Source: Escherichia phage vojen
Direction: 5' to 3' (one strand)
Sequence record: NC_049824.1
DNA: 50,709 nucleotides
In this document: in pieces, positions 1 to 50,709 of the stretch
How positions within the stretch are numbered: position 1 is the first letter of the stretch
Layout: every line of letters begins with the position of its first letter
Made by a program: the position numbers and the translations under genes
Notes under the pieces: generated by a model
What the model saw: the letters and a program-made list of their open reading frames with translations, nothing else
Databases searched by the model: none
What the model was told of the DNA's origin: nothing

Positions 1-15
1 AACAAAAAGTGCTAT
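1..15 (-). promoter_or_regulatory. Conserved intergenic element copy, truncated at window edge (same copy as 50691-50709 if circular)
   Basis: Plus strand reads AACAAAAAGTGCTAT; the minus-strand reading ATAGCAC... directly abuts the TAA stop of gene 16..282. Confidence 0.4.
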
Positions 16-282
16 TTAGTCCAGGAATTCGATTTCACGTTCTCCAGTTAACGGATCTACAAGCCAGAATCCGAGCGGTTCACCGTAAACACCGCCATAG
101 AATCCAAGCGCCGCCAGATCTTCACCTTTAACGAATGCAAGGTTTCCGCTACGGCTTACGTGAGACACGTTAACGATAACCGGAAAGGTGCGATCCTTAA
201 ACGCAGGCCGCAGGGCGTAACATCCGTTATTGAGTAAACGGGCCTTGCGCTTAACTGGAATAGGTGCATTGATTCGCGCCAT
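16..282 (-). CDS. hypothetical protein (88 aa)
   Basis: ORF with GAGGAGA RBS upstream of ATG at 282; last gene of a tightly packed minus-strand cluster. Confidence 0.6.
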   Translation of the reverse strand: MARINAPIPVKRKARLLNNGCYALRPAFKDRTFPVIVNVSHVSRSGNLAFVKGEDLAALGFYGGVYGEPLGFWLVDPLTGEREIEFLD

Positions 283-294
283 TTTTATTTCTCC

Positions 295-570
295 TCATTC
301 ATCATCTTCAAGCGGATCGTAATCATCAACCCCAAAATCAAGCGGGGCATAGTTATCAACCTCAAAGTCAATACATCTTGCCTGTTCATCACAGTTAGAT
401 GTTTCAATCAAATATTCACCGTAATGATCTGGATCATCAACCCTGGTAACAATGACGCGCGTCATGTGTCGCCCGCATCCGTAACGATCTGCAAGGTGAT
501 CTCGCTGTACTCTAAATCCGTTTTTATATGCGCGCTCAAGTGCGTTGCGTAATTCTTCGTGCTTAACCAT
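295..570 (-). CDS. hypothetical protein with acidic C-terminus (91 aa)
   Basis: Start moved to internal ATG (MVKHEEL) preceded by GGAGG; ATG overlaps stop of upstream gene; C-terminal DDYDPLEDDE tail. Confidence 0.5.
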   Translation of the reverse strand: MVKHEELRNALERAYKNGFRVQRDHLADRYGCGRHMTRVIVTRVDDPDHYGEYLIETSNCDEQARCIDFEVDNYAPLDFGVDDYDPLEDDE

Positions 571-802
571 GTTTAACGGCCTCCAGAACATCACAGGACT
601 CGTTAATGAATTTAGCCATGCGCTTATCATCACCAACAGGTATTAGCGCGTTAAACTCGCGTTTGCTACTGAATACCGTCACTTTATGAAACGATGCGAA
701 CGGCATCGACGGGAACTCTACTGTTTGCGTAAAGATCCGCAACCCCATCTTTTTGGCCCTTACCTGGGCCTCTGCAAGTTCAAAATCCACTTCGCTAATC
801 AT
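563..802 (-). CDS. hypothetical protein (79 aa)
   Basis: ORF with ATGA start/stop overlap with 799..1071. Confidence 0.5.
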   Translation of the reverse strand: MISEVDFELAEAQVRAKKMGLRIFTQTVEFPSMPFASFHKVTVFSSKREFNALIPVGDDKRMAKFINESCDVLEAVKHG

Positions 803-1071
803 TTCTTGATCTCCTCAGCGATAAACTTCAATACCTTGCGCAGAGACACTTCATCATAGATTGTCGCTGGTAGTTCTTCCTTCACTTCTTGCGGCAGGTA
901 AATATTGCCGTGCCAGGTTAAGCAATCGTAGTTGATGCGGTAAGAGCAAAGCCACTCGCAATCGTTATCCGCCTCCCAAATGCAAAGTTGCATGACGTCG
1001 CCAAAATCTTCAACAGTCAGTTCCAGACCATGACGCTTAGCAAAGTTGAAAGTGGTTTTGCTGATGTTCAT
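799..1071 (-). CDS. hypothetical protein (90 aa)
   Basis: ORF with AGGAG RBS upstream of ATG at 1071; first gene of the minus-strand cluster. Confidence 0.6.
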   Translation of the reverse strand: MNISKTTFNFAKRHGLELTVEDFGDVMQLCIWEADNDCEWLCSYRINYDCLTWHGNIYLPQEVKEELPATIYDEVSLRKVLKFIAEEIKK

Positions 1072-1134
1072 CTTACCGTCTCCTGATTGGTGTCTCGTTT
1101 CGATGCGTGTAATGTACCCGATCAGGCTGATTCA

Positions 1135-1154
1135 GTTTTAACAAAAAGTGCTAT
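1135..1154 (-). promoter_or_regulatory. Conserved 20-bp element (minus-strand reading ATAGCACTTTTTGTTAAAAC)
   Basis: Exact match to the dispersed motif; lies upstream of minus-strand gene 799..1071; TACATT -10-like hexamer about 18 bp further on. Confidence 0.55.
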
Positions 1155-1440
1155 TTATCAACTGGCGATTATTCCATCTATTCCATTAATCAGGAATAAC
1201 AGGAATAACTCATTCGAGATCACATGGATTGTGAGATCTTGAGTTTGATCAATTTTAATCAGGTGATTAACTTTTTGTGTGGAGGGGATAGAGAAACTCG
1301 GTCCTCTTGCATCCTTTCCGGCAATCCTGGAGGGCGCAACTGTTGTCTTCTGTTATCGCTGTTATGCGTGTTATTCCGGCGTGGAATCGCATAACAAAAA
1401 ATAACAAGAAAAATCCATATAACATACTAAAAAATAAGGA

Positions 1441-1580
1441 TTATTTATTTATATGTATCTATAAATTATTATCTGTTATGTGTGTTATGTGGTTATATTG
1501 ATACCTGGTGTGTTTTTGGTGGTTGTGTGTGGTTGTGTATTGGTTGGTGTGTATATATGTGGGCGGGGGCGTATCCGCGC
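1441..1580. repeat. GT-rich low-complexity element, copy A
   Basis: AT-rich tract followed by (TG)n-like runs (ggttgtgtgtggttgtgt...) and a GC clamp; similar in order and sequence to 30921-31045. Confidence 0.5.
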
Positions 1581-1690
1581 ATTTTTAGATAACACGCAAA
1601 AACAACATTGATTTATAAGAAAAAAAACGAGAATCTTGTTATTTTCTGAAAAGATAACATCGGAAAACCGCCAGTAACAATAAAAAACAG

Positions 1691-1720
1691 TTGACACACC
1701 AGGTGACGGTAAATGATAAT
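1691..1720 (+). promoter_or_regulatory. Sigma70-like promoter for the plus-strand early block
   Basis: TTGACA (1691-1696), 18-bp spacer, GATAAT (1715-1720), about 30 bp upstream of the first early gene. Confidence 0.55.
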
Positions 1721-1751
1721 GCAGTCACTGAGTCACGAGGAGGTATAAAGC

Positions 1752-2222
1752 ATGAGTGAATCTGTATTTGCAAATGAGCTTCGCAAGGTTGCGATTGCGC
1801 TCGCGTCTGGATTGCACGAATCGATCCAGATACCTGAAAGATGGGTAAGGCAGCACCTGGAGGGCAAGAAGTCAGCCAGCAATGCTGGATCATATATCCG
1901 TCAGATTATGGGGCGCGTTCCAGAAGTGGCGGAGAAGGGGAGAGTTTCAGTCTCAAAGAAACCTTACGGCCCTGATAGCGAATATTTCGGAGAAAATTAC
2001 TTTGATGTGGCGATTGTTAGTGCGCCGAATCGCAGGGTATACAACAAGGCCGCGCTTGAGAAGGCTGTAGCGAAAGCAAAACGCCAGGTTGCTGAGTCGA
2101 TGCTTAAAGTCTCACCAAACCTAGCGAACTACTCGCCAGATGAATATGAAACACTTGCTAAGGCGATCGCAGACTTTCACGCGATCATTAAAGAAACATA
2201 TCTTAACAATGAGGAGCAATAA
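1752..2222 (+). CDS. hypothetical early protein (156 aa)
   Basis: ORF with GAGGAGG RBS; first gene after the promoter. Confidence 0.65.
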   Translation: MSESVFANELRKVAIALASGLHESIQIPERWVRQHLEGKKSASNAGSYIRQIMGRVPEVAEKGRVSVSKKPYGPDSEYFGENYFDVAIVSAPNRRVYNKAALEKAVAKAKRQVAESMLKVSPNLANYSPDEYETLAKAIADFHAIIKETYLNNEEQ

Positions 2223-2471
2223 ATGAGCAAACTTACTCTTGATGAACTGATGGAAAAAATTGATGAAGTTGGCTTTAACAAACTGGTTGATTTCCATTTG
2301 ACCGCATGTGAAATCACCGCGCAGGAGTTTAGCGACATGCTATCTGATGCGAGCGAGATTTACACAAGCCTATGCGGAAGAGAAATCAAAGTCATTGAAA
2401 TTGAAATGCCTGGAGATCCGGTATTTGCAAGGCTTGCGGCTGCATTCGATGAGGAGAATGTTGGACTCTGA
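2223..2471 (+). CDS. small acidic protein (82 aa)
   Basis: ORF with GAGGAG RBS; strongly D/E-rich with few basic residues. Confidence 0.6.
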   Translation: MSKLTLDELMEKIDEVGFNKLVDFHLTACEITAQEFSDMLSDASEIYTSLCGREIKVIEIEMPGDPVFARLAAAFDEENVGL

Positions 2472-2477
2472 GCGGAA

Positions 2478-2497
2478 ATAGCACTTTTTGTTAAAAC
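2478..2497 (+). promoter_or_regulatory. Conserved 20-bp element ATAGCACTTTTTGTTAAAAC
   Basis: Exact motif; followed by inverted repeat CCAGG...CCTGG and CATAAT at an 18-bp gap. Confidence 0.55.
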
Positions 2498-2553
2498 GCC
2501 AGGTGCGAATCCTGGCATAATAGCCTCATCGAAACGAGATTGAGGAAAACAAA

Positions 2554-2739
2554 ATGGCACGTCGCATCACCAAAGACCTTAAAGTTCTGAACAAAGAAAA
2601 CGTAGTTAAAATCCTGGTTATCTGGGGATACAACGAAGAAGCAGCAAAGCAGAAGGTAGAAGCAGGTTATGAGCTGGCTGTAAAAGCAATGCCAAACGAC
2701 GACGCAAAAGGTATTGCAAACTATGTAGCTTTCTTTTAA
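2554..2739 (+). CDS. hypothetical protein (61 aa)
   Basis: ORF with GAGGAAAA RBS. Confidence 0.5.
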   Translation: MARRITKDLKVLNKENVVKILVIWGYNEEAAKQKVEAGYELAVKAMPNDDAKGIANYVAFF

Positions 2740-2754
2740 TTATCAGGTGAATAA

Positions 2755-2940
2755 ATGAAAACGAAATTAGTCCATAAATCAGAAATCAAGATCGGCGATA
2801 CTGTGATTCACAACGGTGAGCTTAGAACTGTTGGCAAAGAGTCAATAAGCCACGATGAATTTATGGGGATCTTGTTGTTCGGTGACTCTTATCGTCTTGG
2901 TTATAAAATGGTTGAGCTTGTGGAAGAGGTAAAATTCTAA
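2755..2940 (+). CDS. hypothetical protein (61 aa)
   Basis: ORF; its TAA stop abuts the next motif copy. Confidence 0.5.
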   Translation: MKTKLVHKSEIKIGDTVIHNGELRTVGKESISHDEFMGILLFGDSYRLGYKMVELVEEVKF

Positions 2941-2960
2941 ATAGCACTTTTTGTTAAAAC
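2941..2960 (+). promoter_or_regulatory. Conserved 20-bp element ATAGCACTTTTTGTTAAAAC
   Basis: Exact motif directly after the stop codon; AATAAT at an 18-bp gap. Confidence 0.55.
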
Positions 2961-3038
2961 TCAAAAACGATAACCAGGAATAATAAATCACATAGGGCGG
3001 CACGGCGTCGCCCGCAAAACCAATCAGGAGAAATCACC

Positions 3039-3971
3039 ATGTTAAAACTTGCTGACATTAAATTCCCGATCACCTTCGAATCTCGCGGCGTTGGTCATTT
3101 CATGTTTACCGACGAGAATACATGCACTAAGTTTAACGAATACGGAAGTCCAAACGCTTCAACAATGGAGATTGAACACTTCATTGAAGCGCACAATAAA
3201 CACTACAACTCACTTCGCGACTACGGCTATGCAATGCCAGGATACACCTGTTTTCACTACAAGCCATATAAAGGCCAGGTGTTACCAATGCGCGCACAGG
3301 ACATTGCGAGCGCTGCGACTTATGCGCGGGCAATTCACGCGCCAGAGAATGCAGAGCCACTAGTAAAAATGCACGCCTGCGACTACAAAAAATTGTGGTG
3401 CTTAAGCGTGGATAACATCAAGTATCCGATCGTATTCCGCACGGTTGGTAACTCAACGATTCGCTATACGTCACCAGACAACGGCGTTTATAGCGATGGT
3501 CAGAAATCAGAGTTGAAAGTTGATTTCTTTGTCAACGCTCATAACAAATTCAATCCACACAATGAAGAAGATAAGGTGTACTACGTGGAAGACATTACAA
3601 AACACTTGTTTGGAGAAACACCATTCGGCGGCGGAAAGACGTCAATTCAAGAAATCATTGGCGAGGAGATCCACAAGGCAGCCGTTGAAATGAAAGCGCC
3701 TGGAGGCTGGCGTATTGATAAGAGCGCCTTTGCCAATCAAGAAATCGTAACGCAGGGCGCCATTGAAGATATGCCAGTTGCCGCCACACTAAAAGGCGTT
3801 CAGCTTGATGATGGTATGTGGTTTGAAGTAACGGCAAAGCCAAAGACGATCGAGATTCATGATGATGTTGTTATTCTTCTGCTTCATTACGGTAGCGCAA
3901 AAAACCGTACCGTTGCGGGTGAGATTAGCATCAAGCGCGGAACGATGGTTAAGTGGAAGGTTAAGGTGTAA
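3039..3971 (+). CDS. hypothetical early protein (310 aa)
   Basis: Long ORF with AGGAGA RBS; no motif I can recognise. Confidence 0.65.
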   Translation: MLKLADIKFPITFESRGVGHFMFTDENTCTKFNEYGSPNASTMEIEHFIEAHNKHYNSLRDYGYAMPGYTCFHYKPYKGQVLPMRAQDIASAATYARAIHAPENAEPLVKMHACDYKKLWCLSVDNIKYPIVFRTVGNSTIRYTSPDNGVYSDGQKSELKVDFFVNAHNKFNPHNEEDKVYYVEDITKHLFGETPFGGGKTSIQEIIGEEIHKAAVEMKAPGGWRIDKSAFANQEIVTQGAIEDMPVAATLKGVQLDDGMWFEVTAKPKTIEIHDDVVILLLHYGSAKNRTVAGEISIKRGTMVKWKVKV

Positions 3972-3991
3972 ATAGCACTAATTGTTAAAAC
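3972..3991 (+). promoter_or_regulatory. Conserved element, variant ATAGCACTAATTGTTAAAAC
   Basis: Variant motif; TATAAT (4009-4014) sits inside a GGCC...GGCC dyad at a 17-bp gap. Confidence 0.5.
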
Positions 3992-4044
3992 TCAAATGTG
4001 GGGCCAAGTATAATGGCCTCACTTTCAACGAAGGAGATAAAACG

Positions 4045-4275
4045 ATGTACATTAACAAGAAGATGAAATGCATTTCCGTTAACTATGGTTGCTCTGGCAT
4101 GTTCAAGCCTGGCGAAATCTATATGGCGCAAAAGTTGAAATCATCAACCGGATCTTTTTACGTGAGAAATAGTAAGGGGCATCGCATGTTCCTGAACGGT
4201 GGTGAAGGCACTAAGGTTATGGCACACGCTATGGTAATTGCTGAATTTGAAGAGGTGAAAGATGGAAACAAATAA
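4045..4275 (+). CDS. hypothetical protein (76 aa)
   Basis: Start moved from the ORF-track TTG at 3982 (inside the motif) to ATG with AAGGAG RBS. Confidence 0.5.
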   Translation: MYINKKMKCISVNYGCSGMFKPGEIYMAQKLKSSTGSFYVRNSKGHRMFLNGGEGTKVMAHAMVIAEFEEVKDGNK

Positions 4276-4483
4276 GCGCGTTAAGCACAAGTTTATTGAT
4301 AATCATGGCGACGCGATTGATGTATACAAGTTCGGCGATCGAGTGTTTATTGATGGAACGTTTGAAGGTGGTCGCAGGCCGGATTTTAGGTCGATACTCA
4401 CCGTTGACCAGGTGCGCAAGCTGGCTGATAAGTTAAATGATCTGGCAGATGAAATCGAATACAAGCAAATCCATTTTAATTGA
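4262..4483 (+). CDS. hypothetical protein (73 aa)
   Basis: ORF overlapping the upstream gene end. Confidence 0.5.
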   Translation: METNKRVKHKFIDNHGDAIDVYKFGDRVFIDGTFEGGRRPDFRSILTVDQVRKLADKLNDLADEIEYKQIHFN

Positions 4484-5034
4484 TAGTTTTGATAATGAAA
4501 AAATACGAATTTGAACTTTGGGGAAGCAAATACCATTTTTCCACGAGCAAGCCGATTGTTGTAGTTGACCTTGACGGCACGTTATCCGATGGAACGCATC
4601 GCTTGCACCTGCTGCCGACAGAAGATTTGCACCTTACAGAAAGCTGGTCTGAGTTCAATAAGGCGGCTGTTGGAGATTCGCCGATTAAGAGCACGGTTGC
4701 AGTGGTTAACGGATTGTGGATGTCAGGATTTGCAATCGTTATCCTGACAGGGCGCAGCGATGAGGTGATGGCTGACACCTGCGACTGGTTAAATTATAAC
4801 GGCATCAAGTACGACGCGTTAATCATGCGCCGCAAGGAAGATAATCGAAAAGACACGATCATCAAAGAGGAAGTCTTGCGAGCTATCGGACTGGAAAACA
4901 TTGTGTGCGCTTTTGATGATTCGCCGAACGTGGTTAAGCACTTCCGCAGCCTGGGAATCACAACCTATCAGGTCACGGAATACGACAAGCCACATAATCA
5001 TATCAAATCGCATGGCGTGGAGGAATTGAAATGA
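4480..5034 (+). CDS. HAD-superfamily phosphatase (polynucleotide 3'-phosphatase / nucleotidase-like)
   Basis: VVVDLDGTL motif (HAD motif I, DxDGT) near the N-terminus; later Asp-rich motifs. Confidence 0.6.
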   Translation: MIVLIMKKYEFELWGSKYHFSTSKPIVVVDLDGTLSDGTHRLHLLPTEDLHLTESWSEFNKAAVGDSPIKSTVAVVNGLWMSGFAIVILTGRSDEVMADTCDWLNYNGIKYDALIMRRKEDNRKDTIIKEEVLRAIGLENIVCAFDDSPNVVKHFRSLGITTYQVTEYDKPHNHIKSHGVEELK

Positions 5035-5192
5035 CCTGGTTACTTTTAATCTTTGTCACAAGTTACAATTCCGCCGCTATTGAATCGCAAGAGTTCCACG
5101 GCGAATCAAGATGCCAGGAAGCACGAAAACAAGTTGTTCTCCACATGTCAGATAGTGGGAAAGATGTAACAGCGCTATGCGTTCGTAAATAG
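5031..5192 (+). CDS. small hypothetical protein with hydrophobic N-terminus (53 aa)
   Basis: ATGA overlap with the upstream stop; GGAGGAA RBS; TAG stop lies inside the next motif copy. Confidence 0.3.
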   Translation: MTWLLLIFVTSYNSAAIESQEFHGESRCQEARKQVVLHMSDSGKDVTALCVRK

Positions 5193-5208
5193 CACTTTTT
5201 GCAAAAAC
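5189..5208 (+). promoter_or_regulatory. Conserved element, variant ATAGCACTTTTTGCAAAAAC
   Basis: Variant motif; TATAGT at an 18-bp gap inside a GGGCTT...AAGCCC dyad. Confidence 0.5.
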
Positions 5209-5263
5209 ACATTATCGGGCTTGCGGTATAGTAAGCCCATCGACAACAAGCGAGGATTAAATC

Positions 5264-5527
5264 ATGGTTAATAAAGTTGAGTTTTTCAAAGCGGTGGACG
5301 TTATTGATGGTGCGCCTATCTTCTTTGCTATCCATTCTATTGACGGCGAGGATATTGGGTACAATGTTATCCGTCGAGATGGAATCTCAAAACTTAGCGA
5401 TCTTGTGAGTGTTATTGTGGCAAACGGAAAATGTGTATGGCACGATTCGCCACGAGAGCCGCGCCGCCGCGACATGCAAAATCCAGTTCTGCTTTACACG
5501 CTGGTAATTGAAGGAGTCAACAAATGA
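5264..5527 (+). CDS. hypothetical protein (87 aa)
   Basis: ORF with GAGGA RBS. Confidence 0.55.
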   Translation: MVNKVEFFKAVDVIDGAPIFFAIHSIDGEDIGYNVIRRDGISKLSDLVSVIVANGKCVWHDSPREPRRRDMQNPVLLYTLVIEGVNK

Positions 5528-5709
5528 TTTGGTTACTTGTATTTTTAGTGGTTTTCTTTTATATTTCAGGCTTATTCATCTTCCGCGCGCTGGTGAAAAC
5601 ATGCGATTGCACGGATAAAGATCAGCCTCTTGTTCTGATGTTCTGGTTTGTGTGGTTTTGGGTGGCGCTTTACCAGATTGTACGGGATGAAAGCGGCTTT
5701 AAGTGGTGA
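5524..5709 (+). CDS. small membrane protein (61 aa, two hydrophobic segments)
   Basis: ATGA overlap with upstream gene; hydrophobic stretches LLVFLVVFFYISGLFIF and LVLMFWFVWFWVALY. Confidence 0.5.
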   Translation: MIWLLVFLVVFFYISGLFIFRALVKTCDCTDKDQPLVLMFWFVWFWVALYQIVRDESGFKW

Positions 5710-5903
5710 TTCTTACTATAGCGCATTCATGCAGTGCGCTATGTTTAGATAACAACATGAGATCATGAAGATGCGAAACTTCGAAAAAATCGTATCCAAA
5801 AAGAAGCGATACAGCTACCACGAGCACCAAGAGATGAATCAACGCTATCGCAATAAGCGCCAGCGCAAAGGTAAACATTTCAGTAAACATGGAGAAAATC
5901 AAT

Positions 5904-6494
5904 ATGAAACGCGACATTATCATCCTTAACGGACCGCCAGGGGTTGGCAAAGGCACGCTTGCAGCATACTTAACGGGCCATCGTTACGCAGCCGTTAAAG
6001 CGTCGTTTAAACAGCCTATGTTTGATATTGCATTCTCCATGCTTGGCGTTTACCGATATGACGAATTCATTGATCTGTATAACGACCTCGAGCAGAAAGA
6101 AAAGCCTCAAGCAATCTTGCAAGGCAAGTCGCCTCGCCAGTTCATGATCTGGATTAGCGAAGAAGTTATGAAGCCAGCTTTTGGCGAGCAATATTTCGGA
6201 AATCGCATGGTTGAGCAAGTACACGAGATGTACAGAGATTTAGCTGTTGTAATTAGTGACGGCAGATTCCCTGAAGAAATCAAGCCGCTAGTTAAGGCAG
6301 GCCATGAAGTGCACATTTGCCGACTGCATCGCGAAGGCTTCACGTTTGATGGTGATTCACGAAACTATATTGACCTGAGCGGATACCATCACCGCGTAAA
6401 ACATTACGACTTCACAATGATTGATGGCGATCCAGAAAAGACTGTTGACGAGATCATCAAAACGGTCCAGTGGAAACACATTAAGATCAAATAG
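5904..6494 (+). CDS. P-loop nucleotide/polynucleotide kinase
   Basis: GPPGVGKGT Walker A close to the start; start moved to ATG with GGAG RBS; TAG stop lies inside the next motif copy. Confidence 0.55.
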   Translation: MKRDIIILNGPPGVGKGTLAAYLTGHRYAAVKASFKQPMFDIAFSMLGVYRYDEFIDLYNDLEQKEKPQAILQGKSPRQFMIWISEEVMKPAFGEQYFGNRMVEQVHEMYRDLAVVISDGRFPEEIKPLVKAGHEVHICRLHREGFTFDGDSRNYIDLSGYHHRVKHYDFTMIDGDPEKTVDEIIKTVQWKHIKIK

Positions 6495-6510
6495 CACGAA
6501 TTGCTAAAAG
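6491..6510 (+). promoter_or_regulatory. Conserved element, variant ATAGCACGAATTGCTAAAAG
   Basis: Variant motif overlapping the kinase stop; TATAAT (6529-6534) at an 18-bp gap after an imperfect dyad. Confidence 0.45.
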
Positions 6511-6564
6511 CGGGGCGCAATGCCTCGCTATAATGCAAACACCAATCAAAGAGAGGACTTGAAC

Positions 6565-6969
6565 ATGTTAGAGCTTAACGACATTCGCGTAGGCACAAAA
6601 TTTCGCGTAACCTGGGTATATGATGAGCGATGCGGCATTCGTAAAGGTGAGATTGTAACTGCTTCCGATCGCTATATCGGATCGTTAAAAGAGTTTAACC
6701 GACCACGCATCAAGAATGGCTATATCATTACTCGGCGACTTGGCTTTGATCATTATTGCGTAGTGGCAACTCAAGGCGTTTTGATTGAGCTTAAGCGAAT
6801 CAGCGATCATCGCGGATGCCATGTTAAGACAATGAAAACACCATTTCAGCGAGCGCGATACGATGCGCGACGTATGCGCCGACTTGCGCGTAATGCGATC
6901 AAGTTCAAAAAGCCTGATAATGTTCTTTACGGCATGTACAAGGGGATTGCGCGAAATGCTGGGAAATAA
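6565..6969 (+). CDS. hypothetical protein (134 aa)
   Basis: Start moved to ATG with AGAGAGGA RBS, downstream of the -10-like hexamer. Confidence 0.5.
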   Translation: MLELNDIRVGTKFRVTWVYDERCGIRKGEIVTASDRYIGSLKEFNRPRIKNGYIITRRLGFDHYCVVATQGVLIELKRISDHRGCHVKTMKTPFQRARYDARRMRRLARNAIKFKKPDNVLYGMYKGIARNAGK

Positions 6970-7068
6970 CAACAACGCAACAAATCCAAAGCCGCCATTT
7001 GATTTTCATGAAATCATGATTGTGTTATTCTTGATTCTCTTAGTTATTTATTCAGTGAGGGCCGCACT

Positions 7069-7332
7069 ATGGTTTTTAACGCATTAAAACGAATCTTTAA
7101 ACCTGAATACCGGATCGTTGCTTGCACAGAATGCAAGATTTATTACCTGCAACGCCGCCGCGTTATTAGTGGCGATTGGGAATATCTGACGGATGATGCT
7201 TTCGGCTTTTGGGCTATGGAGTTCAATAGCTACAGTGAAGCGCGTGAGTACGCTAAAAAGTTGCACAAGTTCCGACCTTACAAGCTGCGTTTGCTGGTTG
7301 TTAAAAAATGCGATGTGTGGGATCACGTATGA
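7069..7332 (+). CDS. hypothetical protein (87 aa)
   Basis: ORF with GAGGG RBS. Confidence 0.5.
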   Translation: MVFNALKRIFKPEYRIVACTECKIYYLQRRRVISGDWEYLTDDAFGFWAMEFNSYSEAREYAKKLHKFRPYKLRLLVVKKCDVWDHV

Positions 7333-7508
7333 AAAGAGTAATTATCATTTTTATTGCCCTTATCGCTGGTTGCTACCTGGCTTATAATTATAGCGGCATT
7401 GTTGAGTCAATCGGCGGGTTGATTATCTTCATGGCTGGCGGGTATGCTGGCTATTGTGATGGATTCGAAAACGGAAAGCGTTACATGCTGACCGGAAAAA
7501 AGAAGTAA
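7329..7508 (+). CDS. small membrane protein / possible lipoprotein (59 aa)
   Basis: ATGA overlap with upstream stop; N-terminal hydrophobic segment with lipobox-like LIAGC. Confidence 0.4.
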   Translation: MKRVIIIFIALIAGCYLAYNYSGIVESIGGLIIFMAGGYAGYCDGFENGKRYMLTGKKK

Positions 7509-7551
7509 TGTTAACCGCGCCGCTTAGGTGGCGCTAAAAGGAGGAAACAAA

Positions 7552-7839
7552 ATGGCTAAAAGCAATCGTAAAATGTTGATTAACGCATTCGAAAAGGCAG
7601 CGCTTGAGCGTGGTTGGAATGACTCATTTCACACGGCAAACTGTATCCGACGTTACGGATTCAAGAATTGCCGATCCTGGGCGCGTCAAATGGCTTCATG
7701 GTATGATCTTGATGCGCATTACCTTGATATGGATTGCGCTCTGGTTGAAATGATTGAGCAGGCAGCATTAGAGGATCGACCATTAACGCAATCTGATTTT
7801 GACGATTTTGTGCGCGATGAAATCTATTACATGAGCTAA
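7552..7839 (+). CDS. hypothetical protein (95 aa)
   Basis: Start moved to ATG with AAGGAGG RBS; TAA stop abuts the next motif copy. Confidence 0.55.
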   Translation: MAKSNRKMLINAFEKAALERGWNDSFHTANCIRRYGFKNCRSWARQMASWYDLDAHYLDMDCALVEMIEQAALEDRPLTQSDFDDFVRDEIYYMS

Positions 7840-7858
7840 TAGCACTTTTTGTTAAAAC
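7839..7858 (+). promoter_or_regulatory. Conserved 20-bp element ATAGCACTTTTTGTTAAAAC
   Basis: Exact motif sharing a base with the upstream TAA; TAAAGT-like hexamer at an 18-bp gap. Confidence 0.5.
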
Positions 7859-7914
7859 TTCCGCGAGGGCATTTGTTAAAGTGTCCTCATTGAAGCGAAA
7901 CAGAGGAAATCAAA

Positions 7915-8127
7915 ATGAAAATTCGAATCACCAGGGTTGACATTGACCGCAACGACGGAAGCATTACCCTTGAGCAATGCGGGTTCAAAGTTGGTGACAT
8001 TGTAGAGGTTGACGGATTCTTTCGCGATGGCTCTTACTGCGTGTTAGCAATCCGCAACACAGAAGAAATTCGAATCGGTGATAACATCGGCGTAAATCAT
8101 GACGAATGCGAGGTAGTAGAAGAATGA
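7915..8127 (+). CDS. hypothetical protein (70 aa)
   Basis: ORF with AGAGGAAA RBS. Confidence 0.55.
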   Translation: MKIRITRVDIDRNDGSITLEQCGFKVGDIVEVDGFFRDGSYCVLAIRNTEEIRIGDNIGVNHDECEVVEE

Positions 8128-8375
8128 TCACGATTAACCTTTCAGAAGAACAAGCAAAGAAACTCCTGCATGCTGTAGGTTCTCGTGCACTTTGCGGATC
8201 AACTGATGAAATGATGATTGATCATGATGTTGCAAGAGAGCTTTTTACTCAGCTTGAGCAAAAATTCTCACCACGTCCGACTGACGCGGCAGAAACTGCA
8301 AAATGGCTTGCTGAGAATGGATACACGGCTTTAAAAGTTCACAACTGGAAGCGAAAGCGCAAAAAAGACTGTTGA
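8124..8375 (+). CDS. hypothetical protein (83 aa)
   Basis: Start moved to ATG overlapping the upstream stop. Confidence 0.45.
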   Translation: MITINLSEEQAKKLLHAVGSRALCGSTDEMMIDHDVARELFTQLEQKFSPRPTDAAETAKWLAENGYTALKVHNWKRKRKKDC

Positions 8376-8429
8376 TCGTGTATCTGGTGTTGTTTCTCGC
8401 TGCATTATGGTTGATGTGGAGAAATTAAA

Positions 8430-8741
8430 ATGATTTATATTCACACTTACGGGATCGGGAAATTTGCCAACAAGCAGATCCGAAATATTTACGACACGCT
8501 AGACGATGCGAAAGCACAGCAACGCGTTTTGGGTGGTGTAATTCAGGCTTTTGAGTTAGTGGAAGACATAGAGCGCCGAGAGCATTTGAAAGAGATTATT
8601 GTTGATGAAATTTCATCACTAATCGACGACATGACAAATCACGGGCCTGGTTCTCCGTGGGAAGAAGCCGGATCGACGGAGTGGGATTGCGCTAAAGTTG
8701 CAACGCTTAACAACTTTCGTGAGTTGCTCGACGATTTTTAA
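8430..8741 (+). CDS. acidic hypothetical protein (103 aa)
   Basis: ORF with GGAGA RBS; D/E-rich composition. Confidence 0.55.
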   Translation: MIYIHTYGIGKFANKQIRNIYDTLDDAKAQQRVLGGVIQAFELVEDIERREHLKEIIVDEISSLIDDMTNHGPGSPWEEAGSTEWDCAKVATLNNFRELLDDF

Positions 8742-8750
8742 TTAAAATTG

Positions 8751-8797
8751 AATGCCTCACACAGCGAACAGGGCGCATTTTGACGAGGCATTTTTTA
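8751..8797 (+). terminator. Putative intrinsic terminator (long-loop hairpin + T-run)
   Basis: ATGCCTC...GAGGCAT inverted repeat followed by TTTTTT. Confidence 0.35.
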
Positions 8798-8811
8798 GGT
8801 AAGGTGATTTA

Positions 8812-8940
8812 ATGGATAACTACATAAAACCGTCGCAGTGGCGCGCACAGATGCAAGAGCAAGCATTAGAGCGCGGCGACACTGAAACGGCAATGCACTA
8901 TTTCGAAATGTACAACTTGTGGAAGGATAGGGGTCTGTAA
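8812..8940 (+). CDS. small hypothetical protein (42 aa)
   Basis: Short ORF with AGGTGA RBS; stop overlaps the next start. Confidence 0.3.
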   Translation: MDNYIKPSQWRAQMQEQALERGDTETAMHYFEMYNLWKDRGL

Positions 8941-9170
8941 TGTTTGGAATGAACGAAGCACAATTCAACGCTGCAAAACGCCAGGCTAAGAAGTGCGGCG
9001 AGGCAATGAAGGCGGATGTTGAAAAGCGAGGGAAGTATGTTGATGAAGTCATGAAGGGCATTATTGCCGAACATTATCAGCCAGTTGCGCCAATGCTGAC
9101 AATTACCCAATTCATCTGGTTGTGTGGTTATCTTCGTGGGAGGTGGGGAAACGCATTTGACCGCGAATGA
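8940..9170 (+). CDS. hypothetical protein (76 aa)
   Basis: ORF with TAATG overlap to the upstream small ORF. Confidence 0.5.
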   Translation: MFGMNEAQFNAAKRQAKKCGEAMKADVEKRGKYVDEVMKGIIAEHYQPVAPMLTITQFIWLCGYLRGRWGNAFDRE

Positions 9171-9305
9171 TTGACAACGATTTCCTGATTGGTTAGCATA
9201 TTCAGCGTTTACATAAGAGCGGCATTAGTGCCGAACGGGTGGCGCGGTTGCCACGCAACAACGGCGATATGCAGGTTTTTACCGTAAGACGTATCGCCTT
9301 TTTTT
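9171..9305 (+). ncRNA. Candidate small RNA unit (promoter-like hexamers, structured ~100 nt, terminator)
   Basis: TTGACA, 17-bp spacer, TAGCAT; no ORF; local stems (GTGGC...GCCAC); GGCGATA...TATCGCC hairpin followed by TTTTTTT. Confidence 0.3.
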
Positions 9306-9317
9306 ATAGGTGAATAT

Positions 9318-9551
9318 ATGGAAAAGTACAAATTAACTTTCATGTTTGACAGTATGGTGATGAATCCATTAAATGGTTACGCTTGCAATAGCTTTTCTGT
9401 TACCGTGAATGAGGATGAAATTGATGATGATGGTAAATTTATTCGAATAGGTGATTACATTTATCCTATTCACAATATCAATTGCATCAAGCGCGAGATT
9501 GTTAAAGATGAAGTACAAAGTAAAGCTGACAATCAGACGAATGGGGCGTAA
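9318..9551 (+). CDS. hypothetical protein in AT-rich cassette (77 aa)
   Basis: ORF with AGGTGA RBS; visibly more AT-rich than flanking genes. Confidence 0.5.
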   Translation: MEKYKLTFMFDSMVMNPLNGYACNSFSVTVNEDEIDDDGKFIRIGDYIYPIHNINCIKREIVKDEVQSKADNQTNGA

Positions 9552-9689
9552 TTGCCAGTCATGTAGGCAGGATTTTGAATGCGAGATTTCAGCGCAAAAT
9601 CCTGTTGACGCGATTCAATGTGCTAAAGTTATATCAGGTGCAGATCCAGAGACGCATCAATTTTCAATCAATTTTGTAAGGGAAGTATC

Positions 9690-9923
9690 ATGTTAAACTT
9701 AATTTCTGCTTTTGTTATTGGTTTTGTTCTTGCTGTGATTATTCTGCTTATCGCGTCGGAAAAGATTTGCAAATTTCTTGCTAAGAACGGGAAGTTTGCA
9801 AGCGCGACATGGAATAACAAGATGCAGCGATGGGATGTGCGCGGTCACTATCTGACGATCGGTAGCAAAATCCATCAGCATCTGAAGAATCAAGAAGATG
9901 AAAAAGTAAAATACAAGTGTTGA
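9690..9923 (+). CDS. small membrane protein (77 aa, N-terminal TM helix)
   Basis: N-terminal hydrophobic segment ISAFVIGFVLAVIILLIA; AT-rich. Confidence 0.5.
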   Translation: MLNLISAFVIGFVLAVIILLIASEKICKFLAKNGKFASATWNNKMQRWDVRGHYLTIGSKIHQHLKNQEDEKVKYKC

Positions 9924-9930
9924 ACAACTA

Positions 9931-9955
9931 CCCGCCAAATGGCGGGTTTTTTATT
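9931..9955 (+). terminator. Rho-independent terminator
   Basis: CCCGCC-AAAT-GGCGGG hairpin followed by TTTTTTATT. Confidence 0.8.
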
Positions 9956-10003
9956 GCCTGCAATTTGTCTATAATGATGCTTTGTTATAAAGGAGGGCGC
10001 ATT

Positions 10004-10525
10004 ATGGCTAAAAACGTTGAGCCAGCAGTAAAGGCTTGCAATTTTAAAAAACTATATAATAAGCAATATGGCGATATAGCAAAAATGACAAAGGCGCACA
10101 AGTACACGCCTGAGCAGGTATTTGATCTGGCTGTTCGTTACTTTACTTGGGCTGAGGAAAACCATATACAGGCTGCGGAAACGGCATCCTTTCAGGGTGA
10201 CGTGTACGAAAGCAAGATTCACAAGCCGCGCGTGTTCACCTTAAACGGATTCCGATTATTCGCTGGCCTTTCTGCTTCCGTACTTGAAAAATGGCGACGT
10301 GAGCCAGGATTCAGCGAGGTTATGGACTTTATCGACGGCGTTGTTTACGAGCAAAAATTCCAGCTTGCCGCAAACAATATTGTTAACGCCGGATTCATTG
10401 GTAAGGAGATCGGCATTGAAAAGCCAGCCACCGTTACCATTGAGAATAACACAAGCGCCAGCGTTGACGCTGTAACGGCGGAGGAAGTCAAAGAGGCGGT
10501 AATTGACATTCTGGAGAAGATATAA
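10004..10525 (+). CDS. putative terminase small subunit
   Basis: Position immediately upstream of the large terminase with TAATG overlap; AAGGAGGG RBS; TATAAT at 9970-9975 upstream. Confidence 0.5.
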   Translation: MAKNVEPAVKACNFKKLYNKQYGDIAKMTKAHKYTPEQVFDLAVRYFTWAEENHIQAAETASFQGDVYESKIHKPRVFTLNGFRLFAGLSASVLEKWRREPGFSEVMDFIDGVVYEQKFQLAANNIVNAGFIGKEIGIEKPATVTIENNTSASVDAVTAEEVKEAVIDILEKI

Positions 10526-12093
10526 TGCTGATTTGGGAAGACTTAACAGCGGCGCAAAAACGCGCCGTTAAGGAAATGAGCGAATATTCATTCGAAAAGA
10601 TGATCCGCATTTGGTTTCAACTTCTCCAGGGGCAAAGGTTCTTAGGAAACTGGCATTTCAGTTACCTATGCAGCGAAGTTGAAAAAATCATCAAAGGCGA
10701 GTCACAGAATGTAATTTTCAACATAACGCCAGGTAGTGGTAAAACAGAGATATTCTCGATCCATATGTCACCTTATGCGTCATTGAAAAGTAAGAAGGTG
10801 AGAAATCTTAATTTGTCGTTTAGTGATGGCCTTGTCCAGCAGAACAGCAACCGCATCAAAGAGATTATTGGTTCTCCAGAATGGCAGGAGTTATGGCCTG
10901 GAAAGCTGGCAAAGGCGAGCGCAAAGGATTTGATTGTAACCGATGGCGGCAAGGTTAAATTGCAAGTTAACTCGCGTTCTATCGGTGGTCAGGTTACTGG
11001 TCTGCGTGGCGGCTACATGGACGATGGATTTACTGGTATGCTGGTTCTTGACGATCCAGACAAGCCGGATGACATGCTTTCTAAGGTGAAGCGCGAAGCC
11101 GGACACATGCGCCTAAAGAACACGGTGCGATCGCGTCGAATGAAAGACACTACGCCAATTGTGATGGTTCAGCAACGTCTACACGTCAATGATTCAACAT
11201 GGTTCATGACAAACGGCGGCATGGGCGGCATCCAGTTTAAGGTGGTCAGTATTCCGGCGCTCGTTACTAAGGAATATCGCGAAACGCTTCCTGATTGGTT
11301 AAAGCCTGAGTTTGATCGCGATGTTTTGTCCAGTAAGCCAGTGATGATTGATGGCGTTGCTCATTATTCATTCTGGCCTGCTAAGGAAAGCGCGGAGGAA
11401 TTACTTGCACTTCGCAATGCTGATCCTTACACGTTCGCTAGTCAGTATCAGCAACAGCCTGTTGCGCTTGGCGGTAACGTGTTTAAAACAGAGTGGTTTC
11501 AGTATTACGGCAGCAGCGAGAAATGCACGCTACCAAAACCGGATCGCTTTGAATATACATTTATCACGGTTGATACCGCACAGAAAACAGGGGAGCTTAA
11601 CGACTACTCCGTGATCTGTTATTGGGGGATGTATAAAGATCGCGTTTACTTCATTGATGGTGTTCGCGGAAAATGGGAAGCACCAGACCTTGAGACTAAT
11701 TTTGTTGCGTTCGTTAATCAGTGCTGGAAGCGCAATAAAGAATGCGGAACGTTGCGAAGGATTCATGTTGAAGATAAGTCATCTGGCACTGGCTTGATTC
11801 AGAGCGCAGCGAAAAAAATCATGATCAAGATTAATCCCGTTCAGCGAGATAAAGATAAGGTTACGCGAGCAATGGACGCAGCGCCAGTAATGCGCGCCGG
11901 ACGCGTAGCACTTCCAGAATCGCATCCTATGCTGGCTGAGATACTAGCTGAAGTTGCGGCGTTCACATTCGATGATTCGCATCCTAATGATGATATTGTT
12001 GATAACATCATTGATGCGGTTAACATTGAAATGAACATGGCAGATGATCCGGTTGGAAGAATGAAAAAATTGGCAGGTTTGCGGAACAAATAG
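10525..12093 (+). CDS. terL: terminase large subunit
   Basis: Walker A-like PGSGKTE, Walker B-like LVLDDPD, C-terminal nuclease-like region, 522 aa, followed by portal. Confidence 0.85.
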   Translation: MLIWEDLTAAQKRAVKEMSEYSFEKMIRIWFQLLQGQRFLGNWHFSYLCSEVEKIIKGESQNVIFNITPGSGKTEIFSIHMSPYASLKSKKVRNLNLSFSDGLVQQNSNRIKEIIGSPEWQELWPGKLAKASAKDLIVTDGGKVKLQVNSRSIGGQVTGLRGGYMDDGFTGMLVLDDPDKPDDMLSKVKREAGHMRLKNTVRSRRMKDTTPIVMVQQRLHVNDSTWFMTNGGMGGIQFKVVSIPALVTKEYRETLPDWLKPEFDRDVLSSKPVMIDGVAHYSFWPAKESAEELLALRNADPYTFASQYQQQPVALGGNVFKTEWFQYYGSSEKCTLPKPDRFEYTFITVDTAQKTGELNDYSVICYWGMYKDRVYFIDGVRGKWEAPDLETNFVAFVNQCWKRNKECGTLRRIHVEDKSSGTGLIQSAAKKIMIKINPVQRDKDKVTRAMDAAPVMRAGRVALPESHPMLAEILAEVAAFTFDDSHPNDDIVDNIIDAVNIEMNMADDPVGRMKKLAGLRNK

Positions 12094-12109
12094 CACGAAT
12101 CGACAAACC
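12090..12109 (+). promoter_or_regulatory. Degenerate copy of the conserved element (ATAGCACGAATCGACAAACC)
   Basis: Overlaps the terL TAG stop; TATAAT follows after only 4 bp, so geometry differs from canonical copies. Confidence 0.3.
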
Positions 12110-12122
12110 AATATATAATCAA

Positions 12123-12148
12123 AGGCTGGTTAATCCAGCCTTTTTTAT
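12123..12148 (+). terminator. Rho-independent terminator
   Basis: AGGCTGG-TTAAT-CCAGCCT hairpin followed by TTTTTTATT. Confidence 0.8.
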
Positions 12149-12161
12149 TGGAGGAAAGATA

Positions 12162-13442
12162 ATGAGTAAATCACGAATCGTTAAGGCCGATGGCTATAAC
12201 GAGATCTTTAAAGGCGAGAATTGCAAATCGCGAGTAGAGCAACCATTCTACATGCAATCAATGCCATACAAGACGCTTGCTGACTTTTACGAAAAAGATG
12301 GCCTGGCAAAAAGGGTTATTGACGTAGTACCAGAGGAAATGGTTTCCCCTGGCTTTACGGTTGACGGCGTGGCAGACGAGGCAGCATTCCGTTCTTTGTG
12401 GGATGAGAAGCGATTGAATGCAAAAATTATTGATGCGCTTTGCTGGTCGCGTTTGTTTGGTGGATCTGCAATCATTGCTCTTGTTCAGGATGGGCGAGCG
12501 CTCAAATCACCTGTAAAGCCTGGTGCCATGTTGGAGGATGTGCGAGTTTACGATCGCTATCAGATTCGCGTTGAAGCGCGCGAAACTAATCCCCGCAAGG
12601 TTCGCTATGGTGAGCCAGTGCTTTACACTGTAACGCCAGGCGGAGACTTGCCGGAATACCAGGTACACTACACGCGCGTTTGCATTATCGACGGTGAGCG
12701 GATACCTAACGCAAAGCGACGCAGCAATGATGGCTGGGGTGAGTCAGTTCTTAACAAGCGGCTTGTTGAGGCTATTGTTGATTATAACTATTGTGAAACA
12801 TTGGCAACGCAATTATTGCGGCGGAAGCAACAGGCGGTATGGAAGGCTAAAGGACTCGCTGACTTGTGCGATGATGAGGAAGGTGTTAGCGCGGCACGCC
12901 TGAGACTTGCGCAGGTTGACGACGAGGGCGGCGTAGGCAAGGCCATTGGTATTGATGCTGAGGATGAGGAATATGATGTTCTTAACTCTGACATTAGCGG
13001 AGTTGATTCTTTTCTGGAAAAGAAAATGGATCGCATAGTTTCCCTTTCAGGTATTCATGAAATCATCCTGAAAAATAAAAACGTTGGCGGCGTTAGCGCA
13101 AGCCAAAACACGGCGCTTGAAACATTCTATAAGCTGATTGAACGAAAACGCGTTGAGGATTACAAGCCTATCCTTGAATTTCTATTGCCGTTCATCATTA
13201 GTGAGCAGGAGTGGAGCATTGAGTTTTCACCTTTGAGTGTGCCTAGCGATAAAGATCAGGCTGAAATTCTGAATAAGAATATCGACTCAATCAGCAAGGC
13301 TATTGATGGTCAGTTACTTGATGTTGAAGAAGCGCGCGACACGTTGCGAGCAATCGCCCCAAGCGTTAAACTAAAGGACACTAATAAAATCAAGCTGCCG
13401 GAGCCAACGGAGCCGGAGCCAGGCACGCAGGGGAATGAGTAA
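12162..13442 (+). CDS. portal protein
   Basis: 426-aa ORF directly downstream of terL and upstream of the head-morphogenesis gene; GGAGGAAAG RBS. Confidence 0.7.
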   Translation: MSKSRIVKADGYNEIFKGENCKSRVEQPFYMQSMPYKTLADFYEKDGLAKRVIDVVPEEMVSPGFTVDGVADEAAFRSLWDEKRLNAKIIDALCWSRLFGGSAIIALVQDGRALKSPVKPGAMLEDVRVYDRYQIRVEARETNPRKVRYGEPVLYTVTPGGDLPEYQVHYTRVCIIDGERIPNAKRRSNDGWGESVLNKRLVEAIVDYNYCETLATQLLRRKQQAVWKAKGLADLCDDEEGVSAARLRLAQVDDEGGVGKAIGIDAEDEEYDVLNSDISGVDSFLEKKMDRIVSLSGIHEIILKNKNVGGVSASQNTALETFYKLIERKRVEDYKPILEFLLPFIISEQEWSIEFSPLSVPSDKDQAEILNKNIDSISKAIDGQLLDVEEARDTLRAIAPSVKLKDTNKIKLPEPTEPEPGTQGNE

Positions 13443-14206
13443 TGAAAGTGAAAGGCGTTGTTAAACAATGGCGCTTTCCTGAAGCAAGCGAGCGGCAATT
13501 TAGCCGCTCAATTCAGGAGGCAATTAGAGATCTTGTTGTTCTCATGCGCAAGCGAACAAAAGCGATGAAGTTTGACGCAACAGATAATGAGATCAACAGC
13601 GCAGAAGATGAAATTAACAGCCTGGCAACTGACCTTATAGCTGGCATTGTTTCCACTCTTCCTGCAATCGCGTTGACCATTTATAAATTCAATGCGAAGC
13701 AGTTTATCAATGTTGCCAAGTCAACAGGCGGAAAGGATAACACGGCGGTAATTGTTTTGATCGCGATTGGCGCTAACGCTAACGAGGAGTGGTATCATAC
13801 GCTTTACGGTCAATGGCACGGCCTTACAGAATCATCGCTAAGGAAGCTATTCACAAATATTGTGTCTGACTGGTCAACAAACATTCGCAATGCAAACTTT
13901 CGCGGAAGCAATGATAAACAGGTTAATGATCTTGCAGAAAAGAGATTTGCTGTTTATAGCTCTTGGGGTAAAACGAGATCAGAAAACATTATCGGAGCGT
14001 GGAATAGTCGCCTGATGCGCCAGCGCCTTTATGATGCTAAGGTAACTCATTATTTCTGGCATGGGATGTTAGATGATAGAGAGCGATTGCAGCATGTATT
14101 ATGGGAAGGTAAAAGAATAGCGCTTGATGCAATTCATGATTTCCCTGGTGAGCCGTGGGGTTGCCGTTGCTGGGCGATTCCAGATTGGAATAATAAAGGA
14201 GAGTAA
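13442..14206 (+). CDS. head morphogenesis protein (Mu F / SPP1 gp7-like)
   Basis: Position after portal; C-terminal region with conserved Cys pair (GCRCW). Confidence 0.6.
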   Translation: MKVKGVVKQWRFPEASERQFSRSIQEAIRDLVVLMRKRTKAMKFDATDNEINSAEDEINSLATDLIAGIVSTLPAIALTIYKFNAKQFINVAKSTGGKDNTAVIVLIAIGANANEEWYHTLYGQWHGLTESSLRKLFTNIVSDWSTNIRNANFRGSNDKQVNDLAEKRFAVYSSWGKTRSENIIGAWNSRLMRQRLYDAKVTHYFWHGMLDDRERLQHVLWEGKRIALDAIHDFPGEPWGCRCWAIPDWNNKGE

Positions 14207-14209
14207 TTA

Positions 14210-15322
14210 ATGAAGGCAAAACAAAGATTTGATAGCGTCCAGGTTAAGGCGCATTTTGATGATAATGGATTTTTAGTGGATCGCCCAATTGTGGCGCGAA
14301 TTGGTTTGCAGGAGTACCGCACACCGTATGGAATCAGACGAGAGTTCCGACCAGCGTCAGAGGTATTTAAGGCTGATTCGCTTGCTACGTTCGCAGGCAA
14401 GCCGATCACTATCGGTCACGTCACGGTAACGCCAGACAATGCGGATCAGGTTGTTGTTGGTTCATGCGCTGGCGCTGGTGTTCCAAATGGTATTGGCGTT
14501 GAAGTTCCGTTAAGCATTTACTCAAAGCGAGCAATTGAGAGCGCAAAAAAGAAAGACACGGCGGAAATTTCAGTTGGTTACACATCGGTTGATATTGACA
14601 AGCCAGGCTGGGGTAATAATAAAACCGGAGATTACTTGTTTGAGGAAGACCTAAATGAAGACTGGAAGCCTGATTCTCCTGATTGGGTTAAATTTGACGC
14701 CATTCAGACGAATATCCGCGTTAATCACATTGCACTTGTCTTTCGTGGTCGTGCTGGCATTGCCAAATTAAATCTTGATAGTGAACAGGATTTTCCGTAT
14801 AGTGACGAGGTTCTAAATGACAAAGGAGATGAGGAAATGACAGTAAAAATTAAACTTGATGGCGCGGTAGAATTTGATGTTCCAAAGGCCGTTGCAGATC
14901 ACATCGAGGCGCTAAAGGCTGATGCAAAAGCTGCAACCGAAAAAGCTGATGGCCTTGAGGCCGAGCGCGACGCCCTGAAAACTAAAGTTGATGGCATTCC
15001 TGCGCAGATTGCAGAAGCTGTTAAGAAGGCAAAGACTGACGCAGAAGAACATGCCAAGCTGGTTGCAGATGCAACTGAAATTGGCATCAAGTGTGACGGC
15101 TTGGACGCTAAAGCGATCAAGGTTGCTTACGTCAAAGAAGTCACTGGCGCTGATATTTCAGAAAAAGCCGATGCATATATTGAAACAGCTTTTGACCTTG
15201 CGAAGCAGTCTGATAAAATGGCGGCGCAGCGTAAATCTGTTAAGGGCTATTCTTTCGGGTCTGGCAAGAGTGAAAAAACCGACTCCCTTGATCCGACTGC
15301 GCGTTTGAAAAAACTTAAATAA
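14210..15322 (+). CDS. putative prohead protease / scaffolding protein
   Basis: 370 aa; Ala/Lys/Glu-rich coiled-coil-like C-terminal half; sits between head-morphogenesis and capsid genes. Confidence 0.5.
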   Translation: MKAKQRFDSVQVKAHFDDNGFLVDRPIVARIGLQEYRTPYGIRREFRPASEVFKADSLATFAGKPITIGHVTVTPDNADQVVVGSCAGAGVPNGIGVEVPLSIYSKRAIESAKKKDTAEISVGYTSVDIDKPGWGNNKTGDYLFEEDLNEDWKPDSPDWVKFDAIQTNIRVNHIALVFRGRAGIAKLNLDSEQDFPYSDEVLNDKGDEEMTVKIKLDGAVEFDVPKAVADHIEALKADAKAATEKADGLEAERDALKTKVDGIPAQIAEAVKKAKTDAEEHAKLVADATEIGIKCDGLDAKAIKVAYVKEVTGADISEKADAYIETAFDLAKQSDKMAAQRKSVKGYSFGSGKSEKTDSLDPTARLKKLK

Positions 15323-15334
15323 GGAGAAATAAAC

Positions 15335-15847
15335 ATGGCTACAATTGGAGCAAGTTATTTTGCTGTAATGTCTCGTGCGTTACCTGGTCAGGTTTCTGAC
15401 ACTTCAGCTTATAATATTGATGGCGCTTGTGTTCTTGAGAATGCAGCAGGCAATCAGAATAAGCCTGTTTTTGTTGGTGTGGCTGTCCAGCATGGCGGCG
15501 TTGATGCTATGGGCAATAAGCTAATTAAGCCGATGGCGGCAAGCGGCAAGGCTTACGGCGTTGCAATTCGATCTCACTTCCAGACAACTTCGGCTGACGG
15601 TCGAATGATTTATGAATCTGGCGGCGGAATCAACGTAATGACTGAAGGGCGTGTTTGGATGTTGGCTAAAGACGCCGCCGCGCCAGCGTTCGGCACTACA
15701 ATCAAACTTTCTGAGGATGGTCAGGTTGATACCGGGTCTGGCACTATCGAAACAAACTGGATCGCGACTGGTGATTTCACCAAGTTTCAAGACTTGAAGC
15801 TGGTAGAGGTTCAGGTGCAAAAAGTTCCTGCAGTTTCAGCAGTTTAA
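15335..15847 (+). CDS. putative head decoration / structural protein (paralog 1)
   Basis: 170 aa; shares motifs with the next ORF (INVMTEGRVWMLAK vs VNVVSRGSVWCLTS); followed by a strong terminator. Confidence 0.45.
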   Translation: MATIGASYFAVMSRALPGQVSDTSAYNIDGACVLENAAGNQNKPVFVGVAVQHGGVDAMGNKLIKPMAASGKAYGVAIRSHFQTTSADGRMIYESGGGINVMTEGRVWMLAKDAAAPAFGTTIKLSEDGQVDTGSGTIETNWIATGDFTKFQDLKLVEVQVQKVPAVSAV

Positions 15848-15854
15848 TAAATAT

Positions 15855-15878
15855 GGCGCTCACTGAGCGCCTTTTTTA
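15855..15878 (+). terminator. Rho-independent terminator
   Basis: GGCGCTC-ACT-GAGCGCC hairpin followed by TTTTTTAT. Confidence 0.8.
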
Positions 15879-15893
15879 TATTTGGAGTTTCTC

Positions 15894-16328
15894 ATGAGTG
15901 ATTATTCAGTCATTGTTGGCGTTGAGTCGCCAGGGTGCATGGTCGATTCTTCAATAATGGTGATTAACGGATCTTTCGTGTGCGGAGATGAATTTATTGC
16001 GCCAGGTAAGATTGTGCGACTATCACATACAACAAATGGATACAAAATAGCCAGTATTAATGGGGGTCTTGTTATTGGCGTGGCAGTAAGGCCGCCGGAC
16101 TCGTGCATATATGAGGAGGGTGATCCAGTTAATGTGGTTAGTAGAGGTAGTGTGTGGTGCTTAACTTCTGAGAGCGAAGCGCCAGAATATGGAGATAAAG
16201 TATTTGTAACGCAAGATGGAGATGCGGCATACAGTGAAGGCGACTTGCTGATTGGTTGGATCTTTACTGGCGAACATGTAAAGGTTGATCATGATTCATA
16301 TATTGTCGGGGTAAGCATTAACGCATAA
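15894..16328 (+). CDS. putative structural protein (paralog 2)
   Basis: Start moved to ATG with GGAG RBS; paralogous to 15335..15847. Confidence 0.45.
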   Translation: MSDYSVIVGVESPGCMVDSSIMVINGSFVCGDEFIAPGKIVRLSHTTNGYKIASINGGLVIGVAVRPPDSCIYEEGDPVNVVSRGSVWCLTSESEAPEYGDKVFVTQDGDAAYSEGDLLIGWIFTGEHVKVDHDSYIVGVSINA

Positions 16329-16345
16329 CACAAAATTATGTTGCA

Positions 16346-16365
16346 CGTTTAACAAAAAATGCTAT
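16346..16365 (-). promoter_or_regulatory. Conserved element, inverted relative to the downstream plus-strand gene
   Basis: Plus strand reads TTTAACAAAAAATGCTAT; orientation is opposite to the canonical arrangement. Confidence 0.4.
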
Positions 16366-16411
16366 CATTGGGGCGTTACATACTAACAGCCTTTATATAT
16401 GGAGGAAGAAA

Positions 16412-17386
16412 ATGGAAAAAGAAAAATTTGATCAGCTAGATGCGGATATTGTTTCTAGCTATCTGGCTACTCGCGGCGTTAAAGGTGATGCGTCCGATAT
16501 GGGTATCTGGACGGCGCAAGAGCTTCACAAGATCCGCTCAACTGCTTACGAGAAAGAGTATCCGGCAGGTTCTGCGCTTCGTGTGTTCCCTGTAACTAAT
16601 GAGCTTTCTGATACTGATAAAACTTTTGAATACCAGATGTTTGATAAGGTTGGTTACGCAAAAATTATTGCTGATTACACCGACGACCTGCCGACCGTTG
16701 ACGCGCTGATGTCCAGCGAATTCGGTAAAGTGTTCCGCTTGGGTAACGCGTTCTTGATCTCAATTGACGAAATCAAGGCTGGTCAGCGCACTGGTAAGAG
16801 CCTTTCCACTCGCAAGGCAAACGCAGCGCAAAACGCTCATGATCAGGAAGTTAACCGCCTGGTGTTTAAGGGTTCAAAGCCGCATAAGATTCTTTCGGTG
16901 TTTGAACATCCTAACCTGACAAAGATCGTGTCTTCTGGCTGGTTAAGTGCTGATGAAAACACTAAGTTCCCGCAGTCAGCATCTGATGAACTGGAAAAGG
17001 CTATTGAAACCATTCAGACCATCACCAATGGTCAGCACCGCGCAACCAATATCCTGATTCCGCCGTCTATGCGCAAGGTTCTTTCCGTTCGAATGGAAAA
17101 CACCACTGAAAGTTATCTGGAATACTTCCAGAAACAAAACAGCGGAATCACCATCGACTCAATCGCAGAGCTTGAGGATATTGATGGCACTGGAACGAAA
17201 GGTTGTCTGGTATATGAGAAAGACCCAATGAATATGTCTATCGAAATTCCAGAAGCATTCAACATGCTTCCGGCGCAACCAAAAGATCTGCATTTCAAAG
17301 TTCCGTGCACTTCAAAATGTACTGGCCTGACGATTTACCGTCCGTTTACGCTAGTGCTTATTACTGGCTTGAAAAAATCAGGTTAA
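16412..17386 (+). CDS. major capsid protein
   Basis: 324-aa ORF with strong RBS, followed by a strong terminator; position in the head module. Confidence 0.65.
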   Translation: MEKEKFDQLDADIVSSYLATRGVKGDASDMGIWTAQELHKIRSTAYEKEYPAGSALRVFPVTNELSDTDKTFEYQMFDKVGYAKIIADYTDDLPTVDALMSSEFGKVFRLGNAFLISIDEIKAGQRTGKSLSTRKANAAQNAHDQEVNRLVFKGSKPHKILSVFEHPNLTKIVSSGWLSADENTKFPQSASDELEKAIETIQTITNGQHRATNILIPPSMRKVLSVRMENTTESYLEYFQKQNSGITIDSIAELEDIDGTGTKGCLVYEKDPMNMSIEIPEAFNMLPAQPKDLHFKVPCTSKCTGLTIYRPFTLVLITGLKKSG

Positions 17387-17398
17387 TCGTATAACATT

Positions 17399-17428
17399 GG
17401 GGAATCCTTAACTGGATTCCCTTTTTTA
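17399..17428 (+). terminator. Rho-independent terminator
   Basis: GGGGAATCC-TTAACT-GGATTCCC hairpin followed by TTTTTTATT. Confidence 0.85.
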
Positions 17429-17442
17429 TTGGAGGTTATGAA

Positions 17443-17715
17443 ATGGCTAAAGAAAAAACTGTAACGCTAAAGGTTTCCGGCGTATGCCTTATCATTGTTG
17501 ATGGTGAGCATTATCATCCAGGCAAAGAGTTTGACGTAGAAGAATCAAAGTTGAAAACAAGCGCGTTTGAATATCTAATTGCAAAAGGCGATCTGGAGGT
17601 TAAAGATAACTCCGCATTGAACGAAGAAATCAAACAGAGCGCAGCAAGCAAACGTAAAAAAGACCCGCGAGAGGGTAAGAGCAAGGCCGAACTCGAAGAC
17701 GGCGGCATCTATTAA
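17443..17715 (+). CDS. hypothetical structural protein (90 aa)
   Basis: ORF with GGAGG RBS downstream of the capsid gene. Confidence 0.5.
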   Translation: MAKEKTVTLKVSGVCLIIVDGEHYHPGKEFDVEESKLKTSAFEYLIAKGDLEVKDNSALNEEIKQSAASKRKKDPREGKSKAELEDGGIY

Positions 17716-17762
17716 TAAAGAGGGCGCTATAAGCGCCCTTTGTCATATCTGGAGGAAATAAA

Positions 17763-18179
17763 ATGGTTGATGAATTTTTCACTGACGCAGAAATCACGCA
17801 GCAAATCGTGAAATTGGCGCCACCGATGAAGCAGATTGATCCAGATTTAATGGCGGCATGGATTGATCTTGCAAAGGAATTTGTTTGCAAGAAGCGGTTT
17901 AAAGAATCATATCCCAAAGCGGTTGCTCTTTATACGTTGCACCTTATGACGCTTGACGGAGCAATGAAGCAAGAAGGGGAAAGCGTAGAGAGTTACTCGC
18001 GGCGCGTGGCGTCATTTTCCCTGACTGGTGAATTTAGCCAGACTTTTGATCGAGTGTCAGGCGACTATGGCGGAAAAGAGATCAGGCAAACTCCGTGGGG
18101 TAAAATGTATGAAACGTTAAATCGCAAAAAAGGCGGCGGATTTGGCCTTGTGACTGGATTTAGGAGACGTTGCAAATGA
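17763..18179 (+). CDS. putative head-tail connector / adaptor
   Basis: Position and size in the neck region; GGAGGAAA RBS. Confidence 0.4.
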
Positions 18180-18547
18180 ACTATAACGAGATCGCAAGAA
18201 TGGCAACTGAAGGAATAAACTTCTTCAGTGATGGCAACGGTGAGTTTAAGTGCATAACGCAGCGAGGAAGCGTTGAAATCGTCGGAGGTGAAGAAGTAGA
18301 AAAGCCAGAGATTAGCGTAATGATTAAAGGTTTAATTCGATCCCCAAAATTACGCGAGGTTGACGGCGAGGCAATACGAGTAACCGATAAGTTGGGAGTT
18401 TTTAACAATAAAGTTGAAATTAAGAACGGGTATCATATTGATGTTGATGGTGAATTATATGTTGTAGTTGAAGCAAGACCAATCAGACAAACCAATGTCA
18501 CTGTTGCTTATCGGCCTATTTTGAGAAGGATTTCCGTACATGGCTAA
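18176..18547 (+). CDS. putative head closure / neck protein
   Basis: ATGA overlap with upstream gene; GGAGA RBS. Confidence 0.4.
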
Positions 18548-18983
18548 AAACTACACGATAAGGGAATTTCACGGCAACATTGATGCGTGGATAAATGCCG
18601 TTGATAGTGGACTAAAAGATTGCGTGGAGTTGTTCGCCGAAAAAGTACACACAGATTTGGTTAAGCGTTCTCCGGTAGATACTGGTCGTTACCGTGCAAA
18701 CTGGCAGGTAACAGCAAACAAGCCGCCATTGTATGCGCTTAATCAGTACGATAAGCACGGAGACAAAACTATCGCGGAAGGTAAGCGAGCCATATACGCA
18801 ATGTTACGAGGTGGCGGCGCAGTAAGGGCCATTTATTTTTCAAATATGCTTATTTACGCTAACGCGCTTGAGTACGGTCATTCAAAACAAGCGCCAGCGG
18901 GTGTACTTGGGATTGTCGCGGTTAAGTTGAGATCTTATATGGCTGAAGCAATAAAAGAGTCGAGGGCTAAAAATGCACTATGA
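18540..18983 (+). CDS. putative neck protein (HK97 gp10-like)
   Basis: Contains TGRYRANWQ-like segment; overlapping start. Confidence 0.4.
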   Translation: MAKNYTIREFHGNIDAWINAVDSGLKDCVELFAEKVHTDLVKRSPVDTGRYRANWQVTANKPPLYALNQYDKHGDKTIAEGKRAIYAMLRGGGAVRAIYFSNMLIYANALEYGHSKQAPAGVLGIVAVKLRSYMAEAIKESRAKNAL

Positions 18984-19371
18984 ATTAATGCTATCGGCGC
19001 GTAAGGCGCTGGCGACTGAATACGAAAGCAGATTCAAGATCGCTTATGAAAACGTAGAGTTTACGCCACCTGGTGACGGTTCTCCGTGGTTGAAGTTTGA
19101 CTATGCCGAAGTTGATACAGAATACTTGTCATTGGATCGAAAATGCGTTTCCTATATCGGAATGATTCAGGTTGGCATTGTGTTTCCACCAGGTTACGGA
19201 ACTGACAGGCCGCGCGTTCTCGCTAAAGAGATTGCGCAATTCTTTTACGATGGTAAAATGTTGGAGCATGGTTATATATATGAGGGTGCAAGAGTTCACA
19301 AGCCGCTCAAGAGTGAAAGCGGATGGCTTCTCCCAATAAGATTTTATGTTCGAATTGAAACAAAGGAGTAA
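18973..19371 (+). CDS. putative tail terminator / completion protein
   Basis: 132-aa ORF immediately upstream of the major tail protein gene. Confidence 0.4.
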   Translation: MHYELMLSARKALATEYESRFKIAYENVEFTPPGDGSPWLKFDYAEVDTEYLSLDRKCVSYIGMIQVGIVFPPGYGTDRPRVLAKEIAQFFYDGKMLEHGYIYEGARVHKPLKSESGWLLPIRFYVRIETKE

Positions 19372-19376
19372 AAATT

Positions 19377-20039
19377 ATGCATTTACCAAATGGATCGCAA
19401 ATTTTCGTTGAGAGCAATCGCGGAGACGCTATTGAAGCAACGGCAGTATCAAACGCTAAAGATCCTGTATTCACCGTTGCATCTGGCGGCACTGCGTACA
19501 AGAAAGGTGATTATGTGATCATCACTGCGTCTTCTTGGGGCAAGCTGATTGATCGTGTTATGCGTGTAAAGGCTAACGGTGAAGAAACAAGCGTGACTCT
19601 TGAAGGTGTAGATACTACTGATCAGAACGTTTTTCCGTCTGGCGGTACTGCATCTTTTGCCAAAATTGATGCATGGACTGAGATCCCTTGCGTTCAAGAT
19701 TTGTCGCAGGACGGCGGCGAACAGCAATACTACACTTATCAGTGTTTGGCAGACGATCAGGAACAGCAGTTACCTACCTATAAGAGCGCCGTTTCTCTTA
19801 CCTACACTTTTGCGCACGAATACGATAACGCGATCTATCCGTTACTTCGTGCAGCAGATGAATCCGGCGCTGTAACGGCGCTTCGTATGTATGTACCAAA
19901 AGCAAAAGAGATGCGTTGCTGGGCTGGTGTACTTTCATTTAACGAGATCCCACAAACGACCGTTAACGAAATGGAAACCGTTTCCCTGTCTGTATCCCTG
20001 AAAGGTCGATTCACCTTCCTACCTTCTCAAGTAGCATAA
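19377..20039 (+). CDS. major tail protein
   Basis: 220-aa ORF upstream of the G/GT chaperones and tape measure, followed by a strong terminator. Confidence 0.65.
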   Translation: MHLPNGSQIFVESNRGDAIEATAVSNAKDPVFTVASGGTAYKKGDYVIITASSWGKLIDRVMRVKANGEETSVTLEGVDTTDQNVFPSGGTASFAKIDAWTEIPCVQDLSQDGGEQQYYTYQCLADDQEQQLPTYKSAVSLTYTFAHEYDNAIYPLLRAADESGAVTALRMYVPKAKEMRCWAGVLSFNEIPQTTVNEMETVSLSVSLKGRFTFLPSQVA

Positions 20040-20045
20040 TCACAA

Positions 20046-20067
20046 GGGGCGTTGCGCCCCTTTTTTT
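20046..20067 (+). terminator. Rho-independent terminator
   Basis: GGGGCG-TTG-CGCCCC hairpin followed by TTTTTTT. Confidence 0.85.
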
Positions 20068-20106
20068 GTTACTGTACAATCAAGCTACACGATTCATAAT
20101 CAATTC

Positions 20107-20125
20107 TTTTAACAAAAAGTGCTAT
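20107..20125 (-). promoter_or_regulatory. Conserved element, inverted relative to the downstream plus-strand gene
   Basis: Plus strand reads TTTTAACAAAAAGTGCTAT immediately before the RBS of the tail chaperone gene. Confidence 0.45.
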
Positions 20126-20138
20126 CAAGGAGAAAGAA

Positions 20139-20456
20139 ATGTCAAAAATGAAATTGACGATTGGGCCGCTTCCTGACTTTAAATTACCAGTGAAATTTGC
20201 AATTCCTAACGGAGAAGATCAAACAATTATCTTCACAGTTCGCCACCGCAAAACAAGTGAGATTCACGAGCGCTACACGTCAGATACTCCAATGAGCGAT
20301 GTTGAAATGATCACCTTCCTTGCTTCCGGTTGGAATCTTGATGATGAATTTAACGAAGAAAATATTAAACAGCTTCTTGATTACTACCCAGCGACAGCAA
20401 TCGGATTAACTAGCGCATACATGAAAGCGCTTGCGGGGCAGCGAGTAAAAAACTAA
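20139..20456 (+). CDS. tail assembly chaperone (gpG-like)
   Basis: 105-aa ORF between major tail and tape measure; ends at slippery A_AAA_AAC. Confidence 0.6.
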   Translation: MSKMKLTIGPLPDFKLPVKFAIPNGEDQTIIFTVRHRKTSEIHERYTSDTPMSDVEMITFLASGWNLDDEFNEENIKQLLDYYPATAIGLTSAYMKALAGQRVKN

Positions 20457-20767
20457 AAAGGGCGGTTTACCTGTTTTATCAGAAACCGCCGACAGATGCA
20501 GAGCTTGAGGCCGTTGGCCTTACAAGGGCAGACTATGAAGGAGAAGATCCGCCAGAGGTTATATTTGATGAAAGCATGATGCAATCATGGGATATATTTT
20601 GCGCAATGCAAACGCAATGGAGATGTTCTGGCGGTGGCGCTTACGGATTTGATTATAATGTCTTGCCTATGCTTTTTGAGATTTACAAGGTTGAGGATCG
20701 CGAGATGGCGCTAAACGACTTGCGAATCATGGAGCAAAAAGCACTTGAAATGATGCATTCAAAATAA
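20139..20767 (+). CDS. tail assembly chaperone GT fusion via programmed -1 frameshift
   Basis: Slippery heptamer AAAAAAC at 20447-20453; the -1 frame is open through to the 20576..20767 ORF. Confidence 0.5.
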
Positions 20768-20789
20768 GCGCCTACGGGCGCTTTTTTAT
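20767..20789 (+). terminator. Rho-independent terminator
   Basis: AGCGCC-TACG-GGCGCT hairpin followed by TTTTTTATT. Confidence 0.75.
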
Positions 20790-20806
20790 TACCTGGAGGA
20801 TTAATA

Positions 20807-23479
20807 ATGTCAGAACAATACGCAGGCTTGACGCTTGGGGTTGACGTTTCTCAACTCAACAATGCTGTAAAGTCTTTGCAGCAATTCAAGAAGGCAAACG
20901 ACGACGCAAAGGGAAGCGTTGAGAGTTTTGTTGATTCAGAGGTTGTTGCAAGACAAAGAGCCAAACAACTTGCTGAGGAATTGGCAAAGCAGAAGCAAGA
21001 ATTTAAAGCAATTCAGTCGGCAATAGATCCGACAGCAAGCAAAATGGATAAGTTGCGCCAGGCTGCGACACAGCTTGATGCGCTTTGGAAAAAAGGAATT
21101 GTTCCTGATGACACATTCTTTGAGTTAGGATCAATTCTTGAGACGCAGCAAAATAAACTGATCGCAACTAAAAAGGCGCTAACTGAAGAAGGCCGCGCGG
21201 CTCTTGAGGAAGCAAAAAATAAGGCAAGAGCAGAGGCTGAGGCAAGAAAGTTCATTGCGGCATTGCAGGCGCAAGCTGACGCAGCGGAAAAAACAAAGTC
21301 AGAGCTTGTCGAAATGAGAGCCGCACAACTTGGAGTTAGTGCAGAGGCCGCGCCATTTATTGCAAAAATGAAGGAGCAGGAAAAACAAGCCTCAAAACTT
21401 GGCGTTTCTATGGGGCAGTACAAGCAAGCAATGGCGCAATTGCCAATGCAGATCACTGACGTTGTTACTTCTCTTGCTTCAGGAATGCCAGTATGGATGA
21501 TCGCAATCCAGCAGGGCGGGCAAATCAAGGACTCATTCGGCGGTGTTGCTAATACGTTTAAAGCGCTAATGACATTTGTCACGCCTTTAAGTGTAGGGAT
21601 GACGGCGCTGACTGGTGCTCTTGGTTATGCTGCATATAATGCATACAAAGCAAATGCACAACTGAAGGAGATCACAAAAACCGTTCAGGAGGCAACTGGT
21701 CTTTCAGGTGAGTTTGCAGAGCGGATCGCAACTGGAATCCAGGCGCTATCTGACAAGACAGGTGAGAGCGCCGATAATCTGGCAAAGGCATACATAAGCA
21801 CTAAGGATGGAGCAACCGAGGCCATACAAAAACTCGTCGATGTTGGGTTTACCTATGACGAAGCAAAGGTAAAGGTAAACGAATACAAGAATGCATCAAG
21901 TTTTGTAAGTCTCAACAATGAGATTGCTGATCACAAAAACAAGGTTCTTGAGCTTGGCGATTCGTGGTATGAAGTCTTAAAAGCGAAGAATGATTATGCT
22001 TCACCGTCCGGCGGGCTGTTGGGGAAAGAGCTTGGTTATGTAAATCCTATGCTGCAATTTGCGAAGAACACCTATGAGGATATAGGAAAGATTGTAAAAG
22101 ATGCGAATAAGGATATGGCGGAACGAGCAGCACGCATCGACAGAGAAAACCTTTCCTTAAACAGAGTTCGAGCGGCGCAAGAGGCTTTAAACAAAGCCAT
22201 AGAGGATCAGAAGAACGTAGCAAGGACAGCAGACGAAGAGTTGAAAAAGCGCGCGGCTGAGAACGTGGAGTTCAGGCGAAAAGAGCTTGAAGAGGCGAAG
22301 AAGGCGCAGCAGCAAAAGGAAAAAGTTGGTGGAGTTGTAAAAGCACCAACAGAGCAGCTTGATAAGGAGCTATATGTTCTCAAGGCGCAACTTGAAACGC
22401 TGAAAGAGCACCGAACTGTAAATGATGTTATTTCACGCCAGAGGCAATCTTTGTGGAGCATTGAAAAGCAGATCCAGATCCTGGAGGAAGCGCAAAGCAA
22501 ACGCAAGCTGACAAAGGCTGAACAGGCGTTACTAAACGAGCAAAAAGCAGTTATTGCTATGGCAAAAGAAAAGGCCGAGATAGGCGATCAGATTGTTTTG
22601 CAACAAAGAAAGAACAAGCAATACCAGGAAGGGCTTAAATTCATTCAGCAAACATCAGATGCTATTGACGCTATGAACTTGCGACAGTCTGGAGCTACAG
22701 ATCTGCAAATCCAGCGAGAGCTTGAGTTGAAGAAGTTGCGAACTGATTATGTTGCTGGCGGCGGTAGTATCGACGATGAAATTTATCAGCAGATGGAAGC
22801 AAAGCTGAAAGAGTATTACGCAACTGAGGATCAACTTAGAAATAACTGGATTGCAGGAGCAAAAAACGCATGGGAGGTTTACGGACAAGATGCAATGGAT
22901 ATGTACGGCAACGTGCAAGATATTGCAAGCGAGGCGCTCAACGGTCTAACCAACCAAATGGCTACATTCCTTGCAACAGGCAAGGCAAACTTTAAGAGCT
23001 TCGCAACGTCAATCATCCAAATGATTATCCAGATGATCACGAAGATGGTTATCTTTAATGCCATATCTGGTGCGATTGGAGGTGACACTTGGACGATTGG
23101 AAGCCTTCTTAAAAATGTTGGATTTGCAACTGGTGGATACACTGGCGACGGCGGGAAGTATGAGCCAGCAGGTGTTGTTCATAAAGGCGAGTTTGTCATG
23201 ACGAAGGAGGCCACGAAGCGGATCGGAGTTGGAAACCTTTACAAAATGATGCGCGGTTATGCAAATGGCGGCGTTGTTGGCGGCACTTCATACACTGGCG
23301 GCGGCGTTTCATCAGGAGCAACAAACCTTAATATTGGTGGGATTAGCGTTGATATTAACAACGGAAACGATCCGAAGGGGTTAGAGACTGGCGTAAAAAT
23401 GATTTTCACTGATATGATTAAGCGTTCCTGTACGCAGGGTGGGGAAGTTTACGAATTTGTTATGTCTAAGCGGGGGTGA
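20807..23479 (+). CDS. tail tape measure protein
   Basis: 890 aa; extended Ala/Lys/Glu/Gln-rich coiled-coil-like sequence; hydrophobic and Gly-rich C-terminal region. Confidence 0.85.
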
Positions 23480-23535
23480 TAGTGAAACTTGAGCAATTCA
23501 AATGGTGCACGCAAACGCAAGGAGGCGGAGGCACT

Positions 23536-23832
23536 ATGACCACATCAAATAACGACAGGGAAATCTCATTTGGTAATGGTTACACGCAGGTTGCTTCAGG
23601 AGGGTTTAACACGGTACGCAGGGAGTTTTCCATTGTCTATGTTGGCAAGGATTACAGAGACGTTGTTGACTTCCTGAATGGACACAGGCTGAAGCCGTTT
23701 TTATGGTTTATGCCTGACGGTCAACCTGGTCTATTCAGGGTAAAATCTGGTAGCGTTGGATTAACTCCAATATCAGCAACCGTTCAGGAAGTGAAAGCAA
23801 CATTTACTGAGCAATTTACATCAATGCAATAA
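23536..23832 (+). CDS. minor tail protein (lambda gpM-like)
   Basis: Start moved to ATG with GGAGG RBS; ~98 aa, first gene after tape measure. Confidence 0.55.
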   Translation: MTTSNNDREISFGNGYTQVASGGFNTVRREFSIVYVGKDYRDVVDFLNGHRLKPFLWFMPDGQPGLFRVKSGSVGLTPISATVQEVKATFTEQFTSMQ

Positions 23833-23835
23833 TTC

Positions 23836-23860
23836 AAGCCGCCTTTGTGCGGCTTTTTTA
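23836..23860 (+). terminator. Rho-independent terminator
   Basis: AAGCCGC-CTTTGT-GCGGCTT hairpin followed by TTTTTTATT. Confidence 0.75.
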
Positions 23861-23893
23861 TTGATGATACAATGCACGAAAGGAGGTGCAATT

Positions 23894-24655
23894 ATGGCTA
23901 ATGAAACAACAGGTCGCGCGGATCTTGAAAATTGTCTGCAAAGCCTTTACCCTGGCGAGATTATCACGCTAATTGAAATTGACGGCACAAAGTTTGGCGC
24001 AAACATTTACCGCATACACAATGAGAACATCTCATACACTGCGGAAGAATTATTGCAGGCGCGAGAAACTGGAGTTCTTCCGCCTAAAGAGATTACATTC
24101 CGTGGTGAGGTTTACGGCGCGCGCCCGTTCGGAATATCTGGAATCAACTTCACAAGCAACGGAAAGGCTGATAAGCCACAATTGATACTATCAAACCTTG
24201 ACAGCCAGGTGAGCGCGATGATTCGCAACTTTAACGGCATGATGCAAGCTAAGGTTACAATCTGGATTACGCCAGCGGAATTAATGGGGAAAGATGGCAG
24301 CATTAAAGATGGAGCTTCAAGAAAGCTGGTTTACTACATTGAGCGCCCAAGCCATTACAATAGAATGATGGCGAAATTTGACCTGACATCGCCTTATGAT
24401 ATGGATGGAATAATGATTCCTCCGCGAATAACTCAAAGCGTTTGTTATTGGGCGCAGCGTGGATGGTATCGCAGCGGAAAAGGTTGCGGATACAATGGAT
24501 CGCGAATGTTTGACAAAGACAATAATCCTGTGACAGATCCATCTCAAGACTTTTGCGCAGGAACTGTAACAGCGTGCAAACTTCGTTTTGGTGCAGATCA
24601 GCAGCTTGATTTTGGCGGTGCACCAGTAGCAAGCCTGTTAAGGAGAAATCAGTGA
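23894..24655 (+). CDS. minor tail protein (lambda gpL-like)
   Basis: Start at ATG with AGGAGG RBS; four C-terminal cysteines as in gpL-type proteins. Confidence 0.6.
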   Translation: MANETTGRADLENCLQSLYPGEIITLIEIDGTKFGANIYRIHNENISYTAEELLQARETGVLPPKEITFRGEVYGARPFGISGINFTSNGKADKPQLILSNLDSQVSAMIRNFNGMMQAKVTIWITPAELMGKDGSIKDGASRKLVYYIERPSHYNRMMAKFDLTSPYDMDGIMIPPRITQSVCYWAQRGWYRSGKGCGYNGSRMFDKDNNPVTDPSQDFCAGTVTACKLRFGADQQLDFGGAPVASLLRRNQ

Positions 24656-25386
24656 TGATTAGTGCAAAAATAAAACTTGAAATAATGCAGCACGTAAAAG
24701 ATGAATACCCGCGCGAGGCGTGCGGTGTTATCACTCAAAAATCACGCGTGCAAAAATACCACCGCATAACCAACGTGCATGATGATCCTGAAAACCATTT
24801 TGAGATGGACGCAATTGAATACGTTGAGGCGTGTGAAAGTGGCGAGCTTATTGCTGTTGTGCATAGCCACACTGGAGACGGGGCAAGTACAATTCCAAGC
24901 GCCCATGATACATGCATGTGTGATGAAATGGGTGTTTCATGGGTTATTGTGTCATGGCCCGAAGGTGATATGAGAATCATTGAGCCTGAATCTCGTCCTC
25001 TGATTGGTCGCCCGTGGTCGCTTGGGGCGTATGATTGCTGGGGGCTTATTATGGCATGGCACAAGCAACATGGCGTTATCCTGAATGATTTCAGGAAACC
25101 ATATGAATGGTGGAAGCCTGAGCACGGCGAAAATCTTTACCAGGAAAATTATCTGAAAGAGGGGTTTGTTGAAACAGGAGAGCCGCCAAAACCTGGTGAT
25201 ATGGTTATCTTTCAGCTTTCCGCGCCAGTGTGGAATCATGCAGGCATTTATCTTGGCAACAATCAATTGCTTCATCATGCCTTTGGTAAGTTGTCAAGGG
25301 TTGATTTGTATTCTGGATGGTATCAGGAACATGCAAAAATGGTTTGTAGACATAAGGATCTGAAATATGACTTTGAAGGTAATTAA
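24652..25386 (+). CDS. tail assembly protein K-like (JAMM/MPN + NlpC/P60-like)
   Basis: HSHTGDGASTIPSAHD JAMM-like motif; conserved Cys and His downstream; position after gpL. Confidence 0.7.
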   Translation: MMISAKIKLEIMQHVKDEYPREACGVITQKSRVQKYHRITNVHDDPENHFEMDAIEYVEACESGELIAVVHSHTGDGASTIPSAHDTCMCDEMGVSWVIVSWPEGDMRIIEPESRPLIGRPWSLGAYDCWGLIMAWHKQHGVILNDFRKPYEWWKPEHGENLYQENYLKEGFVETGEPPKPGDMVIFQLSAPVWNHAGIYLGNNQLLHHAFGKLSRVDLYSGWYQEHAKMVCRHKDLKYDFEGN

Positions 25387-25963
25387 ATTATCTGGATCTT
25401 TAGGCCGAAGATTTGGAGTATTTCATAAGCTTGCTGTTGATTCATACCCAGAAGCAATACGCGCACTATCTTCGCAGGTGGAAGGATTCAAGGACTACAT
25501 GCAAAGCGAAGTAGGATCGCGAATGCGTTATGCTGTATTTGTTGACGGTAATAATGTAGGACAGCACGATGAAAAAGCGTGGCAATGCGCAAAGGAAGTG
25601 AGGATTATTCCAATCCCAACAGGTTCAAAGTCTGGCGGGTTGTTTCAGGTTGTTCTTGGCGCGGTTATTATGGCGACTGCATTTTTCACTGGCGGCTCCT
25701 CACTTGCTTTGATGGGCGCTTTTGCATCGTCTGCTTTCATGATGGGGGGTGCTATGGTGCTTGGCGGCGTAATGCAAATGATTTCACCGCAGCAAGGCGG
25801 ATCAAGATTGTCCTCACAGTCAGCAGAAAACAAGCCGTCTTATGCTTTCGGTGGCGCTGTTAACACAACGGCAGCAGGATACCCAATACCATTGCCATAT
25901 GGTCAAAGGACCGTAGGCGGAGCTATCTGGTCGGCTGGCAGCTATGCAGAGGATAAGGCTTAA
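25367..25963 (+). CDS. tail assembly protein I-like
   Basis: Overlaps gpK end; Gly/Ala-rich hydrophobic C-terminal half; position before gpJ. Confidence 0.6.
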   Translation: MTLKVIKLSGSLGRRFGVFHKLAVDSYPEAIRALSSQVEGFKDYMQSEVGSRMRYAVFVDGNNVGQHDEKAWQCAKEVRIIPIPTGSKSGGLFQVVLGAVIMATAFFTGGSSLALMGAFASSAFMMGGAMVLGGVMQMISPQQGGSRLSSQSAENKPSYAFGGAVNTTAAGYPIPLPYGQRTVGGAIWSAGSYAEDKA

Positions 25964-25970
25964 TATAAAA

Positions 25971-26000
25971 GAGTCGCGCGTTGCGCGGCTTTTTTTTTGC
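25971..26000 (+). terminator. Rho-independent terminator
   Basis: GC-rich hairpin (GTCGCGCG...GCGCGGC) followed by nine T. Confidence 0.7.
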
Positions 26001-26043
26001 CCGTATAATTCAACAAATCAAATAGCACAAAAGGTGAAAAAGC

Positions 26044-29000
26044 ATGGCTGAAAATATGATAACGGGAAGTAAGGGCGGATCATCAAAACCTTATGTTCCG
26101 AAAGAGATGGAAGATAACCTGATCTCAATCAACAAAATCAAAATCCTTCTTGCCGTTTCCGATGGTGAGTGCGATCCAGATTTTACACTTCGCGATCTGT
26201 ATCTTGATGATGTTCCGGTAATTGCAGACGACGGAACTATTAACTACCAGGGTGTGAAAGCTGAATTTCGACCTGGAACGCAGACGCAAGATTACATCCA
26301 GGGGTTTACTGACACATCAAGCGAAGTGACGCTGGCGCGTGACATTACGACGACAAATCCTTATGTAATTTCCGTAACCAACAAAACATTATCGGCCATC
26401 AGAATCAAAATGCTAATGCCAACAGGCATTAAGCAAGAGGACAACGGCGATCTTGTCGGCGTTAAGGTTACTTATGCTGTTGATATGGCTGTTGACGGAG
26501 ACTCTTACAAAGAAGTATTGCGAGACACTATCGAAGGTAAAACGCGGTCAGGTTACGACAGGAGCCGAAGGATTGACCTTCCGGAATTTAATGATCGCGT
26601 ATTACTTAGGGTTAGAAGGGTTACGGCAGACAGCGCATCTTCTCGTGTTACTGATCTGATTAAGCTACAAAGTTACGCTGAGGTTATTGATGCAAAATTC
26701 CGTTATCCTCTGACTGGTCTTGTATACGTTGAATTTGACAGTGAGTTGTTCCCTAACCAGATCCCTAACATTTCAATCAAGAAGAAATGGAAGTTGATTA
26801 ATGTTCCGAGCAATTACGATCCGGTAATGCGAGAGTATCACGGTTCATGGGACGGTACGTTCAAGAAAGCGTGGTCGAACAATCCGGCTTGGGTACTTTA
26901 TGACATTATCACAAACCAGCGATACGGATTAGATCAGAGAGAACTTGGTGTACAGGTTGACAAATGGAGTCTTTACGAAGCTGCGCAATACTGCGATCAG
27001 AAAGTGCCTGACGGAAAAGGCGGTACAGAGCCGCGTTATCTATGCGACGTTGTGATTCAAAGCCAGATTGAGGCTTATCAGCTTATTCGTGATATTTGCT
27101 CAATCTTCCGAGGCATGAGCTTTTGGAATGGCGAGAGCTTGTCAATCGTCATTGATAAGCCGCGCGATCCGTCGTACATCTTCACCAATGACAACGTTGT
27201 TGATGGTGATTTTCAGTACACAACAGCAAGCGAAAAGAGCATGTACACGCAGTGCAACGTGACGTTCGACGACGAACAAAACATGTATCAACAGGACGTA
27301 GAGGGCGTATTCGACACCGAGGCAGCATTGCGCTTTGGATACAATCCTACAAGCATAACCGCGATCGGATGTACACGCAGGAGTGAGGCTAATCGGCGCG
27401 GTCGATGGATACTAAAAACCAACTTGCGCAGCACTACGGTAAACTTTGCTACTGGACTGGAAGGCATGATCCCATCAATAGGTGATGTGATTGCTATTGC
27501 TGACAATTTTCACAGCAGTAACCTTAAATTAAACCTATCAGGGCGCGTGATGGAAGTTTCCGGCTTGCAGGTGTTCGCTCCGTTTAAGATTGACGCGCGA
27601 CCAGGTGATTTCATTATCATCAACAAGCCGGACGGAAAGCCAGTTAAGCGCACAATCTCAAAAGTAAGCGGTGACGGAAAAACTATTGAACTAAACATTG
27701 GGTTTGGGTTTGAAGTTAAACCTGACACGGTTTTTGCAATCGACCGCACTGATATTGCATTGCAGCAATACGTTGTAACGAGTATCGGCAAAGGTGATGA
27801 TGATGATGAGTTTACATACTCCATCACGGCTGTTGAATATGATCCTAACAAATACGACGAGATTGATTACGGAGTAAACATTGACGACAGACCAACTTCA
27901 ATTGTCCAGCCTGACACAATGGCAGCGCCTGAAAATGTGCAAATATCCTCATACTCGCGAATTGTCCAGGGTGCAAGCGTTGAAACAATGGTTGTGTCGT
28001 GGGATAAAGTACCTTACGCATCGCTGTATGAAATGCAATGGCGAAAAGGTGATGGCAACTGGCTGAATACACCACAGACCGCAAACAAAGAAATTGAGGT
28101 TGAAGGTATTTATTCAGGAAACTACCAAGTAAGGGTCAGATCTGTTTCTGCTTCCGGTTCCACGTCGCCGTGGTCAAGAATTGTGACAGCATCACTGACT
28201 GGTAAGGTGGGAGAGCCAGGCGCGCCAGTTAACTTAACTGCATCCGACAATGAGGTTTTTGGCATTCGTGTAAAATGGGGCATGCCTGAAGGGAGTGGAG
28301 ACACTGCATACATTGAGCTTCATCAGTCGCCAGATGGAACAGCGGAAAACTCAAGCCTATTAACGCTGATCCCATATCCACAATATGAATACTGGCACGG
28401 GACGCTTCCGGCTGGTCATGTTGTATGGTATAGAATCCGAAGTGTTGACAGAATCGGCAACGTTTCCGGCTGGACTGATTTTGTTAGAGGCATGGCTTCA
28501 GATGATGTTGAGGCTGTTTTAGGAGATATTCTTGATAAGATTTTTGATACCGAAGCAGGAAAGGATCTGAAAGAGAACGCCATTGATAGCGCAAACAAAA
28601 TCAAGGATCAGGCACAAAGCATCATTCAAAACGCATTGGCGAATGATACAGACGTTAGGATTATGAGGAAGGAGAACGGAAAACGCAAAGCCGAGTTTAG
28701 ACAATCAATCCAATTGATCGCAAGTGAAACTGAAGCGCGCGTTACCGCAATGACGCAACTTAAGGCTGAATTTGACGAGGAAATAACTAGCGAAGTAACG
28801 AGACTCGATCAGGCAATTGCAACAGAATCGGAAACGCGAGCAACAGCCATTGAGGAATTGAAATCACAGATTGGTGATGATATTCAGGGGCAATTAACGC
28901 GGGTTGAGGAAGCGATTTCAAACGAAACAGAGGCGCGCGTTTCGGCTGATACAGCACTAACAGCGAAGTTTGGAGATGTTGAATCGGCGCTTACTGAAAA

Positions 29001-29469
29001 ACTTGATTCATGGGCTGGCGTTAATGGAGTTGGCGCACAGTACGCAATGAAACTTGGATTGACATACAACGGGCAGAAGTACAGCGCCGGAATGGTCATG
29101 CAGCTATCAAACAGCGCTCAAGGGTTGATTTCACAAATCCTTTTTGATGCTGGAAGATTTGCGATCATGACGAGTTCTACCGGAGGGTCGTATACATTGC
29201 CTTTTGTGGTCGAAAACAACCAAGTTTTCATTAACAGCCTGTTAGTGAAAAATGGTTCAATCACCAATGCGATGATCGGTAACTTCATCCAATCAAACAA
29301 TTACGTTTGGAATCAAACAGGATGGAGGCTGGATAAAAACGGCACGTTTGAAAATTATGGCTCTACTCCTGGAGAGGGAGCCATGAAAATGACAAACGAA
29401 ACGATCAGCGTTAGGGATGCAAACGGCGTTTTGCGTGTTCAGATTGGTAGGCTGACTGGTACGTGGTAA
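26044..29469 (+). CDS. central tail fibre / host specificity protein (lambda gpJ-like)
   Basis: 1141 aa; position after gpI; coiled-coil-like stretch near the C-terminus. Confidence 0.85.
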   Translation: MAENMITGSKGGSSKPYVPKEMEDNLISINKIKILLAVSDGECDPDFTLRDLYLDDVPVIADDGTINYQGVKAEFRPGTQTQDYIQGFTDTSSEVTLARDITTTNPYVISVTNKTLSAIRIKMLMPTGIKQEDNGDLVGVKVTYAVDMAVDGDSYKEVLRDTIEGKTRSGYDRSRRIDLPEFNDRVLLRVRRVTADSASSRVTDLIKLQSYAEVIDAKFRYPLTGLVYVEFDSELFPNQIPNISIKKKWKLINVPSNYDPVMREYHGSWDGTFKKAWSNNPAWVLYDIITNQRYGLDQRELGVQVDKWSLYEAAQYCDQKVPDGKGGTEPRYLCDVVIQSQIEAYQLIRDICSIFRGMSFWNGESLSIVIDKPRDPSYIFTNDNVVDGDFQYTTASEKSMYTQCNVTFDDEQNMYQQDVEGVFDTEAALRFGYNPTSITAIGCTRRSEANRRGRWILKTNLRSTTVNFATGLEGMIPSIGDVIAIADNFHSSNLKLNLSGRVMEVSGLQVFAPFKIDARPGDFIIINKPDGKPVKRTISKVSGDGKTIELNIGFGFEVKPDTVFAIDRTDIALQQYVVTSIGKGDDDDEFTYSITAVEYDPNKYDEIDYGVNIDDRPTSIVQPDTMAAPENVQISSYSRIVQGASVETMVVSWDKVPYASLYEMQWRKGDGNWLNTPQTANKEIEVEGIYSGNYQVRVRSVSASGSTSPWSRIVTASLTGKVGEPGAPVNLTASDNEVFGIRVKWGMPEGSGDTAYIELHQSPDGTAENSSLLTLIPYPQYEYWHGTLPAGHVVWYRIRSVDRIGNVSGWTDFVRGMASDDVEAVLGDILDKIFDTEAGKDLKENAIDSANKIKDQAQSIIQNALANDTDVRIMRKENGKRKAEFRQSIQLIASETEARVTAMTQLKAEFDEEITSEVTRLDQAIATESETRATAIEELKSQIGDDIQGQLTRVEEAISNETEARVSADTALTAKFGDVESALTEKLDSWAGVNGVGAQYAMKLGLTYNGQKYSAGMVMQLSNSAQGLISQILFDAGRFAIMTSSTGGSYTLPFVVENNQVFINSLLVKNGSITNAMIGNFIQSNNYVWNQTGWRLDKNGTFENYGSTPGEGAMKMTNETISVRDANGVLRVQIGRLTGTW

Positions 29470-29476
29470 AATAAAA

Positions 29477-29500
29477 GCGGGGCATTTGCCCCGCATTTAT
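29477..29500 (+). terminator. Putative terminator
   Basis: GCGGGGC-ATTT-GCCCCGC hairpin followed by ATTTAT (weak T-run). Confidence 0.5.
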
Positions 29501-29512
29501 GGAGGTTTAATA

Positions 29513-29818
29513 ATGGCTGAATATGGTGTTTCAACGTGGGATGCTAACGGAAAATATAATAACTACGGGATTAAGCCAGTTTCCGTTGTTGGTGTCATCA
29601 GTCTTGCCGCTGGTCAGACAAGCGGATCGTGGAGCTTTAGCATTCCAAGTGGTTTTAAGGTTGGGTATGTTGTTTCACTTGATGAAGGCGCTAGAGGAGT
29701 TGGAAGGGAAATAGTGGCATCTGGAAATACAATAAGAATTAGTCCTACATCGTCAGTTGGTCCAAATAGGTATTCTTCTTCAAAGTGCGAGTTAGTTGTT
29801 TTTCTTGAGAGGGCTTAA
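29513..29818 (+). CDS. putative tail-fibre-associated protein (101 aa)
   Basis: GGAGG RBS; starts MAEYG like the next gene; AT-rich. Confidence 0.45.
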   Translation: MAEYGVSTWDANGKYNNYGIKPVSVVGVISLAAGQTSGSWSFSIPSGFKVGYVVSLDEGARGVGREIVASGNTIRISPTSSVGPNRYSSSKCELVVFLERA

Positions 29819-29819
29819 A

Positions 29820-30461
29820 ATGGCTGAATATGGAGCAATGTTATCTTTATCAAATGGGAATCCATTTATCACACCAAAATCAACGCCATTTTGCTTATAT
29901 GGCAAGTACACTTATTCATCTTCTGGCAATTCTGCCTATCATAGCGCAAGCGCAAATATACCATTAAATCAATCTTATCCATGTATGGCATTTATAAAAA
30001 CAACAAACACACAGCAGCCAACTGCATTAATAGCTTACAGGAATGGTGGCAACATTTATGTAAACGGAGGCAATCCATACGGGCAATCATTTACAATGAC
30101 TGTTTATATATTTGCCATATTCCCTCAAACTCTGCCAAAATATGGCATGGCTATATGGGATGCAAGCGGCAAGTTGGTTTTAACTAATGAAAGCAGGGTG
30201 CTAACAGACCTTGTGACAATTGGTGCTCATGGTTCTTCAGGGGGAACTAATATAGATCAGACATTATCTGGTTCTTATGCCGTTTGCCCATCAAGGCTTG
30301 GTGCTGTTATAGGTATGGGTGCGTCTGACATATATACATCATGCAGGTATGATGGTTCAAGCACAAGGATAGGTGCGGCAAGGACAACTCCAGGAACAGG
30401 TTCTATAACAAATAACGGAAACTCAATAATTGCCATCAAGACTGATATTTACGACCAATAA
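29820..30461 (+). CDS. putative tail-fibre-associated / receptor-recognition accessory protein (213 aa)
   Basis: Starts MAEYG; internal YGMAIWDASGKL resembles the N-terminus of the upstream gene; Gly/Ser/Thr-rich; AT-rich. Confidence 0.45.
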   Translation: MAEYGAMLSLSNGNPFITPKSTPFCLYGKYTYSSSGNSAYHSASANIPLNQSYPCMAFIKTTNTQQPTALIAYRNGGNIYVNGGNPYGQSFTMTVYIFAIFPQTLPKYGMAIWDASGKLVLTNESRVLTDLVTIGAHGSSGGTNIDQTLSGSYAVCPSRLGAVIGMGASDIYTSCRYDGSSTRIGAARTTPGTGSITNNGNSIIAIKTDIYDQ

Positions 30462-30465
30462 AAAG

Positions 30466-30492
30466 GGGCTTTCGCCCCTTTATTTTTATTTA
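30466..30492. terminator. Bidirectional intrinsic terminator
   Basis: GGGGC-TTTC-GCCCC hairpin flanked by A-run upstream and T-run downstream, between convergent genes. Confidence 0.8.
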
Positions 30493-30717
30493 CAGACTGC
30501 AATCAGCGTTTTTAAAGTTGTCAATGTTTACCCACTGAAAATTAAACGGATAGCCAGCCTTAACAAGAGTGCGGTCGCCAACTCGTTTTACTCCGAAAAT
30601 AGCAACTGAATACTGCATTCCGCTATTTTCATAAATAGCCGTGCATTCACGTTTAGGCATATTTGCGCACCCAGTCAGGGTTACGGTGGCAATCAAAGCG
30701 GCGATAAATTTTTTCAT
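30490..30717 (-). CDS. small outer-membrane lipoprotein, candidate superinfection-exclusion protein (Cor/Llp-like)
   Basis: Signal peptide with lipobox LTGC; mature ~58 aa with two Cys; GGAGA RBS; sits beside the host-range genes on the opposite strand. Confidence 0.5.
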   Translation of the reverse strand: MKKFIAALIATVTLTGCANMPKRECTAIYENSGMQYSVAIFGVKRVGDRTLVKAGYPFNFQWVNIDNFKNADCSL

Positions 30718-30771
30718 CTTGGTGTCTCCTTAGTTGTTGTTGGTTGCAACTATACACGATCTTGCGGTGTG

Positions 30772-30791
30772 CGTTTAGCAAAAAGTGCTAT
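30772..30791 (-). promoter_or_regulatory. Conserved element, variant (minus-strand reading ATAGCACTTTTTGCTAAACG)
   Basis: Variant motif upstream of the lipoprotein gene with TATAGT at a ~17-bp gap. Confidence 0.5.
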
Positions 30792-30920
30792 TCTTGTTCT
30801 TTTGTTATTCGGTGTTCTTAAATCTGCGGAGGCTTAAATTTAGCTCAAAATGTGAGCAACAATAGAGCGCTATACATACAGATAAATATATATACATACA
30901 TACAAATCAATAAGTTAGTA

Positions 30921-31045
30921 GTATATATATTTATATTTGTTCTTTATTGTTATCTATGTTTTGTGTGATTTTGTGTGTCTGGTGTTTTTTATGTGATTAT
31001 GTATGTGTCAGTGGTTGTGTGTGTCTATATATCTATATCCGGCGC
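30921..31045. repeat. GT-rich low-complexity element, copy B
   Basis: AT-rich tract, then ttgtgtgattttgtgtgtctggtgtttttt...gtggttgtgtgtgtc, then CCGGCGC clamp; parallels 1441-1580. Confidence 0.5.
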
Positions 31046-31161
31046 AAATGTAGGAACAAGAGAACAAAAAGACAACGCGGATATTTATCAATAACTTACA
31101 TGTAAGTTTTGTTATCTAGGTTGGTGAGAACGTTGTTAGAACAGAAAAAACAAAATAACTA

Positions 31162-31189
31162 TTGACTAAACGCATCAAATAGCTACAAT
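31162..31189 (+). promoter_or_regulatory. Sigma70-like promoter for the recombination operon
   Basis: TTGACT (31162-31167), 16-bp spacer, TACAAT (31184-31189), ~30 bp upstream of the exonuclease gene. Confidence 0.5.
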
Positions 31190-31218
31190 GCAGACATACC
31201 AACCAATGAGGGCAAATC

Positions 31219-32280
31219 ATGAATAAGTTTATGGCGTACACCAGCGAAGAAATGAGCAATGAGCTTTATCACGATCCAGAAGCGTGGACGGCTGATTATG
31301 TTAGCGGCTCAAGCCTGGCAGAGATTTACAGCACATGCCCGGCAGCGTGGAAGTTCAAGCCGCGTGACGATAAGAGCAAGGCGCTAGTTTTCGGTACGCA
31401 GTCGCATACCAACTTTGAAAGCAAGGAGCTTTTCGAAAAAACATATCGCCGTGCGCCATCGCCAGAAGACTTTAAGGATCTGATAACTAGTCAAACTGCG
31501 CTTGCCGCAAAACTGAAATCATTTGGCCTGAAAGGTACAACCGGAAAGACTTATCCAGACCTTATCAAAATGTTGGTTGACTGCGGAGAAGACCTTAACG
31601 TCATGTGGTTAATCGACATGATCGCAGAAAGTCAGGCCAGGGCAGATGGGGTTCAGTTAATCGAAGCTAAAGATTACGATGCGTGCGTGGCAATGCGCCA
31701 GGTTCTGGAATCAATACCGGAACATAACGCATGTATGAATAGCAAGACGGCACAACGTGAATTATCGTTGTTCGGTGAAATTAACGGCGTAAAAGTCAAA
31801 GTGCGATGCGATCACGTTGACGTAACAAAGAACGTCACCGCAACGCTGATTGATGGTTACGATGAAAAAGGTCAGCCGATTTGCCGCGATATTATTTATC
31901 CAGAGGCCATTGTGATCACAGACTACAAAACTACAATGAGCGCGAATCCGGCTGAGTTTATGCGCCTGGCTTACAATCACGGCTATTATTTGAAAATGGC
32001 GTTGCAATGTGATTTATTCAGAAAAGCGTATCCAGAAGAAAAGCGACCTATAGTTGTGCGACTGTTAGCGCAAGAGAAGAAAGAGCCTTATTTGCCGTTG
32101 GCTTTCCGCATGAATAGCGAGCAATTGAAGATCGGGCGCATTCAGTACATGAGCGTAATTAACCAGTTTGCCATGTGCCAGCAACATGACGTTTGGCCTT
32201 CGTATTCAAACGGCGAGCCGGAGGTTTGCCTTGATACTCCTGATTGGGTGCGACGCCAGTTTAAGCAATATCTTATTTAA
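31219..32280 (+). CDS. putative recombination exonuclease (PD-(D/E)xK family)
   Basis: Candidate catalytic segments CDHVD and ITDYKT; directly upstream of Erf and SSB. Confidence 0.55.
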   Translation: MNKFMAYTSEEMSNELYHDPEAWTADYVSGSSLAEIYSTCPAAWKFKPRDDKSKALVFGTQSHTNFESKELFEKTYRRAPSPEDFKDLITSQTALAAKLKSFGLKGTTGKTYPDLIKMLVDCGEDLNVMWLIDMIAESQARADGVQLIEAKDYDACVAMRQVLESIPEHNACMNSKTAQRELSLFGEINGVKVKVRCDHVDVTKNVTATLIDGYDEKGQPICRDIIYPEAIVITDYKTTMSANPAEFMRLAYNHGYYLKMALQCDLFRKAYPEEKRPIVVRLLAQEKKEPYLPLAFRMNSEQLKIGRIQYMSVINQFAMCQQHDVWPSYSNGEPEVCLDTPDWVRRQFKQYLI

Positions 32281-32361
32281 ACAGCACAAATAGCTAAACA
32301 AATGAAAAATGCGGTGTTATAATTCACCGCATAAGTTAACAACAAGAGTAAGGAAATAAAC

Positions 32362-32640
32362 ATGGAAAACAAACAAGTGTCAGAGGTAGTAGTTCATATT
32401 AATAATTTTGCAACTGGCATGGCTATGTTGCTTCGTGACTTTGTTGCGCCGCTTGATCCAACAGCAGGCGCAGAAGAAATGGAGTACATCAGAAAAGTAA
32501 TTGATGCAGTCGATAACGTCGTGCTCATTGCAACAATGAGAGAAGAAAACGAGGAAGCAATTAAGGCGGTAAAAGAAAGTTCTGATCGCATGATGGAAAA
32601 TCTGATTAAATTACACACCAAAGAAGAAACAAAACATTAA
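32362..32640 (+). CDS. hypothetical protein (92 aa)
   Basis: ORF with AAGGAAA RBS between exonuclease and Erf genes. Confidence 0.5.
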   Translation: MENKQVSEVVVHINNFATGMAMLLRDFVAPLDPTAGAEEMEYIRKVIDAVDNVVLIATMREENEEAIKAVKESSDRMMENLIKLHTKEETKH

Positions 32641-32685
32641 CAGCAATAAGGCGGCGAAAGCCGCCATTAATTACGGGAATTAATC

Positions 32686-33342
32686 ATGAAACTATCAGAG
32701 CAATTCGACAAGGTTTTACCAGCACTGCACAAGGCGCGCAGTTTGTTTGTAAAGGTTAAGAAGGATAAACAAAATACACACTTAAAAAACCGTTACGCTA
32801 CACTTGATTCCGTTCTTGATGCAATCACTCCAGCATTGAATGATAACGAGCTAATGTTGATGCAGGATATGATTGAAAGCGAGCAACCCAACCGCATCAA
32901 AGTTGAAACAACAGTTCTGCATGTTTCCGGTCAGTGGGTGAAATTCTATGCTGAATTACCAATAGTTAAAAACGATCCTCAAGGTGTAGGATCTGCATTT
33001 ACATACGCGCGTCGTTATGCAGCCGCCGCAGCATTTGGCTTAAGCCAGGCAGACGATGACGCACAGATTGCCGTTAAATCTGCAAACGACTGGAAGCGTG
33101 ACATTGAGAAATGCGAAAGCGTAAACGAATTGCAAGAAGTGCTTAAATCAGCATGGAAGGCAAGCGATCCGGCAAGCAAGCAGGTAATTAAAGAGCATTA
33201 CGAGAAGCGCAAGGCAGAGCTTGAGATCGGCAAAGCACGAGGATTTAATCCAGCGCAACCAAAGCAAAATCTTGCATCGCCAGAAGTTGACACAAAAAAC
33301 GACGAGCAAGTAAAATCGCAAAGTATCACTGATTTTGAATGA
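32686..33342 (+). CDS. erf: Erf-family single-strand annealing protein
   Basis: N-terminal [18 protein letters not shown] and central [23 protein letters not shown] match the Erf family signature as recalled for P22 Erf. Confidence 0.7.
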
Positions 33343-33385
33343 TTGACAGGGGCGATTGCGCCCCTTTTTTACAGGAGAATAAAAC

Positions 33386-33838
33386 ATGCATATTATTACT
33401 GGTGAGATCCGAAAAGAGCCGCGAGTAAAGCAAATGCCTAACGGCAGCACACTTTATGTGGTTGAACTTTCAGAGCGATACAAAGATAAAGATGGAAACT
33501 GGCAATATACAAACTACAGTTTCTTTTTTAATGCTAAAACAGAAGGTCTTAAGGGTTGGTATGATGAGGCGTTCCAGGTTGGCAAGGTTATTTCTGTATC
33601 TTGCGACACGCTGCGCATTGAAACGCGTGAATATAACGGAAAGATGTATTCAAGTTTAATGCCAGGAGGATTTGCAAATCTTATCTTCAGTCAGCGCGGG
33701 GAAAGCCAGCAACAATATCAGCAGCGAACGCAAGGAGGATGGGGCCAACCACAACAACAGAATCAACCGCAACAACAGCAACAGCCAAGACAAAGCAATC
33801 AACCTCCTATGGACTTTGACGACGACATTCCTTTCTGA
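33386..33838 (+). CDS. ssb: single-stranded DNA-binding protein
   Basis: Gln/Pro-rich linker and acidic C-terminal tail DFDDDIPF typical of SSB. Confidence 0.8.
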   Translation: MHIITGEIRKEPRVKQMPNGSTLYVVELSERYKDKDGNWQYTNYSFFFNAKTEGLKGWYDEAFQVGKVISVSCDTLRIETREYNGKMYSSLMPGGFANLIFSQRGESQQQYQQRTQGGWGQPQQQNQPQQQQQPRQSNQPPMDFDDDIPF

Positions 33839-33842
33839 TCAA

Positions 33843-33866
33843 CAAGGGGGCATTACGCCCCTTTTT
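33843..33866 (+). terminator. Putative terminator after ssb
   Basis: GGGGG...CCCC hairpin followed by TTTTT. Confidence 0.5.
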
Positions 33867-34110
33867 CACTTTCAGCCATCCCAAGAACGGCAATAACCTT
33901 AACAGCAATTCGCTTTGCAAGTTCGGTTTGATGAGCGTTAAGTTTTCCAGTGGTCATTATTGACAACATTCCGGTCATACTTCCAAGCCCGTTAAAATCT
34001 GACATTGCCGATTTCATGATTGATATTGGTGAGTGACCTTCATCAGCTATTGTATGCGCTCTCTCTGACAGGTCTTTAACTACCTGATCTATTCCTTCAC
34101 TTTTCGTCAT
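33853..34110 (-). CDS. hypothetical protein (85 aa)
   Basis: ORF on minus strand; last gene of the minus-strand tail-fibre block. Confidence 0.45.
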   Translation of the reverse strand: MTKSEGIDQVVKDLSERAHTIADEGHSPISIMKSAMSDFNGLGSMTGMLSIMTTGKLNAHQTELAKRIAVKVIAVLGMAESEKGA

Positions 34111-34588
34111 TTTCTTTTCCTTCAGGAGTTGATTGCTGTTCTGGCATTACAGGCCACGGGCTAATTGATTCCCTTTCTGCTACTGGTTTTTCAGGTTCAA
34201 TACCTAAAAACTTTCCTACAAACTCACCAACAAAATTTGAACTATCGCTTACATAAACATGCATTCTGTCAAGATCTGCAACTGTAACGCTGTTTGGTGC
34301 GATCATAATTCGCTGTTGGTGAAAACCGATATACATCACATTTGCCGGACGCTCAATAGTTCCCATATTTGGCGCAATTACACCCATTATCCAACAATAA
34401 TGAATATTGCCATCAAGCGGCTCACATCCGGCGTTAAGCCAGTTTACTTTCTGGTGTGGGAATGCCATTGATGAATCAGTAGCATCACGCCGCAACGACC
34501 ATTTAACGCCGCCAATCTCAATGATTTGTTTCGGCCTCATTCCGTTGAATTGAGTCACGCCAGCGCCATTTTGATTAATGTTTTGCAT
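34097..34588 (-). CDS. hypothetical protein (163 aa)
   Basis: ORF on minus strand downstream of the tail-fibre genes. Confidence 0.5.
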   Translation of the reverse strand: MQNINQNGAGVTQFNGMRPKQIIEIGGVKWSLRRDATDSSMAFPHQKVNWLNAGCEPLDGNIHYCWIMGVIAPNMGTIERPANVMYIGFHQQRIMIAPNSVTVADLDRMHVYVSDSSNFVGEFVGKFLGIEPEKPVAERESISPWPVMPEQQSTPEGKENDEK

Positions 34589-34602
34589 ATCGGTTTACCT
34601 TG

Positions 34603-34926
34603 TTACATTGATTTCATTTTACGCAATGCGCAGATACAAGCGGCAGCAAGATCGGTTAATTCTTTCTCAATGCCATGATGCGAGCCATCTACCTTTTCTG
34701 TCATTAGCTCTTTGTATTCCATTTCTACAATCGACATTAAGCCGCCTGGCTTGTCAATGTGCGCGTCCCAGGTTTTAGGATAGTGCTTAGTTCTTTCCAT
34801 AACACTTCCCATAACTGAATCATGTTTGCTATCTCGCTCATAATCATCATCATGATCATCACTCCCGATTGAAACTCGCGGCAAATGAATGCGCGGTATT
34901 TTATAGCCAGCATAACGGATCTTCAT
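34603..34926 (-). CDS. hypothetical protein (107 aa)
   Basis: ORF on minus strand. Confidence 0.45.
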   Translation of the reverse strand: MKIRYAGYKIPRIHLPRVSIGSDDHDDDYERDSKHDSVMGSVMERTKHYPKTWDAHIDKPGGLMSIVEMEYKELMTEKVDGSHHGIEKELTDLAAACICALRKMKSM

Positions 34927-34975
34927 TATCTCGCCCTCTTGATGAAAAGCGCCCCGAAAGGCGCTTGATTTATTA

Positions 34976-35677
34976 TTAGCCGCAGCAGCCAGTAGGCGGA
35001 GTCTGCGGAGTAGGCAACTTGAAGTTTACCAATTGCTCTACCTGGTTGATTTTGCAATTCAGTGCGGCGGTCTGGTTTGCCTGAGATAGAGCAAAACGCG
35101 CTTCCTGCAATTGAGCTTTCATATCGCAAATCAAAACAGCCTGAGAATCAGCGAACTGTTGACGAATCAGATCTCGCGTTGCGTTACCTTGTCGCTCAAT
35201 GTTCAAGTTAGTCTCGCAGCAGCATCTCTCCGCTGCAATCTGTGCCTGATAGGAACGCTCAAGAGCATTAACATCAGCAGCATTAATCGCAGCAACTGTC
35301 TGGTTAGTACCGTTAACAATCGCGGTATTCAGTCCGGCGAAACCTTGCACCGATGCAAGCAGGTTTTGCGTATTCTGGCTGGTAATGCCGTTAAATGTTG
35401 ATGCGGCGGAGCGCTCAACGGCAAGGTTTGTGGAGTTTTGGCCTTGCAGAGTTTGCAGTCCCAGGTTGTTTACGCCTGTCTGGATGTTATTAATACCATC
35501 AAGAACAGCGTTAGCACCGACAGCAACAGCCGCACCATCACCACCATAACCACCACGACCATTAAAGCCGTTACCAAACCATGACCCAATCAGGCCGCCA
35601 ACAGCACCACCAAGACCAGCCGCGCCAGCTTCGCCACCAAAACCACCACCAGTAGGGAGTAAAGTCATATCTGACAT
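34976..35677 (-). CDS. glycine-rich protein with cysteine clusters (233 aa)
   Basis: N-terminal ~50 aa Gly-rich; Asn/Gln/Thr-rich middle; CCCETN and terminal TGCCG; GAGGA RBS. Confidence 0.55.
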   Translation of the reverse strand: MSDMTLLPTGGGFGGEAGAAGLGGAVGGLIGSWFGNGFNGRGGYGGDGAAVAVGANAVLDGINNIQTGVNNLGLQTLQGQNSTNLAVERSAASTFNGITSQNTQNLLASVQGFAGLNTAIVNGTNQTVAAINAADVNALERSYQAQIAAERCCCETNLNIERQGNATRDLIRQQFADSQAVLICDMKAQLQEARFALSQANQTAALNCKINQVEQLVNFKLPTPQTPPTGCCG

Positions 35678-35811
35678 AGTAAATTCCTCTTTGACGTTAA
35701 AAAAACAAAAAAAGTTTGCAACATTTATGTTACGACAAAGAGTATGCGCCTAACTGTCAGGAATAGATATAAAACATTTGTCAACGATATGTAAGCAACT
35801 GGCATAAAGAC

Positions 35812-35838
35812 GAAAAAAAGCGCAGCCGGAGCCGCGCT
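35812..35838 (-). terminator. Rho-independent terminator after the tail-fibre gene
   Basis: Minus-strand AGCGC-loop-GCGCT hairpin followed by TTTTTTT. Confidence 0.7.
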
Positions 35839-35854
35839 TGAGTTAAAAAGATTG

Positions 35855-37870
35855 TTATTTATTGAGCAGTGCAGCAACAGCCGCCTTTAATTCGTCTATC
35901 TCCTTTTGCTGTTTTTCGATCATTCCTCCCATGTAAACCATAGCGCAAGCCATATCAGTTAGCATAACGTTGCTATCAAGCGCTAAGGTATCATCCTTTC
36001 TGTCAGTTTCAATCTGGCGATCAATGTATTCCTCGCCATTTTCATCAACCCCGATCACATCTTCAAATACTGGCGAGCCTGGGACAAGTTTCACGTATTG
36101 CGGATCGATTTTTAACAGGTCTTGAGCTATCAGGCCAAAACGCTGGATATCAGATCCATTGTATTTAAACATGGTTGGCAACCATTGCATCACGCGATCA
36201 TAGCTTTCCTTTCCGTCCGTGTACTGAATATCGTGCTTTAAATCACGATCAGATGTTGGGTTTTTTGCAAAGTCATAGTTTCCACCCCACGGATCATTAC
36301 CCCAAGAATAAATGTCACCAGACTTACCAAAATTATATGCGCGATGATAACGACCATCACCTAACATGTGAATAGCAACCTGAGGCCAATCGGTAGTGCC
36401 GTCTGAAATAATACCTAAAGACGTTCTCATATAGTAACCACCGTCAGACTGAGAGCCACCTGACACTATCGGGGACCAGCCGCTGTTATTTTTATTAACG
36501 GTGTCAGCCCAAAACGGAGTTAACCTGTTATCTGCATCGGCGTCCCAGCCACCCATATAGCAACGACCCATAAAACCACGCGGCGATCTTATATACCCGC
36601 TAGCCTGAGTGTCATTCGGCTCAGGTATGAAGTTAAAAACGACACCGGAGTATCCTGGTTTATTTGGACTAATGTATAGCTGGGCATTATTTAGATCCGT
36701 TCCTTCGCCCCTGACTGCTCCGAACTGCCAGTATCCATCGTACCAATTCCCTTGCAATAGGTTTACCCACCCACCTGGAGAGGAGTCGCCACCGATGTTC
36801 GTCAGATATATGCGTTTATCACCACCAACATCAGTTTTACAGCCGACAATGTGAGTTTGCGGCACTAGAATATCGCCGTCTGTAGCCGTAATGCTCTTAA
36901 ATTGAACGTCTTGCGCATTTCCAAGCCCAAGATTATTACGAGCACCTGCGGCATCAGTTGCCCCAGTCCCACCAGTCGCAATTTCAAATGGCTTGGTGTC
37001 AGATCCGTCACCTTTCTGATAAACTAGTAATCCGTCATCTCTGATAACCAGCCTATAAGATCCTGTTGGCGAGTAAATAAGCGTATGTGCACCAAGGGTA
37101 TCAAAAGGACCGATTCGCATGTTTTGACGAGCAATTTCTATGTTAGATAGATCTGAAAGGTTCGCATCTTTTCTAAGAAGATTTTCAGCATCAAGGCTTT
37201 TAGCAAATTCTTCGGCCTCATTGCGCGCCATAACAGCGCCGTTTTTTGCAGTTTCAGCGGCGTTATTTGCAGATTGAGCGCCAGTCATGTATTGCTGGGC
37301 TGAATCCCTTGCTGAAATAGCTTCGTTTTTCAGATTAGAAACATCACCCTTTATCTGATTCATTTCTGAAACAGCCTGATCTTTAGTTTGGTTTACAGCT
37401 AAAACACCTTGATCGCGTGCGGAATTAACTTCCGTTATCGCAGAATCTTTAATCTGTTGCGTTTGCGCCTTGATTGCGTTAGTGTCTGCTTTAACCTGAT
37501 TAGCCAGATCTTGCAACTGTTTTAGGTCAAAGTTTTTGAAAAATTCAATAGCTTCCTCGATCTGAGTTTCTTTGCTTTGATAGTAACGCAGCGTTTCCGC
37601 TACATCTTGCGCCAGGCCATCAACAGTGATTGAGTCATGCAGCAAAATAATGTAGTTGCTTCGCCCAATTTCAGCGCCGCCAGTTGTGATGGCGCGGATT
37701 TGTGTATCGCTGATAACTTCACTGATCACAGCCGCTTGAAATGGTGCATCAATGAAAAAGATTGTTGCACCAGGGCGAATGAGCGCTAGTTGCTCTCGCC
37801 ATTTCGTGTCGTATCCAGTGATATAACCCTGAGCGTCCATTGACGCTTGTCCGGTTCTGTAAATTGCCAT
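35855..37870 (-). CDS. tail fibre protein with C-terminal intramolecular chaperone (peptidase S74-like) domain
   Basis: Start moved to ATG with GGGAGA RBS; coiled-coil-like middle; C-terminal [11 protein letters not shown] segment resembling auto-cleaving chaperone domains. Confidence 0.7.
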
Positions 37871-37928
37871 GCGCTTTCTCCCATGTTGCATGTTAATGTC
37901 AATGAAGATAATAGCATTCGTTAAGGCC

Positions 37929-37951
37929 AAAAAAAACCCCGCAATGCGGGG
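37929..37951 (-). terminator. Rho-independent terminator after the primase gene
   Basis: Minus-strand CCCCGC-ATT-GCGGGG hairpin followed by TTTTTTTT. Confidence 0.8.
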
Positions 37952-37968
37952 TAAAGTAGCAGTGACAT

Positions 37969-38901
37969 TTAGAGAAGTGATTCAGGCTTGTAAACCTTCC
38001 TCTCTATCCCTTGCCTGTAATTATCATGAATCGGCATCATAATTTCAAGTCCTCTTTCCTCAGCAGCAATGATCGCGTCACGGTCTGTACTCTTACAGAC
38101 AACTCGCATTCTTCTGTTGCCTTTATACCTGTAAGCTACAATCTCAATGTTAGTTGCATCAAAGCAGGCCCAAACCTCTTGACCAGTTGCAAGGTGAATA
38201 TGTTGCGCATCAATCCAGTCAACGCAAAGATAGATCGTCTTATCTGTGCTTCCTGTTCTCACAATCGACCCGCGCGTGTAGTCCTTTGCGAGAAAAGACT
38301 TATTACCTTCTTCATCAATGAAAAGCACATTGCACATTTCATCATCAATTTCATCTGAATGTACCAGGTAACATGGGAGCGCGTGAATGTATCGACCATC
38401 TTTAACGCCGCATTCATAATAACCATCTTCAGGCGGATATATCCCTTCATATGTACTTAACGGGGTGCGATCAAATTTTAGTGTTTTCGACATAACTCGC
38501 TCGCAGCATTCATGGCTTGCCTGCTTCCCAAACGAATAACCAGAATCACGAGATACTCGCTTATTTGCCTTGATCCTATAGTCCTGCGGAACTTTTCCAA
38601 GAAAGCGGCCCAAAATATTGATCACTTCGCTGTAAGGTTCTCCGGTTAGCTTCATGATCCAACCAATTCCAGTATCGTTGCCGCACACGTTGCAGATAGC
38701 GCCGCCATCGCCTTTTTTATCGCCAAGTTTATCCGTCCATCTGAAGCGATCCTTTCCGCCGCAGTGGGGGCAAGATTGATGCTTGCCGTTAAAAACTTCA
38801 TTTGGAAGACCGCAAATACTTTGTAGCGCCTCACGCCACAATCCTTGCATATATGGGAGAACATCTTCTTTTTGATAAACCATAAAGTTTTCGTTATTCA
38901 T
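37969..38901 (-). CDS. DNA primase (zinc-binding domain type)
   Basis: [12 protein letters not shown]...CNVCG zinc-finger arrangement; start moved to ATG with GAGGTG RBS. Confidence 0.55.
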
Positions 38902-38956
38902 ATACACCTCAAACAAAAAAGCCTGACAGATGATAACATCATGCCAGGCATTGTTT

Positions 38957-39430
38957 TTAGCAATTAGTGCTTTCAGGTTTATACAGGAATCCGCCAGGTT
39001 CATAATCTGACATTCTTACCACTCGCAACATTTCACGCTTATCACATCTCTTTGTGAGCGGTTTTCCATTGGAATCAAATCGCAGATCTGGACGGCAGAA
39101 TGAAGCGCGATAGCCTTGACAGCCATACTTTTTGTAATCGTTATGCACCTTTTGAGCGCCAGCGGCTGAAATCATACCGCGAACGCGCCACTGATTTACA
39201 GTTTGCTGGCTAACGTTAAGACGCTTTGCCATTGCTGACACGCTGCCGTAATACTCAATAAGAATGTCAAGCCGTGCTTTTAGTCCGGCGCGCACTTCAT
39301 CTTTTAAAACATAGTATCCTGTAGGGCGCTTGCGCTTTTTCTTATCTTTACCCCGTCGAGTTCCGTTATTGCCATTGATTGTGCGTTTGTCAATCTTACC
39401 AGTTGATACTGCGATTCGCTGTTCTTTCAT
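38957..39430 (-). CDS. putative DNA-binding regulator (basic N-terminus, HTH-like segment)
   Basis: KDKKKRKRP basic stretch; LNVSQQTVNQWR HTH-like segment; GGAGA RBS; start abuts a conserved element in the divergent region. Confidence 0.5.
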   Translation of the reverse strand: MKEQRIAVSTGKIDKRTINGNNGTRRGKDKKKRKRPTGYYVLKDEVRAGLKARLDILIEYYGSVSAMAKRLNVSQQTVNQWRVRGMISAAGAQKVHNDYKKYGCQGYRASFCRPDLRFDSNGKPLTKRCDKREMLRVVRMSDYEPGGFLYKPESTNC

Positions 39431-39444
39431 TATTCATTCTCCAA

Positions 39445-39464
39445 TAGCATTTTTTGTTAAACGA
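39445..39464 (+). promoter_or_regulatory. Conserved element, variant ATAGCATTTTTTGTTAAACG
   Basis: In the divergent region between the HTH gene and helicase; TATTAT at a ~16-bp gap. Confidence 0.5.
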
Positions 39465-39519
39465 TGATTTAATGATTGTGTATTATACACGCCAAATGGC
39501 ATTACTCAAAGGTTTTAGA

Positions 39520-41565
39520 ATGATTCCAAACATTGAAAAGCAAATATCAGCACTTGGTGAAGCGGTAATTAAATCCATTCAGGAGCGATTCACTGTTGGC
39601 GAGATTGTGCCTTACCCTTACCAGTGCGTTGCATACGCTGAGATCGCAAAGCGTATGAAAAATTATGAGCATCCATTCTTTGTTAAAGCGTCCGTATCGG
39701 CTGGCAAAACATTGATGTTTGCAATGGTTGCTCACCAGTGCCGGAAAATGGGCTTGAAAATGATGGTACTTGCTCGCCAGGCTGAGATTGTGGATCAGGA
39801 TTCTGAAGAGATAACAAATCTTGGTGTGCCGAACTCCATCTATTGTGCAGGACTGAAGACAAAAAGCGCATACTTTCCGATCGTTGTTGGTTCTGAGGGA
39901 ACTGTAGTTAATGGACTGTTTAAAGCGCTTGGCGACTATGTTCCGCACGTTATCGGGATCGACGAGTGTCACCAGGTGGATTGGGAAGACCTTGCCGACG
40001 CAATAGAGAAAGACGAGTCATTTTTACAAATGACAACTAAGAAAGGCGAAAAAGTACCAAATCCAGATTATGACATAACAAAGGGAAGCAGGAACAGAAA
40101 TACAGAGTTCCTGATTGGTGAGGATGGCTTGCCAATGGAGGGAACAGGCCGCACACAATACACTGTCATTATCATGGAAATGATGCGCCGCTGCCGGAAA
40201 ACATATGGTCATGAACTGCGCATATTTGGCATGACTGGATCGGAGTTTCGCGGCGTAGTCCCGATCCTGGTGGAAGACAAAAAACAGAAAGGATTCTGGC
40301 GTGAACAGGTTACTAATATTGACACCAACTACCTGATCAAATTCGGTTCTGTTGTGCCAACAAATTTTGGCGACGTTGGCGATCTAGGGTATGACCTTTC
40401 AGAGTTTGAGGCATCCAGTGAGGATGGCGTTGCAGACTTTGACGCTAAAACGCTTCGCAGGATGGAACAAAAAATTCATGAAGAAGCGACCATGACAAAG
40501 CGCATCATGGCGAAAGTTCACGAGATCTGTAAAAACCGCAACGGCGTACTTGTGACATGTGCAGGAGAAAGGCATTGCAAAGAGGCAGCGGCAGCGTTGC
40601 CACCTGGAACGACTTACAGGATAATTACTGGTAAGACTGGCGACAATCAGCGCAAGGAGTGGTTAAGGGAAGCATACGAAGGGAAAGTAAAATACATCTT
40701 CCAGGTTCAGGCGCTAACAACTGGCGTTAACGTGCCGTTTTGGGATACGTCGGTTATATTGCGTAAGATTGGATCTCTTACGTTGCTGATTCAGCTTTTA
40801 GGACGCGGAATGCGACTTCTTAAGAAATGGCATAAGGAGCAAGGCTTCAAGAAAGATGATCACCTGGTTATGGATTTTTCAGGAACGATGGACGAGTTAG
40901 GTGAGCTTTATTTTGATCCGATACTTGAACAGGCGCAGCATCAGAAGCGATTCAGGAACGGTAAAGATCCGAAGCCTTGTCCTGTTTGTGGAACTCTTAA
41001 CAGCTATTATGCTCGTCGTTGTATGCACGTAGACGAAAACGGCAACAGATGCGAGTGGTTCTTTAAATTCAGGACATGTGATGATCAGATTGACCCACGC
41101 ACTAAAAAGATTATTCAGCGCGGCTGTGGAACTAAAAATGATATTGCGGCCAGGGTATGCAGACATTGCGACATGTCATTGATTGACCCTAACGAGAAGT
41201 TAAGCGGAAAGCACTACACAAAAAACGACTGGTTTCAGGTGCAATCTTTCTCGGTTGACATGACGAAAAACCAGAAAGGGATAATATTTAATTATGAGCT
41301 TTCCGATGGCATAGACACTTTCAGAGCGCGTGAAATATTTTTCCCTGAATCAGAAAGCCAAATTTGTCGCGCAAAATGGAGAAATGTTGCTCTTAAGCAC
41401 ATACCGGATCGCCGTATTGCTGGCATGGTGGCGAGCTATCGTAATGCACGTAAAATCATGCAATATGTGAATCACATCATGCCGCCATCGCGTGTTACTC
41501 ACAGAAAGACTAGCAAGAGTGAAGATAATTTGTACAAGAAGGACTTTAATTATGGCAATGACTGA
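39520..41565 (+). CDS. SF2 DNA helicase with C-terminal zinc-ribbon motifs
   Basis: Walker A SAGKT; DExH-like GIDECHQ; C-terminal CPVCG...RRC and CGTKN...CRHC; start moved from in-motif TTG to ATG. Confidence 0.65.
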   Translation: MIPNIEKQISALGEAVIKSIQERFTVGEIVPYPYQCVAYAEIAKRMKNYEHPFFVKASVSAGKTLMFAMVAHQCRKMGLKMMVLARQAEIVDQDSEEITNLGVPNSIYCAGLKTKSAYFPIVVGSEGTVVNGLFKALGDYVPHVIGIDECHQVDWEDLADAIEKDESFLQMTTKKGEKVPNPDYDITKGSRNRNTEFLIGEDGLPMEGTGRTQYTVIIMEMMRRCRKTYGHELRIFGMTGSEFRGVVPILVEDKKQKGFWREQVTNIDTNYLIKFGSVVPTNFGDVGDLGYDLSEFEASSEDGVADFDAKTLRRMEQKIHEEATMTKRIMAKVHEICKNRNGVLVTCAGERHCKEAAAALPPGTTYRIITGKTGDNQRKEWLREAYEGKVKYIFQVQALTTGVNVPFWDTSVILRKIGSLTLLIQLLGRGMRLLKKWHKEQGFKKDDHLVMDFSGTMDELGELYFDPILEQAQHQKRFRNGKDPKPCPVCGTLNSYYARRCMHVDENGNRCEWFFKFRTCDDQIDPRTKKIIQRGCGTKNDIAARVCRHCDMSLIDPNEKLSGKHYTKNDWFQVQSFSVDMTKNQKGIIFNYELSDGIDTFRAREIFFPESESQICRAKWRNVALKHIPDRRIAGMVASYRNARKIMQYVNHIMPPSRVTHRKTSKSEDNLYKKDFNYGND

Positions 41566-41983
41566 TAAAGGCGATTATCTGGAGTTTTACGAAAGAGATC
41601 CGACGGATACGCTAAAAGAGGAATCTCACCAGATCGGGGCGTTTCAATGGTTAACTTATGCTCATCCTGAATTTCTTGCCTGGCATACTAAAAATGAGGG
41701 CGACAAGGGGATCGCCACCGCAATGATGGATCAGCAAGCAGGACTCGTTAAGGGCGTAAGTGATTTTATCATCCTGATTGGATTGAAAGGCCGCTACCCT
41801 TTCGCGGCTATTGAGATGAAACGCGTCAATAAGTCTGGCAAGGGTAAGTCTTCACCAGTCAGCAAGGATCAAAAAGCCTTCTTGCGTCGTGTGCGTGAGC
41901 TTGGCGGATTCGCTGCCGTAACATACGGATATAAGCAATTCATGATCGCGGTAGAATACATGATAAATAGCACTTTTTGTTAA
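41552..41983 (+). CDS. VRR-NUC-like nuclease
   Basis: C-terminal segment with SDFIIL...AIEMKR consistent with a PD-(D/E)xK/VRR-NUC core; last five codons encoded by the next motif copy. Confidence 0.5.
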   Translation: MAMTDKGDYLEFYERDPTDTLKEESHQIGAFQWLTYAHPEFLAWHTKNEGDKGIATAMMDQQAGLVKGVSDFIILIGLKGRYPFAAIEMKRVNKSGKGKSSPVSKDQKAFLRRVRELGGFAAVTYGYKQFMIAVEYMINSTFC

Positions 41984-41986
41984 AAC
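41967..41986 (+). promoter_or_regulatory. Conserved 20-bp element ATAGCACTTTTTGTTAAAAC
   Basis: Exact motif followed by GGCGC...GCGCC dyad and CATAAT at an 18-bp gap. Confidence 0.55.
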
Positions 41987-42044
41987 AGGCGCGAAGGATT
42001 GCGCCATAATAACACCAGTTCAACAAGCAACAGGTAATTAAGAA

Positions 42045-42746
42045 ATGAGTAAAGAAACTGAAGTGACATTTGAACAAATAGAAAGAGAAACATTCATTGG
42101 CAATGCTCTTGCTACTGGAGGCCATTACCAGGCTGTTAAACCAAATCAATATTATAAAGTCACTGGCAACCGCTATAACGGCAGCAATACGCCGGACGTT
42201 GTGCGCGATTTGTGGTCTACGCCGTATGAGCTTGTCGCATGGATGGAAAGCGAATACGGTGATTATGACATCGACGCGGCGGCAAGCAAAGAAAATGCTG
42301 TATGTGAAAAATTCTACAGCAAGGAAACAAATTGTTTAAAGCGTTGGTGGGGTAGTAATAAGCATATATGGCTGAATCCACCGTACAGCAATATTACGCC
42401 ATTTGTTAAGAAGGCGATTGAGCAAATGGAGCACGGAAACCAGATCGACATGCTTTTACCTTGCGACACGTCAACAGGATGGTTTTATGAGGCGCAACAG
42501 CACGCAGCGGAAATAATCTGGATCACTGGAGAAGTTTACCAGGAGGACGGAACAGAATATTCCCGCACCGGACGCCTGGCGTTCACTTCAGCGCTTACAG
42601 GTAAACCAGTGCAGGGTAACAATAAAGGAAGCGTTATTTTCATCATGCGCGAACTTAAAGAAGGTGAGCAGCAGAAAACGCGATACGTTAAAATCAGCGA
42701 CATTTGCCCTTCGGTGGCAGACCGTCGCGCACGGAAACGGAGCTAA
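42045..42746 (+). CDS. dam: DNA N6-adenine methyltransferase (phage Dam-like)
   Basis: NPPY catalytic motif (LNPPYS) in a 233-aa protein. Confidence 0.7.
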   Translation: MSKETEVTFEQIERETFIGNALATGGHYQAVKPNQYYKVTGNRYNGSNTPDVVRDLWSTPYELVAWMESEYGDYDIDAAASKENAVCEKFYSKETNCLKRWWGSNKHIWLNPPYSNITPFVKKAIEQMEHGNQIDMLLPCDTSTGWFYEAQQHAAEIIWITGEVYQEDGTEYSRTGRLAFTSALTGKPVQGNNKGSVIFIMRELKEGEQQKTRYVKISDICPSVADRRARKRS

Positions 42747-42750
42747 AACA

Positions 42751-42990
42751 ATGCAGAAAGAAAGAAGCGTTTATTTAAATGAAACTGGCGAATGGTTGTT
42801 ATTTCGCGCTATGGTTTGCGAGGCGCTTGATAAAAACGATTTCATAAAACCGCTATTAGGTTGCGATCCGTGGGAGTTTACAAGCGCTCTTGACATGAGC
42901 TTTGAGGAAACAAGAAAACTACCACTTGAAAAATGGCATGAGCAGATCGGTAAAGACTTGCAAGAGTTTTACGAATCCGCGTCAAAATAG
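42751..42990 (+). CDS. hypothetical protein (79 aa)
   Basis: Start moved to ATG with GGAG RBS; TAG stop lies inside the next motif copy. Confidence 0.45.
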   Translation: MQKERSVYLNETGEWLLFRAMVCEALDKNDFIKPLLGCDPWEFTSALDMSFEETRKLPLEKWHEQIGKDLQEFYESASK

Positions 42991-43006
42991 CACTTTTTGT
43001 TAAAAC
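42987..43006 (+). promoter_or_regulatory. Conserved 20-bp element ATAGCACTTTTTGTTAAAAC
   Basis: Exact motif followed by GCCCGG...CGGGC dyad and CATAAT at an 18-bp gap. Confidence 0.55.
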
Positions 43007-43063
43007 GCCCGGCCTTGTGTCGGGCATAATTATTTCAACGAAACAAACATGAGGAAATAAAAA

Positions 43064-43243
43064 TGGTAGTATACAGCAAGAAAGCATTTGACCAGGCGCA
43101 ACAAACAGCACGCGAGGCGGTAAAAGGTGGAACGAAAAACAATATGCAGCTTGATTGGGGAGCGGCAATGATTCTGCTTCGCGTTGCATATGGTCACTAC
43201 CCATTAGGATTTGCGGAGGCATATTATAAGCATGAAGGTTGAA
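43064..43243 (+). CDS. small hypothetical protein (59 aa)
   Basis: ORF below the track cutoff with GAGGAAA RBS downstream of a motif copy. Confidence 0.35.
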
Positions 43244-43474
43244 CAAGGAAGGCAGGCCGTATGGGATCACGCAAAGGAATGCGGGATCGCAGAAGACATA
43301 GCCAGGATAGCGAAATATTTTGATATTGCTGACATAAGCATTATCAGCGGCGACAAAATGACATTTCTCAATGAGCGACCGCGCAAGATGCATCGCGTAC
43401 CAGCAATACCAACAAAGATTGATTTCAAAGAGGCTATGGCGAAAATTCGCGAGCCGCGCAAATACTACAAATGA
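43232..43474 (+). CDS. hypothetical protein (80 aa)
   Basis: ORF with GGAGG upstream. Confidence 0.45.
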   Translation: MKVEQGRQAVWDHAKECGIAEDIARIAKYFDIADISIISGDKMTFLNERPRKMHRVPAIPTKIDFKEAMAKIREPRKYYK

Positions 43475-43572
43475 GGATTATTATCATGTGGCGTTTGTTA
43501 CTTTTGCCCTTACCTGTTATGATGGCGATCTCTATTGTATATGTTGTCATAATGAGATAAGGAGAATTTTTG

Positions 43573-44688
43573 ATGAAGCAAATCAAAATCACAGATGAAC
43601 AATTTATCAATGAGCGCAAGCAGGGAAAGACATATAAGCAGATCGCTAATGAGTATGGTATGAACGTTCGCAGCATTGAGCGACGCGCGGCACGATTAGC
43701 AAAGCAAGGTAAAGTTACAACCATCGGATCACCTGGTTTTGGTGTTACTGGAGAATCAAAGCTAATTGATAAAGATGGCAATGTGGTTATGACATGGATT
43801 AAGACAAGTAAGGACCGCGAACAGTTAGAAGCATTAATGCAGGCCGCTATGGATGCATTTAGCGAAGAAGTTCCTCGACTTGATCCACAGCCAGAATCAC
43901 AAAAGGATTATAGCGAGACGTTATCACTGTATCCGATCTTTGACATGCACTTGGGAGCAATGGCGCATAAGCATGAATGCGGCGAGAATTGGGATACAGC
44001 AACAGCAGAGCGCGTAATGAATAATTTCATTGATTATTCCATCCAGTGCGCGCCGGATAGTGAAAAGGCTGTTTTACTGATTGGTGGTGACATGCTTCAC
44101 AGCGACGGACTGGAGGCGGTGACACCTGCAAGCGGTCACGTATTGGATCAAGATAGTCGATATGCAAAACTTGTTTATGTTGCCATCCGGTCAGTGCGTC
44201 GAGCAATTACAAAGCTGTTATCAAAACACAAAAACGTCGAGATTCAGATCATTGAAGGCAACCACGACCAAAGCGGCATGATCTGGTTGCGCGCAGCAAT
44301 GGCGGCAGCATATGAGAATGAGCCGCGAGTGCATGTTGATGTTTCTCCGCGAGTAGTTCATCACACACAGTATGGCAAAACATTCCTGGCATACCATCAC
44401 GGGCACACTATCCGCAAGCCTGAAACATTGCTCATGATGTGCGCGGCAGACTGGCGCGAAGACTTCGGCAATTCAAAAATGATGTATGCTCACGTAGGGC
44501 ATTGGCATCATCAAACAGTAACCGAAACAAGCCTGGGAATTGTTGAAGTGCATAGCACTATGGCGGCAAAAGATGCATATGCGGCGCGCGGTGGATGGCG
44601 TTCTCGCCGCCGTGCGGCTGTTATTGTTTATGATAAAGAATACGGAGAAGTGGGGCGATTTATGCATTATCCAGAAATGGCTGGTTGA
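43573..44688 (+). CDS. metallophosphoesterase with N-terminal HTH-like segment
   Basis: Calcineurin-like motifs DMH, GGDMLH, GNHD and HWHH; N-terminal TYKQIANEYGMNVRSIERRAARL; AAGGAG RBS. Confidence 0.55.
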   Translation: MKQIKITDEQFINERKQGKTYKQIANEYGMNVRSIERRAARLAKQGKVTTIGSPGFGVTGESKLIDKDGNVVMTWIKTSKDREQLEALMQAAMDAFSEEVPRLDPQPESQKDYSETLSLYPIFDMHLGAMAHKHECGENWDTATAERVMNNFIDYSIQCAPDSEKAVLLIGGDMLHSDGLEAVTPASGHVLDQDSRYAKLVYVAIRSVRRAITKLLSKHKNVEIQIIEGNHDQSGMIWLRAAMAAAYENEPRVHVDVSPRVVHHTQYGKTFLAYHHGHTIRKPETLLMMCAADWREDFGNSKMMYAHVGHWHHQTVTETSLGIVEVHSTMAAKDAYAARGGWRSRRRAAVIVYDKEYGEVGRFMHYPEMAG

Positions 44689-44731
44689 ACTTTTAATCAT
44701 TAAAATATAAATATAAATCATCAATTTAATT

Positions 44732-44761
44732 GGGCGTGGCATTTTGCTTCGCCCTTTTTTT
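44732..44761 (+). terminator. Rho-independent terminator
   Basis: GGGCG...CGCCC hairpin followed by TTTTTTTATT. Confidence 0.6.
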
Positions 44762-44834
44762 ATTCCTTTTTGTGCGTTCAATGGTTAGGATACAAACAAT
44801 TAATTGTTGACTTTTATATACAGGAGATCTAATC

Positions 44835-45050
44835 ATGAAAGATTTTTTAAACGCTGCAACTTCCGGCACTGGCGGCGCGTCAATCACTGGCGCGGTAACT
44901 GGTCAAACAACTATTGCAATAGCCAGCTTCGTTTTGATGGCTGCATTTGGTATGTGGGGCGCTTATCTTCGCTGGCGTGATAGTAAGGCGCTACGTGACG
45001 CGCTTGAATGCGGTGATATTAAGAAAGCTATTGAGATCAGAGGGAAATAA
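44835..45050 (+). CDS. putative holin / pinholin (71 aa, one TM segment)
   Basis: Hydrophobic segment [20 protein letters not shown]; directly upstream of the endolysin with overlapping stop/start; AGGAG RBS. Confidence 0.55.
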
Positions 45051-45538
45051 TGAGTATAAAACAAAGAGTGACCGCTGCGGCTTTTGGTGTTGCTCTTGCC
45101 CTTACTTCTCCGCTACTGGAGGAAATAGAAGGAGTAAAACATAAGCCTTACAAAGATATTGCTGGGATATGGACGGTTTGCGCCGGAATAACTGGACCTG
45201 ACGTAATACAAGGCAAAACGTACACACAAAGAGAGTGCGATGCACTACTGGCAAAGCATATTAAGATCGCAAAGGATGAAGTTGATAAGCGTGTAAAGGT
45301 TGACATTCCTGATACAATGCGCGCAGCAATGTATTCATTCACATACAATGCTGGAACTGGAGCTTTTAGAAATTCAACCATGCTTAAGCTGATTAATAGC
45401 GGTCGTTACATGGAAGCGTGCAATCAGTTATGGCGATGGACCAAGTACACAAATCCAAAAACTGGAAAGAAAGAAACGTCTAAAGGACTGCGCAACCGCC
45501 GCGCGGTGGAATTTAAATATTGCATTAAGGATCTGTAA
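45050..45538 (+). CDS. SAR endolysin (T4-lysozyme-like)
   Basis: N-terminal weakly hydrophobic signal-anchor-release-like segment; Glu, Asp and Thr spaced as in a lysozyme catalytic triad. Confidence 0.75.
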
Positions 45539-45540
45539 TT

Positions 45541-45939
45541 ATGCGAAAGTTATCACTAATCGCGATCGCTGTTATTTTGTCTGGATGTTCAAGCGTTACG
45601 CCACTGACCGGATTAATCGGTAGTAAGCCGGAAATCACAGCACAGGCAGGAGCGGAGAACGTAAAGCAGACCGTTGGCGTTACCGCAAAGCAGGACACCA
45701 GCACAAAACAGGAAACTACAATAAAGGAATCTGCTGTTGATAAGGTGGACACTTCCAGCAAGAAGGATTTCACTACGTCAACCATTCAGGCCAATACCAT
45801 CAAGGCTGATAAAATCCAGGTCGTGCAGGGTGAGCAAAGGAAGTGGTACGATCCTATGATCTATTGCGCAGCAATTTTCATTGGTATTTTGTCAATTACT
45901 TACTTTTCCTACCGCAAAGGCAACAAAAAGGAGGCTTAA
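45541..45939 (+). CDS. unimolecular spanin (T1 gp11-like)
   Basis: Lipoprotein signal with lipobox LSGC plus a C-terminal TM helix in one 132-aa protein. Confidence 0.65.
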   Translation: MRKLSLIAIAVILSGCSSVTPLTGLIGSKPEITAQAGAENVKQTVGVTAKQDTSTKQETTIKESAVDKVDTSSKKDFTTSTIQANTIKADKIQVVQGEQRKWYDPMIYCAAIFIGILSITYFSYRKGNKKEA

Positions 45940-45955
45940 CGCCTCCTTTGTTATT
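45930..45955. terminator. Bidirectional terminator at the convergence point
   Basis: GGAGGC-TTAAC-GCCTCC hairpin with flanking A- and T-runs. Confidence 0.6.
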
Positions 45956-46071
45956 CAATTCTCTTTACAGTAACAAACAAAACGCCGTCATCATCACACA
46001 AATTATGTTCTGATATGTTAAACGCTCGCATGTCAGAATGAATGAGCGTTAACATTGCGTGCATGAAGTCT

Positions 46072-46464
46072 TCATGTGAGATTGAACTTACGGCGCAGAA
46101 CTTCAATATTTTGTCTATTAGCATTTGACGTAAACAATTCTTCATCGCTCATTTCCCCGATCCGTAAAACATCCCTTACCCATTCGTTTTGCATACCTTC
46201 CAGGCTGTAAAGTTCAAACGAGAAAGGGCGATTTGCGGATCCTTTCTTACACCAGAACTTTCCACCAACTCCATCAAGATAACCAGCGGTCATCATTCTT
46301 GCGCAAAACTCTTTTGAAACGGCAGTCGCAAACATTCTCGGCGTAAATCCTGCGGCCCTTGCGAGCCGCTCACATTCTCTATGCTGAAATATAAATTTTG
46401 CGATATGTTGACGTGTAAACCATTCGAATGACTCGCACCAGCGATACAGATCCAGAAGAAACAT
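46072..46464 (-). CDS. hypothetical protein (130 aa)
   Basis: ORF adjacent downstream of the ATPase gene on the minus strand. Confidence 0.5.
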   Translation of the reverse strand: MFLLDLYRWCESFEWFTRQHIAKFIFQHRECERLARAAGFTPRMFATAVSKEFCARMMTAGYLDGVGGKFWCKKGSANRPFSFELYSLEGMQNEWVRDVLRIGEMSDEELFTSNANRQNIEVLRRKFNLT

Positions 46465-46466
46465 AA

Positions 46467-48050
46467 TTACCCCAGCAATGTTGGATTTACGAAAACAACG
46501 CCATTAATCACACAAATATAATTTCTTTCCTCAAGCATCGGAAGCAGTTGCGTTTCCATGCGCTTCATTACGCCAGCCTGACCAACAAAAGGCTTAACTT
46601 TTCGTGCAGCCTCATATATGGCGCGCACATTCAAGATCCCCTTGTTAGCCTTACCGTGTCGAGTGATAATCTCGATTAGTTTGCCCATTTCAGCATCATC
46701 ACCAGCATAGCCAGAAGCGTTGGCGGCGCTAATGTATGTTTTGCTCAACTCGCTAAACATCAGCAGTGCTTCTTGAACGGTTTCAACTTCAATCTCTTTC
46801 GACTTCTGAGGGTATCCACCAGGATTAAACCAGTTGCGGATAGTGTGCAAAACCGAAGCAATCCTGATCACCTGCTTATCCATTTTGCCAAGAGCACCGC
46901 GCAGCATTGTATGCGAATACTTTCCGCCATCAGCAAGGTGCGGCTCCATCTCCTGACGAGCCATGTTAAGAACTCGCATTGCTGATTTGCTGATCTTAAG
47001 CTGGATGTTTGATTCACTCATGATGTTATGGATCAGCTTAAAATATTGACTTTTCAGTTCTCCATCAACAGGCTCATAAGTAGAATCACCGTTATCATCA
47101 ACAAACTTTCGACGACCTAAAAATGATTCCTCACGCACAAGCAAATAACGCTCACTCACACCGATACCGCGCGATCCTGCATCCATGATGGCATTGATTG
47201 TTTCATCCTGGGCAATCACCGCCATACAGCCAAGAGCTTTAAAACTCATATTGTTGTCAGCGTTTGCACGAGCTATAGAAACATGACCATGATCCCATGC
47301 TTTCAGCACAAGTTCGCTGTTGGTTTTACGTTCGCCATTAGCATATGTCAGACCTAAAAGGCTGTTAATACTCGTTGCCTCGTCTGAAATCACAGCAAAG
47401 TTACCCTGGCGATTGTTGATTCTTGCAAGTCCTTCCGGCGTGGTGTCGGACACAGGGAAAACAATGTCACACATCTTTTCCAGTTTTTCTTCCAGATCTT
47501 CTTTCTCTTGGTATAGCGATTCCATATCAGCACCAGATCGCTCGCTCTTCATCTCTTTTGCAAGACCTGCCAACTTTGCCTGAATCTTTTTCCGCTCCTT
47601 CTTTCGCTGATCATTAATTCTTTCCACTTCAGCAACCATAGGAGCAAGAGCCAGGCTGTTAACGGCAGATTTACCAGTTGAAGGAGGCTGGCTTGTGACA
47701 ACATAAAGAGCGGTTGGCTGATCCGTTCCGTGATACTCAACCGTGAATCGTCCAAGCATTGCAGCAGACACACAGCCGATAAAATGCATATATGCCGATG
47801 ATTCAGGGAATTGAACAGATCGAGCAATGTTGCGCGCCAACTTGCCAACAACATCAACATCATTGCCAAGAGAAATTACAGGGTAGCGATCGTTTCCGTT
47901 ATTAACATCATTAACCTCACCCCAAAAGCTGGACGATTGACGGTATCCGTTAGCCTGAATGGACACGCGCACCGGAGACAATCCTTGTGCATCAGCTAAT
48001 TCGATAATTTGTTTTGGTGTTAGTTTATTGGTTTCAAACGAAAAATTCAT
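46467..48050 (-). CDS. P-loop ATPase, putative replicative helicase / primase-associated ATPase
   Basis: Walker A QPPSTGKSA; start moved to ATG with AAGGAG RBS. Confidence 0.45.
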   Translation of the reverse strand: MNFSFETNKLTPKQIIELADAQGLSPVRVSIQANGYRQSSSFWGEVNDVNNGNDRYPVISLGNDVDVVGKLARNIARSVQFPESSAYMHFIGCVSAAMLGRFTVEYHGTDQPTALYVVTSQPPSTGKSAVNSLALAPMVAEVERINDQRKKERKKIQAKLAGLAKEMKSERSGADMESLYQEKEDLEEKLEKMCDIVFPVSDTTPEGLARINNRQGNFAVISDEATSINSLLGLTYANGERKTNSELVLKAWDHGHVSIARANADNNMSFKALGCMAVIAQDETINAIMDAGSRGIGVSERYLLVREESFLGRRKFVDDNGDSTYEPVDGELKSQYFKLIHNIMSESNIQLKISKSAMRVLNMARQEMEPHLADGGKYSHTMLRGALGKMDKQVIRIASVLHTIRNWFNPGGYPQKSKEIEVETVQEALLMFSELSKTYISAANASGYAGDDAEMGKLIEIITRHGKANKGILNVRAIYEAARKVKPFVGQAGVMKRMETQLLPMLEERNYICVINGVVFVNPTLLG

Positions 48051-48101
48051 TGATGATAACTCCTTTTTGATGCGGCAATAATACCGCACCAATGCTACCC
48101 G

Positions 48102-48121
48102 CATTTAACAAAAAATGCTAT
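48102..48121 (-). promoter_or_regulatory. Conserved element, variant (minus-strand reading ATAGCATTTTTTGTTAAATG)
   Basis: Variant motif followed by TGCGG...CCGCA dyad around TATTAT at an 18-bp gap; overlaps the TAG stop of gene 48118..48339. Confidence 0.5.
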
Positions 48122-48339
48122 TTGATCCGCTCTATGCTAACTAAGATTTTTTCTGGTTCCTTTGCACTATGGCAATGCGCGGTTACAGAATCAACAAAAT
48201 CAAAGTAAAGTGATTTGTGATATGAAAATCCAATCAGCCACCCAACCATCGTTTTCTTTATTGGCCTGACTATATCGCCAGGCCTGAAGGTTTTTGTTGC
48301 TGATTGAGTCACCTTATAGCGATATTCAGTCTTGATCAC
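48118..48339 (-). CDS. hypothetical protein (73 aa)
   Basis: ORF with ATGA overlap to the upstream gene. Confidence 0.45.
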   Translation of the reverse strand: MIKTEYRYKVTQSATKTFRPGDIVRPIKKTMVGWLIGFSYHKSLYFDFVDSVTAHCHSAKEPEKILVSIERIK

Positions 48340-48722
48340 TTATACATGGCCTCAAACAAATGACAGCCACCAGCGGAAAACCCTACTTCTTCGCGGTATA
48401 GCGTCCAGCGATCGCCAGCTTCATCAAACACATAACCAGCAACATCGCCAAGAGCGCGGCCTTGCTCAATCTGGTAGCGCTTTCCTTCTTTGAAATGCTT
48501 TTTGCAAGGGATCTTGTGATCTACAAAGGTGCATTTAATTGTTTTTGTCTTGATATGACGATAGTCAGACTCAACCGCGTTTTGCCACTTGCTACCCTTT
48601 GTAATGCTCTTTACCTGGAATTGTTCCAACTCGATCACATCATCGCTACCAGCAATTTTTTCGTATACGGTTTTATAGCGCCCGTTCATCAAAACGTTGG
48701 TTTTATTGCAGATAACTTTCAT
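48336..48722 (-). CDS. hypothetical protein (128 aa)
   Basis: ORF with GGAGA RBS downstream of a complete motif/dyad/CATAAT module. Confidence 0.55.
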   Translation of the reverse strand: MKVICNKTNVLMNGRYKTVYEKIAGSDDVIELEQFQVKSITKGSKWQNAVESDYRHIKTKTIKCTFVDHKIPCKKHFKEGKRYQIEQGRALGDVAGYVFDEAGDRWTLYREEVGFSAGGCHLFEAMYK

Positions 48723-48777
48723 CGTTTATTTCTCCTTTCGTTTCGGTGAAGTGATTATGCCAGGCTTTTACACCTGG

Positions 48778-48797
48778 CTTTTAACAAAAAGTGCTAT
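48778..48797 (-). promoter_or_regulatory. Conserved 20-bp element (minus-strand reading ATAGCACTTTTTGTTAAAAG)
   Basis: Exact motif followed by GCCAGG...CCTGGC dyad and CATAAT at an 18-bp gap, then RBS and ATG of 48336..48722. Confidence 0.55.
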
Positions 48798-49498
48798 TTT
48801 GCGTTAGCTTCAAAGACTGCGCGGGCAAAACCGCGCGGGGTGAGGGAGCGGATCATCTTTGTGCGAGATGATTTTCCGCCAGTTTTGGCCCAACCAGGAT
48901 TATCCTTCTCAGTTGGTAATATCATGTTTTTAGGTGGAACGATAAATCCGTTACCAGTCCAAAGGCATGTTTTCTTAAAGTACCGATCCCGCGCAGGAAT
49001 AATATCAGGGAAGTCGGGATGTTTATCATCTTCCGGTAAATATCCGGCGTAATCGCACGGATGGAACGTGTAATCAGGCTTACGCCATAACGTTGACAGC
49101 TTGCCTACAGGATTCTCTATCATGTAAGGAACACCGAAATAATCAGCGATATGCGCGGCTATTTTGCAAGTGTCGGCGGCCTCATTTTGGAAGTTAGGAT
49201 TTTCCATGCGCTTTTTAGCCCAATGGCGAGATCCGCTGTTTGCTAATTGTGTGCAAGGTGGGAAGGCCATAATGAAATCAGGCTTACCCCAATTTTCAAG
49301 TTTTGCGGTATATTTGAATAGATCATCAATCCACACATTAACGTAAAAAATATTATCATGGATTATGCGCACTGAGTGGTAATCTCCGTGATCAGCATCA
49401 TCGTAATTAAAGCAAATGCATTTATATCCATCATCAGCCCAATCTTTAACAGCCTTACCAGATCCATCAAACAAAGAGAAAATTAAACCTTTATACAT
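48794..49498 (-). CDS. DNA cytosine-C5 methyltransferase-like protein
   Basis: Motif I-like LFDGSGKA, PC-containing motif IV-like FPPCTQ, ENV-like MIENPVG; 234 aa is short for this family. Confidence 0.5.
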   Translation of the reverse strand: MYKGLIFSLFDGSGKAVKDWADDGYKCICFNYDDADHGDYHSVRIIHDNIFYVNVWIDDLFKYTAKLENWGKPDFIMAFPPCTQLANSGSRHWAKKRMENPNFQNEAADTCKIAAHIADYFGVPYMIENPVGKLSTLWRKPDYTFHPCDYAGYLPEDDKHPDFPDIIPARDRYFKKTCLWTGNGFIVPPKNMILPTEKDNPGWAKTGGKSSRTKMIRSLTPRGFARAVFEANAK

Positions 49499-49507
49499 TT
49501 CATCACC

Positions 49508-49732
49508 TCAAAACGGAAAGCATCGCGGGCAGTTAGGATCAAAATTGCAGCCGCAATCATTGACAATCATAGTTGGATCTGCAAATGCAGCGCCGCATTC
49601 ATGATCCATATCCATTTCACCCAGCGCATCATCAAGCGTCCTGATCTTATATGCAACTTCAAGCGCTGTCTCTTTATTTAATCCGGCATCTTCAGCCATT
49701 TGCAGGCGCTCAAAAAATCCGTCCTGACTCAT
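49508..49732 (-). CDS. small Cys-rich protein (74 aa)
   Basis: Start moved to ATG with AAGGAG RBS; C-terminal CGC...CPRC cluster. Confidence 0.45.
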   Translation of the reverse strand: MSQDGFFERLQMAEDAGLNKETALEVAYKIRTLDDALGEMDMDHECGAAFADPTMIVNDCGCNFDPNCPRCFPF

Positions 49733-49861
49733 TTCATAAACTCCTTGATAGCAAACAGAATAATAGCAAGACCAGCAGTGACAACCCAAAGACCAATAAG
49801 GCCAATCATCACTCCCAATAAAATATCAAGAAATTTCATCATTATTATCACCTTTATTTAA

Positions 49862-49886
49862 AGGGAGGCGAAAACCTCCCGTTTAT
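49862..49886. terminator. Intrinsic terminator-like hairpin
   Basis: GGGAGG-CGAAAA-CCTCCC hairpin with T-rich flanks, downstream of gene 49890..50117. Confidence 0.55.
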
Positions 49887-49889
49887 TAA

Positions 49890-50117
49890 TTAGACAGCCT
49901 TCCAGCTTTCAATGAACATGCTGTTCTCTTCAAGAAGTTTAATCAATTCTTCGCGTGTATATTTGCGGATTTTACTACCAGGATGCGAGCCAACAACAAA
50001 CACACCTTTACCGCTTGTGATTGTTAACTGGTTGATTCCGCAAGATTTATCCATTTTTACGGCGACGCGGTGATGAGCGTCAATAGTTGCCATAATGTTT
50101 AAAACTTTTGCTTTCAT
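49890..50117 (-). CDS. hypothetical protein (75 aa)
   Basis: ORF on minus strand. Confidence 0.5.
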   Translation of the reverse strand: MKAKVLNIMATIDAHHRVAVKMDKSCGINQLTITSGKGVFVVGSHPGSKIRKYTREELIKLLEENSMFIESWKAV

Positions 50118-50225
50118 TTAAATATCCTCAATTGAAATATGAATGACGTGGCGCTCTTTTTCCGTCGCCGCCGTAATGGTCATTTGCAACAGCCACCATC
50201 CAAGCGTTTTTGAAAATAAATAGCC

Positions 50226-50438
50226 TCACTTCTTATTTTTCATTTTAAATTTATGACCTGGAACACCAGCACCAATATATCCATCGTTGTATTCCATTAA
50301 ATAAAGGTGAAGGCCATTATCTGAAATTAAATGAGGATCTTCTTTTAGATTTCCCATTAGTTGGTATTCTTTTCCGCGCGTAAATTTCCAAATTGATTTA
50401 TAAGTTTCTACACATTTAAGTTTTAATTGCCTTGCCAT
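50226..50438 (-). CDS. hypothetical protein (70 aa)
   Basis: ORF on minus strand. Confidence 0.5.
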   Translation of the reverse strand: MARQLKLKCVETYKSIWKFTRGKEYQLMGNLKEDPHLISDNGLHLYLMEYNDGYIGAGVPGHKFKMKNKK

Positions 50439-50635
50439 TAGATGATCTCCATGTATGTTTCAAAGCCATTTAACTTGAACAGGCCGTTTTCACATTTGCG
50501 CACGTTCCAAGTTAGCCCTGAGTGGTACGCCTCCATATCATCAAGATCAATGGTGATTTCAACGCCTTTCTTAAATAAGCCTTTTTCGTGAGATTTGTCG
50601 CGCTTAACCACTTTAACATCAACCTGATTTTCCAT
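50438..50635 (-). CDS. hypothetical protein (65 aa)
   Basis: First ORF downstream of the motif copy at the window end. Confidence 0.5.
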   Translation of the reverse strand: MENQVDVKVVKRDKSHEKGLFKKGVEITIDLDDMEAYHSGLTWNVRKCENGLFKLNGFETYMEII

Positions 50636-50690
50636 TTTTTAATCCTCGTTCGTTGTCGATGCGCATAATATACCAATCAGAGGCGCATCG

Positions 50691-50709
50691 GTTTTAACAA
50701 AAAGTGCTA
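50691..50709 (-). promoter_or_regulatory. Conserved element, truncated at window end
   Basis: Plus strand reads GTTTTAACAAAAAGTGCTA, preceded by GATGCGC...GCGCATC dyad enclosing an ATAAT-like hexamer. Confidence 0.5.

Follow-up and report, generated by a model that had tools for sequence, protein, structure and literature searches.

What does the glycine-rich protein encoded beside the tail fibre gene do, and does it belong to the fibre? The window is the whole stretch of DNA analysed here (50,709 nucleotides of Escherichia phage vojen, NC_049824.1). It is a T1-like Hanrivervirus genome. It contains an ORF of 233 aa on the minus strand at 34976 to 35677, which we call X. A sequence-only reading had given the gene exactly these coordinates. 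It had likened the product to colicin translocation domains and to fibre or needle proteins, and it had left open whether X is a distal fibre or penetration component or a secreted factor.

The gene and its protein

X is a real, conserved, and constrained gene. The start codon is the ATG at 35677 to 35675, and the stop codon is at 34978 to 34976, both on the minus strand. The product matches PHROG 9288 (E = 5.9e-124), whose label is function unknown. Homologues numbered 230 initially and 568 by profile search. The dN/dS of the whole ORF is about 0.10 to 0.11, which indicates strong purifying selection, and that of the Gly-rich N-terminus is 0.10 to 0.27.

Scans of X, its three partners, and distant homologues against Pfam, NCBIfam, and PADLOC returned nothing above threshold. 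At E <= 1, X matches no Pfam family, colicin families included, and neither X nor its three partners match a PADLOC model. No PHROG tail family matches X. A PDB sequence search with the X family profile gave noise only, with the SlyB glycine zipper at E = 1.8. The AlphaFold monomer (pLDDT 58, low confidence) had no Foldseek match in the PDB. One distant homologue, used as a query against the viral collection, had no match. A literature search on glycine-rich and glycine-zipper phage proteins found nothing relevant to X. Pfam DUF6627 was rejected as the family of X; it matched a single distant member, below threshold.

X contains an acidic peptide, a glycine zipper, a Gly/aromatic linker, a hendecad helix, and a Thr/Pro-rich tail (Table 1). 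The described Gly-rich N-terminus and Asn/Gln/Thr-rich middle were borne out by the counts. Residues 1 to 55 contain 21 Gly, 8 Ala, and 3 Phe. Residues 56 to 150 contain 15 Asn, 15 Ala, 10 Gln, and 9 Thr. Charged residues make up 11% of the protein, and Asn, Gln, Ser, and Thr together account for 31%. The protein holds 8 Arg and 3 Lys, and its first three tryptic peptides are 41 to 52 residues long.

Table 1. Features of the X locus, in positions of the window
Feature	Position	Strand	Basis or remark
Intrinsic terminator of the tail fibre transcript, upstream of X	35818..35839	-	Nine-pair stem and T run
CATACT, -10-like hexamer of the putative X promoter	35741..35746	-	Inferred
GTAAC-N6-GTTGC inverted repeat, predicted X transcript start	35718..35733	-	Operator or 5' hairpin
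Shine-Dalgarno AGAGGA of X	35685..35690	-	8 nt upstream of ATG
ORF X	34976..35677	-	233 aa, 23.8 kDa, pI 4.7; PHROG 9288
X residues 1-16, acidic N-terminal peptide (MSDMTLLPTGGGFGGE)	35630..35677	-	Conserved
X residues 17-37, glycine zipper G23xxxG27xxxG31xxxG35, weakly hydrophobic helix	35567..35629	-	Conserved Gly
X residues 38-48, Gly/aromatic/Arg-rich linker FNGRGGYGGDG	35534..35566	-	AlphaFold, conservation
X residues 49-218, long helical rod of hendecad (11-residue) repeats	35024..35533	-	AlphaFold and periodicity
X residues 111-117, QGFAGLN repeat signature	35327..35347	-	Nearly invariant
X residues 152-154, CCC triplet (TGC TGC TGC)	35216..35224	-	Read from sequence
X residues 219-233, Pro/Thr-rich tail ending GCCG	34979..35023	-	Conservation
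GC-rich hairpin and TTTT, partial terminator between X and p1	34947..34966	-	10 nt past X stop
p1, 107 aa, PHROG 9157	34603..34926	-	MazG-like; PHROG assignment, alignment
p2, 163 aa, PHROG 8329, beta-rich orphan fold	34097..34588	-	PHROG assignment
p3, 85 aa, PHROG 7239, small protein	33853..34110	-	PHROG assignment

The N-terminal peptide is well conserved. Close homologues show little or no variation at M1, D3, M4, L6, and P8, and distant relatives keep the motif M-(S/D/E)-x-M-x-L-(L/I)-P. The N-terminal flank of the zipper has a mean net charge of -1.3 with 0.32 Lys or Arg (53 members). The C-terminal flank has about one Lys or Arg, and one Arg directly after the zipper is conserved.

The zipper itself has the repeated GxxxG register that marks a glycine-zipper protein. 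No close homologue deviates at G27, and conservation over the whole family is 90% or higher at both G27 and G31. X contains several overlapping (G/A/S)xxx(G/A/S) registers, and small-xxx-small registers are present in all members inspected. This conserved register points to helix-helix packing of the kind that occurs in membranes. The apparent insertion energy of the window's zipper is +5.2 kcal/mol, and it is +3.5 to +7 kcal/mol in most family members, close relatives included. It falls to +1.1 to +2.6 kcal/mol in five distant homologues, and some of these have plainly hydrophobic segments (e.g., WWIIILFLFAFC). With its high Gly content, the zipper of the window's X and most close relatives does not score as a translocon-inserted helix, so its association with the membrane is uncertain. 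Three of 42 family members have sub-threshold matches to Pfam Gly-zipper_Omp or Rick_17kDa_Anti; the window's own X has no match whatever to the Pfam glycine-zipper families. AlphaFold gives residues 1 to 48 a pLDDT below 50 and assigns them no secondary structure.

The rod is a hendecad coiled coil. AlphaFold places helices at residues 49 to 76 and 83 to 218. The family-mean hydrophobic spectrum peaks at 3.66, with a power of 49.2 at 3.67 and 6.0 at 3.5, and the hendecad period is 11/3 = 3.67. Repeats also come in multiples of 11, since motif spacings were 11, 22, 33, or 66 residues in 58 of 59 cases in the family. The rod contains 22-residue units whose copy number varies. The QGFAGLN signature occurs one to three times per protein with copies 11, 22, or 33 residues apart (22 was seen 46 times). 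Hendecad column 5 is the most hydrophobic.

The cysteines are at positions 152 to 154 (CCCETN), 184, 208, and 231 and 232 (TGCCG). The sequence-only reading had seen two clusters, at CCCETN and at the terminal TGCCG, and had missed C184 and C208. The first cluster held up as a family feature. It belongs to the core CCC-x-T-x3-I-x2-x-G-x-x-T-R-x-L, and in a set of 120 homologues conservation is 99% at C152 and C153, 100% at C154, and 98% at C184. Across relatives of 22 to 67% identity, no column but C154 is invariant, and C152, C153, and R168 reach 90% conservation or more. In the hendecad register the triplet occupies columns 4 to 6, and C153 and C208 are core-column residues. The second cluster is present in the window, but its CC is found in only about 72% of close homologues and in only some distant ones and is thus not family-defining. 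Distant homologues mostly have Thr/Ala-rich ends without Cys, and a minority end in Cys or in Cys-rich tails. The preceding FKLPTPxTPPT is conserved in close homologues.

The cassette and its regulatory elements

X is linked to a MazG-like gene, p1, usually with two more small genes. Of 27 loci without disruption, 26 have p1 next after X and in the same orientation; the loci represent about 15 non-redundant lineages and reach down to about 30% identity. The p2 gene was present in 15 loci. Cassettes of enterobacterial phages contain both p2 and p3.

The p1 product contains a variable His/Asp/Arg-rich N-terminus followed by a two-helix core of the MazG-like type (ExxE...ExxD). The motifs EYKE and ELTD are conserved, and E73 and E89 are at least 90% conserved, in a conserved core of only about 60 residues. 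A profile search gave a weak match to PDB 2p06 (E = 0.0075), and the Pfam scan gave no match at E <= 0.01. We call p1 MazG-like on the motif and the 2p06 match. Its homologue Sasha gp08 contains the His-rich tract HHHHHYHHGHH, and the p1 alignment also shows a CxC motif. None of the three partners has an obvious hydrophobic segment as judged by eye, which fits a cytoplasmic site of action.

The cassette appears to have its own promoter. The gene upstream of X (35855 to 37930, minus strand) is followed by an intrinsic terminator whose counterpart is annotated as a terminator in phage G29-2. Beyond it, 7 to 8 nt upstream of the palindrome, lies the -10-like hexamer; nine phages of six genera share its xATxCT columns without change. 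A sigma-70 consensus scan upstream of X found no promoter and no good -35 element. Recurrence within the window of the sequences immediately upstream of the -10 was not above chance and so placed X in no temporal class.

The palindrome is the sole match to its pattern within the 50.7-kb window, and transcription is predicted to start at its GTAAC (35733) or slightly upstream. The window also encodes a phage regulator at 38957 to 39430. Its GTAAC and GTT.C are invariant over six genera, and all cells of the comparison pair. Covariation is absent from the GTAAC/GTTAC stem, so a purely structural RNA reading is unsupported. In the predicted fold of the X leader, the Shine-Dalgarno is paired with an upstream CUCUUUG segment. 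This pairing of leader and ribosome-binding site is found in three genera and is not kept in Seuratvirus or Nonagvirus, and we treat it as a lead only. Rfam had no match to the leader. A hairpin comparable to that after the X stop was present in 12 of 13 genomes compared, the exception being L024. With this hairpin between them, co-transcription of X and p1 is not required.

Position, distribution, and disrupted copies

The gene upstream of X encodes a Peptidase_S74 chaperone domain, and its relatives are annotated as lateral tail fibre. X therefore does lie beside the tail fibre gene, as had been described. The link between them is positional only. X is 96 to 98% identical in nucleotide sequence beside different fibre alleles. 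In Drexlerviridae, Queuovirinae, Eiauvirus, and several metagenomic lineages, the gene immediately before it is a tail fibre or tail gene. In Sashavirus and Nonanavirus the cassette is flanked by terL and portal, and it is placed likewise in Sasha and PJ16. PY100 carries it among small genes and apart from its tail fibre genes, and in two metagenomic contigs it adjoins lysis genes.

The distribution of X is patchy. Carriers of the cassette include KarlJaspers (Bas06), DanielBernoulli (Bas08), pSf-1, and egaa. Tunavirus Sfin-1 and Warwickvirus vB_EcoS-95, whose genera belong to the same family, lack it. The two virion proteomes consulted come from vB_EcoS-95 and Sf11, and neither phage has X; the papers on eiAU and 9NA do not report virion mass spectrometry. 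We found no relative of X in 185,579 species-representative bacterial genomes except on two short MAG contigs.

Several lineages carry broken copies. A frameshift together with an X::p2 deletion chimera was found in 21 contigs, of which 11 were longer than 50 kb. The T5-like phages contain X fragments only. In KurtStettler, the first 15 to 16 residues of X are replaced by an in-frame S74-fibre::X fusion that opens with an S74 fibre fragment of ~295 residues. The cassette is patchy and broken in viable lineages and is best read as a dispensable, horizontally mobile accessory unit.

Public annotations of X include "putative sugar-binding protein" and "lateral tail fiber chaperone". These labels are spreading, and our results correct them. 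The BASEL paper gives no basis for the first. None of the source names shown for X homologues is structural.

Candidate roles and likeness to known systems

We favour, tentatively and short of calling it probable, a role for X outside the virion. X would be a membrane-associated oligomeric rod that acts in the infected cell and leads the mobile, dispensable cassette. Expressed during infection from a transcript of its own, it would not be part of the tail fibre or the virion. It may oligomerise through the glycine zipper and the hendecad bundle. The ~170-residue hendecad helix would pack as a homo-oligomeric bundle, with conserved Cys lining its core. The zipper may associate with the inner membrane, and its flanking charges would favour an N-terminus outside and a rod in the cytoplasm. 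X and its soluble MazG-like partner would then form a moron-type module for host physiology or the envelope.

This favoured role has partial precedents. The glycine-zipper membrane proteins (PF13488 and PF05433) share with X a (GxxxG)3 in a Gly/Ala-rich, weakly hydrophobic N-terminal helix. They do not contain its ~170-residue hendecad rod or its Cys cluster, and no X member reaches their thresholds. Morons (lambda bor and lom, HK97 gp15, and T1/phi80 cor) are likewise optional, patchy, dispensable units at module boundaries. Like them, the X cassette has its own terminator hairpin and a putative promoter. It differs in that it occurs in virulent phages rather than prophages and is a conserved multi-gene unit with a specific palindrome. 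X has no homology to any characterised moron product.

A more specific version is less likely still, and we offer it as a conjecture. X and the MazG-like partner would form an undescribed mobile phage accessory system with its own operator. X would be a membrane-anchored hendecad oligomer whose Cys core may bind metal or sense redox, and it would be coupled to a nucleotide pyrophosphatase. In virulent sipho- and myoviruses that infect enterobacteria and gut bacteria, the system may alter the physiology of the host or act against one of its defences.

Some observations sit poorly with the favoured role. X has a low charge and a high Asn/Gln/Ser/Thr content. Such a composition is atypical of cytoplasmic coiled coils and is nearer that of extracellular fibres or flagellin-type filaments. 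The cassette ends the tail or tail fibre module in many lineages, and the S74-fibre::X fusion exists.

The same observations suit a virion protein, which we consider possible but rather unlikely. X would then be an accessory trimeric coiled-coil fibre, a whisker, or a penetration component. Its N-terminal peptide would serve as the tail attachment, and the zipper might enter the host membrane at infection. The low-charge, Asn/Gln/Thr-rich rod, whose length changes by 22-residue steps, is consistent with such a fibre, and the Cys could stabilise an extracellular oligomer. The strong Shine-Dalgarno and the terminators on both sides of X are as expected for an abundant product. The position directly after tail or tail fibre genes (Drexlerviridae, Queuovirinae, Eiauvirus, and several metagenomic lineages) and the in-frame fusion in KurtStettler also agree with it. 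However, X travels with the MazG-like gene and two small proteins, not with fibre genes, and in other genera it lies between terL and portal or among small genes. Its sequence is independent of the fibre allele. It is absent from sister genera and is disrupted in lineages that persist. None of the source names shown for its homologues is structural, and it has no match to a PHROG tail family. The fibre, needle, or penetration lead of the sequence-only reading lost ground on these results, and neither profile searches nor structure prediction matched X to a colicin, fibre, needle, or tail family. Dispensability is compatible with an accessory virion fibre.

The trimeric fibres and needles (P22 gp26 and T4 fibritin) have rods of similar length and polar composition. 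They have no sequence or fold match to X, which is built on hendecads, not heptads. X also lies outside the conserved virion module and is linked to the MazG-like gene. P22 gp26 is also 233 aa long, which is a coincidence.

X may instead be a soluble cytoplasmic scaffold or filament former with no membrane role, which we think improbable. Its Gly/aromatic head would self-associate, its hendecad rod would make up the body, and its Cys core would bind metal or sense redox; the His-rich MazG-like protein would act alongside it. In most members the zipper has a poor score as a transmembrane helix, and the head (rich in Gly, Phe, Trp, Tyr, and Arg) is predicted to be disordered. The hendecad rod is as in the bacterial filament formers FilP and Scy. 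The invariant CCC has one Cys in the core column, and the partner contains His-rich tracts and the CxC motif. Against this, several distant homologues have clearly hydrophobic N-terminal segments, the conserved GxxxG register points to the membrane type of helix packing, and the very low charge is unusual in a soluble cytoplasmic coiled coil. The hendecad coiled coils of tetrabrachion and Streptomyces FilP/Scy share with X the 3.66 period and the units of 11 or 22 residues. They have no sequence relationship to X, which is much shorter, contains few charges, and has a zipper head and a CCC in its core.

A membrane-active toxin of the bacteriocin, holin, or microcin type is a still poorer candidate. 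The zipper would form a pore and p1 would be the immunity protein or antidote, for lysis timing, exclusion, or, once released, use against competitors. In its Gly/Ala richness the zipper recalls the membrane-inserting segments of class II microcins and signal-anchor-release (SAR) domains, and the strict pairing of X and p1 is like that of toxin-immunity gene pairs. In three genera the predicted leader fold would hide the ribosome-binding site, a feature of toxic genes under tight control, but the pairing is not conserved in Seuratvirus or Nonagvirus. The cassette adjoins lysis genes in two metagenomic contigs, but the window's lysis genes are elsewhere and the cassette is not among them. X matches no holin, bacteriocin, or colicin family. 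The p1 product has acidic motifs of a catalytic type rather than features of a binding protein, and a simple pore does not account for the long conserved rod and the CCC.

The likeness to colicins is one of overall architecture only. In colicins E3 and Ia a long helical coiled coil comes after a Gly-rich N-terminal region, and X resembles their T and R domains in this respect. No colicin family of Pfam matched any of 42 X family members at E <= 0.1, and the PDB profile search gave no colicin chain at E <= 10. Judged by eye, X contains no DGSGW-type Tol box and no Ton box. It has no cytotoxic domain, and only 15 residues follow the rod. Its neighbours are the MazG-like gene and two orphan genes, not immunity or lysis genes, and, save for the two short MAG contigs, it is confined to phage genomes. 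The Gly-rich block behind the suggested translocation domain is an ordered (GxxxG)3 zipper under purifying selection rather than a disordered Gly/Ser/Asn tract.

X also recalls an i-spanin of the lambda Rz type. It has an anchor-like N-terminal segment, a long helix with conserved Cys, and a Pro-rich C-terminus, and its rod would be about 20 nm long, comparable to the width of the periplasm. Unlike an i-spanin, it is outside the lysis cassette and has no embedded or adjacent o-spanin gene. Its segment is only weakly hydrophobic, and the flanking charges favour a cytoplasmic rod. X matches no Phage_lysis, Rz, or PHROG lysis family. The T1-type phages use a single-component spanin.

An assembly chaperone of the lateral tail fibre is the least credible role: X is downstream of the fibre gene in several genera and two GenBank records (KurtStettler and PJ16) are so annotated, but the KurtStettler annotation traces to the one-off S74::X fusion, the PJ16 X follows terL far from any fibre gene, the window's fibre carries its own intramolecular S74 chaperone domain, and X is conserved whatever the fibre type and matches no tail-fibre-assembly, Tfa, DUF4376, or S74 chaperone family.

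Orphan genes abound in phage genomes, and few come with as many handles as X. These are the near-obligate pairing of X and p1 down to ~30% identity, the invariant Cys triplet in a rare 11-residue-repeat coiled coil, the glycine-zipper head, and a putative promoter/operator of its own, which accompanies the cassette in at least eight phage groups. If the cassette is a host-takeover or anti-defence module, X would be a new protein architecture in that repertoire, and four PHROG families (9288, 9157, 8329, and 7239) would gain a role. Adjacency to the fibre gene is here no evidence of fibre function. Phages that carry the cassette are in therapy and phage-host collections (BASEL), which makes the dispensable cassette a candidate engineering site. 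The tryptic peptides of X include CCCETNLNIER, QQFADSQAVLICDMK, FALSQANQTAALNCK, and INQVEQLVNFK.

Architecture and conservation of X

The window phage is a T1-like siphovirus (Drexlerviridae, Tempevirinae, genus Hanrivervirus). The 1.2 kb around X, the 233-aa ORF under study, are 96-98% identical to phages egaa, SFP17, slyngel, and pSf-1. The limits that the sequence-only reading assigned to X are exactly those of the ORF, which lies on the minus strand. Its account of the composition was borne out. Residues 1-55 contain 21 Gly, 8 Ala, and 3 Phe, the middle is rich in Asn, Gln, and Thr (and also Ala), and both Cys clusters are present, CCCETN at residues 152-157 and TGCCG at the C terminus. 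Two more Cys residues lie at 184 and 208. The product is 23.8 kDa and acidic, with only 11% charged residues and 31% Asn/Gln/Ser/Thr.

X is a real, constrained gene. A search of 5.8 billion proteins retrieved 230 homologues, a profile search retrieved 568, and 91 clusters with relatives emerged when 1.8 billion cluster representatives were scanned exhaustively. The dN/dS, read only where synonymous sites were unsaturated, was about 0.10-0.11 against relatives in five other phages. The Gly-rich N terminus was also constrained (0.10-0.27). Among 120 close homologues, C152 and C153 are 99% conserved, C154 100%, and C184 98%; the terminal CC is kept in only about 72%. Among relatives at 22-67% identity, C154 is the sole invariant column, and conservation reaches at least 90% at C152, C153, R168, and several zipper glycines. 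Distant homologues mostly have Thr/Ala-rich C-terminal tails, and a few have Cys or Cys-rich tails.

The metagenomic protein P0204, a distant homologue of 296 aa, contains four CCC triplets. It has near-identical CCC-x-TNLNIERQGF modules at 146 and 179 and a variant CCCELQ at 48, and its C-terminal end is CCCC. Because P0204 carries several copies, the CCC-TNLNIER unit may be a repeatable functional module.

Every homologue was named "hypothetical" in the search sources, and none had a Pfam domain. Profile and structure prediction, proposed as checks by the sequence-only reading, gave no relationship: the sequence matched no family library, and the model matched no solved or predicted structure. 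The suggested colicin translocation domain was not upheld; every membership test was negative, and the likeness is in overall architecture only. The only bacterial relatives among 185,579 species-representative genomes were on two short MAG contigs. As far as these searches show, the family occurs only in phage genomes, and most of those phages are virulent.

Residues 1-48 are disordered in the AlphaFold prediction. The zipper segment of the window's X scores +5.2 kcal/mol on the Hessa scale. Here and in most members, the Gly content of the zipper is too high for it to score as a translocon-inserted helix. In five distant homologues it scores +1.1 to +2.6, and some of these carry plainly hydrophobic segments (e.g., WWIIILFLFAFC and LIGILLIAALF). 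Sub-threshold matches to Pfam glycine-zipper membrane families were found in 3 of 42 family members. Net charge in the N-flank of the zipper averages -1.3 across 53 members, whose C-flank has about one Lys/Arg. Were the segment to span a membrane, these charges would favour an outside N terminus and an inside C-terminal part.

AlphaFold modelled the helices with low to moderate confidence, which is typical when an oligomeric coiled coil is predicted as a monomer. The family-average hydrophobic period of the rod peaks at 3.66 residues (power 49 at 3.67 versus 6 at 3.5). The signature QGF(A/S)GLN occurs in 1-3 copies per protein, spaced by 11, 22, or 33 residues, with 22 by far the commonest. 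By this period and spacing, the rod consists of hendecad, not heptad, units and varies in length in 22-residue steps. The hendecad register places CCC in columns 4-6. Column 5 is the most hydrophobic and holds C153 and C208, which should thus point into the bundle core.

Features of X, its cassette, and related loci (p1, p2, and p3 are the genes downstream of X; L numbers are other phage loci compared with the window)
Feature	Position	Strand	Remarks
Lateral tail fibre gene	35855-37930	-	Peptidase_S74 domain; upstream of X
Strong terminator	35839-35818	-	ends fibre transcript
xATxCT (here CATACT)	35746-35741	-	invariant in nine-phage alignment
GTAAC-N3-6-GTT(A/G)C palindrome	35733-35718	-	invariant; 7-8 nt downstream of xATxCT
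Leader RNA with RBS pairing	35678-35747; L018 4930-5000; L027 4756-4826	- (window)	predicted fold
X ORF, 233 aa	34976-35677	-	strong AGAGGA ribosome-binding site in front
GC-rich hairpin, short T run	34947-34966	-	10 nt past X stop codon
p1	34603-34926	-	PHROG 9157
p2	34097-34588	-	PHROG 8329
p3	33853-34110	-	PHROG 7239
Acidic peptide M-(S/D/E)-x-M-x-L-(L/I)-P	X residues 1-16	-	conserved family-wide
Glycine zipper G23xxxG27xxxG31xxxG35	X residues 17-37	-	several overlapping small-xxx-small registers
Gly/aromatic/Arg linker	X residues 38-48	-	
Helical rod	X residues 49-218	-	AlphaFold helices 49-76, 83-218
Pro/Thr-rich tail	X residues 219-233	-	
X::p2 chimera	L028 5739-6672; L029 3553-4486		~61-kb Queuovirinae metagenomic genomes
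X fragments	L004 5001-5177 (SuperGirl); L005 4749-5339 (vaffelhjerte)		T5-like Epseptimavirus
S74 fibre::X fusion, 510 aa (bas22_0024)	L003 3981-5513		Escherichia phage KurtStettler

Tail fibre, cassette, and disrupted copies

The sequence-only reading placed X beside the tail fibre. The position is true in the window, but the genomic context argues against a functional tie. The order of fibre gene and then X is also found in Tlsvirus, Seuratvirus, Nonagvirus, Eiauvirus, and several metagenomic sipho- and myovirus contigs. KarlJaspers has a different fibre locus and a separate chaperone gene, and X and its flanks still have 96% nucleotide identity. In Sashavirus and Nonanavirus PJ16, X sits between the genes for the large terminase and the portal. 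In myovirus PY100 it lies among small genes, and the tail fibre genes are those at and around ORF78. The whole X block is missing from Tunavirus Sfin-1 and Warwickvirus vB_EcoS-95 of the same family, in which the fibre gene directly abuts recombination genes.

Three downstream genes, not the fibre gene, co-travel with X. Iterated profiles were scored against all ORFs of every locus retrieved. X was undisrupted in 27 loci from about 15 non-redundant lineages, with identity down to about 30%. p1 lay downstream on the same strand within about 0.5 kb in all but one of these (26/27), p2 followed in 15, and p3 follows in cassettes of the enterobacterial-phage group. By gene order, the link of X to the tail fibre is positional and its link to the cassette nearly universal.

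p1 has a highly variable, His/Asp/Arg-rich N terminus. Its core contains two conserved helices with ExxE and ExxD motifs, followed by a conserved C-terminal CxC, and its profile weakly matched PDB 2p06 (E = 0.0075). Given this core and match, the label "MazG-like" is reasonable but unproven. The His-rich tract and CxC, with the Cys cluster of X, hint at metal binding. The p2 AlphaFold model was fair (pLDDT 74), and no significant structural neighbour of it was found. Inspection by eye detected no hydrophobic segment in p1, p2, or p3. In the p1 homologue Sasha gp08 (L018 5751-6119), the N-terminal tract is DDDDDEEEDVEIHHHHHYHHGHH, which includes HHHHHYHHGHH.

Just beyond its central tail fibre gene, the window contains two further accessory genes. 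One (29796-30461, plus strand) belongs to PHROG 425 ("membrane associated protein," 213-221 aa, moron category). The second (30490-30717, minus strand) is an ORF of 75 aa whose lipoprotein-type N terminus, MKKFIAALIATVTLTGC, recalls the Cor exclusion lipoproteins of T1-like phages.

Disrupted copies indicate that the X cassette is dispensable. X is frameshifted in the Gly-rich region in a Queuovirinae lineage with ~61-kb genomes. A deletion in its chimera (P0123) joins X to p2, of which the C-terminal half remains; the junction lies in an IER(P) microhomology common to both, with CCCETNLNIER running into PVNVMYVGFH. The last third of X, the whole of p1, and the start of p2 were lost. The lineage is represented by 21 contigs, 11 of them >50 kb, and therefore persists with a broken cassette.

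T5-like Epseptimavirus genomes contain only X fragments, located immediately after the lateral tail fibre gene. These resemble remnants left when fibre modules were exchanged with T1-like or Seurat-like phages. Many T5-like phages of Salmonella and E. coli carry such fragments, mostly of the CCC core region at 71-77% DNA identity. They are often unannotated or named "tail fiber protein."

KurtStettler X has lost its first 15-16 residues and is instead fused in frame to a fibre protein with an S74 domain. The product, bas22_0024, begins with a Peptidase_S74 fibre fragment (residues ~1-295, ending ...GLLVQVCRE) and continues with X from residue 16-17 on (AGAAGIGGAIGG...). Other Seuratviruses encode X as a separate gene.

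Control elements

A hairpin comparable to that 3' of the X stop codon was found in 12 of 13 genomes compared. The upstream regions of X were aligned from nine phages in six genera. Positions 2 (A) and 6 (T), the two that matter most in the sigma-70 -10 hexamer, are kept in the xATxCT block. The upstream region contains no -35 element, and a simple scan detected no promoter in it. Because the -10-like block is kept but the -35 is absent, the promoter may be activator-dependent or otherwise atypical. The palindrome is unique in the window and conserved in sequence, and it has no covariation across the nine phages. For these reasons a candidate protein-binding operator or defined 5'-terminal hairpin fits better than generic RNA structure.

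In predicted leader folds from the window, Sasha, and eiAU-183, an upstream segment pairs with the ribosome-binding site (z = -2.4 to -3.5). The pairing segments differ (CUCUUUG in the window and eiAU-183, CUCCUGU in Sasha). The folds suggest translational masking on read-through transcripts. The pairing is absent from the predicted folds of Seuratvirus and Nonagvirus and is therefore treated as a lead only.

Possible role of X and its public annotations

Our preferred reading, a tentative one, is that X has no place in the fibre, leads a mobile and optional cassette, and works in the infected cell alongside the MazG-like protein. Beyond the anatomy of X and its cassette linkage, everything in this reading is what we infer. 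The zipper and hendecad rod point to a protein that would homo-oligomerise through both. Association with the inner membrane is suggested by the zipper, taken with its clearly hydrophobic counterparts in distant homologues. From the charges beside the zipper, and from partners that show no obvious hydrophobic segment, the rod would lie in the cytoplasm, where the conserved thiols would stay reduced.

The main competing explanation, somewhat doubtful, is that X is an accessory virion fibre or whisker. It would suit the polar, low-charge rod of variable length, the high-expression signals at X, its common location where tail modules end, and the KurtStettler fusion. It is also compatible with dispensability, since accessory fibres are often optional. 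It is opposed by the near-identical X beside a different fibre locus in KarlJaspers, the other positions in Sashavirus, PJ16, and PY100, the block missing from Sfin-1 and vB_EcoS-95, and the co-travel of the three cassette genes. Two phages with accessible virion proteomes, vB_EcoS-95 and Sf11, both lack X. A soluble scaffold or metal-binding filament is unlikely, and a membrane-active toxin with p1 as its antidote is decidedly improbable. A fibre chaperone is hardly credible, as the window's fibre already has its own S74 chaperone domain, X is conserved whatever the fibre allele, and the annotation probably arose from a fusion.

The protein family is already catalogued (PHROG 9288) but entirely uncharacterised. 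Its building blocks are of known kinds: a glycine zipper, a hendecad coiled coil, and a moron-like unit. The sources searched contained no description of their combination with an invariant core CCC, a near-obligate MazG-like partner, and a private palindromic control element. The cassette is well defined and readily testable.

Two public labels for X are unsupported. bas22_0024 is annotated "putative lateral tail fiber chaperone," and the chaperone label, since copied to records such as PJ16, probably stems from this fusion. X is named "putative sugar-binding protein" in BASEL records MZ501090 (bas06_0034) and MZ501059 (bas08_0030); neither the BASEL paper nor our searches support this name. 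Nineteen unannotated GenBank records among MG065636-MG065679, named "Campylobacter phage" with the host Campylobacter jejuni, are 93-96% identical to the coliphage-type Hanrivervirus region of X. Probably, either this host label is wrong or the sequences are contaminants.

Follow-up and report, generated by a model that had tools for sequence, protein, structure and literature searches.

How is a tail fibre gene expressed when its neighbours are replication genes and the other tail genes are on the opposite strand, and how does its product reach its mature form? The window analysed here, 50,709 nucleotides of Escherichia phage vojen (NC_049824.1), is the complete genome of a T1-like siphovirus of the genus Hanrivervirus (Drexlerviridae). 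Its tail module is on the + strand at about 19.4-30.5 kb. The fibre gene follows primase on the minus strand, opposite to the head-tail module as the initial annotation had placed it, and this gene order is shared with phages G29-2, SFP17, T1 and JakobBernoulli. The closest relative over the fibre region is Shigella phage SFP17 (94.9% DNA identity), in which the corresponding genes are annotated as tail fibre and primase. A DNA similarity search gave approximately 100 further Drexlerviridae matches to the fibre region, and the protein matches PHROG tail-fibre families (PHROG 5481, 1980 and 24159; best E 7e-133). For a T1-like phage of the genus Hanrivervirus this is an ordinary side tail-fibre gene. 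We think it likely that this gene is a self-contained, single-gene transcription unit with its own extended -10 promoter, and that its product carries a C-terminal chaperone that removes itself. The features discussed below are collected in Table 1.

Table 1. Features of the lateral tail fibre locus (positions in the window)
Feature	Position	Strand	Description
Lateral (side) tail fibre gene	35855..37870	minus	ATG 37870; stop 35855-35857 included; 671 aa, 73.6 kDa precursor
Intrinsic terminator ending the regulator-primase transcript	37936..37952	minus	7-bp stem with 6 GC pairs, then 8 T; -15.3 kcal/mol, z -3.4
Candidate extended -10 element TGcTATTAT	37908..37916	minus	TATTAT 37913-37908, TG 37916-37915; putative function
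Predicted transcription start zone	37899..37903	minus	~5-9 nt 3' of the -10, leader ~30 nt; from sigma-70 promoter geometry
Ribosome-binding site GGGAGA	37877..37882	minus	6 nt 5' of the ATG; conserved in Hanrivervirus relatives
N-terminal virion-anchor domain	37490..37870	minus	aa 1-127; sole part conserved across the whole family
Coiled-coil shaft	37061..37489	minus	about aa 128-270
Beta-rich distal part, presumed receptor-binding	36254..36973	minus	aa 300-539; beta-strand model
Intramolecular chaperone / Peptidase_S74 domain	35858..36253	minus	aa 540-671, 15.1 kDa; basis includes PMC4690869
Intrinsic terminator closing the fibre unit	35818..35839	minus	9-bp stem, then 7 T; -16.5 kcal/mol, z -4.6

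We found that the fibre reading frame should be shortened at its 5' end. As listed, the open reading frame encodes 691 amino acids (35855..37930, minus strand) and opens at a TTG codon. We rejected TTG 37930 as the start codon: it lies inside the T-tract of the primase terminator, it has no ribosome-binding site, and homologues begin with MAIYR. We take ATG 37870 to be the real start because it is preceded by a ribosome-binding site, because the N-terminus (MAIYRTGQ...) can be aligned, from its first residue on, with homologues and PDB 7VYV/7LZJ, and because the fibres of SFP17 and JakobBernoulli are annotated from the equivalent codon.

Two strong intrinsic terminators bracket the fibre gene. 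We compared their folding with that of 200 shuffles, and neither terminator was matched in folding energy by any of them. A hairpin equivalent to the primase terminator is annotated in G29-2 and is present in relatives; the terminator after the fibre gene is annotated in G29-2 as well. An Rfam scan of the whole window matched no family. Flanked in this way by terminators, the fibre gene forms a single-gene unit, and the independent transcription that had been proposed for it holds as far as sequence analysis can tell.

Between the primase terminator and the fibre ATG is a candidate extended -10 promoter, TGCTATTAT, that begins 19 nt past the T-tract and ends 37 nt before the ATG. Its hexamer matches the -10 consensus at 5/6 positions, with A at position 2, T at position 6 and TG one base upstream, and so fits the definition of an extended -10 element. 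The initial annotation had recognized the motif correctly; its coordinates (37903-37911) were about 5 nt off, the element actually lying at 37916-37908. It had also described the site as lacking a clear -35, and we found this to be correct: the place expected for a -35 is occupied by the terminator's T-tract (TTTTTT, 2/6). A scan for canonical promoters did not list the TGCTATTAT site, and it found no canonical -35/-10 promoter between the terminator and the ATG. Two further candidates were rejected: TTGAAA-17-GATAAT (38048-38020) is upstream of the terminator, inside primase, and TTGACA (~37901-37896) has no -10 at 16-18 nt. The motif is not enriched in the window, where TGNTATAAT with no more than one mismatch occurs 60 times (56.5 expected). 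The motif itself is at chance frequency; the significance of the candidate promoter comes from its position and from its conservation in relatives.

We found that a -10 element at this position is retained across the family. Fibre leaders were compared among sequence classes from 25 IMG/VR loci together with T1, G29-2, SFP17 and JakobBernoulli. All of the classes compared have a 5/6 -10 hexamer 28-44 nt upstream of the fibre ATG, and eight fibre-leader classes have the TG. The TLS class has no TG but has a -35 at 17 bp (TTGCAT-17-CATAAT). T1 (TTGCAA-17-TGaTAAAAT) and one IMG/VR locus, L025, have both TG and a 4/6 -35. Every Drexlerviridae lineage in the comparison, T1 and TLS among them, has kept a -10 at the fibre position together with TG or a -35. 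At two loci (L023 and L024) the upstream neighbour is ssb instead of primase, yet both the terminator and TGCTATTAT are kept. Within the genus the entire leader is conserved, so close relatives say nothing about the -10 in particular. Taken together, the placement of the element and its retention across lineages, including the trade-off between TG and -35, argue for function as a promoter. A search of the literature for Drexlerviridae transcript maps, transcription start sites or RNA-seq data found none.

Based on these comparisons we suggest that the upstream regulator-primase transcript would stop at its strong intrinsic terminator, and that host sigma-70 RNA polymerase would re-initiate 19 nt past the T-tract at TGcTATTAT, with no need for a -35. 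The transcript would have a leader of approximately 30 nt that includes the GGGAGA ribosome-binding site, and it would end at the second terminator, directly past the stop codon. The two terminators and the promoter would insulate a structural gene that is located among replication genes and on the opposite strand to the other tail genes.

It is also conceivable, although in our judgement unlikely, that the fibre gene lacks its own promoter and depends on polymerase reading through the primase terminator, having started at a promoter upstream of primase or of the regulator gene, a 157-aa reading frame at 38960-39430 on the minus strand. In that case TGCTATTAT would be an AT-rich match due to chance or ancestry. 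Termination at intrinsic terminators is leaky, and part of the fibre mRNA may indeed stem from read-through. There are promoters upstream on the same strand (TTGAGT-16-TATAAT at 39509-39482 and TGtTATCAT at 38938-38930), the extended -10 motif class is at chance frequency, and the many internal terminators in the late regions of T1-like phages suggest that read-through or antitermination is common. However, the primase terminator is strong (6 GC pairs, 8 U, -15.3 kcal/mol), and a structural gene transcribed in this way would share the timing of primase. Furthermore, the -10 has been kept in place where its flanks have diverged beyond alignment, including in the lineage with a different upstream gene and in the lineage that has exchanged TG for a -35.

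We found that the candidate fibre promoter does not belong to the promoter class associated with the Drexlerviridae 21-nt repeat, aaATAGCACnnnTTGnTAAAA. In that class a copy of the repeat ends 18-19 nt upstream of the -10; the TGtTATCAT promoter at 38938-38930, just before primase, is one that is associated with the repeat. A scan of the window allowing up to three mismatches gave 20 copies of the repeat, none of them upstream of the fibre gene, where only an inverted ATAGCA half-box overlaps the -10. On the + strand, the sequence at 37911 reads ATAGCATTCGTTAAGG and resembles the repeat variants ATAGCATTTTTTGTTAAAC. The conserved AATGCTA box found there, whose reverse complement is TAGCATT, is similar to the repeat's core, ATAGCAC. 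PMC11447400 lists the function of the repeat among the open questions, and a literature search for the repeat sequence, entered verbatim, brought up nothing but unrelated primers.

Several of these likenesses would be expected if the AATGCTA box were mainly a binding site for a factor that recognizes the 21-nt repeat and times fibre expression, for example by occluding the -10. The major capsid promoter, TGCTATCAT (16360-16368), sits within a near-complete inverted repeat, and the fibre leader of T1-type phages contains the 21-nt repeat as a full inverted copy, which is degenerate in the window. In addition, the C of TGC is conserved in 7/9 lineages, more than an extended -10 requires: sigma-70 does not need a C at the free position of TGcTA, and its conservation may reflect shared ancestry or another bound factor. 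Nevertheless, we regard this account as very doubtful. ATAGCA hexamers are not enriched overall (37 in the window, 30 expected), there is only a half-site at the fibre gene, the sequence in T1 itself is TGATAAAAT, TLS lacks any such box, and we know of no protein that binds this repeat.

A wider scheme, to which we give little credence, would divide the promoters into two classes. Early and middle genes, including primase, would have the repeat ATAGCACnnnTTGnTAAAA 18-19 nt from the -10. Structural genes (fibre, small terminase and major capsid) would have a -10 just after a terminator or overlapping an inverted ATAGCA box, and a single repeat-binding factor would switch expression from early to late through both classes. 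If this were true, the terminator-promoter cassette of the fibre gene would give it late timing inside a block of early genes.

Whatever the route of transcription, the 671-residue product is made up of four parts. The anchor (aa 1-127) is followed by a shaft that is a coiled coil, then by a beta-rich part that is exchangeable and presumably binds the receptor, and finally by a chaperone of 132 residues. Across the 25 IMG/VR loci, aa 1-160 are 55-85% identical, and DNA similarity to distant relatives ends near aa 124-130. This is in line with a previous report that Drexlerviridae fibres are related only at the far N-terminus (PMC8594841). The fibre N-terminus matches residues 1-166 of PDB 7VYV, 7VZ3 and 7LZJ (E 3e-49), with 167 fibre residues matching the anchors of these Drexlerviridae depolymerases. 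The three structures are Klebsiella Webervirus capsule depolymerases, and the 166 homologous residues are the Drexlerviridae virion-attachment domain. Downstream of it they have a beta-helix depolymerase, whereas the protein encoded in the window has a fibre tip and chaperone.

With 35 residues (5 heptads) fewer, the shaft is shorter than those of SFP17 and JakobBernoulli, and the gap is after aa 127. The near-identical N-terminal part of JakobBernoulli Gp36 has been described as an elongated coiled coil (PMC11990801). Homologues of the distal part were found in Salmonella, Citrobacter, Klebsiella and E. coli genomes, and this part is an exchangeable allele common to the fibres of enterobacterial prophages. 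A fold search with the monomer model gave no confident match for the receptor-binding part besides a weak whole-chain alignment to 4UW8.

We found that the C-terminus of the fibre is a Peptidase_S74 domain. The initial annotation had proposed a chaperone segment in the C-terminal ~130 residues and named a profile search as a check. That search matched Pfam PF13884 (Peptidase_S74) at aa 540-594, far beyond chance (E 9.5e-9; 35.9 bits, cut-off 22). The 11-residue chaperone-type segment that had been singled out is at aa 540-550 (36253-36221 in the window) and opens the Pfam match. The catalytic residues Ser540 (codon 36251-36253) and Lys545 (codon 36236-36238) are invariant in 44 aligned homologues. 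The predicted scissile bond, T539-S540, with Lys at +5, matches Thr1263-Ser1264 and Lys1269 of the T5 fibre (PMC4690869). A phmmer search with the full-length protein against PDB found the N-terminal anchor only; the chaperone was found by the Pfam profile, by fold search and by a phmmer search with the C-terminus as query, which matched the L-shaped tail fibre chain 8HQZ_d with Ser and Lys aligned. Together with the PHROG matches and the homology of the anchor, these results bear out the early description of the gene as a tail fibre with a C-terminal chaperone.

An AF2 model (pLDDT 79.6) comprises a region of mixed alpha/beta structure, then a long beta-hairpin and, at the C-terminus, a helix of 38 residues (in fragment numbering, H255-262, E267-280, H283-289, hairpin E301-325 and H334-371). 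The model is a monomer; the functional protein is an intertwined trimer. At the top of the Foldseek results were the MyRF ICA domain 7DC3, with probability 1.00 and a TM on target of 0.59-0.63, and 4UW8, which is T5 pb1 including its chaperone (probability 0.99). T5 pb1 has a C-terminal chaperone of approximately 133 residues with a Thr-Ser scissile bond, a Lys five residues past the Ser, and the same sequence of mixed alpha/beta part, long beta-hairpin and long coiled-coil helix. The two proteins differ in that sequence identity is only ~13% and pb1 is 1396 aa long with a different anchor. The whole-model TM score against pb1 is low because the comparison set a monomer model against an intertwined trimer. 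T5 and K1F have Arg and Asp residues in the passenger domain, beside the scissile bond, that act as a folding sensor (Arg1250 and Asp1239 in T5). Cleavage of pb1 has been demonstrated, whereas for the fibre in the window we infer it. The C-terminal chaperones of endosialidases (K1F/K1E), the founding members of PF13884 / MEROPS S74, have the same spacing of the Ser-Lys dyad, and the profile match begins exactly at the catalytic Ser. This likeness is one of the sequence profile, and the endosialidase passenger is a sialidase tailspike as opposed to the fibre tip here.

If it works like those of T5 pb1 and K1F endosialidase, the chaperone would template folding of the trimer and afterwards release itself at T539-S540 by means of the Ser540/Lys545 dyad, leaving a mature subunit of 58.6 kDa. 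That the mature fibre instead keeps the S74-like domain, as a cap with a structural or receptor-binding role, seems highly improbable: a 78 kDa virion band of TLS has been tentatively related to Gp55, which has an S74 domain and a predicted mass of 74.1 kDa and would thus be uncleaved if the assignment is correct (PMC11447400), but that band was assigned by size alone, the catalytic Ser and Lys are invariant in the homologues, and the Thr-Ser context is identical to that of T5, in which only the processed fibre competes for receptor (PMC4690869).

The closest known systems are SFP17_018 (MN432485) and JakobBernoulli (Bas07) Gp36, both of Hanrivervirus and both at the same locus downstream of primase. 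They share the terminator, TGCTATTAT promoter and leader of the window, as well as the anchor, shaft and Peptidase_S74 C-terminus of its fibre. SFP17_018 is 88% identical overall. In Gp36, which has been described as a coiled coil with a T5-like tip and an intramolecular chaperone (PMC11990801), the receptor-binding part bears no relation to that in the window, and identity over the chaperone is only about 30%. The loci of T1 gp26 and TLS Gp55 likewise come after primase and run opposite to the tail genes, with a terminator and then a -10. TLS Gp55 has the S74 domain; T1 gp26 ends in PF25670 instead. In T1, late genes have been proposed to be terminator-flanked modules with RpoD promoters, the "transcripton" model (Roberts 2004, as cited in PMC11447400).

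What is seen here has precedents in relatives, namely JakobBernoulli Gp36, TLS Gp55 and the T1 "transcriptons". A fibre with such a chaperone and this locus layout is on record within the genus, is nothing new for the family and leaves current understanding unchanged. The main use of the analysis is correct annotation of the fibre start codon, the predicted maturation site and the exchangeable receptor-binding module, all of which are useful for host-range engineering of T1-like phages. The putative promoter is a further instance in line with the long-standing proposal that terminator-flanked expression modules make up the genomes of these phages.

Elsewhere in the window, a -10 element also occurs shortly after a terminator before the small terminase gene (TATAAT, 22 nt past a stem ending at 9947) and before the gene after 23855 (TGaTACAAT).

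We found that the tail fibre of phage vojen (671 aa, 73.6 kDa) ends in a predicted self-cleaving chaperone domain. The initial annotation had placed an 11-residue segment of the auto-cleaving chaperone type near the C-terminus and proposed a profile search. The segment is there (aa 540-550), and the search returned Pfam PF13884 (Peptidase_S74, 'chaperone of endosialidase') at aa 540-594 (E 9.5e-9, exceeding the gathering score). With the last 152 residues as query, phmmer matched 8HQZ_d, a chain of an L-shaped tail fibre, in an alignment that pairs the Ser and the Lys. Searching with aa 300-671 gave 78 database homologues, all (78/78) already annotated with PF13884; when 44 of these were aligned, S540 and K545 were invariant. 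AlphaFold2 modelled aa 300-671 (pLDDT 79.6) as a beta-rich body, then a mixed alpha/beta region, and finally a long beta-hairpin and a terminal helix of 38 residues. Among PDB structures, Foldseek ranked highest the MyRF ICA domain (7DC3; probability 1.00, TM on target about 0.6) and, at probability 0.99, 4UW8, in which T5 pb1 is present with its intramolecular chaperone. In T5, Ser1264, activated by Lys1269, cuts the Thr1263-Ser1264 bond, and only the processed fibre competes for receptor (PMC4690869). T539|S540 and K545 of the vojen fibre are arranged like these T5 residues, and cleavage is predicted to leave a 58.6 kDa mature subunit and to release a 15.1 kDa chaperone. The S74 domain is also found in SFP17_018, Bas07 (JakobBernoulli) Gp36 and TLS Gp55; T1 gp26, in contrast, ends in PF25670.

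The fibre finding is correct and already known, since the architecture (coiled coil, T5-like tip and intramolecular chaperone) has been published for JakobBernoulli Gp36, from the same genus (PMC11990801), and the gene is annotated in Shigella phage SFP17, at about 95% DNA identity. The same architecture has been published for Cronobacter Drexlerviridae (PMC12090712), and TLS Gp55 has been related to 4UW8 via HHpred (PMC11447400). The sole unpublished element is the specific promoter call, itself a routine deduction.

The 2.5 kb around the fibre gene is 94.9% identical to SFP17, in which this stretch carries the annotations tail fibre and DNA primase; about 100 further Drexlerviridae records also match. 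Along the window the genes follow the order of SFP17, G29-2 and T1. Small early genes come first, then, on the + strand as far as about 30.5 kb, those for terminase, portal, capsid and tail. Recombination genes are next, and after them come a minus-strand block (regulator, primase, tail fibre), helicase and the remaining genes. From these matches and this order we take the window to be a complete Hanrivervirus genome. Twenty unannotated 'Campylobacter phage' records of 47-50 kb in GenBank (MG065640-MG065687) share 86-91% identity with this region of the Escherichia/Shigella-type Hanrivervirus; their host labels may be wrong, or they may be T1-like phage contaminants.

The fibre starts at an ATG with GGGAGA upstream. 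Alignments of its N-terminus (MAIYRTGQ) with SFP17_018, JakobBernoulli Gp36 and the solved depolymerase anchors 7VYV/7LZJ begin at residue 1. The TTG start of a longer listed ORF was rejected; it falls within the T-tract of the primase terminator.

Coordinates of features in and around the fibre locus and of related elements
Feature	Position	Strand	Detail
Fibre gene	ATG 37870, stop 35855-35857	-	
Listed ORF, TTG start	35855..37930		691 aa
GGGAGA	37882-37877		
Fibre extended -10	37916-37908		
Primase terminator	37952-37936		-15.3 kcal/mol
Fibre terminator	35839-35818		-16.5 kcal/mol
Missing 35-residue shaft segment	about 37489/37490		between fibre aa 127 and 128; alignment with SFP17_018, JakobBernoulli Gp36
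Candidate promoter TTGAGT-16-TATAAT	39509-39482		
Candidate promoter TGtTATCAT	38938-38930		repeat at 38973
Primase ORF, mechanical call	37969-39003	-	344 aa
Primase extension	38901-39003	-	
Small terminase gene promoter-like site	9930-9975	+	TATAAT 22 nt past stem ending 9947
-10 site of gene at about 23861	23836-23873	+	TGaTACAAT after terminator 23836-23855
Four conserved genes	33853-35677	-	
First of the four	34976-35677	-	233 aa
21-nt repeat starts	1154(-), 2478(+), 2941(+), 3972(+), 5189(+), 6491(+), 7839(+), 30791(-), 32281(+), 38973(-), 39444(+), 41967(+), 42987(+), 48121(-), 48797(-)		
Degenerate repeat copies	12090(+), 26022(+)		
Inverted copies, late-gene control regions	16347-16368, 20100-20128	+	
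Inverted copy, T1 fibre leader (L028)	34899-34920	-	
Inverted copies, fibre leaders of relatives L011, L018, L021, L025			

At the DNA level, distant family members resemble the fibre gene in the anchor alone, the similarity ending near aa 124-130, in agreement with the report that relatedness among Drexlerviridae lateral fibres is confined to the far N-terminus (PMC8594841). SFP17_018 is collinear with the vojen fibre (88% identity). JakobBernoulli Gp36 is nearly identical to it up to about aa 250, but beyond that its tip is unrelated and its chaperone shares only 30% identity. In both, the shaft is longer by 35 residues, exactly five heptads. Repeated QIKDSA / KADTNAIK segments flank the missing stretch, which suggests that the length difference arose by recombination between shaft repeats. 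Genomes of Salmonella, Citrobacter, Klebsiella and E. coli likewise encode fibre proteins with this tip and chaperone allele. The fibre locus of Shigella phage 2019SD1 (L004; IMGVR_UViG_2974632794_000001) gave several overlapping matches to anchor and shaft (4 places, duplicated segments), which suggests that it has undergone a tandem duplication or holds a second copy of the fibre gene.

An extended -10 promoter without a clear -35 had also been proposed for the fibre. The element, TGCTATTAT, is present, about 5 nt from where it had been placed. The -35 position indeed reads TTTTTT, and for this reason a canonical promoter scan did not list the site. Allowing at most one mismatch, we counted 60 occurrences of TGNTATAAT in the window (56.5 expected). 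The fibre -10 motif alone is not special, and the case for a promoter rests on sequence comparison. We compared upstream regions from 25 IMG/VR loci (obtained by an anchor-domain search) and from T1, G29-2, SFP17 and JakobBernoulli, which form about nine classes. All have a terminator and then a 5/6 -10 hexamer ending 28-44 nt upstream of the ATG. The TG extension is present in eight of the approximately nine classes; the TLS class is without TG but has TTGCAT at 17-bp spacing, and in T1 and L025 the TG is combined with a 4/6 -35. None of 200 shuffles was as stable as the vojen terminators. In two metagenomic relatives (L023 and L024) the gene immediately upstream of the fibre, in the same orientation, is ssb and not primase, and the end of the ssb C-terminal tail (DFDDDIPF, then stop) is visible upstream. 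Both keep the terminator and TGCTATTAT despite this neighbor, which argues that the element travels with the fibre gene.

This layout fits an earlier proposal for T1, in which the late genes form 'transcriptons' flanked by terminators and equipped with RpoD promoters (PMC11447400, citing Roberts 2004). We found no transcription-start data for any Drexlerviridae member in the literature searched. Other late genes have a layout like that of the fibre, for example the small terminase gene and one at about 23861: a strong terminator, then a -10, with the -35 position in a T-tract or hairpin.

The most likely mechanism combines termination, re-initiation, single-gene transcription, a trimer chaperone and self-cleavage. 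Host RNA polymerase would end the regulator-primase transcript at 37936 and re-initiate at about 37900 from a -35-independent extended -10 promoter; the fibre gene would be transcribed alone, stopping at 35818. The precursor would trimerise on its C-terminal chaperone, which would excise itself at T539|S540, and the mature fibre would be joined to the tail via aa 1-127. The distal part may bind a surface glycan, as other Drexlerviridae and T5 suggest by analogy (PMC8594841). Promoter activity, cleavage and receptor are all things that we infer. Read-through may contribute to fibre expression, and two candidate promoters lie upstream (TTGAGT-16-TATAAT and the repeat-associated TGtTATCAT). However, read-through leaves retention of the -10 across diverged lineages unexplained, and we favor re-initiation at the fibre's own promoter. 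A chaperone that stays on the fibre uncleaved is suggested by a 78 kDa TLS band, assigned by size, the sole pointer to this outcome; self-cleavage is the reading we prefer.

The 10-mer GTGCTATTTA led us to a 21-nt repeat, aaATAGCACnnnTTGnTAAAA, known in TLS, T1, Rtp and Rogue1, with its function listed as an open question (PMC11447400). The Drexlerviridae direct repeat (ATAGCACnnnTTGnTAAAA) has 20 copies in the window with at most three mismatches, versus 2.3 in shuffles. In 15 of the 20, a -10-like hexamer (at least 5/6) lies exactly 18-19 nt downstream, followed by an RBS and ATG; we estimate the chance rate of such spacing at about 1% per copy. Because of these 15 copies, the repeat appears to form the upstream half of a promoter class for early/middle genes. 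The genes that follow copies with a -10 are early and middle ones, among them primase, helicase, erf and cor. The fibre is outside this class.

Inverted copies of the repeat lie within late-gene control regions and in fibre leaders of relatives. In the major capsid promoter (TTGCAC-16-TGCTATCAT) an inverted copy forms the spacer and TGCTAT, and at a tail gene one lies between CATAAT and the RBS. T1-type phages have a full inverted repeat between the fibre -10 and RBS, whereas the vojen fibre leader retains only TTAACAtgcaacatgg. The conserved AATGCTA could, on thin grounds, be an inverted half-site of this repeat acting as a regulator box.

The primase seems to have a promoter of its own. The mechanical primase ORF overlaps the regulator gene. 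A start at 38901 is likely the correct one, because the extension contains a repeat-type promoter and the primase of relatives is annotated as 933 bp, equivalent to that start.

We inspected the 140-nt gap past the fibre terminator and saw no clear promoter. Four conserved genes of unknown function follow on the same strand as the fibre (PHROGs 9288, 9157, 8329 and 7239; no Pfam match); this block is absent from T1. In the product of the first, the N-terminus is rich in Gly and Cys residues are clustered (CCCETN and a C-terminal GCCG).

Follow-up and report, generated by a model that had tools for sequence, protein, structure and literature searches.

The window analysed here, the whole 50,709-nt stretch of DNA from Escherichia phage vojen, contains two DNA methyltransferase genes on opposite strands. 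The first, dam, encodes a phage N6-adenine DNA methyltransferase of 233 aa (42045..42746, plus strand), while the second, a dcm-like gene, encodes a compact C5-cytosine DNA methyltransferase of 234 aa (48794..49498, minus strand). A sequence-only reading of this DNA had listed an NPPY-containing 233-aa protein at 42045..42746, where both the open reading frame and the motif are confirmed with exact coordinates; the cytosine gene had been listed with its strand missing. Because the alignments of relatives run past the end of the window into its start, it is probably a complete, circularly permuted T1-like genome. It shares ~95% nucleotide identity with phage haarsle over its full length and 93.9% with KarlJaspers (BASEL Bas06) over 96% of its length, and its last 9.7 kb has matches in 368 phage records. 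From these genomic similarities, vojen is a T1-like coliphage of the family Drexlerviridae and subfamily Tempevirinae, in the genus Hanrivervirus like haarsle and KarlJaspers.

The gene immediately 5′ of dam encodes a VRR-NUC domain protein (41492..41983, plus strand; PF08774, E 1.7e-9), whose true start probably lies downstream of 41492. Between the two genes is a GC-rich hairpin, GGCGCgaaggattGCGCC (41988..42005), which appeared terminator-like on the minus strand in our scan; T1 has a rho-independent terminator annotated at the syntenic spot (38973-39001). The order SF2 helicase, VRR-NUC, dam is common to vojen, T1, TLS, haarsle, KarlJaspers and BrunoManser, and the annotation of SRT8 lists the three genes in the same way. 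In vojen this block occupies 39454-42746, its helicase having ResIII and Helicase_C domains, and it lies within the replication and recombination module. Its domain content is superficially like that of a Type III restriction-modification system. We considered such a unit and rejected it, since the block recurs across the T1-like genomes that we examined, adjoining primase and recombination genes. The VRR-NUC protein is part of this conserved block and is not a restriction enzyme.

The dcm-like gene is preceded by the Shine-Dalgarno sequence GAGGTGA (49503..49509, minus strand), which overlaps the stop codon of the upstream open reading frame. That upstream neighbour (49508-49789, minus strand; 93 aa, phrog_9323) and the neighbour on the other flank (48336-48722, minus strand; 128 aa, phrog_2684) are both conserved phage proteins with no Pfam match. 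Around the two methyltransferase genes, ten and nine neighbouring open reading frames were scanned with Pfam and PHROGs, which recovered no restriction endonuclease and no Vsr. The matches recovered were the helicase, the VRR-NUC protein, a DUF3987 helicase, a DNA-repair exonuclease and small proteins of unassigned function. The relatives have the same neighbourhoods, and the earlier view of both genes as orphan methyltransferases lacking an adjacent endonuclease is thus borne out.

The adenine enzyme is readily classified. It matches the Pfam family PF05869 (Dam; E 4.4e-61; 205.9 bits, cut-off 28.1) and the NCBIfam equivalog TIGR01712 (phage_N6A_met; E 1.2e-54; 184.3 bits, cut-off 97.05), and it is 98% identical to KarlJaspers bas06_0042, annotated as a Dam-like N6-adenine methyltransferase. 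The amino-methyltransferase catalytic motif IV, NPPY (residues 111-114; 42375..42386, plus strand), is invariant among the Dam proteins of vojen, T1 and TLS. In the segment DIDAAAS (residues 75-81; 42267..42287, plus strand) the same three proteins share D75, D77, A78, A79 and A80. From what we know of the family, we take this segment to be like the AdoMet-binding motif I. PF05869-type Dam proteins occur in 1866 of 50,697 phage records. The only Pfam matches of vojen Dam at E<=1 were PF05869 and a spurious match to ICL, with none to the alpha-class family of E. coli and T4 Dam (PF02086), and on these profiles vojen Dam belongs to a family distinct from the latter.

With regard to specificity, vojen Dam is likely to methylate adenine in GATC, since it is 67% identical over 218 aa to the Dam of T1 (M.EcoT1Dam, YP_003925.1), a demonstrated GATC methylase. 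T1 grown in a dam- host still carries GATC methylation, deletion of T1 dam abolishes it, and with host Dam alone the progeny DNA of T1 is partly sensitive to MboI (PMC10470545). The T1 enzyme itself has no significant similarity to the Dam of its E. coli host (PMC10470545). The earlier label of a Dam-type adenine methyltransferase therefore had both function and family name right, provided that it is not understood as homology to E. coli or T4 Dam. In vojen the presumed target is not avoided, with 296 GATC sites against zero-order and Markov expectations of 191 and 282, respectively.

The cytosine enzyme matches phrog_757 (DNA methyltransferase; E 4.2e-85), whereas neither Pfam, PF00145 included, nor NCBIfam gives a match at E<=1. 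Sequence searches of both methyltransferases against PDB chains returned only noise, and even a profile of the Dcm-like family reached only E 0.2, with DNMT3B as the sole match, in which motifs I (FDG) and IV (PC) align. Three segments nonetheless stand out in the protein. FDGSG (residues 10-14; 49457..49471, minus strand) corresponds to the AdoMet-binding motif I (FxGxG), aligning with SLFDG of DNMT3B by the family profile. PPCTQ (residues 80-84; 49247..49261, minus strand) corresponds to motif IV, with the catalytic Cys82, and aligns with the PC motif of both DNMT3B and E. coli Dcm. IENPV (residues 127-131; 49106..49120, minus strand) corresponds to an ENV-type motif VI with Glu128. In an alignment of 40 sequences, D11, G12, S13, G14, P81, C82, E128, N129 and P130 are all invariant.

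Structure prediction points the same way. An AlphaFold2 model built from 40 homologues has a mean pLDDT of 92.2 and a pTM of 0.89, and contains the C5-methyltransferase fold. In a Foldseek search of the PDB, its first matches were the catalytic domains of DNMT3B and DNMT3A (E 7e-8). The protein is thus predicted, from model and motifs together, to be a genuine orphan C5-cytosine DNA methyltransferase, and the earlier description of it as C5-cytosine-methyltransferase-like on the motifs FDGSG, PPCTQ and ENP fits both fold and conservation. It had also been called unusually short, which is correct, and the short length is a trait of the whole family. This family comprises 2847 homologous clusters at 90% identity and 1247 representatives at 50% identity, mostly of 210-260 aa, and is found in 1498 phage records.

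The C-terminal half of the protein is where its assignment is least secure. LWRKPD (residues 137-142) is a candidate motif VIII, and RSLTPRGFARAV (residues 217-228; 48815..48850, minus strand) is a candidate motif IX. The latter aligns weakly and locally with RRLTPRECARLMGF in E. coli Dcm, its residues R217-R222 are invariant, and we tentatively regard it as a motif IX-like segment. No canonical GNAV-type motif X can be seen, the protein ending at residue 234, six residues past RSLTPRGFARAV. Between LWRKPD and RSLTPR, the presumed target-recognition region is only ~70 aa. Homology gives no specificity for this enzyme, because it shares no detectable similarity with E. coli Dcm and has no PF00145 match at E<=1.

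What the cytosine enzyme does can be approached through a relative that has been tested experimentally. KarlJaspers bas06_0055, which carries the annotation of a Dcm-like C5 cytosine methyltransferase, shares 93% identity with the vojen protein. The enzyme tested comes from KarlJaspers strain Hzau42 (K42), where a 711-bp dcm encodes it; the K42 and Bas06 genomes share 95.4% identity (10.1101/2023.08.16.553469). The K42 Dcm is presumably the orthologue of the vojen protein, the protein comparison having been made via Bas06. In that work, all four of four mutants that escaped retron Ec86 had either a disrupted dcm or a changed base 9 bp 5′ of its start codon. Expression of K42 dcm was toxic only in cells carrying the retron, and the enzyme placed 5mC on msDNA, as detected by LC-MS, and activated retron Ec86. 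This effect was lost in a C82A/E128A/K175A/K176A mutant (10.1101/2023.08.16.553469). The study was later published (Cell Rep 2024, 10.1016/j.celrep.2024.114857) and has been cited by later papers. In vojen, position -9 from the ATG of the dcm-like gene falls within the ribosome-binding site GAGGTGA, and this position would correspond to the base changed in the K42 escape mutant.

These results bear on the possibility that the C5-methyltransferase fold serves a chemistry other than methylation, such as the addition of a non-methyl group (e.g. carboxymethyl, as with CmoX) or the production of a precursor for hypermodification. We consider this very improbable indeed, given that the K42 product was identified as 5mC by LC-MS (10.1101/2023.08.16.553469). 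Among the scanned neighbours, no gene for a TET/5mYOX protein, a glycosyltransferase or a Cx-SAM synthase was evident, and the CmoX score of the vojen protein was no better than that of ordinary methyltransferases. Taking the enzyme to be a C5-cytosine methyltransferase, the remaining question is its target. For the K42 enzyme, CCWGG was taken as the target on the model of host Dcm, with support only from site mutants of msDNA: retron defence was lost when either C of the CCTGG site in msDNA was mutated (10.1101/2023.08.16.553469).

The distribution of CCNGG sites in phage genomes provides a further indication. The vojen genome holds 119 CCNGG sites against 118.9 expected, and in the five whole genomes examined the ratio of observed to expected sites (zero-order) is 0.95-1.13. 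Yet the central base of vojen sites is strongly skewed, at 64/52/2/1 for A/T/C/G. CCWGG is commoner than expected (116 sites vs 66), whereas CCSGG (CCCGG/CCGGG) is reduced to 3 sites against 52.5 expected, located at 15732, 31338 and 43008. TLS, in which a Dcm-like gene is also present, has counts of 49/66/0/0. Two members of Sertoctavirus in which tblastn finds the gene to be absent are the mirror image of vojen. SRT8 has counts of 4/4/97/66, or 8 CCWGG against 163 CCSGG sites, while BrunoManser has 2/2/66/86, or 4 against 152. In T1, where the gene is likewise absent, there is no CCNGG skew and neither half has been purged (27/56/26/39).

The simplest reading of these counts is that methylation shields CCWGG in vojen, and that CCSGG, the half of CCNGG left unprotected, has been purged. 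EcoRII cuts CCWGG and Ecl18kI cuts CCNGG (PMC2577326). Among 57 Dam-centred loci, clean assemblies with an intact Dcm-like gene all contain CCWGG at 1.1-2.0 times expectation, and none has purged it. The site statistics speak for CCWGG being the target, and for an anti-restriction role, to the extent that correlative evidence can, the CCWGG-purged phages being a single genus and the pattern phylogenetically clustered. The suggestion that target recognition by this short enzyme may be atypical is sustained only in part: the recognition region is small (~70 aa) and the protein has no detectable similarity to E. coli Dcm, but the sites point to an ordinary CCWGG target.

Not every carrier of the gene follows the vojen pattern. 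In the same Dam-centred loci, ~17 phages with a Dcm-like gene show no CCSGG purging. We considered that these might encode an enzyme variant acting on CCNGG as a whole, and dropped the idea because no residue tracks purging: in an alignment of 36 distinct Dcm-like proteins, no column separates CCSGG-purged from non-purged phages. We also looked for derived C-to-T changes as a footprint of methylation among 9 distinct close relatives (>=88% identity, ~18 kb), stratified into synonymous, nonsynonymous and intergenic positions. Among 69 CCWGG sites, the inner C had changed in 7, compared with a background of 17%; it showed no hot spot in a test that had no positive control. Nor, again with no positive control, did any 3-5-mer context survive the 869 tests made (minimum p 0.002).

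Three apparent carriers of the gene that have no or almost no CCWGG were also rejected. Shigella phage 2019SD1 (NC_049820) is 92% identical to vojen over its positions 1-20697, and aligns in 33 pieces of mixed orientation. Its Dam and Dcm coding sequences are fragmented across three reading frames, and gap openings reach 6.65 per kb where other relatives show about 1. None of the 36 vojen CCWGG sites that it covers is kept, these having changed to CCGGG, CCCGG, CC-GG, CCGTG and similar sequences. Such a record suggests an assembly of low quality in which bases at methylated CCWGG were systematically miscalled. If so, the errors would be accidental evidence of CCWGG modification in a close relative of vojen, a modification of which host Dcm could also be the source. 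The other two, IMG/VR contigs 2974728900 and 2974785742, are indel-rich, scrambled assemblies with partial or inverted-duplicate Dcm-like matches and 1 CCWGG site each against ~26 expected; they too are probably assembly problems.

A different view of the cytosine enzyme is that its target is not CCWGG, or not CCWGG alone, and that it acts on a shorter or relaxed motif, on the outer C, or on hairpin or single-stranded DNA. Its recognition region is small, it is unrelated in sequence to Dcm or M.EcoRII, and its closest structures, DNMT3A and DNMT3B, are CpG enzymes. Furthermore, msDNA from dcm+ MG1655 with an empty vector held little 5mC, compared with much when the phage enzyme was supplied, suggesting that host and phage enzymes behave differently on msDNA (10.1101/2023.08.16.553469). 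That difference could however be a matter of mere over-expression, and the loss of retron defence on mutating either C of CCTGG speaks for the Dcm motif. Clean genomes with the gene all keep CCWGG, at 1.5-2.4 times the zero-order expectation, and Sertoctavirus genomes that lack the gene have purged CCWGG, while the purging of CCSGG in vojen makes CCNGG-wide methylation unlikely. Taken together, we find a target other than CCWGG, or wider than it, distinctly unlikely. A bolder variant of the CCWGG reading is that the phage enzyme may differ from host Dcm in substrate range, for example by accepting hairpin msDNA that host Dcm leaves largely unmethylated.

CCNGG sites are not the only short sequences with unusual counts in vojen. 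Several six-base palindromes are strongly avoided, including (observed/expected) GAATTC (3/14.8), GATATC (1/14.8), AAGCTT (1/14.8), CTGCAG (1/9.2), GGTACC (0/9.2) and GTCGAC (0/9.2). AGTACT, TACGTA and TCTAGA are each absent against ~14.8 expected. TLS, unlike vojen, retains GAATTC (30 sites) and GATATC (22 sites).

We consider it highly probable that vojen carries two orphan methyltransferases of the T1-like type, a GATC-specific Dam and a CCWGG-specific Dcm-like enzyme, with specificities as in their tested relatives and a role in anti-restriction. For this particular phage, both the specificities and the role are inferred from its sequence. In the proposed mechanism, the pair would be typical of Tempevirinae T1-like phages. 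Dam would use AdoMet to form N6-methyladenine at the 296 GATC sites, a phage enzyme being needed because that of the host would be slower than phage DNA replication. The Dcm-like enzyme, encoded in the early-gene arm, would, through Cys82, place a methyl group on C5 of cytosine, most likely at the inner C of the 116 CCWGG sites. Together, the two would render progeny DNA refractory to enzymes of the GATC type and of the CCWGG or CCNGG type (EcoRII or Ecl18kI-like). CCSGG, the half of CCNGG that the Dcm-like enzyme would leave uncovered, would have been purged from the genome. The cost would fall in hosts carrying retron Ec86, where activity on msDNA would lead to abortive infection.

Alternatively, the methyltransferases might serve mainly phage-internal functions, such as replication, packaging, gene timing or evasion of mismatch repair, rather than anti-restriction. 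Deletion of T1 dam results in a smaller burst size even in a restriction-free host (PMC10470545), and dam sits in a replication and recombination block beside the helicase and VRR-NUC genes. In the BASEL collection, moreover, where N6-adenine and C5-cytosine methyltransferases are abundant among the Drexlerviridae, methyltransferase genes show no simple link to resistance against the restriction systems tested there (PMC8594841). On the other hand, the reciprocal purging of CCWGG and CCSGG points to strong selection of the restriction type, acting precisely on the motif family of Dcm, and internal and anti-restriction roles are mutually compatible. A mainly internal role seems to us unlikely, and anti-restriction remains our preferred account of the two enzymes.

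Much of this was already known. Genes like the dam and dcm-like genes of vojen have long been annotated in T1-like coliphages, experiments have been done on close relatives of both, and finding them is in itself ordinary: the two genes are annotated in records such as those of TLS and the BASEL phages, the biochemistry and genetics of T1 Dam have been studied, and a KarlJaspers-type Dcm has been published as what triggers retron Ec86 (10.1101/2023.08.16.553469). The sole new element is the switch in the central base of CCNGG that tracks the presence or absence of the Dcm-like gene, of which a limited full-text search of the literature found no description. Such a switch is a cheap indicator, obtainable from sequence only, of what an enzyme protects. 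We speculate that the Dcm-like enzyme decides which half of CCNGG a T1-like phage keeps, although on present evidence we lean slightly against so general a rule.

The Dcm-like enzyme cuts both ways, being a probable shield of CCWGG against EcoRII-type restriction, yet also a source of sensitivity to retron Ec86. E. coli BL21 is a natural carrier of this retron (10.1101/2023.08.16.553469). Two CCWGG-purged phages without the Dcm-like gene, vB_EcoS_IME347 and SRT8, were isolated on E. coli BL21 or BL21(DE3), and the absence of the gene may be what allows them to grow on BL21-type hosts. The trade-off bears on the prediction of host range and on the choice of strain for propagation.

Among known systems, T1 Dam resembles vojen Dam in length (237 aa against 233 aa in vojen), in its NPPY and DxDAAA motifs, and in the position of its gene after those for the helicase and the VRR-NUC protein; the two proteins differ at one residue in three, and their first ~15 aa cannot be aligned. 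In TLS (NC_009540; genus Tlsvirus), the annotated dam (gp62) and dcm (gp75) are syntenic with both vojen genes, at about 67-68% protein identity. KarlJaspers bas06_0055 shares with the vojen Dcm-like protein its start, its neighbours and residues C82, E128, K175 and K176, but the two proteins differ by a two-residue deletion and several substitutions across residues 184-198, in the presumed target-recognition region.

Beyond the phages, the DNMT3A and DNMT3B catalytic domains are only 10-18% identical to the Dcm-like protein. They are eukaryotic CpG enzymes that work as oligomers, such that this structural match is silent on vojen specificity. A further comparison is with E. coli Dcm and M.EcoRII (PF00145, CCWGG-specific, 472 aa), of which the vojen protein is half the size. 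Neither BLASTP (E 5.9) nor hhalign (probability 1.3%) gives it significant similarity to E. coli Dcm; the PC of motif IV and an LTPR..AR segment resembling motif IX can be recognised, as weak local matches. It has no Vsr partner gene, and its target-recognition region is unrelated to that of E. coli Dcm. Even so, it probably shares with E. coli Dcm both target sequence and chemistry. If the link between the gene and the CCNGG switch is causal, a recognition region of ~70 aa, unrelated to Dcm, has converged on the target of Dcm.

Follow-up and report, generated by a model that had tools for sequence, protein, structure and literature searches.

We found that a 24-codon open reading frame (ORF A), lying immediately before a phosphoesterase gene, is a conserved and selected reading frame within a replication/recombination operon (helicase, Dam methylase, and phosphoesterase), where it is served by its own ribosome-binding site (RBS) or by a stop-start overlap. 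Judged from comparative sequence analysis, ORF A is very probably a real translated gene. We read its putative product as an accessory inner-membrane micropeptide that consists of a transmembrane (TM) segment only and would act through a specific intramembrane contact, and we assign this reading a probability of roughly 0.55. The analysis covered the window, i.e., the whole stretch of 50,709 nucleotides, and followed an earlier note that had singled out four short ORFs (here A to D) as single-TM peptides with plausible RBSs and start-stop overlaps with their neighbors. The four ORFs are present at the coordinates given below with the translations reported for them, and RBSs and/or stop-start overlaps accompany them. 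They are real small genes in that they are conserved in related phages, accumulate coding-type substitutions, and lie on the coding strand within operons that are densely packed. The single-TM description holds for ORFs A, B, and C, which are essentially one TM helix each, but not for ORF D, in which a short hydrophobic N-terminus is followed by a 35-residue polar domain.

By its similarity to sequenced phages, the window is a Hanrivervirus genome, T1-like and belonging to the Drexlerviridae. Its segment 42000-45000 shares 92-97% nucleotide identity with the Hanrivervirus phages (Drexlerviridae, Tempevirinae) SFP17, phiE31-2, egaa, pSf-1, and JakobBernoulli, and the surroundings of ORFs B, C, and D match the same group. 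Genes on the + strand run in the order helicase, VRR-NUC, Dam methylase, three small hypothetical genes, phosphoesterase, holin, endolysin, and spanin. ORF A (43486..43560, + strand) occupies the 98-nt "intergenic" gap before the phosphoesterase and comprises 24 codons and a TAA stop. Its translation, MWRLLLLPLPVMMAISIVYVVIMR, contains one TM helix with Arg3 on the N-terminal side and Arg24 at the C-terminus (Kyte-Doolittle mean, 1.8; best 17-residue window, 2.47). A Shine-Dalgarno-like GAGG (43473..43476, +) is located 9 nt 5' of the ATG at 43486. The upstream gene (43232..43474, +) encodes a hypothetical protein of 80 aa that gave no Pfam match, and its TGA stop overlaps, as ATGA, an alternative in-frame ATG that would add an optional N-terminal extension, MRIII (43471..43485, +), for a product of 29 aa. 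At the other end, the ORF A stop (43558..43560) overlaps the AAGGAG (43559..43564, +) that serves as RBS for the phosphoesterase gene (43573..44688, +), located directly 3'. The latter gene, also called "DNA repair exonuclease," encodes an N-terminal HTH. Its product gave a weak Pfam match to HTH_28 and no metallophosphatase Pfam match at E<=0.01; in phage NPat it is annotated as "sigma-70 region 4 domain," and homologues occur in about 2000 phage records from several families.

Short hydrophobic ORFs are common by chance in the window: across six frames, 46 distinct ORFs of 20-60 aa carry a TM-like segment, and 17 of these 46 are not contained in large ORFs and are found mainly in two non-coding gaps. 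The case for ORF A therefore rests on conservation. We gathered orthologous loci with the phosphoesterase protein as an anchor, which yielded 80 IMG/VR loci whose protein identity ranges from 100% to 60%. In all 37 Drexlerviridae-type loci except two with disrupted copies (L037 and L042), the phosphoesterase is directly preceded by a hydrophobic ORF of 21-27 codons, and a counterpart is present in every Drexlerviridae lineage sampled, namely, Tempevirinae, T1 (Tunavirinae), Braunvirinae, Rogunavirinae, and Webervirus. In phage T1, the counterpart (40740..40811) encodes MKLYFAVVLTPLISFSVMYFIIM and starts at an ATGA overlap with ST17; others were found in TLS, Rogunavirus AHP42, Webervirus NPat, Braunvirinae 12210I and Rao1, and Tlsvirus LL5, SorkZaugg, and U136B. 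Phosphoesterase identity goes down to about 55% among the phages carrying ORF A. The family is recognizable both by position (21-27 codons on the coding strand, adjoining the phosphoesterase or with only a homing endonuclease between them) and by a signature that combines a basic or aromatic residue at 2-3, Pro near position 10, a small residue near position 14, (M/V)-Y at positions 18-19, and (V/I)-M at positions 22-23. ORF A of the window has this position and these residues (R3, P8/P10, A14, V18-Y19, and I22-M23). Outside the Drexlerviridae, ORF A is absent from the phosphoesterase-bearing mEp021 group (temperate; L044-L079) and from the vicinity of the phosphoesterase homologues of Dhillonvirus Gluttony, Jerseyvirus, a Gorganvirus, and Klebsiella phage RCIP0054.

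This distribution bears on whether ORF A is a gene at all. It could instead be a chance frame in a T-rich spacer, or a conserved regulatory element at the DNA or RNA level, for instance a promoter; the abundance of chance hydrophobic ORFs would favor this, as would a weak sigma-70-like match inside ORF A, a promoter recorded there in AHP42, and the fact that most annotators left the gap empty. We regard such an explanation as highly improbable, since 15 divergent lineages all have the open frame, its start and stop being placed alike throughout, and shuffled ORF A sequences of each lineage remain open only 23-53% of the time; the lineages share a phylogeny, so that these counts and the product of the open-frame odds overstate independence and significance. 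Substitutions moreover follow a three-base periodicity, and the nucleotide sequence is poorly conserved while the properties of the peptide are kept. A promoter or terminator was rejected as an explanation, as the one weak sigma-70-like match inside ORF A is set in a region with fewer promoter-like matches than its shuffles (2 versus 5.1). An RNA element was likewise rejected, given that the fold of ORF A is no better than that of shuffles (z-score, -0.77), that no structure is common to the lineages, and that an Rfam scan of the window returned no match. On the opposite strand of ORF A, nothing is conserved and the reverse frames contain stops.

Selection at the peptide level was apparent from the alignment of ORF A peptides, which is gapless over 22 columns (n=17). 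Tyr19 is found in 17/17 peptides, a small residue at position 14 in 15/17, Met23 in 14/17, Pro10 in 13/17, and Met18 in 12/17, the remaining positions being hydrophobic, and the conserved Pro and Tyr are encoded by alternative codons between lineages. Entropy at codon positions 1, 2, and 3 amounts to 1.12, 0.72, and 1.43 bits, respectively; the third position is more variable than the second in 20 of the 22 columns (Wilcoxon p=1e-4), and T accounts for 57% of second positions. Because synonymous sites are saturated (pS about 0.67), the uncorrected pooled pN/pS is as high as 0.62. For the least saturated pair, the window and L012, pN is 0.24 and pS 0.66, corresponding to a Jukes-Cantor dN/dS of about 0.18, and between near-identical Hanriverviruses, ORF A has four synonymous changes and two conservative ones (R24K and A14V; binomial p=0.03). 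ORF A nevertheless evolves far faster than its neighbor, showing about 54% identity where the phosphoesterase shows about 86%. In a helical-face test, the conserved positions did not fall significantly on one face (permutation p=0.5).

The gene upstream of ORF A changes between lineages while ORF A stays, and nearly all lineages have either a Shine-Dalgarno-like motif or an ATGA, TGATG, or GTGA stop-start overlap before it. In most lineages, its end reads TAAGGAG or TAAGAGG, which embeds the stop in the sequence preceding the phosphoesterase start, and in the window, a hairpin pairs part of ORF A with the downstream RBS. The frame might accordingly be maintained so that terminating ribosomes load onto or unmask the phosphoesterase start, with the peptide as a by-product. 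We consider this explanation improbable: the hairpin is absent from other lineages and folds no better than shuffles, constraint acts on the amino acids of the peptide, Citrobacter phage CF1 DK-2017 is viable despite a nonsense codon at position 3, and ORF A is still intact in TLS-type genomes, where it is parted from the phosphoesterase by an HNH homing endonuclease gene. An HNH gene is inserted 5' of ORF A in LL5, SorkZaugg, and CF1 (with the frame kept in LL5 and SorkZaugg), and a 68-nt spacer precedes ORF A in AHP42, where it is also kept. Retention of ORF A despite these insertions and this spacer argues against a pure coupling device as well as against a frameshift extension of the upstream protein. 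A programmed -1 frameshift joining the upstream protein to the TM segment was rejected on its own account: although the frames are compatible in the window, a slippery site is lacking, and other lineages do not preserve the layout, given an in-frame stop in L018, the gap in AHP42, and a different upstream gene in T1. The borders of ORF A serve as HNH insertion points, downstream in TLS and upstream in L036/L037, L135, and L136 (LL5, CF1, and SorkZaugg), and the TLS insertion (L029/L030, 1025..1497) alters the ORF A C-terminus to ...VMGLS.

Disruption of the frame in close relatives had been named in the earlier note as a finding that would count against these genes. We looked for it and found ORF A disrupted in 2 of about 50 genomes, one of which is a single base away from an intact sibling, so that ORF A withstood this check. 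In CF1 DK-2017 (L037, KY694971; 1414..1488), codon 3 reads TAA in place of TAC, and this is the sole base that distinguishes the phage from SorkZaugg (L136) across 801 nt; it represents either a natural knockout or a sequencing error. The second case is an STSR3-like locus (L042, 1172..1472; 99.8% identity over 601 nt to Salmonella virus STSR3) with a 1-nt frameshift in ORF A. Here, the last ~37 codons of the upstream gene are tandemly duplicated and the ORF A motif MYAVIMS is readable in the other frame; duplication and frameshift may together be an assembly problem. If neither disruption is an error, plaques can form without the gene, and on the strength of these isolates, ORF A is probably an accessory fitness gene rather than an essential one. 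The rarity and recency of the disruptions fit purifying selection on such an accessory gene.

Conservation also decides between the two possible starts. The MRIII extension or the upstream in-frame ATG is missing in Tempevirinae of the L018 type, L025, L031, L032, and L040, and in T1, TLS-like phages, and Braunvirinae, ORF A starts directly at the overlap ATG, with the Pro equally far from the start. Conservation does not reach into the extension and therefore places the conserved start at 43486, which agrees with the 24-aa call made originally and speaks against the 29-aa form found in three GenBank records, i.e., those of JLBYU09 (JLBYU09_75), ESh4 (URY10757.1), and vB_Eco-B1.3, where the start is placed 5 codons 5' of the conserved one. 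This longer form, which is occasionally called by PHANOTATE and for which an exact look-up returned a single match (phage ESh4), probably has the wrong start; it may be made as well in this phage.

The suggestion that such ORFs are missed by annotation proved right for ORF A, which is left unannotated in 34 of the 37 annotated Hanrivervirus records (40 matches in all) and in the T1 RefSeq, but it did not extend to ORFs B, C, and D, which are routinely annotated as hypothetical proteins. ORF A is unannotated in AHP42, NPat, 12210I, Rao1, LL5, SorkZaugg, and U136B as well. In the AHP42 RefSeq (L127, NC_024793), 427..464 is recorded as a sigma-70 promoter with a spacer of 26 nt and the remark "with 3 bp mismatch"; this feature lies over the ORF A counterpart (418..486) and is probably a misread coding sequence. 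Pfam and PHROG scans of ORF A returned no family, and 19 members of the ORF A family were likewise without meaningful match; our literature search found nothing on ORF A and no Ribo-seq, MS, or proteomics of T1-like phages. ORF A is best described as a new, Drexlerviridae-specific family of a well-known kind, that of small membrane proteins encoded by phages and bacteria, although a broader distribution or a characterized relative may have escaped these scans.

T1-like phages are among the commonest coliphage and Klebsiella phage isolates and are used in therapy cocktails and defense-system screens. What makes ORF A noteworthy is that all Drexlerviridae share it, the classical phage T1 included, and that it is almost never annotated. 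Annotation pipelines with a 30-codon floor always miss it, and the omission extends to the T1 reference and to carefully curated genomes that list RBSs. A gene found in essentially all T1-like phages yet left unannotated is invisible to pangenome, essentiality, and host-interaction studies.

How the ORF A product might act can be outlined from its composition. Translation would yield a peptide of some 24 residues, practically a single TM helix, with its N-terminal Arg/Lys expected to be cytoplasmic according to the positive-inside rule, a kink at Pro10, and Tyr19 near the periplasmic interface. At 24 aa, the peptide is shorter than the ribosome tunnel and would be released before leaving it, so that we infer post-translational insertion into the inner membrane. 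YohP, a 27-aa Escherichia coli protein, is inserted post-translationally via SRP and YidC or SecYEG (PMC7549839). As ORF A has no extramembrane domain, its action would be confined to the bilayer, where the helix would contact a conserved inner-membrane partner, of host or phage origin, and not cause bulk membrane damage. A specific helix-helix contact is favored on account of the invariant Tyr and the near-invariant Pro and Met, and it is these invariant residues on which the preference is built. The resulting fitness role could plausibly be host-membrane modulation or the exclusion of competing phages, the kinds of role that the earlier note had suggested. Going one step further, it is conceivable, and we propose it tentatively, that ORF A is a family-wide TM-only effector whose Pro10/Tyr19 helix binds an inner-membrane machine conserved in enterobacteria, candidate targets being a siphophage DNA-entry component or an energy-coupling complex. 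If this were true, no smaller phage protein for host takeover or exclusion would be known, and ORF A could serve as a natural "traptamer"-like probe of that machine. The peptide is a tractable one, being easily synthesized and mutated. Should it have a specific inner-membrane target, that would also indicate an infection or competition step common to the whole family.

Two other ways of acting have to be weighed against this specific contact. The peptide could be non-specifically membrane active, self-associating and lowering the proton-motive force so as to aid host shut-off or infection timing with no dedicated partner. Its size and composition fit the class of peptides of 19-30 aa that are nearly all hydrophobic with short charged ends, in which YohP (27 aa) lowers membrane potential and fluidity (PMC12719787) and many small type I toxins depolarize the inner membrane (PMC12648545). 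We nonetheless find this account doubtful, because the conservation of Tyr19, Pro10, Met18, and Met23 across divergent lineages exceeds what bulk hydrophobicity needs, neither an antisense RNA nor an antitoxin-like element could be discerned, an Rfam scan gave no match, and the gene sits in an ordinary operon without sign of tight repression.

The second possibility, a specific version of the partner model, is superinfection exclusion at the inner membrane, in which ORF A would block genome entry of related siphophages via an inner-membrane component or the tape-measure channel. Jerseyvirus SETP3 carries an Imm_superinfect gene (PF14373; its gp23 scored E=2e-15 as our positive control) in the same slot 5' of its phosphoesterase homologue; ORF A is family-wide, whereas the outer-membrane exclusion lipoprotein Cor is receptor specific; and ORF A appears dispensable in the two isolates with disrupted copies. 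The argument is one of positional analogy, however: ORF A has no similarity to PF14373 and no extramembrane domain, and nothing comparable occurs in the phosphoesterase loci of Dhillonvirus, the mEp021 group, or Gorganvirus, so we hold this mode of action to be rather unlikely. PF14373 gave no match for ORFs A, B, and C at E<=1, nor for the 19 ORF A family members at E<=10. The SETP3 Imm_superinfect gene itself (L129, 247..426) is a positional analogue of ORF A from an unrelated family.

A holin or antiholin was rejected as a role for ORF A, which is without a C-terminal tail and is separated from the holin by the phosphoesterase and a terminator-like site. A link to the lysis cassette was also rejected, as the genes following the phosphoesterase vary by genus; in NPat and Rao1, polynucleotide kinase and not the lysis cassette comes next.

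The best reading of ORFs B and C is that they are putative single-TM accessory micropeptides analogous to ORF A. ORF B (49729..49839/49842, - strand) encodes 36-37 aa, (M)MKFLDILLGVMIGLIGLWVVTAGLAIILFAIKEFMK, with a single TM helix; AAGGTG lies 7 nt 5' of its ATG, a terminator-like hairpin is located upstream, and its TGA overlaps the ATG of the next gene (ATGA). It is conserved in L111-L117 with a pooled pN/pS of 0.61 and is an annotated CDS in vB_Eco-B1.3. ORF C (6956..7087, +) encodes 43 aa, in which a polar N-terminus with PPFDFH precedes one TM helix and a C-terminal R..LW, both motifs being conserved, and its ends overlap the neighboring genes, by 14 nt upstream and 19 nt downstream. It is conserved in 12 loci (pN/pS, 0.47) and corresponds to pSf-1 gp49 and JLBYU09_20; in Shigella phage 2019SD1, it is frameshifted (L095, 5890..6008). 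A large-database search with ORF C returned only two close clusters, and a weak match to T1 ST67 (E=0.05, small database) has neighbors that are not homologous. Pfam and PHROG scans of ORFs B and C gave nothing meaningful. The name "FeoB-associated Cys-rich membrane protein" given to ORF C in JLBYU09 and in a MAG record was rejected, as the peptide has no Cys and no Pfam match at E<=1, and the name looks like an annotation artifact.

ORF D (5031..5192, +; 53 aa) has GGAGGA 7 nt upstream and shares an ATGA overlap with the stop of the polynucleotide kinase gene. A hydrophobic stretch of ~15 residues at the N-terminus is followed by a polar two-Cys domain of 35 residues, which makes it look like a small secreted, exported, or anchored two-Cys protein. 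It matches phrog_5579 (PHROG 5579; E=3.1e-9), with residues 1-53 aligned to positions 2-52 of the 52-position profile, corresponds to pSf-1 gp43, and belongs to a cluster found on >100 contigs, in which one UniRef entry is named "Secreted protein"; its pooled pN/pS is 0.20. The JLBYU09 copy (L004, 832..1042) carries an internal duplication with a frame change. Small ORFs 5' of polynucleotide kinase in two other loci (L091, 2535..2627; L101, 2389..2502) show the same layout as ORF D, with a hydrophobic N-terminus and then E-F/M-x-S-x-x-x-C-x-E-A-R, and from this resemblance, ORF D may be one member of a small family with multiple copies in these genomes.

Further small envelope proteins are encoded in the window. 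An ORF at 7308..7508 (+; alternatively from the ATG at 7329), which was not on the original list, encodes 59-66 aa with the lipobox LIAGC followed by a Gly-rich hydrophobic stretch and is hypothetical in relatives. A 75-aa lipoprotein, MKKFIAALIATVTLTGC..., is encoded at 30490..30717 (-), at the position of the T1 Cor exclusion protein. The T-rich non-coding gap of ~500 nt beside this gene (30717..31219) is full of chance hydrophobic ORFs.

The closest relatives of these ORFs with an annotation are identical or near-identical and all hypothetical, namely, pSf-1 gp43 (ORF D) and gp49 (ORF C), the 37-aa CDS of vB_Eco-B1.3 (ORF B), and JLBYU09_75 and ESh4 URY10757.1 (ORF A). SETP3 Imm_superinfect (PF14373) resembles ORF A as a small phage membrane protein encoded directly 5' of a phosphoesterase homologue but differs in having 59 aa and two TM helices and in belonging to a different family. 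The type I toxins IbsC, ShoB, TisB, and DinQ are hydrophobic inner-membrane peptides of 19-29 aa, several of which depolarize the membrane (PMC12648545), and ORF A, judging by its composition, would be a small hydrophobic inner-membrane peptide of this sort. Unlike them, however, ORF A is one gene of a polycistronic phage operon, in which an ordinary RBS or translational coupling serves it, and it has no evident antisense RNA antitoxin (no Rfam match) and no processing-dependent mRNA. YohP-type proteins of E. coli (27-33 aa, single TM) are like ORF A in length, hydrophobicity, charged ends, and expected post-translational insertion (PMC7549839, PMC12719787). They share no sequence similarity with ORF A, which is phage encoded, confined to the Drexlerviridae, and marked by an invariant Tyr and a conserved Pro. 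KdpF, CydX, PmrR, and MgtR are single-helix regulatory TM micropeptides that act by helix-helix contact with a larger membrane protein. Although ORF A has no sequence similarity to regulatory micropeptides of this kind and no Pfam match, the single-helix, partner-binding mode of KdpF, CydX, AcrZ, MgrB, PmrR, and MgtR is the one that we favor for its putative action.

Follow-up and report, generated by a model that had tools for sequence, protein, structure and literature searches.

An HTH-metallophosphoesterase family encoded by T1-like and other phages is probably nuclease-like in action

The complete genome of Escherichia phage vojen (50,709 nt, NC_049824.1; the window throughout), a T1-like siphophage (Drexlerviridae, Tempevirinae, Hanrivervirus), encodes a 371-aa protein combining an N-terminal helix-turn-helix (HTH) with a C-terminal metallophosphoesterase (MPE) domain. 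Our comparisons place this HTH-MPE protein in a distinct MPE family that is probably nuclease-like in action and is no member of Mre11/SbcD. With a little better than even confidence, we read it as an HTH-tethered two-metal DNA nuclease that would act in the early/middle DNA-metabolism programme of the phage.

The HTH-MPE gene occupies positions 43573..44688 of the + strand (371 codons plus stop), an assignment supported by the open reading frame, nucleotide identity and PHROG 704. The frame extends to 44688 from either an ATG at 43573 or a TTG at 43570, the latter lying one codon 5' of the ATG and representing a possible alternative start, and a Shine-Dalgarno sequence, AGGAG, can be read at 43561..43565 (+), 7 nt upstream of the ATG. 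In DNA, this region shares 99% identity with Escherichia phage phiE31-2 and 97% with Shigella phage pSf-1, and the BASEL Drexlerviridae phages KarlJaspers and JakobBernoulli show 97-98% nucleotide identity; the protein is 100% identical to the phiE31-2 gene product and has the same length as the annotated pSf-1 ortholog, gp10. PHROG 704, whose family name ('DNA repair exonuclease') is a homology-based label, matches the protein end to end (E 1.7e-151; residues 5-370 on positions 3-389 of the 390-position profile). Its orthologs are T1 ORF16 (ST16, YP_003929.1) and pSf-1 gp10, and all three genes occupy the same slot, with the Dam methylase region on one side and the holin-endolysin-spanin cassette on the other. 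Comparison with PHROG 704, T1 ORF16 and pSf-1 gp10 reveals no material difference, and the same holds for the terminator 3' of the gene. As a sequence feature, the gene is therefore already known and annotated and offers nothing new; GenBank labels in the family include 'putative phosphoesterase', 'DNA repair exonuclease' and 'sigma-70 region 4 domain-containing protein'. The homologous gene is a persistent core gene of the Drexlerviridae, present in 508 of 522 genomes (PMC13164509). Our literature search, which covered homologs of T1 ORF16, escape mutants and the degradation of host DNA by T1, returned nothing specific, and it found biochemical or genetic data for no member of the HTH-MPE family. 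Classical T1 genetics reportedly mapped a host-DNA-degradation function, to which we attach no weight as evidence.

The MPE catalytic domain (aa 114-366; 43912..44670) contains motif I, D124-M-H126 (43942..43950), motif II, GGDMLH (G171-H176; 44083..44100), motif III, GNHD (G229-D232; 44257..44268), motifs IV/V, H276-G-H278 (44398..44406), and motif VI, GHWHH (G309-H313; 44497..44511), all on the + strand. The calcineurin-like signature reported in the initial annotation (DMH, GDxxH, GNHD and HWHH) is present with all four elements at the expected spacing, and the HGH at residues 276-278 is an addition to that list. Such a motif set lies far outside what chance would give. Across 149 aligned representatives with 30-90% identity, no columns are invariant except D124, H126, D173, N230, H231, H276 and H312, and H310, H176 and G229 reach at least 90% conservation. 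Since these seven metal/catalytic residues are the sole invariant columns, catalysis is the selected function. After motif II, alignment conservation delineates a family-specific loop (aa 176-196; 44098..44160, +), in which H176, D178, T184, L191, D192, D194 and R196 are retained at 90% or more in the diverse set and P185 and S187 are likewise invariant in close relatives; the loop, modelled with confidence when the deep alignment is used, consists mostly of coil. The Pfam Metallophos model gives the query 14.2 bits, below its cut-off of 21.5, and relatives reach at best E 4.3e-4. Because the family has diverged too far for the Pfam models, the superfamily call relies on motifs, conservation and predicted fold, and both hallmarks of the superfamily are found, its motifs in the sequence and its beta-sandwich MPE fold in the predicted model. 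The MPE domain alone has a pI of about 6.3 and is not basic.

The N-terminal segment (aa 5-47; 43585..43713, +) is predicted to be a basic HTH, probably of the LuxR/GerE/sigma-70 region 4-like type, from Pfam, the family profile and the model. Single-sequence Pfam matches are weak, with HTH_28 at E 0.0026 (18.3 bits against a cut-off of 25) and Sigma70_r4_2 at E 0.076, both sub-threshold. They are backed by the relatives, 6 of 12 of which match Sigma70_r4_2 (best E 4.5e-6) and single ones of which match GerE (6e-4), HTH_8 and HTH_1, and by the family profile, which hits HTH structures of the GerE/LuxR type in the PDB (E 0.029). In the model, residues 8-44 are predicted to form a three-helix bundle (helices 8-16, 21-28 and 32-44; pLDDT 80-95), and the HTH has a pI of 10.3 (family median 9.3). 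A linker module (aa 55-100; 43735..43872, +), defined by the model and by family conservation, is predicted to form a beta-hairpin (strands 56-65 and 71-80) followed by a long helix (82-99), with G69 and W75 conserved at 90% or more. The reading frame, the motifs and the predicted three-helix HTH together bear out the original description of an HTH and a calcineurin-like MPE joined in one 371-aa protein.

The same description had called this DNA-binding fusion unusual, and here our results point the other way. An exhaustive HMMER search collected 4649 clusters (50% identity) at E up to 1e-3 and 1042 at E up to 1e-30, and a tblastn search picked up homologs in 2006 of the 50,697 phage records (roughly 4% of the sequenced phage genomes), among them T1-like phages, Jerseyvirus and Dhillonvirus, siphophages of Vibrio, Rhizobium and Roseobacter, a Proteus podophage and Campylobacter myophages. 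With few exceptions, the representatives measure 340-440 aa and open with an HTH-like segment. Region HMMs detected the HTH region in 132 of the 149 diverse representatives and the hairpin-helix linker in 140; the HTH count measures consistency and is no independent test, because the HTH-region HMM was derived from the same 149 sequences that it scored. Some homologs have no HTH. A BFVD fold search returned only uncharacterised phage homologs, and a scan of genome contigs with close homologs gave only 2 loci. With the HTH found in 132/149 representatives and Pfam HTH matches among the relatives, the statement that the fusion is unusual is unsupported; across these clusters and phage records, and in 508/522 Drexlerviridae, HTH plus MPE is the canonical architecture of the family.

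An AlphaFold2 model computed with the deep alignment of 149 diverse sequences reached pLDDT 94 and pTM 0.79, superseding an earlier, mediocre model from 28 close homologs (pLDDT 76). Structure comparison ranked the PolD DP1 proofreading exonuclease first (15.8, 205 residues aligned), then T. maritima Mre11 (15.0), S. aureus SbcD (14.7), MJ0936 (14.1), LpxH (13.7), further Mre11 chains (13.6-12.4), Rv0805/Icc and GpdQ (12.5) and PP5 (9.2). The longest structural alignments were those with DP1 (205 residues) and Mre11 (189), compared with about 160 for small MPEs. Foldseek against the PDB likewise placed Mre11 (4o43, 4tug) and DP1 first (E 6e-8 to 1e-7), with GpdQ next (5.5e-7). A profile of the MPE domain alone, run against 177,635 PDB sequences, recovered only T. 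maritima Mre11/SbcD, at a non-significant E of 0.04, besides low-scoring noise and a P. putida 'Nuclease MPE'. In the HMMER alignment, the family's tDlHlGm and GDflH fall on SDWHLG and GDLLH of T. maritima Mre11; the family thus has the Mre11-like motif I context (DxHLG) and motif II histidine (GDxxH), with H176 on the histidine of GDLLH. Single-protein searches were less productive: PDB sequences gave noise only (E above 1), NCBIfam gave just a 32-residue PdeM match far below the cut-off, and the SbcD/Mre11 models in Pfam and NCBIfam were unmatched by the query. All sequence matches to Mre11/SbcD, PdeM and Pfam Metallophos are below significance. Three methods agree on the nuclease branch of the superfamily, and they do so by modest margins. 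Profile search and structure prediction, the means of placement suggested in the initial annotation, therefore do put nucleases (DP1, Mre11, SbcD) first, with small margins over generic MPEs, and the three enzyme classes it had named, Ser/Thr phosphatases, Mre11/SbcD-like nucleases and cyclic-nucleotide phosphodiesterases, were the right ones to weigh.

These rankings bear directly on two other enzymatic readings. A Ser/Thr (or Tyr) protein phosphatase of the lambda-PP/PPP type, acting on host or phage phosphoproteins, would belong to the same superfamily, and the GenBank record of one homolog (H71) is indeed labelled 'putative serine/threonine protein phosphatase'. Protein phosphatases nevertheless rank lowest in our comparisons: no PPP phosphatase appears in the Foldseek top 50 against the PDB, the protein does not carry the PPP-type GDxVDRG, GNHE and HGG motifs, and its nearest structural neighbour is not a PPP-like fold. 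We regard this reading as the least probable of those considered. A small-molecule nucleotide or pyrophosphate hydrolase resembling LpxH, YfcE, MJ0936 or Ap4A hydrolase, acting on nucleotide pools or on another phosphodiester/pyrophosphate metabolite, is the best placed of the alternatives to a nuclease and is still unlikely. The HTH fusion points to a DNA-associated activity, the DP1 and Mre11 alignments are longer than those with small MPEs, and the GDxxH of motif II aligns with its T. maritima Mre11 counterpart.

Resemblance to Mre11/SbcD (T. maritima 3qg5/4o43, S. aureus SbcD 7dog; sequence similarity not significant, E 0.04) has clear limits. Only 185-189 residues of the Mre11/SbcD chains (319-362 residues) align. 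Their C-terminal capping domain is absent from HTH-MPE, which ends with the MPE domain at residue 371, and HTH-MPE, unlike Mre11/SbcD, has an N-terminal HTH plus hairpin-helix module and the conserved 20-residue loop after motif II. No Rad50/SbcC SMC-like ATPase was seen among the phage ORFs of 500 aa or more: PHROG identifies those of 703 and 545 aa as helicases and that of 691 aa as a tail fiber, and the 522-, 890- and 1141-aa ORFs are assigned as terminase large subunit, tape measure and tail tip by position and T1 counterparts only. Because the capping domain and a Rad50/SbcC partner are both missing, we keep the family outside Mre11/SbcD. The initial annotation had held that clear membership of a housekeeping nuclease family would refute its reading; with small margins, no capping domain and no Rad50/SbcC partner, what we find falls short of full membership. 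PolD DP1 (5ihe), a 3'-5' proofreading exonuclease, shares 14-15% identity and carries an N-terminal OB fold as opposed to the HTH found here, and neither a DP2 partner nor a phage DNA polymerase was seen among the ORFs of the window that we annotated.

A rightward unit of the window ends with this gene and comprises a helicase (39454-41565), a small PHROG 824 ORF with a weak endonuclease match, a Dam-type methyltransferase (42045-42746), three small ORFs and HTH-MPE; in T1, the gene likewise follows the helicase and Dam. The unit is closed by a strong intrinsic terminator (44732..44761, +) consisting of a GGGCG..CGCCC stem followed by T7, which marks the boundary between the gene and the lysis cassette (RNA fold -14.6 kcal/mol, z -3.6, with 0/200 shuffles equally stable), and T1 has an annotated rho-independent terminator at the equivalent place, after ORF16. 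A consensus scan also picked out a weak sigma-70-like promoter at 43495..43523 (+; TTGTTA-17-TATGAT, with TG upstream), which we treat as a candidate only because such sites are rarer than in shuffled sequence (4 found versus 10 expected).

Elsewhere, the gene occurs in varied surroundings. Lambdoid prophages of E. coli carry a homolog of 66% identity in their replication module, separated by 19 nt from the dnaB that follows it, in the order cI-like repressor, cro-like gene, Lin1244_N replication protein, Ant, HTH-MPE, dnaB and NinB. In other Drexlerviridae, polynucleotide kinase (Pnk) and dNMP kinase genes lie immediately downstream; a Proteus phage has its homolog near dUTPase and dCMP deaminase, Jerseyvirus in a small island with Ant, and Dhillonvirus between lysis genes and terminase. 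Campylobacter phage CP30A encodes an HTH-less homolog flanked by DNA ligase/RusA on one side and a tail sheath gene on the other. Neighbour clustering over 92 loci found no partner gene conserved across lineages; the recurrent neighbours are lineage-specific and include a Pnk-phosphatase-like HAD protein, dNMP kinase, an HNH endonuclease, terminase, portal and endolysin. The common denominator of these neighbourhoods is DNA and nucleotide metabolism.

The resemblance of the HTH to sigma-70 region 4/LuxR, together with the frequent position of the gene at the border of lysis or terminase modules (in T1-like phages, Dhillonvirus, a Rhizobium phage and a Vibrio phage), would fit a transcription factor whose working part is the HTH, for example a late or lysis-gene regulator, with the MPE as a sensor or accessory module. 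We consider this very unlikely. The invariant part of the protein is its catalytic residues and not the HTH, which some homologs do without; the terminator separates the gene from the lysis cassette; and a search around the gene for repeated operator-like sites found nothing convincing. In T1, moreover, the hol and dam promoters are activated by another protein, Pir/Orf23 (PMC6737242). We also considered HTH-MPE as Pir itself and rejected this identification, as the window's Pir counterpart is a separate 157-aa regulator encoded at 38957-39430, adjoining primase. Since Pir is a different protein, the case for HTH-MPE as a lysis-gene activator is weakened.

The initial annotation had drawn its interest from phage enzymes that degrade cyclic-nucleotide defence signals. 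As an anti-defence phosphodiesterase, the protein would hydrolyse the cyclic mono-, di- or oligonucleotide signals of CBASS, Pycsar, type III CRISPR or Thoeris, or cAMP. Our analysis yielded no positive support for this idea, and we judge it improbable, marginally more so than a transcription factor. Phosphodiesterases place behind nucleases in the profile search and in each of the two structure searches, and an obligatory DNA-binding HTH has no obvious use in a hydrolase of soluble signals. PADLOC contains no relatives of HTH-MPE, and we know of no anti-CBASS or anti-Pycsar enzyme with an MPE fold. Known anti-defence genes are typically accessory and variable. HTH-MPE is a persistent core gene (508/522 Drexlerviridae, PMC13164509) that lies in DNA-metabolism modules and is also found in the replication modules of temperate prophages. 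A variant in which the protein is not a nuclease but a DNA-anchored phosphodiesterase, with loop 176-196 forming a pocket that would accommodate immune messengers made of cyclic or linear oligonucleotides, seems to us slightly less probable again; if true, this core gene of T1-like phages and many other siphophages would represent a broad, previously unrecognised anti-signalling enzyme of the MPE fold.

We favour the DNA-tethered nuclease on the strength of the invariant catalytic residues, the nuclease-first rankings, the conserved basic HTH, the DNA-metabolism neighbourhoods, the core-gene status and two phage precedents described below; part of our confidence is assigned to none of the readings considered. 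Such an enzyme might work as follows. The basic LuxR/sigma-70-r4-type HTH would hold the enzyme on duplex DNA, and the C-terminal domain would bind two metal ions via D124/H126, D173, N230, H276 and H310/H312, with H231 as the putative transition-state histidine. The metal centre would then hydrolyse the phosphodiester bonds of DNA in the manner of Mre11/SbcD and of the proofreading exonuclease PolD DP1; with neither a Rad50/SbcC ATPase nor a capping domain, the substrate would be recruited by the HTH instead. The protein would be made from an early/middle transcription unit for DNA metabolism whose final gene encodes it, ahead of the terminator that precedes the lysis cassette.

Two roles could follow from such an activity. 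We favour the processing of DNA ends or structures in phage replication and recombination, because the prophage homolog sits in a replication module. Breakdown of host DNA for nucleotide salvage may be a close second, on account of the dNMP kinase and Pnk neighbours and of precedents in T5 and mycobacteriophages, and the occurrence of homologs in temperate prophages argues against wholesale host DNA destruction as a universal role. Several observations speak against a nuclease: the sequence matches to Mre11/SbcD, PdeM and Pfam Metallophos are below significance, the MPE domain is not basic, the phage already encodes a RecE-like exonuclease, Erf and SSB for recombination, and no conserved partner gene was found that would point to a pathway.

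The T5 precedent is A1, a predicted metallophosphatase likened to double-strand-break-repair nucleases and polymerase proofreading subunits, which is both essential and sufficient for digestion of the host chromosome (bioRxiv 10.64898/2026.04.02.716235). The two structural neighbours named by its authors are the same two found here for HTH-MPE, and the two proteins have a motif III context in common, [ES]-[GS]-NHD-x3-S-x-WL. Outside the Demerecviridae, many homologs of T5 A1, about 530 aa long, have N-terminal HTH Pfam matches, a parallel HTH plus MPE design. T5 A1 itself differs in being a 556-aa product of a pre-early gene with a separate DNA-binding partner, A2, and it matches PHROG 1745 only. 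The idea that A1/A2 is a split version of the fusion was rejected, as hhalign gave a probability of 14-18% for A1 (22 columns, motif III only) and below 1% for A2 against the HTH. Because the A1 match is confined to 22 columns at 18% and A2 is unlike the HTH, we treat T5 A1 as an analogue and not as a relative. In a less radical variant of the oligonucleotide-pocket idea above, HTH-MPE would be to the T1 group what A1 is to T5, an Mre11-like DNase guided by its HTH and independent of Rad50 that breaks down the host chromosome. The second precedent, the cluster A mycobacteriophage A10ZJ24 MPE Gp48, has phosphodiesterase activity and causes host genomic DNA damage (PMC12287305); no HTH fusion is reported for Gp48, which is non-essential in M. 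smegmatis, and no mycobacteriophages occur among the listed tblastn matches or the named organism groups of the 2006 records.

The family comprises thousands of clusters with strictly conserved catalytic residues and occurs in about 4% of sequenced phage genomes, and our search found no experimental characterisation of it; because T1-like phages are genetically tractable, the question is directly testable. If HTH-MPE is a Rad50-independent, HTH-guided Mre11-like nuclease, it would offer phages a simple route to DNA processing or host DNA recycling, and would parallel the recently recognised metallophosphatases T5 A1 and mycobacteriophage Gp48.

The segment of HTH-MPE that follows motif II (GGDMLH, residues 171-176) forms a loop (HSDGLEAVTPASGHVLDQDSR; window 44098-44160, residues 176-196) that is as conserved as the catalytic motifs across the family, with H176, D178, T184, L191, D192, D194 and R196 each present in at least 90% of the whole HTH-MPE family. 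No counterpart of this loop was matched in the comparisons made with the nuclease metallophosphoesterases Mre11 and DP1, and the loop may define substrate specificity.

A 66%-identical HTH-MPE is encoded within the replication module of lambdoid E. coli prophages (loci L002-L004 on E. coli contigs, each with the gene at locus positions 8001-9119), whose integration site is adjoined by ogt, fnr and uspE. There, an Ant/Bro-type gene is directly followed by the HTH-MPE gene and, 19 nt further on, by a DnaB-type helicase gene. The prophage HTH-MPE clusters comprise hundreds of members each (422 in P0055 and 581 in P0060). Copies of the enterobacterial T1-like gene, 79-96% identical, also occur in records of about 49-50 kb named for Campylobacter, 20 of which are among the megablast matches listed, or Streptococcus, exemplified by Campylobacter phage E6 (MG065643.1, H27) and by protein P0051 of Streptococcus phage MBBL140; these records have the appearance of T1-like coliphages that entered as contaminants or were assigned to the wrong host. 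Homologs of A1, the predicted metallophosphatase of T5 that acts in host DNA degradation, found outside Demerecviridae are ~530 aa long (P0342, P0344-P0346, P0348, P0372 and P0384) and carry N-terminal Pfam matches to HTH_23, HTH_38, HTH_7 and the CENP-B N-terminal domain, and so represent a second phage design, apparently of independent origin, that combines an HTH with a metallophosphatase.

Comparison of window 46072-48104 (-) with L001 9192-9704 and T1 genes ST8 and ST15 reveals differences in HNH homing-endonuclease content. Such a gene adjoins the D5-like helicase gene in both pSf-1 (gp17) and T1 (ST8), and T1 carries a further one, ST15, between ORF16 and the holin gene; the window, by contrast, lacks the helicase-adjacent insertion of both phages and that in the ORF16-holin gap of T1.

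Upstream of HTH-MPE, a terminator-like hairpin (GCCCGGCCTTGTGTCGGGC, then a T-rich tail; window 43007-43025) lies just past a small ORF ending at 42990; in T1, an annotated terminator follows ORF19. On the basis of the hairpin and the T1 terminator, HTH-MPE and the two small ORFs preceding it may therefore constitute their own transcription sub-unit. The phage also encodes two different DNA methyltransferases, a Dam-type enzyme (PHROG 111; window 42045-42746, +), whose gene lies ~830 nt upstream of HTH-MPE in the same orientation, and a PHROG 757 member (window 48794-49498, -). If HTH-MPE is a DNase, methylation-based discrimination between self and non-self becomes a question for this phage.
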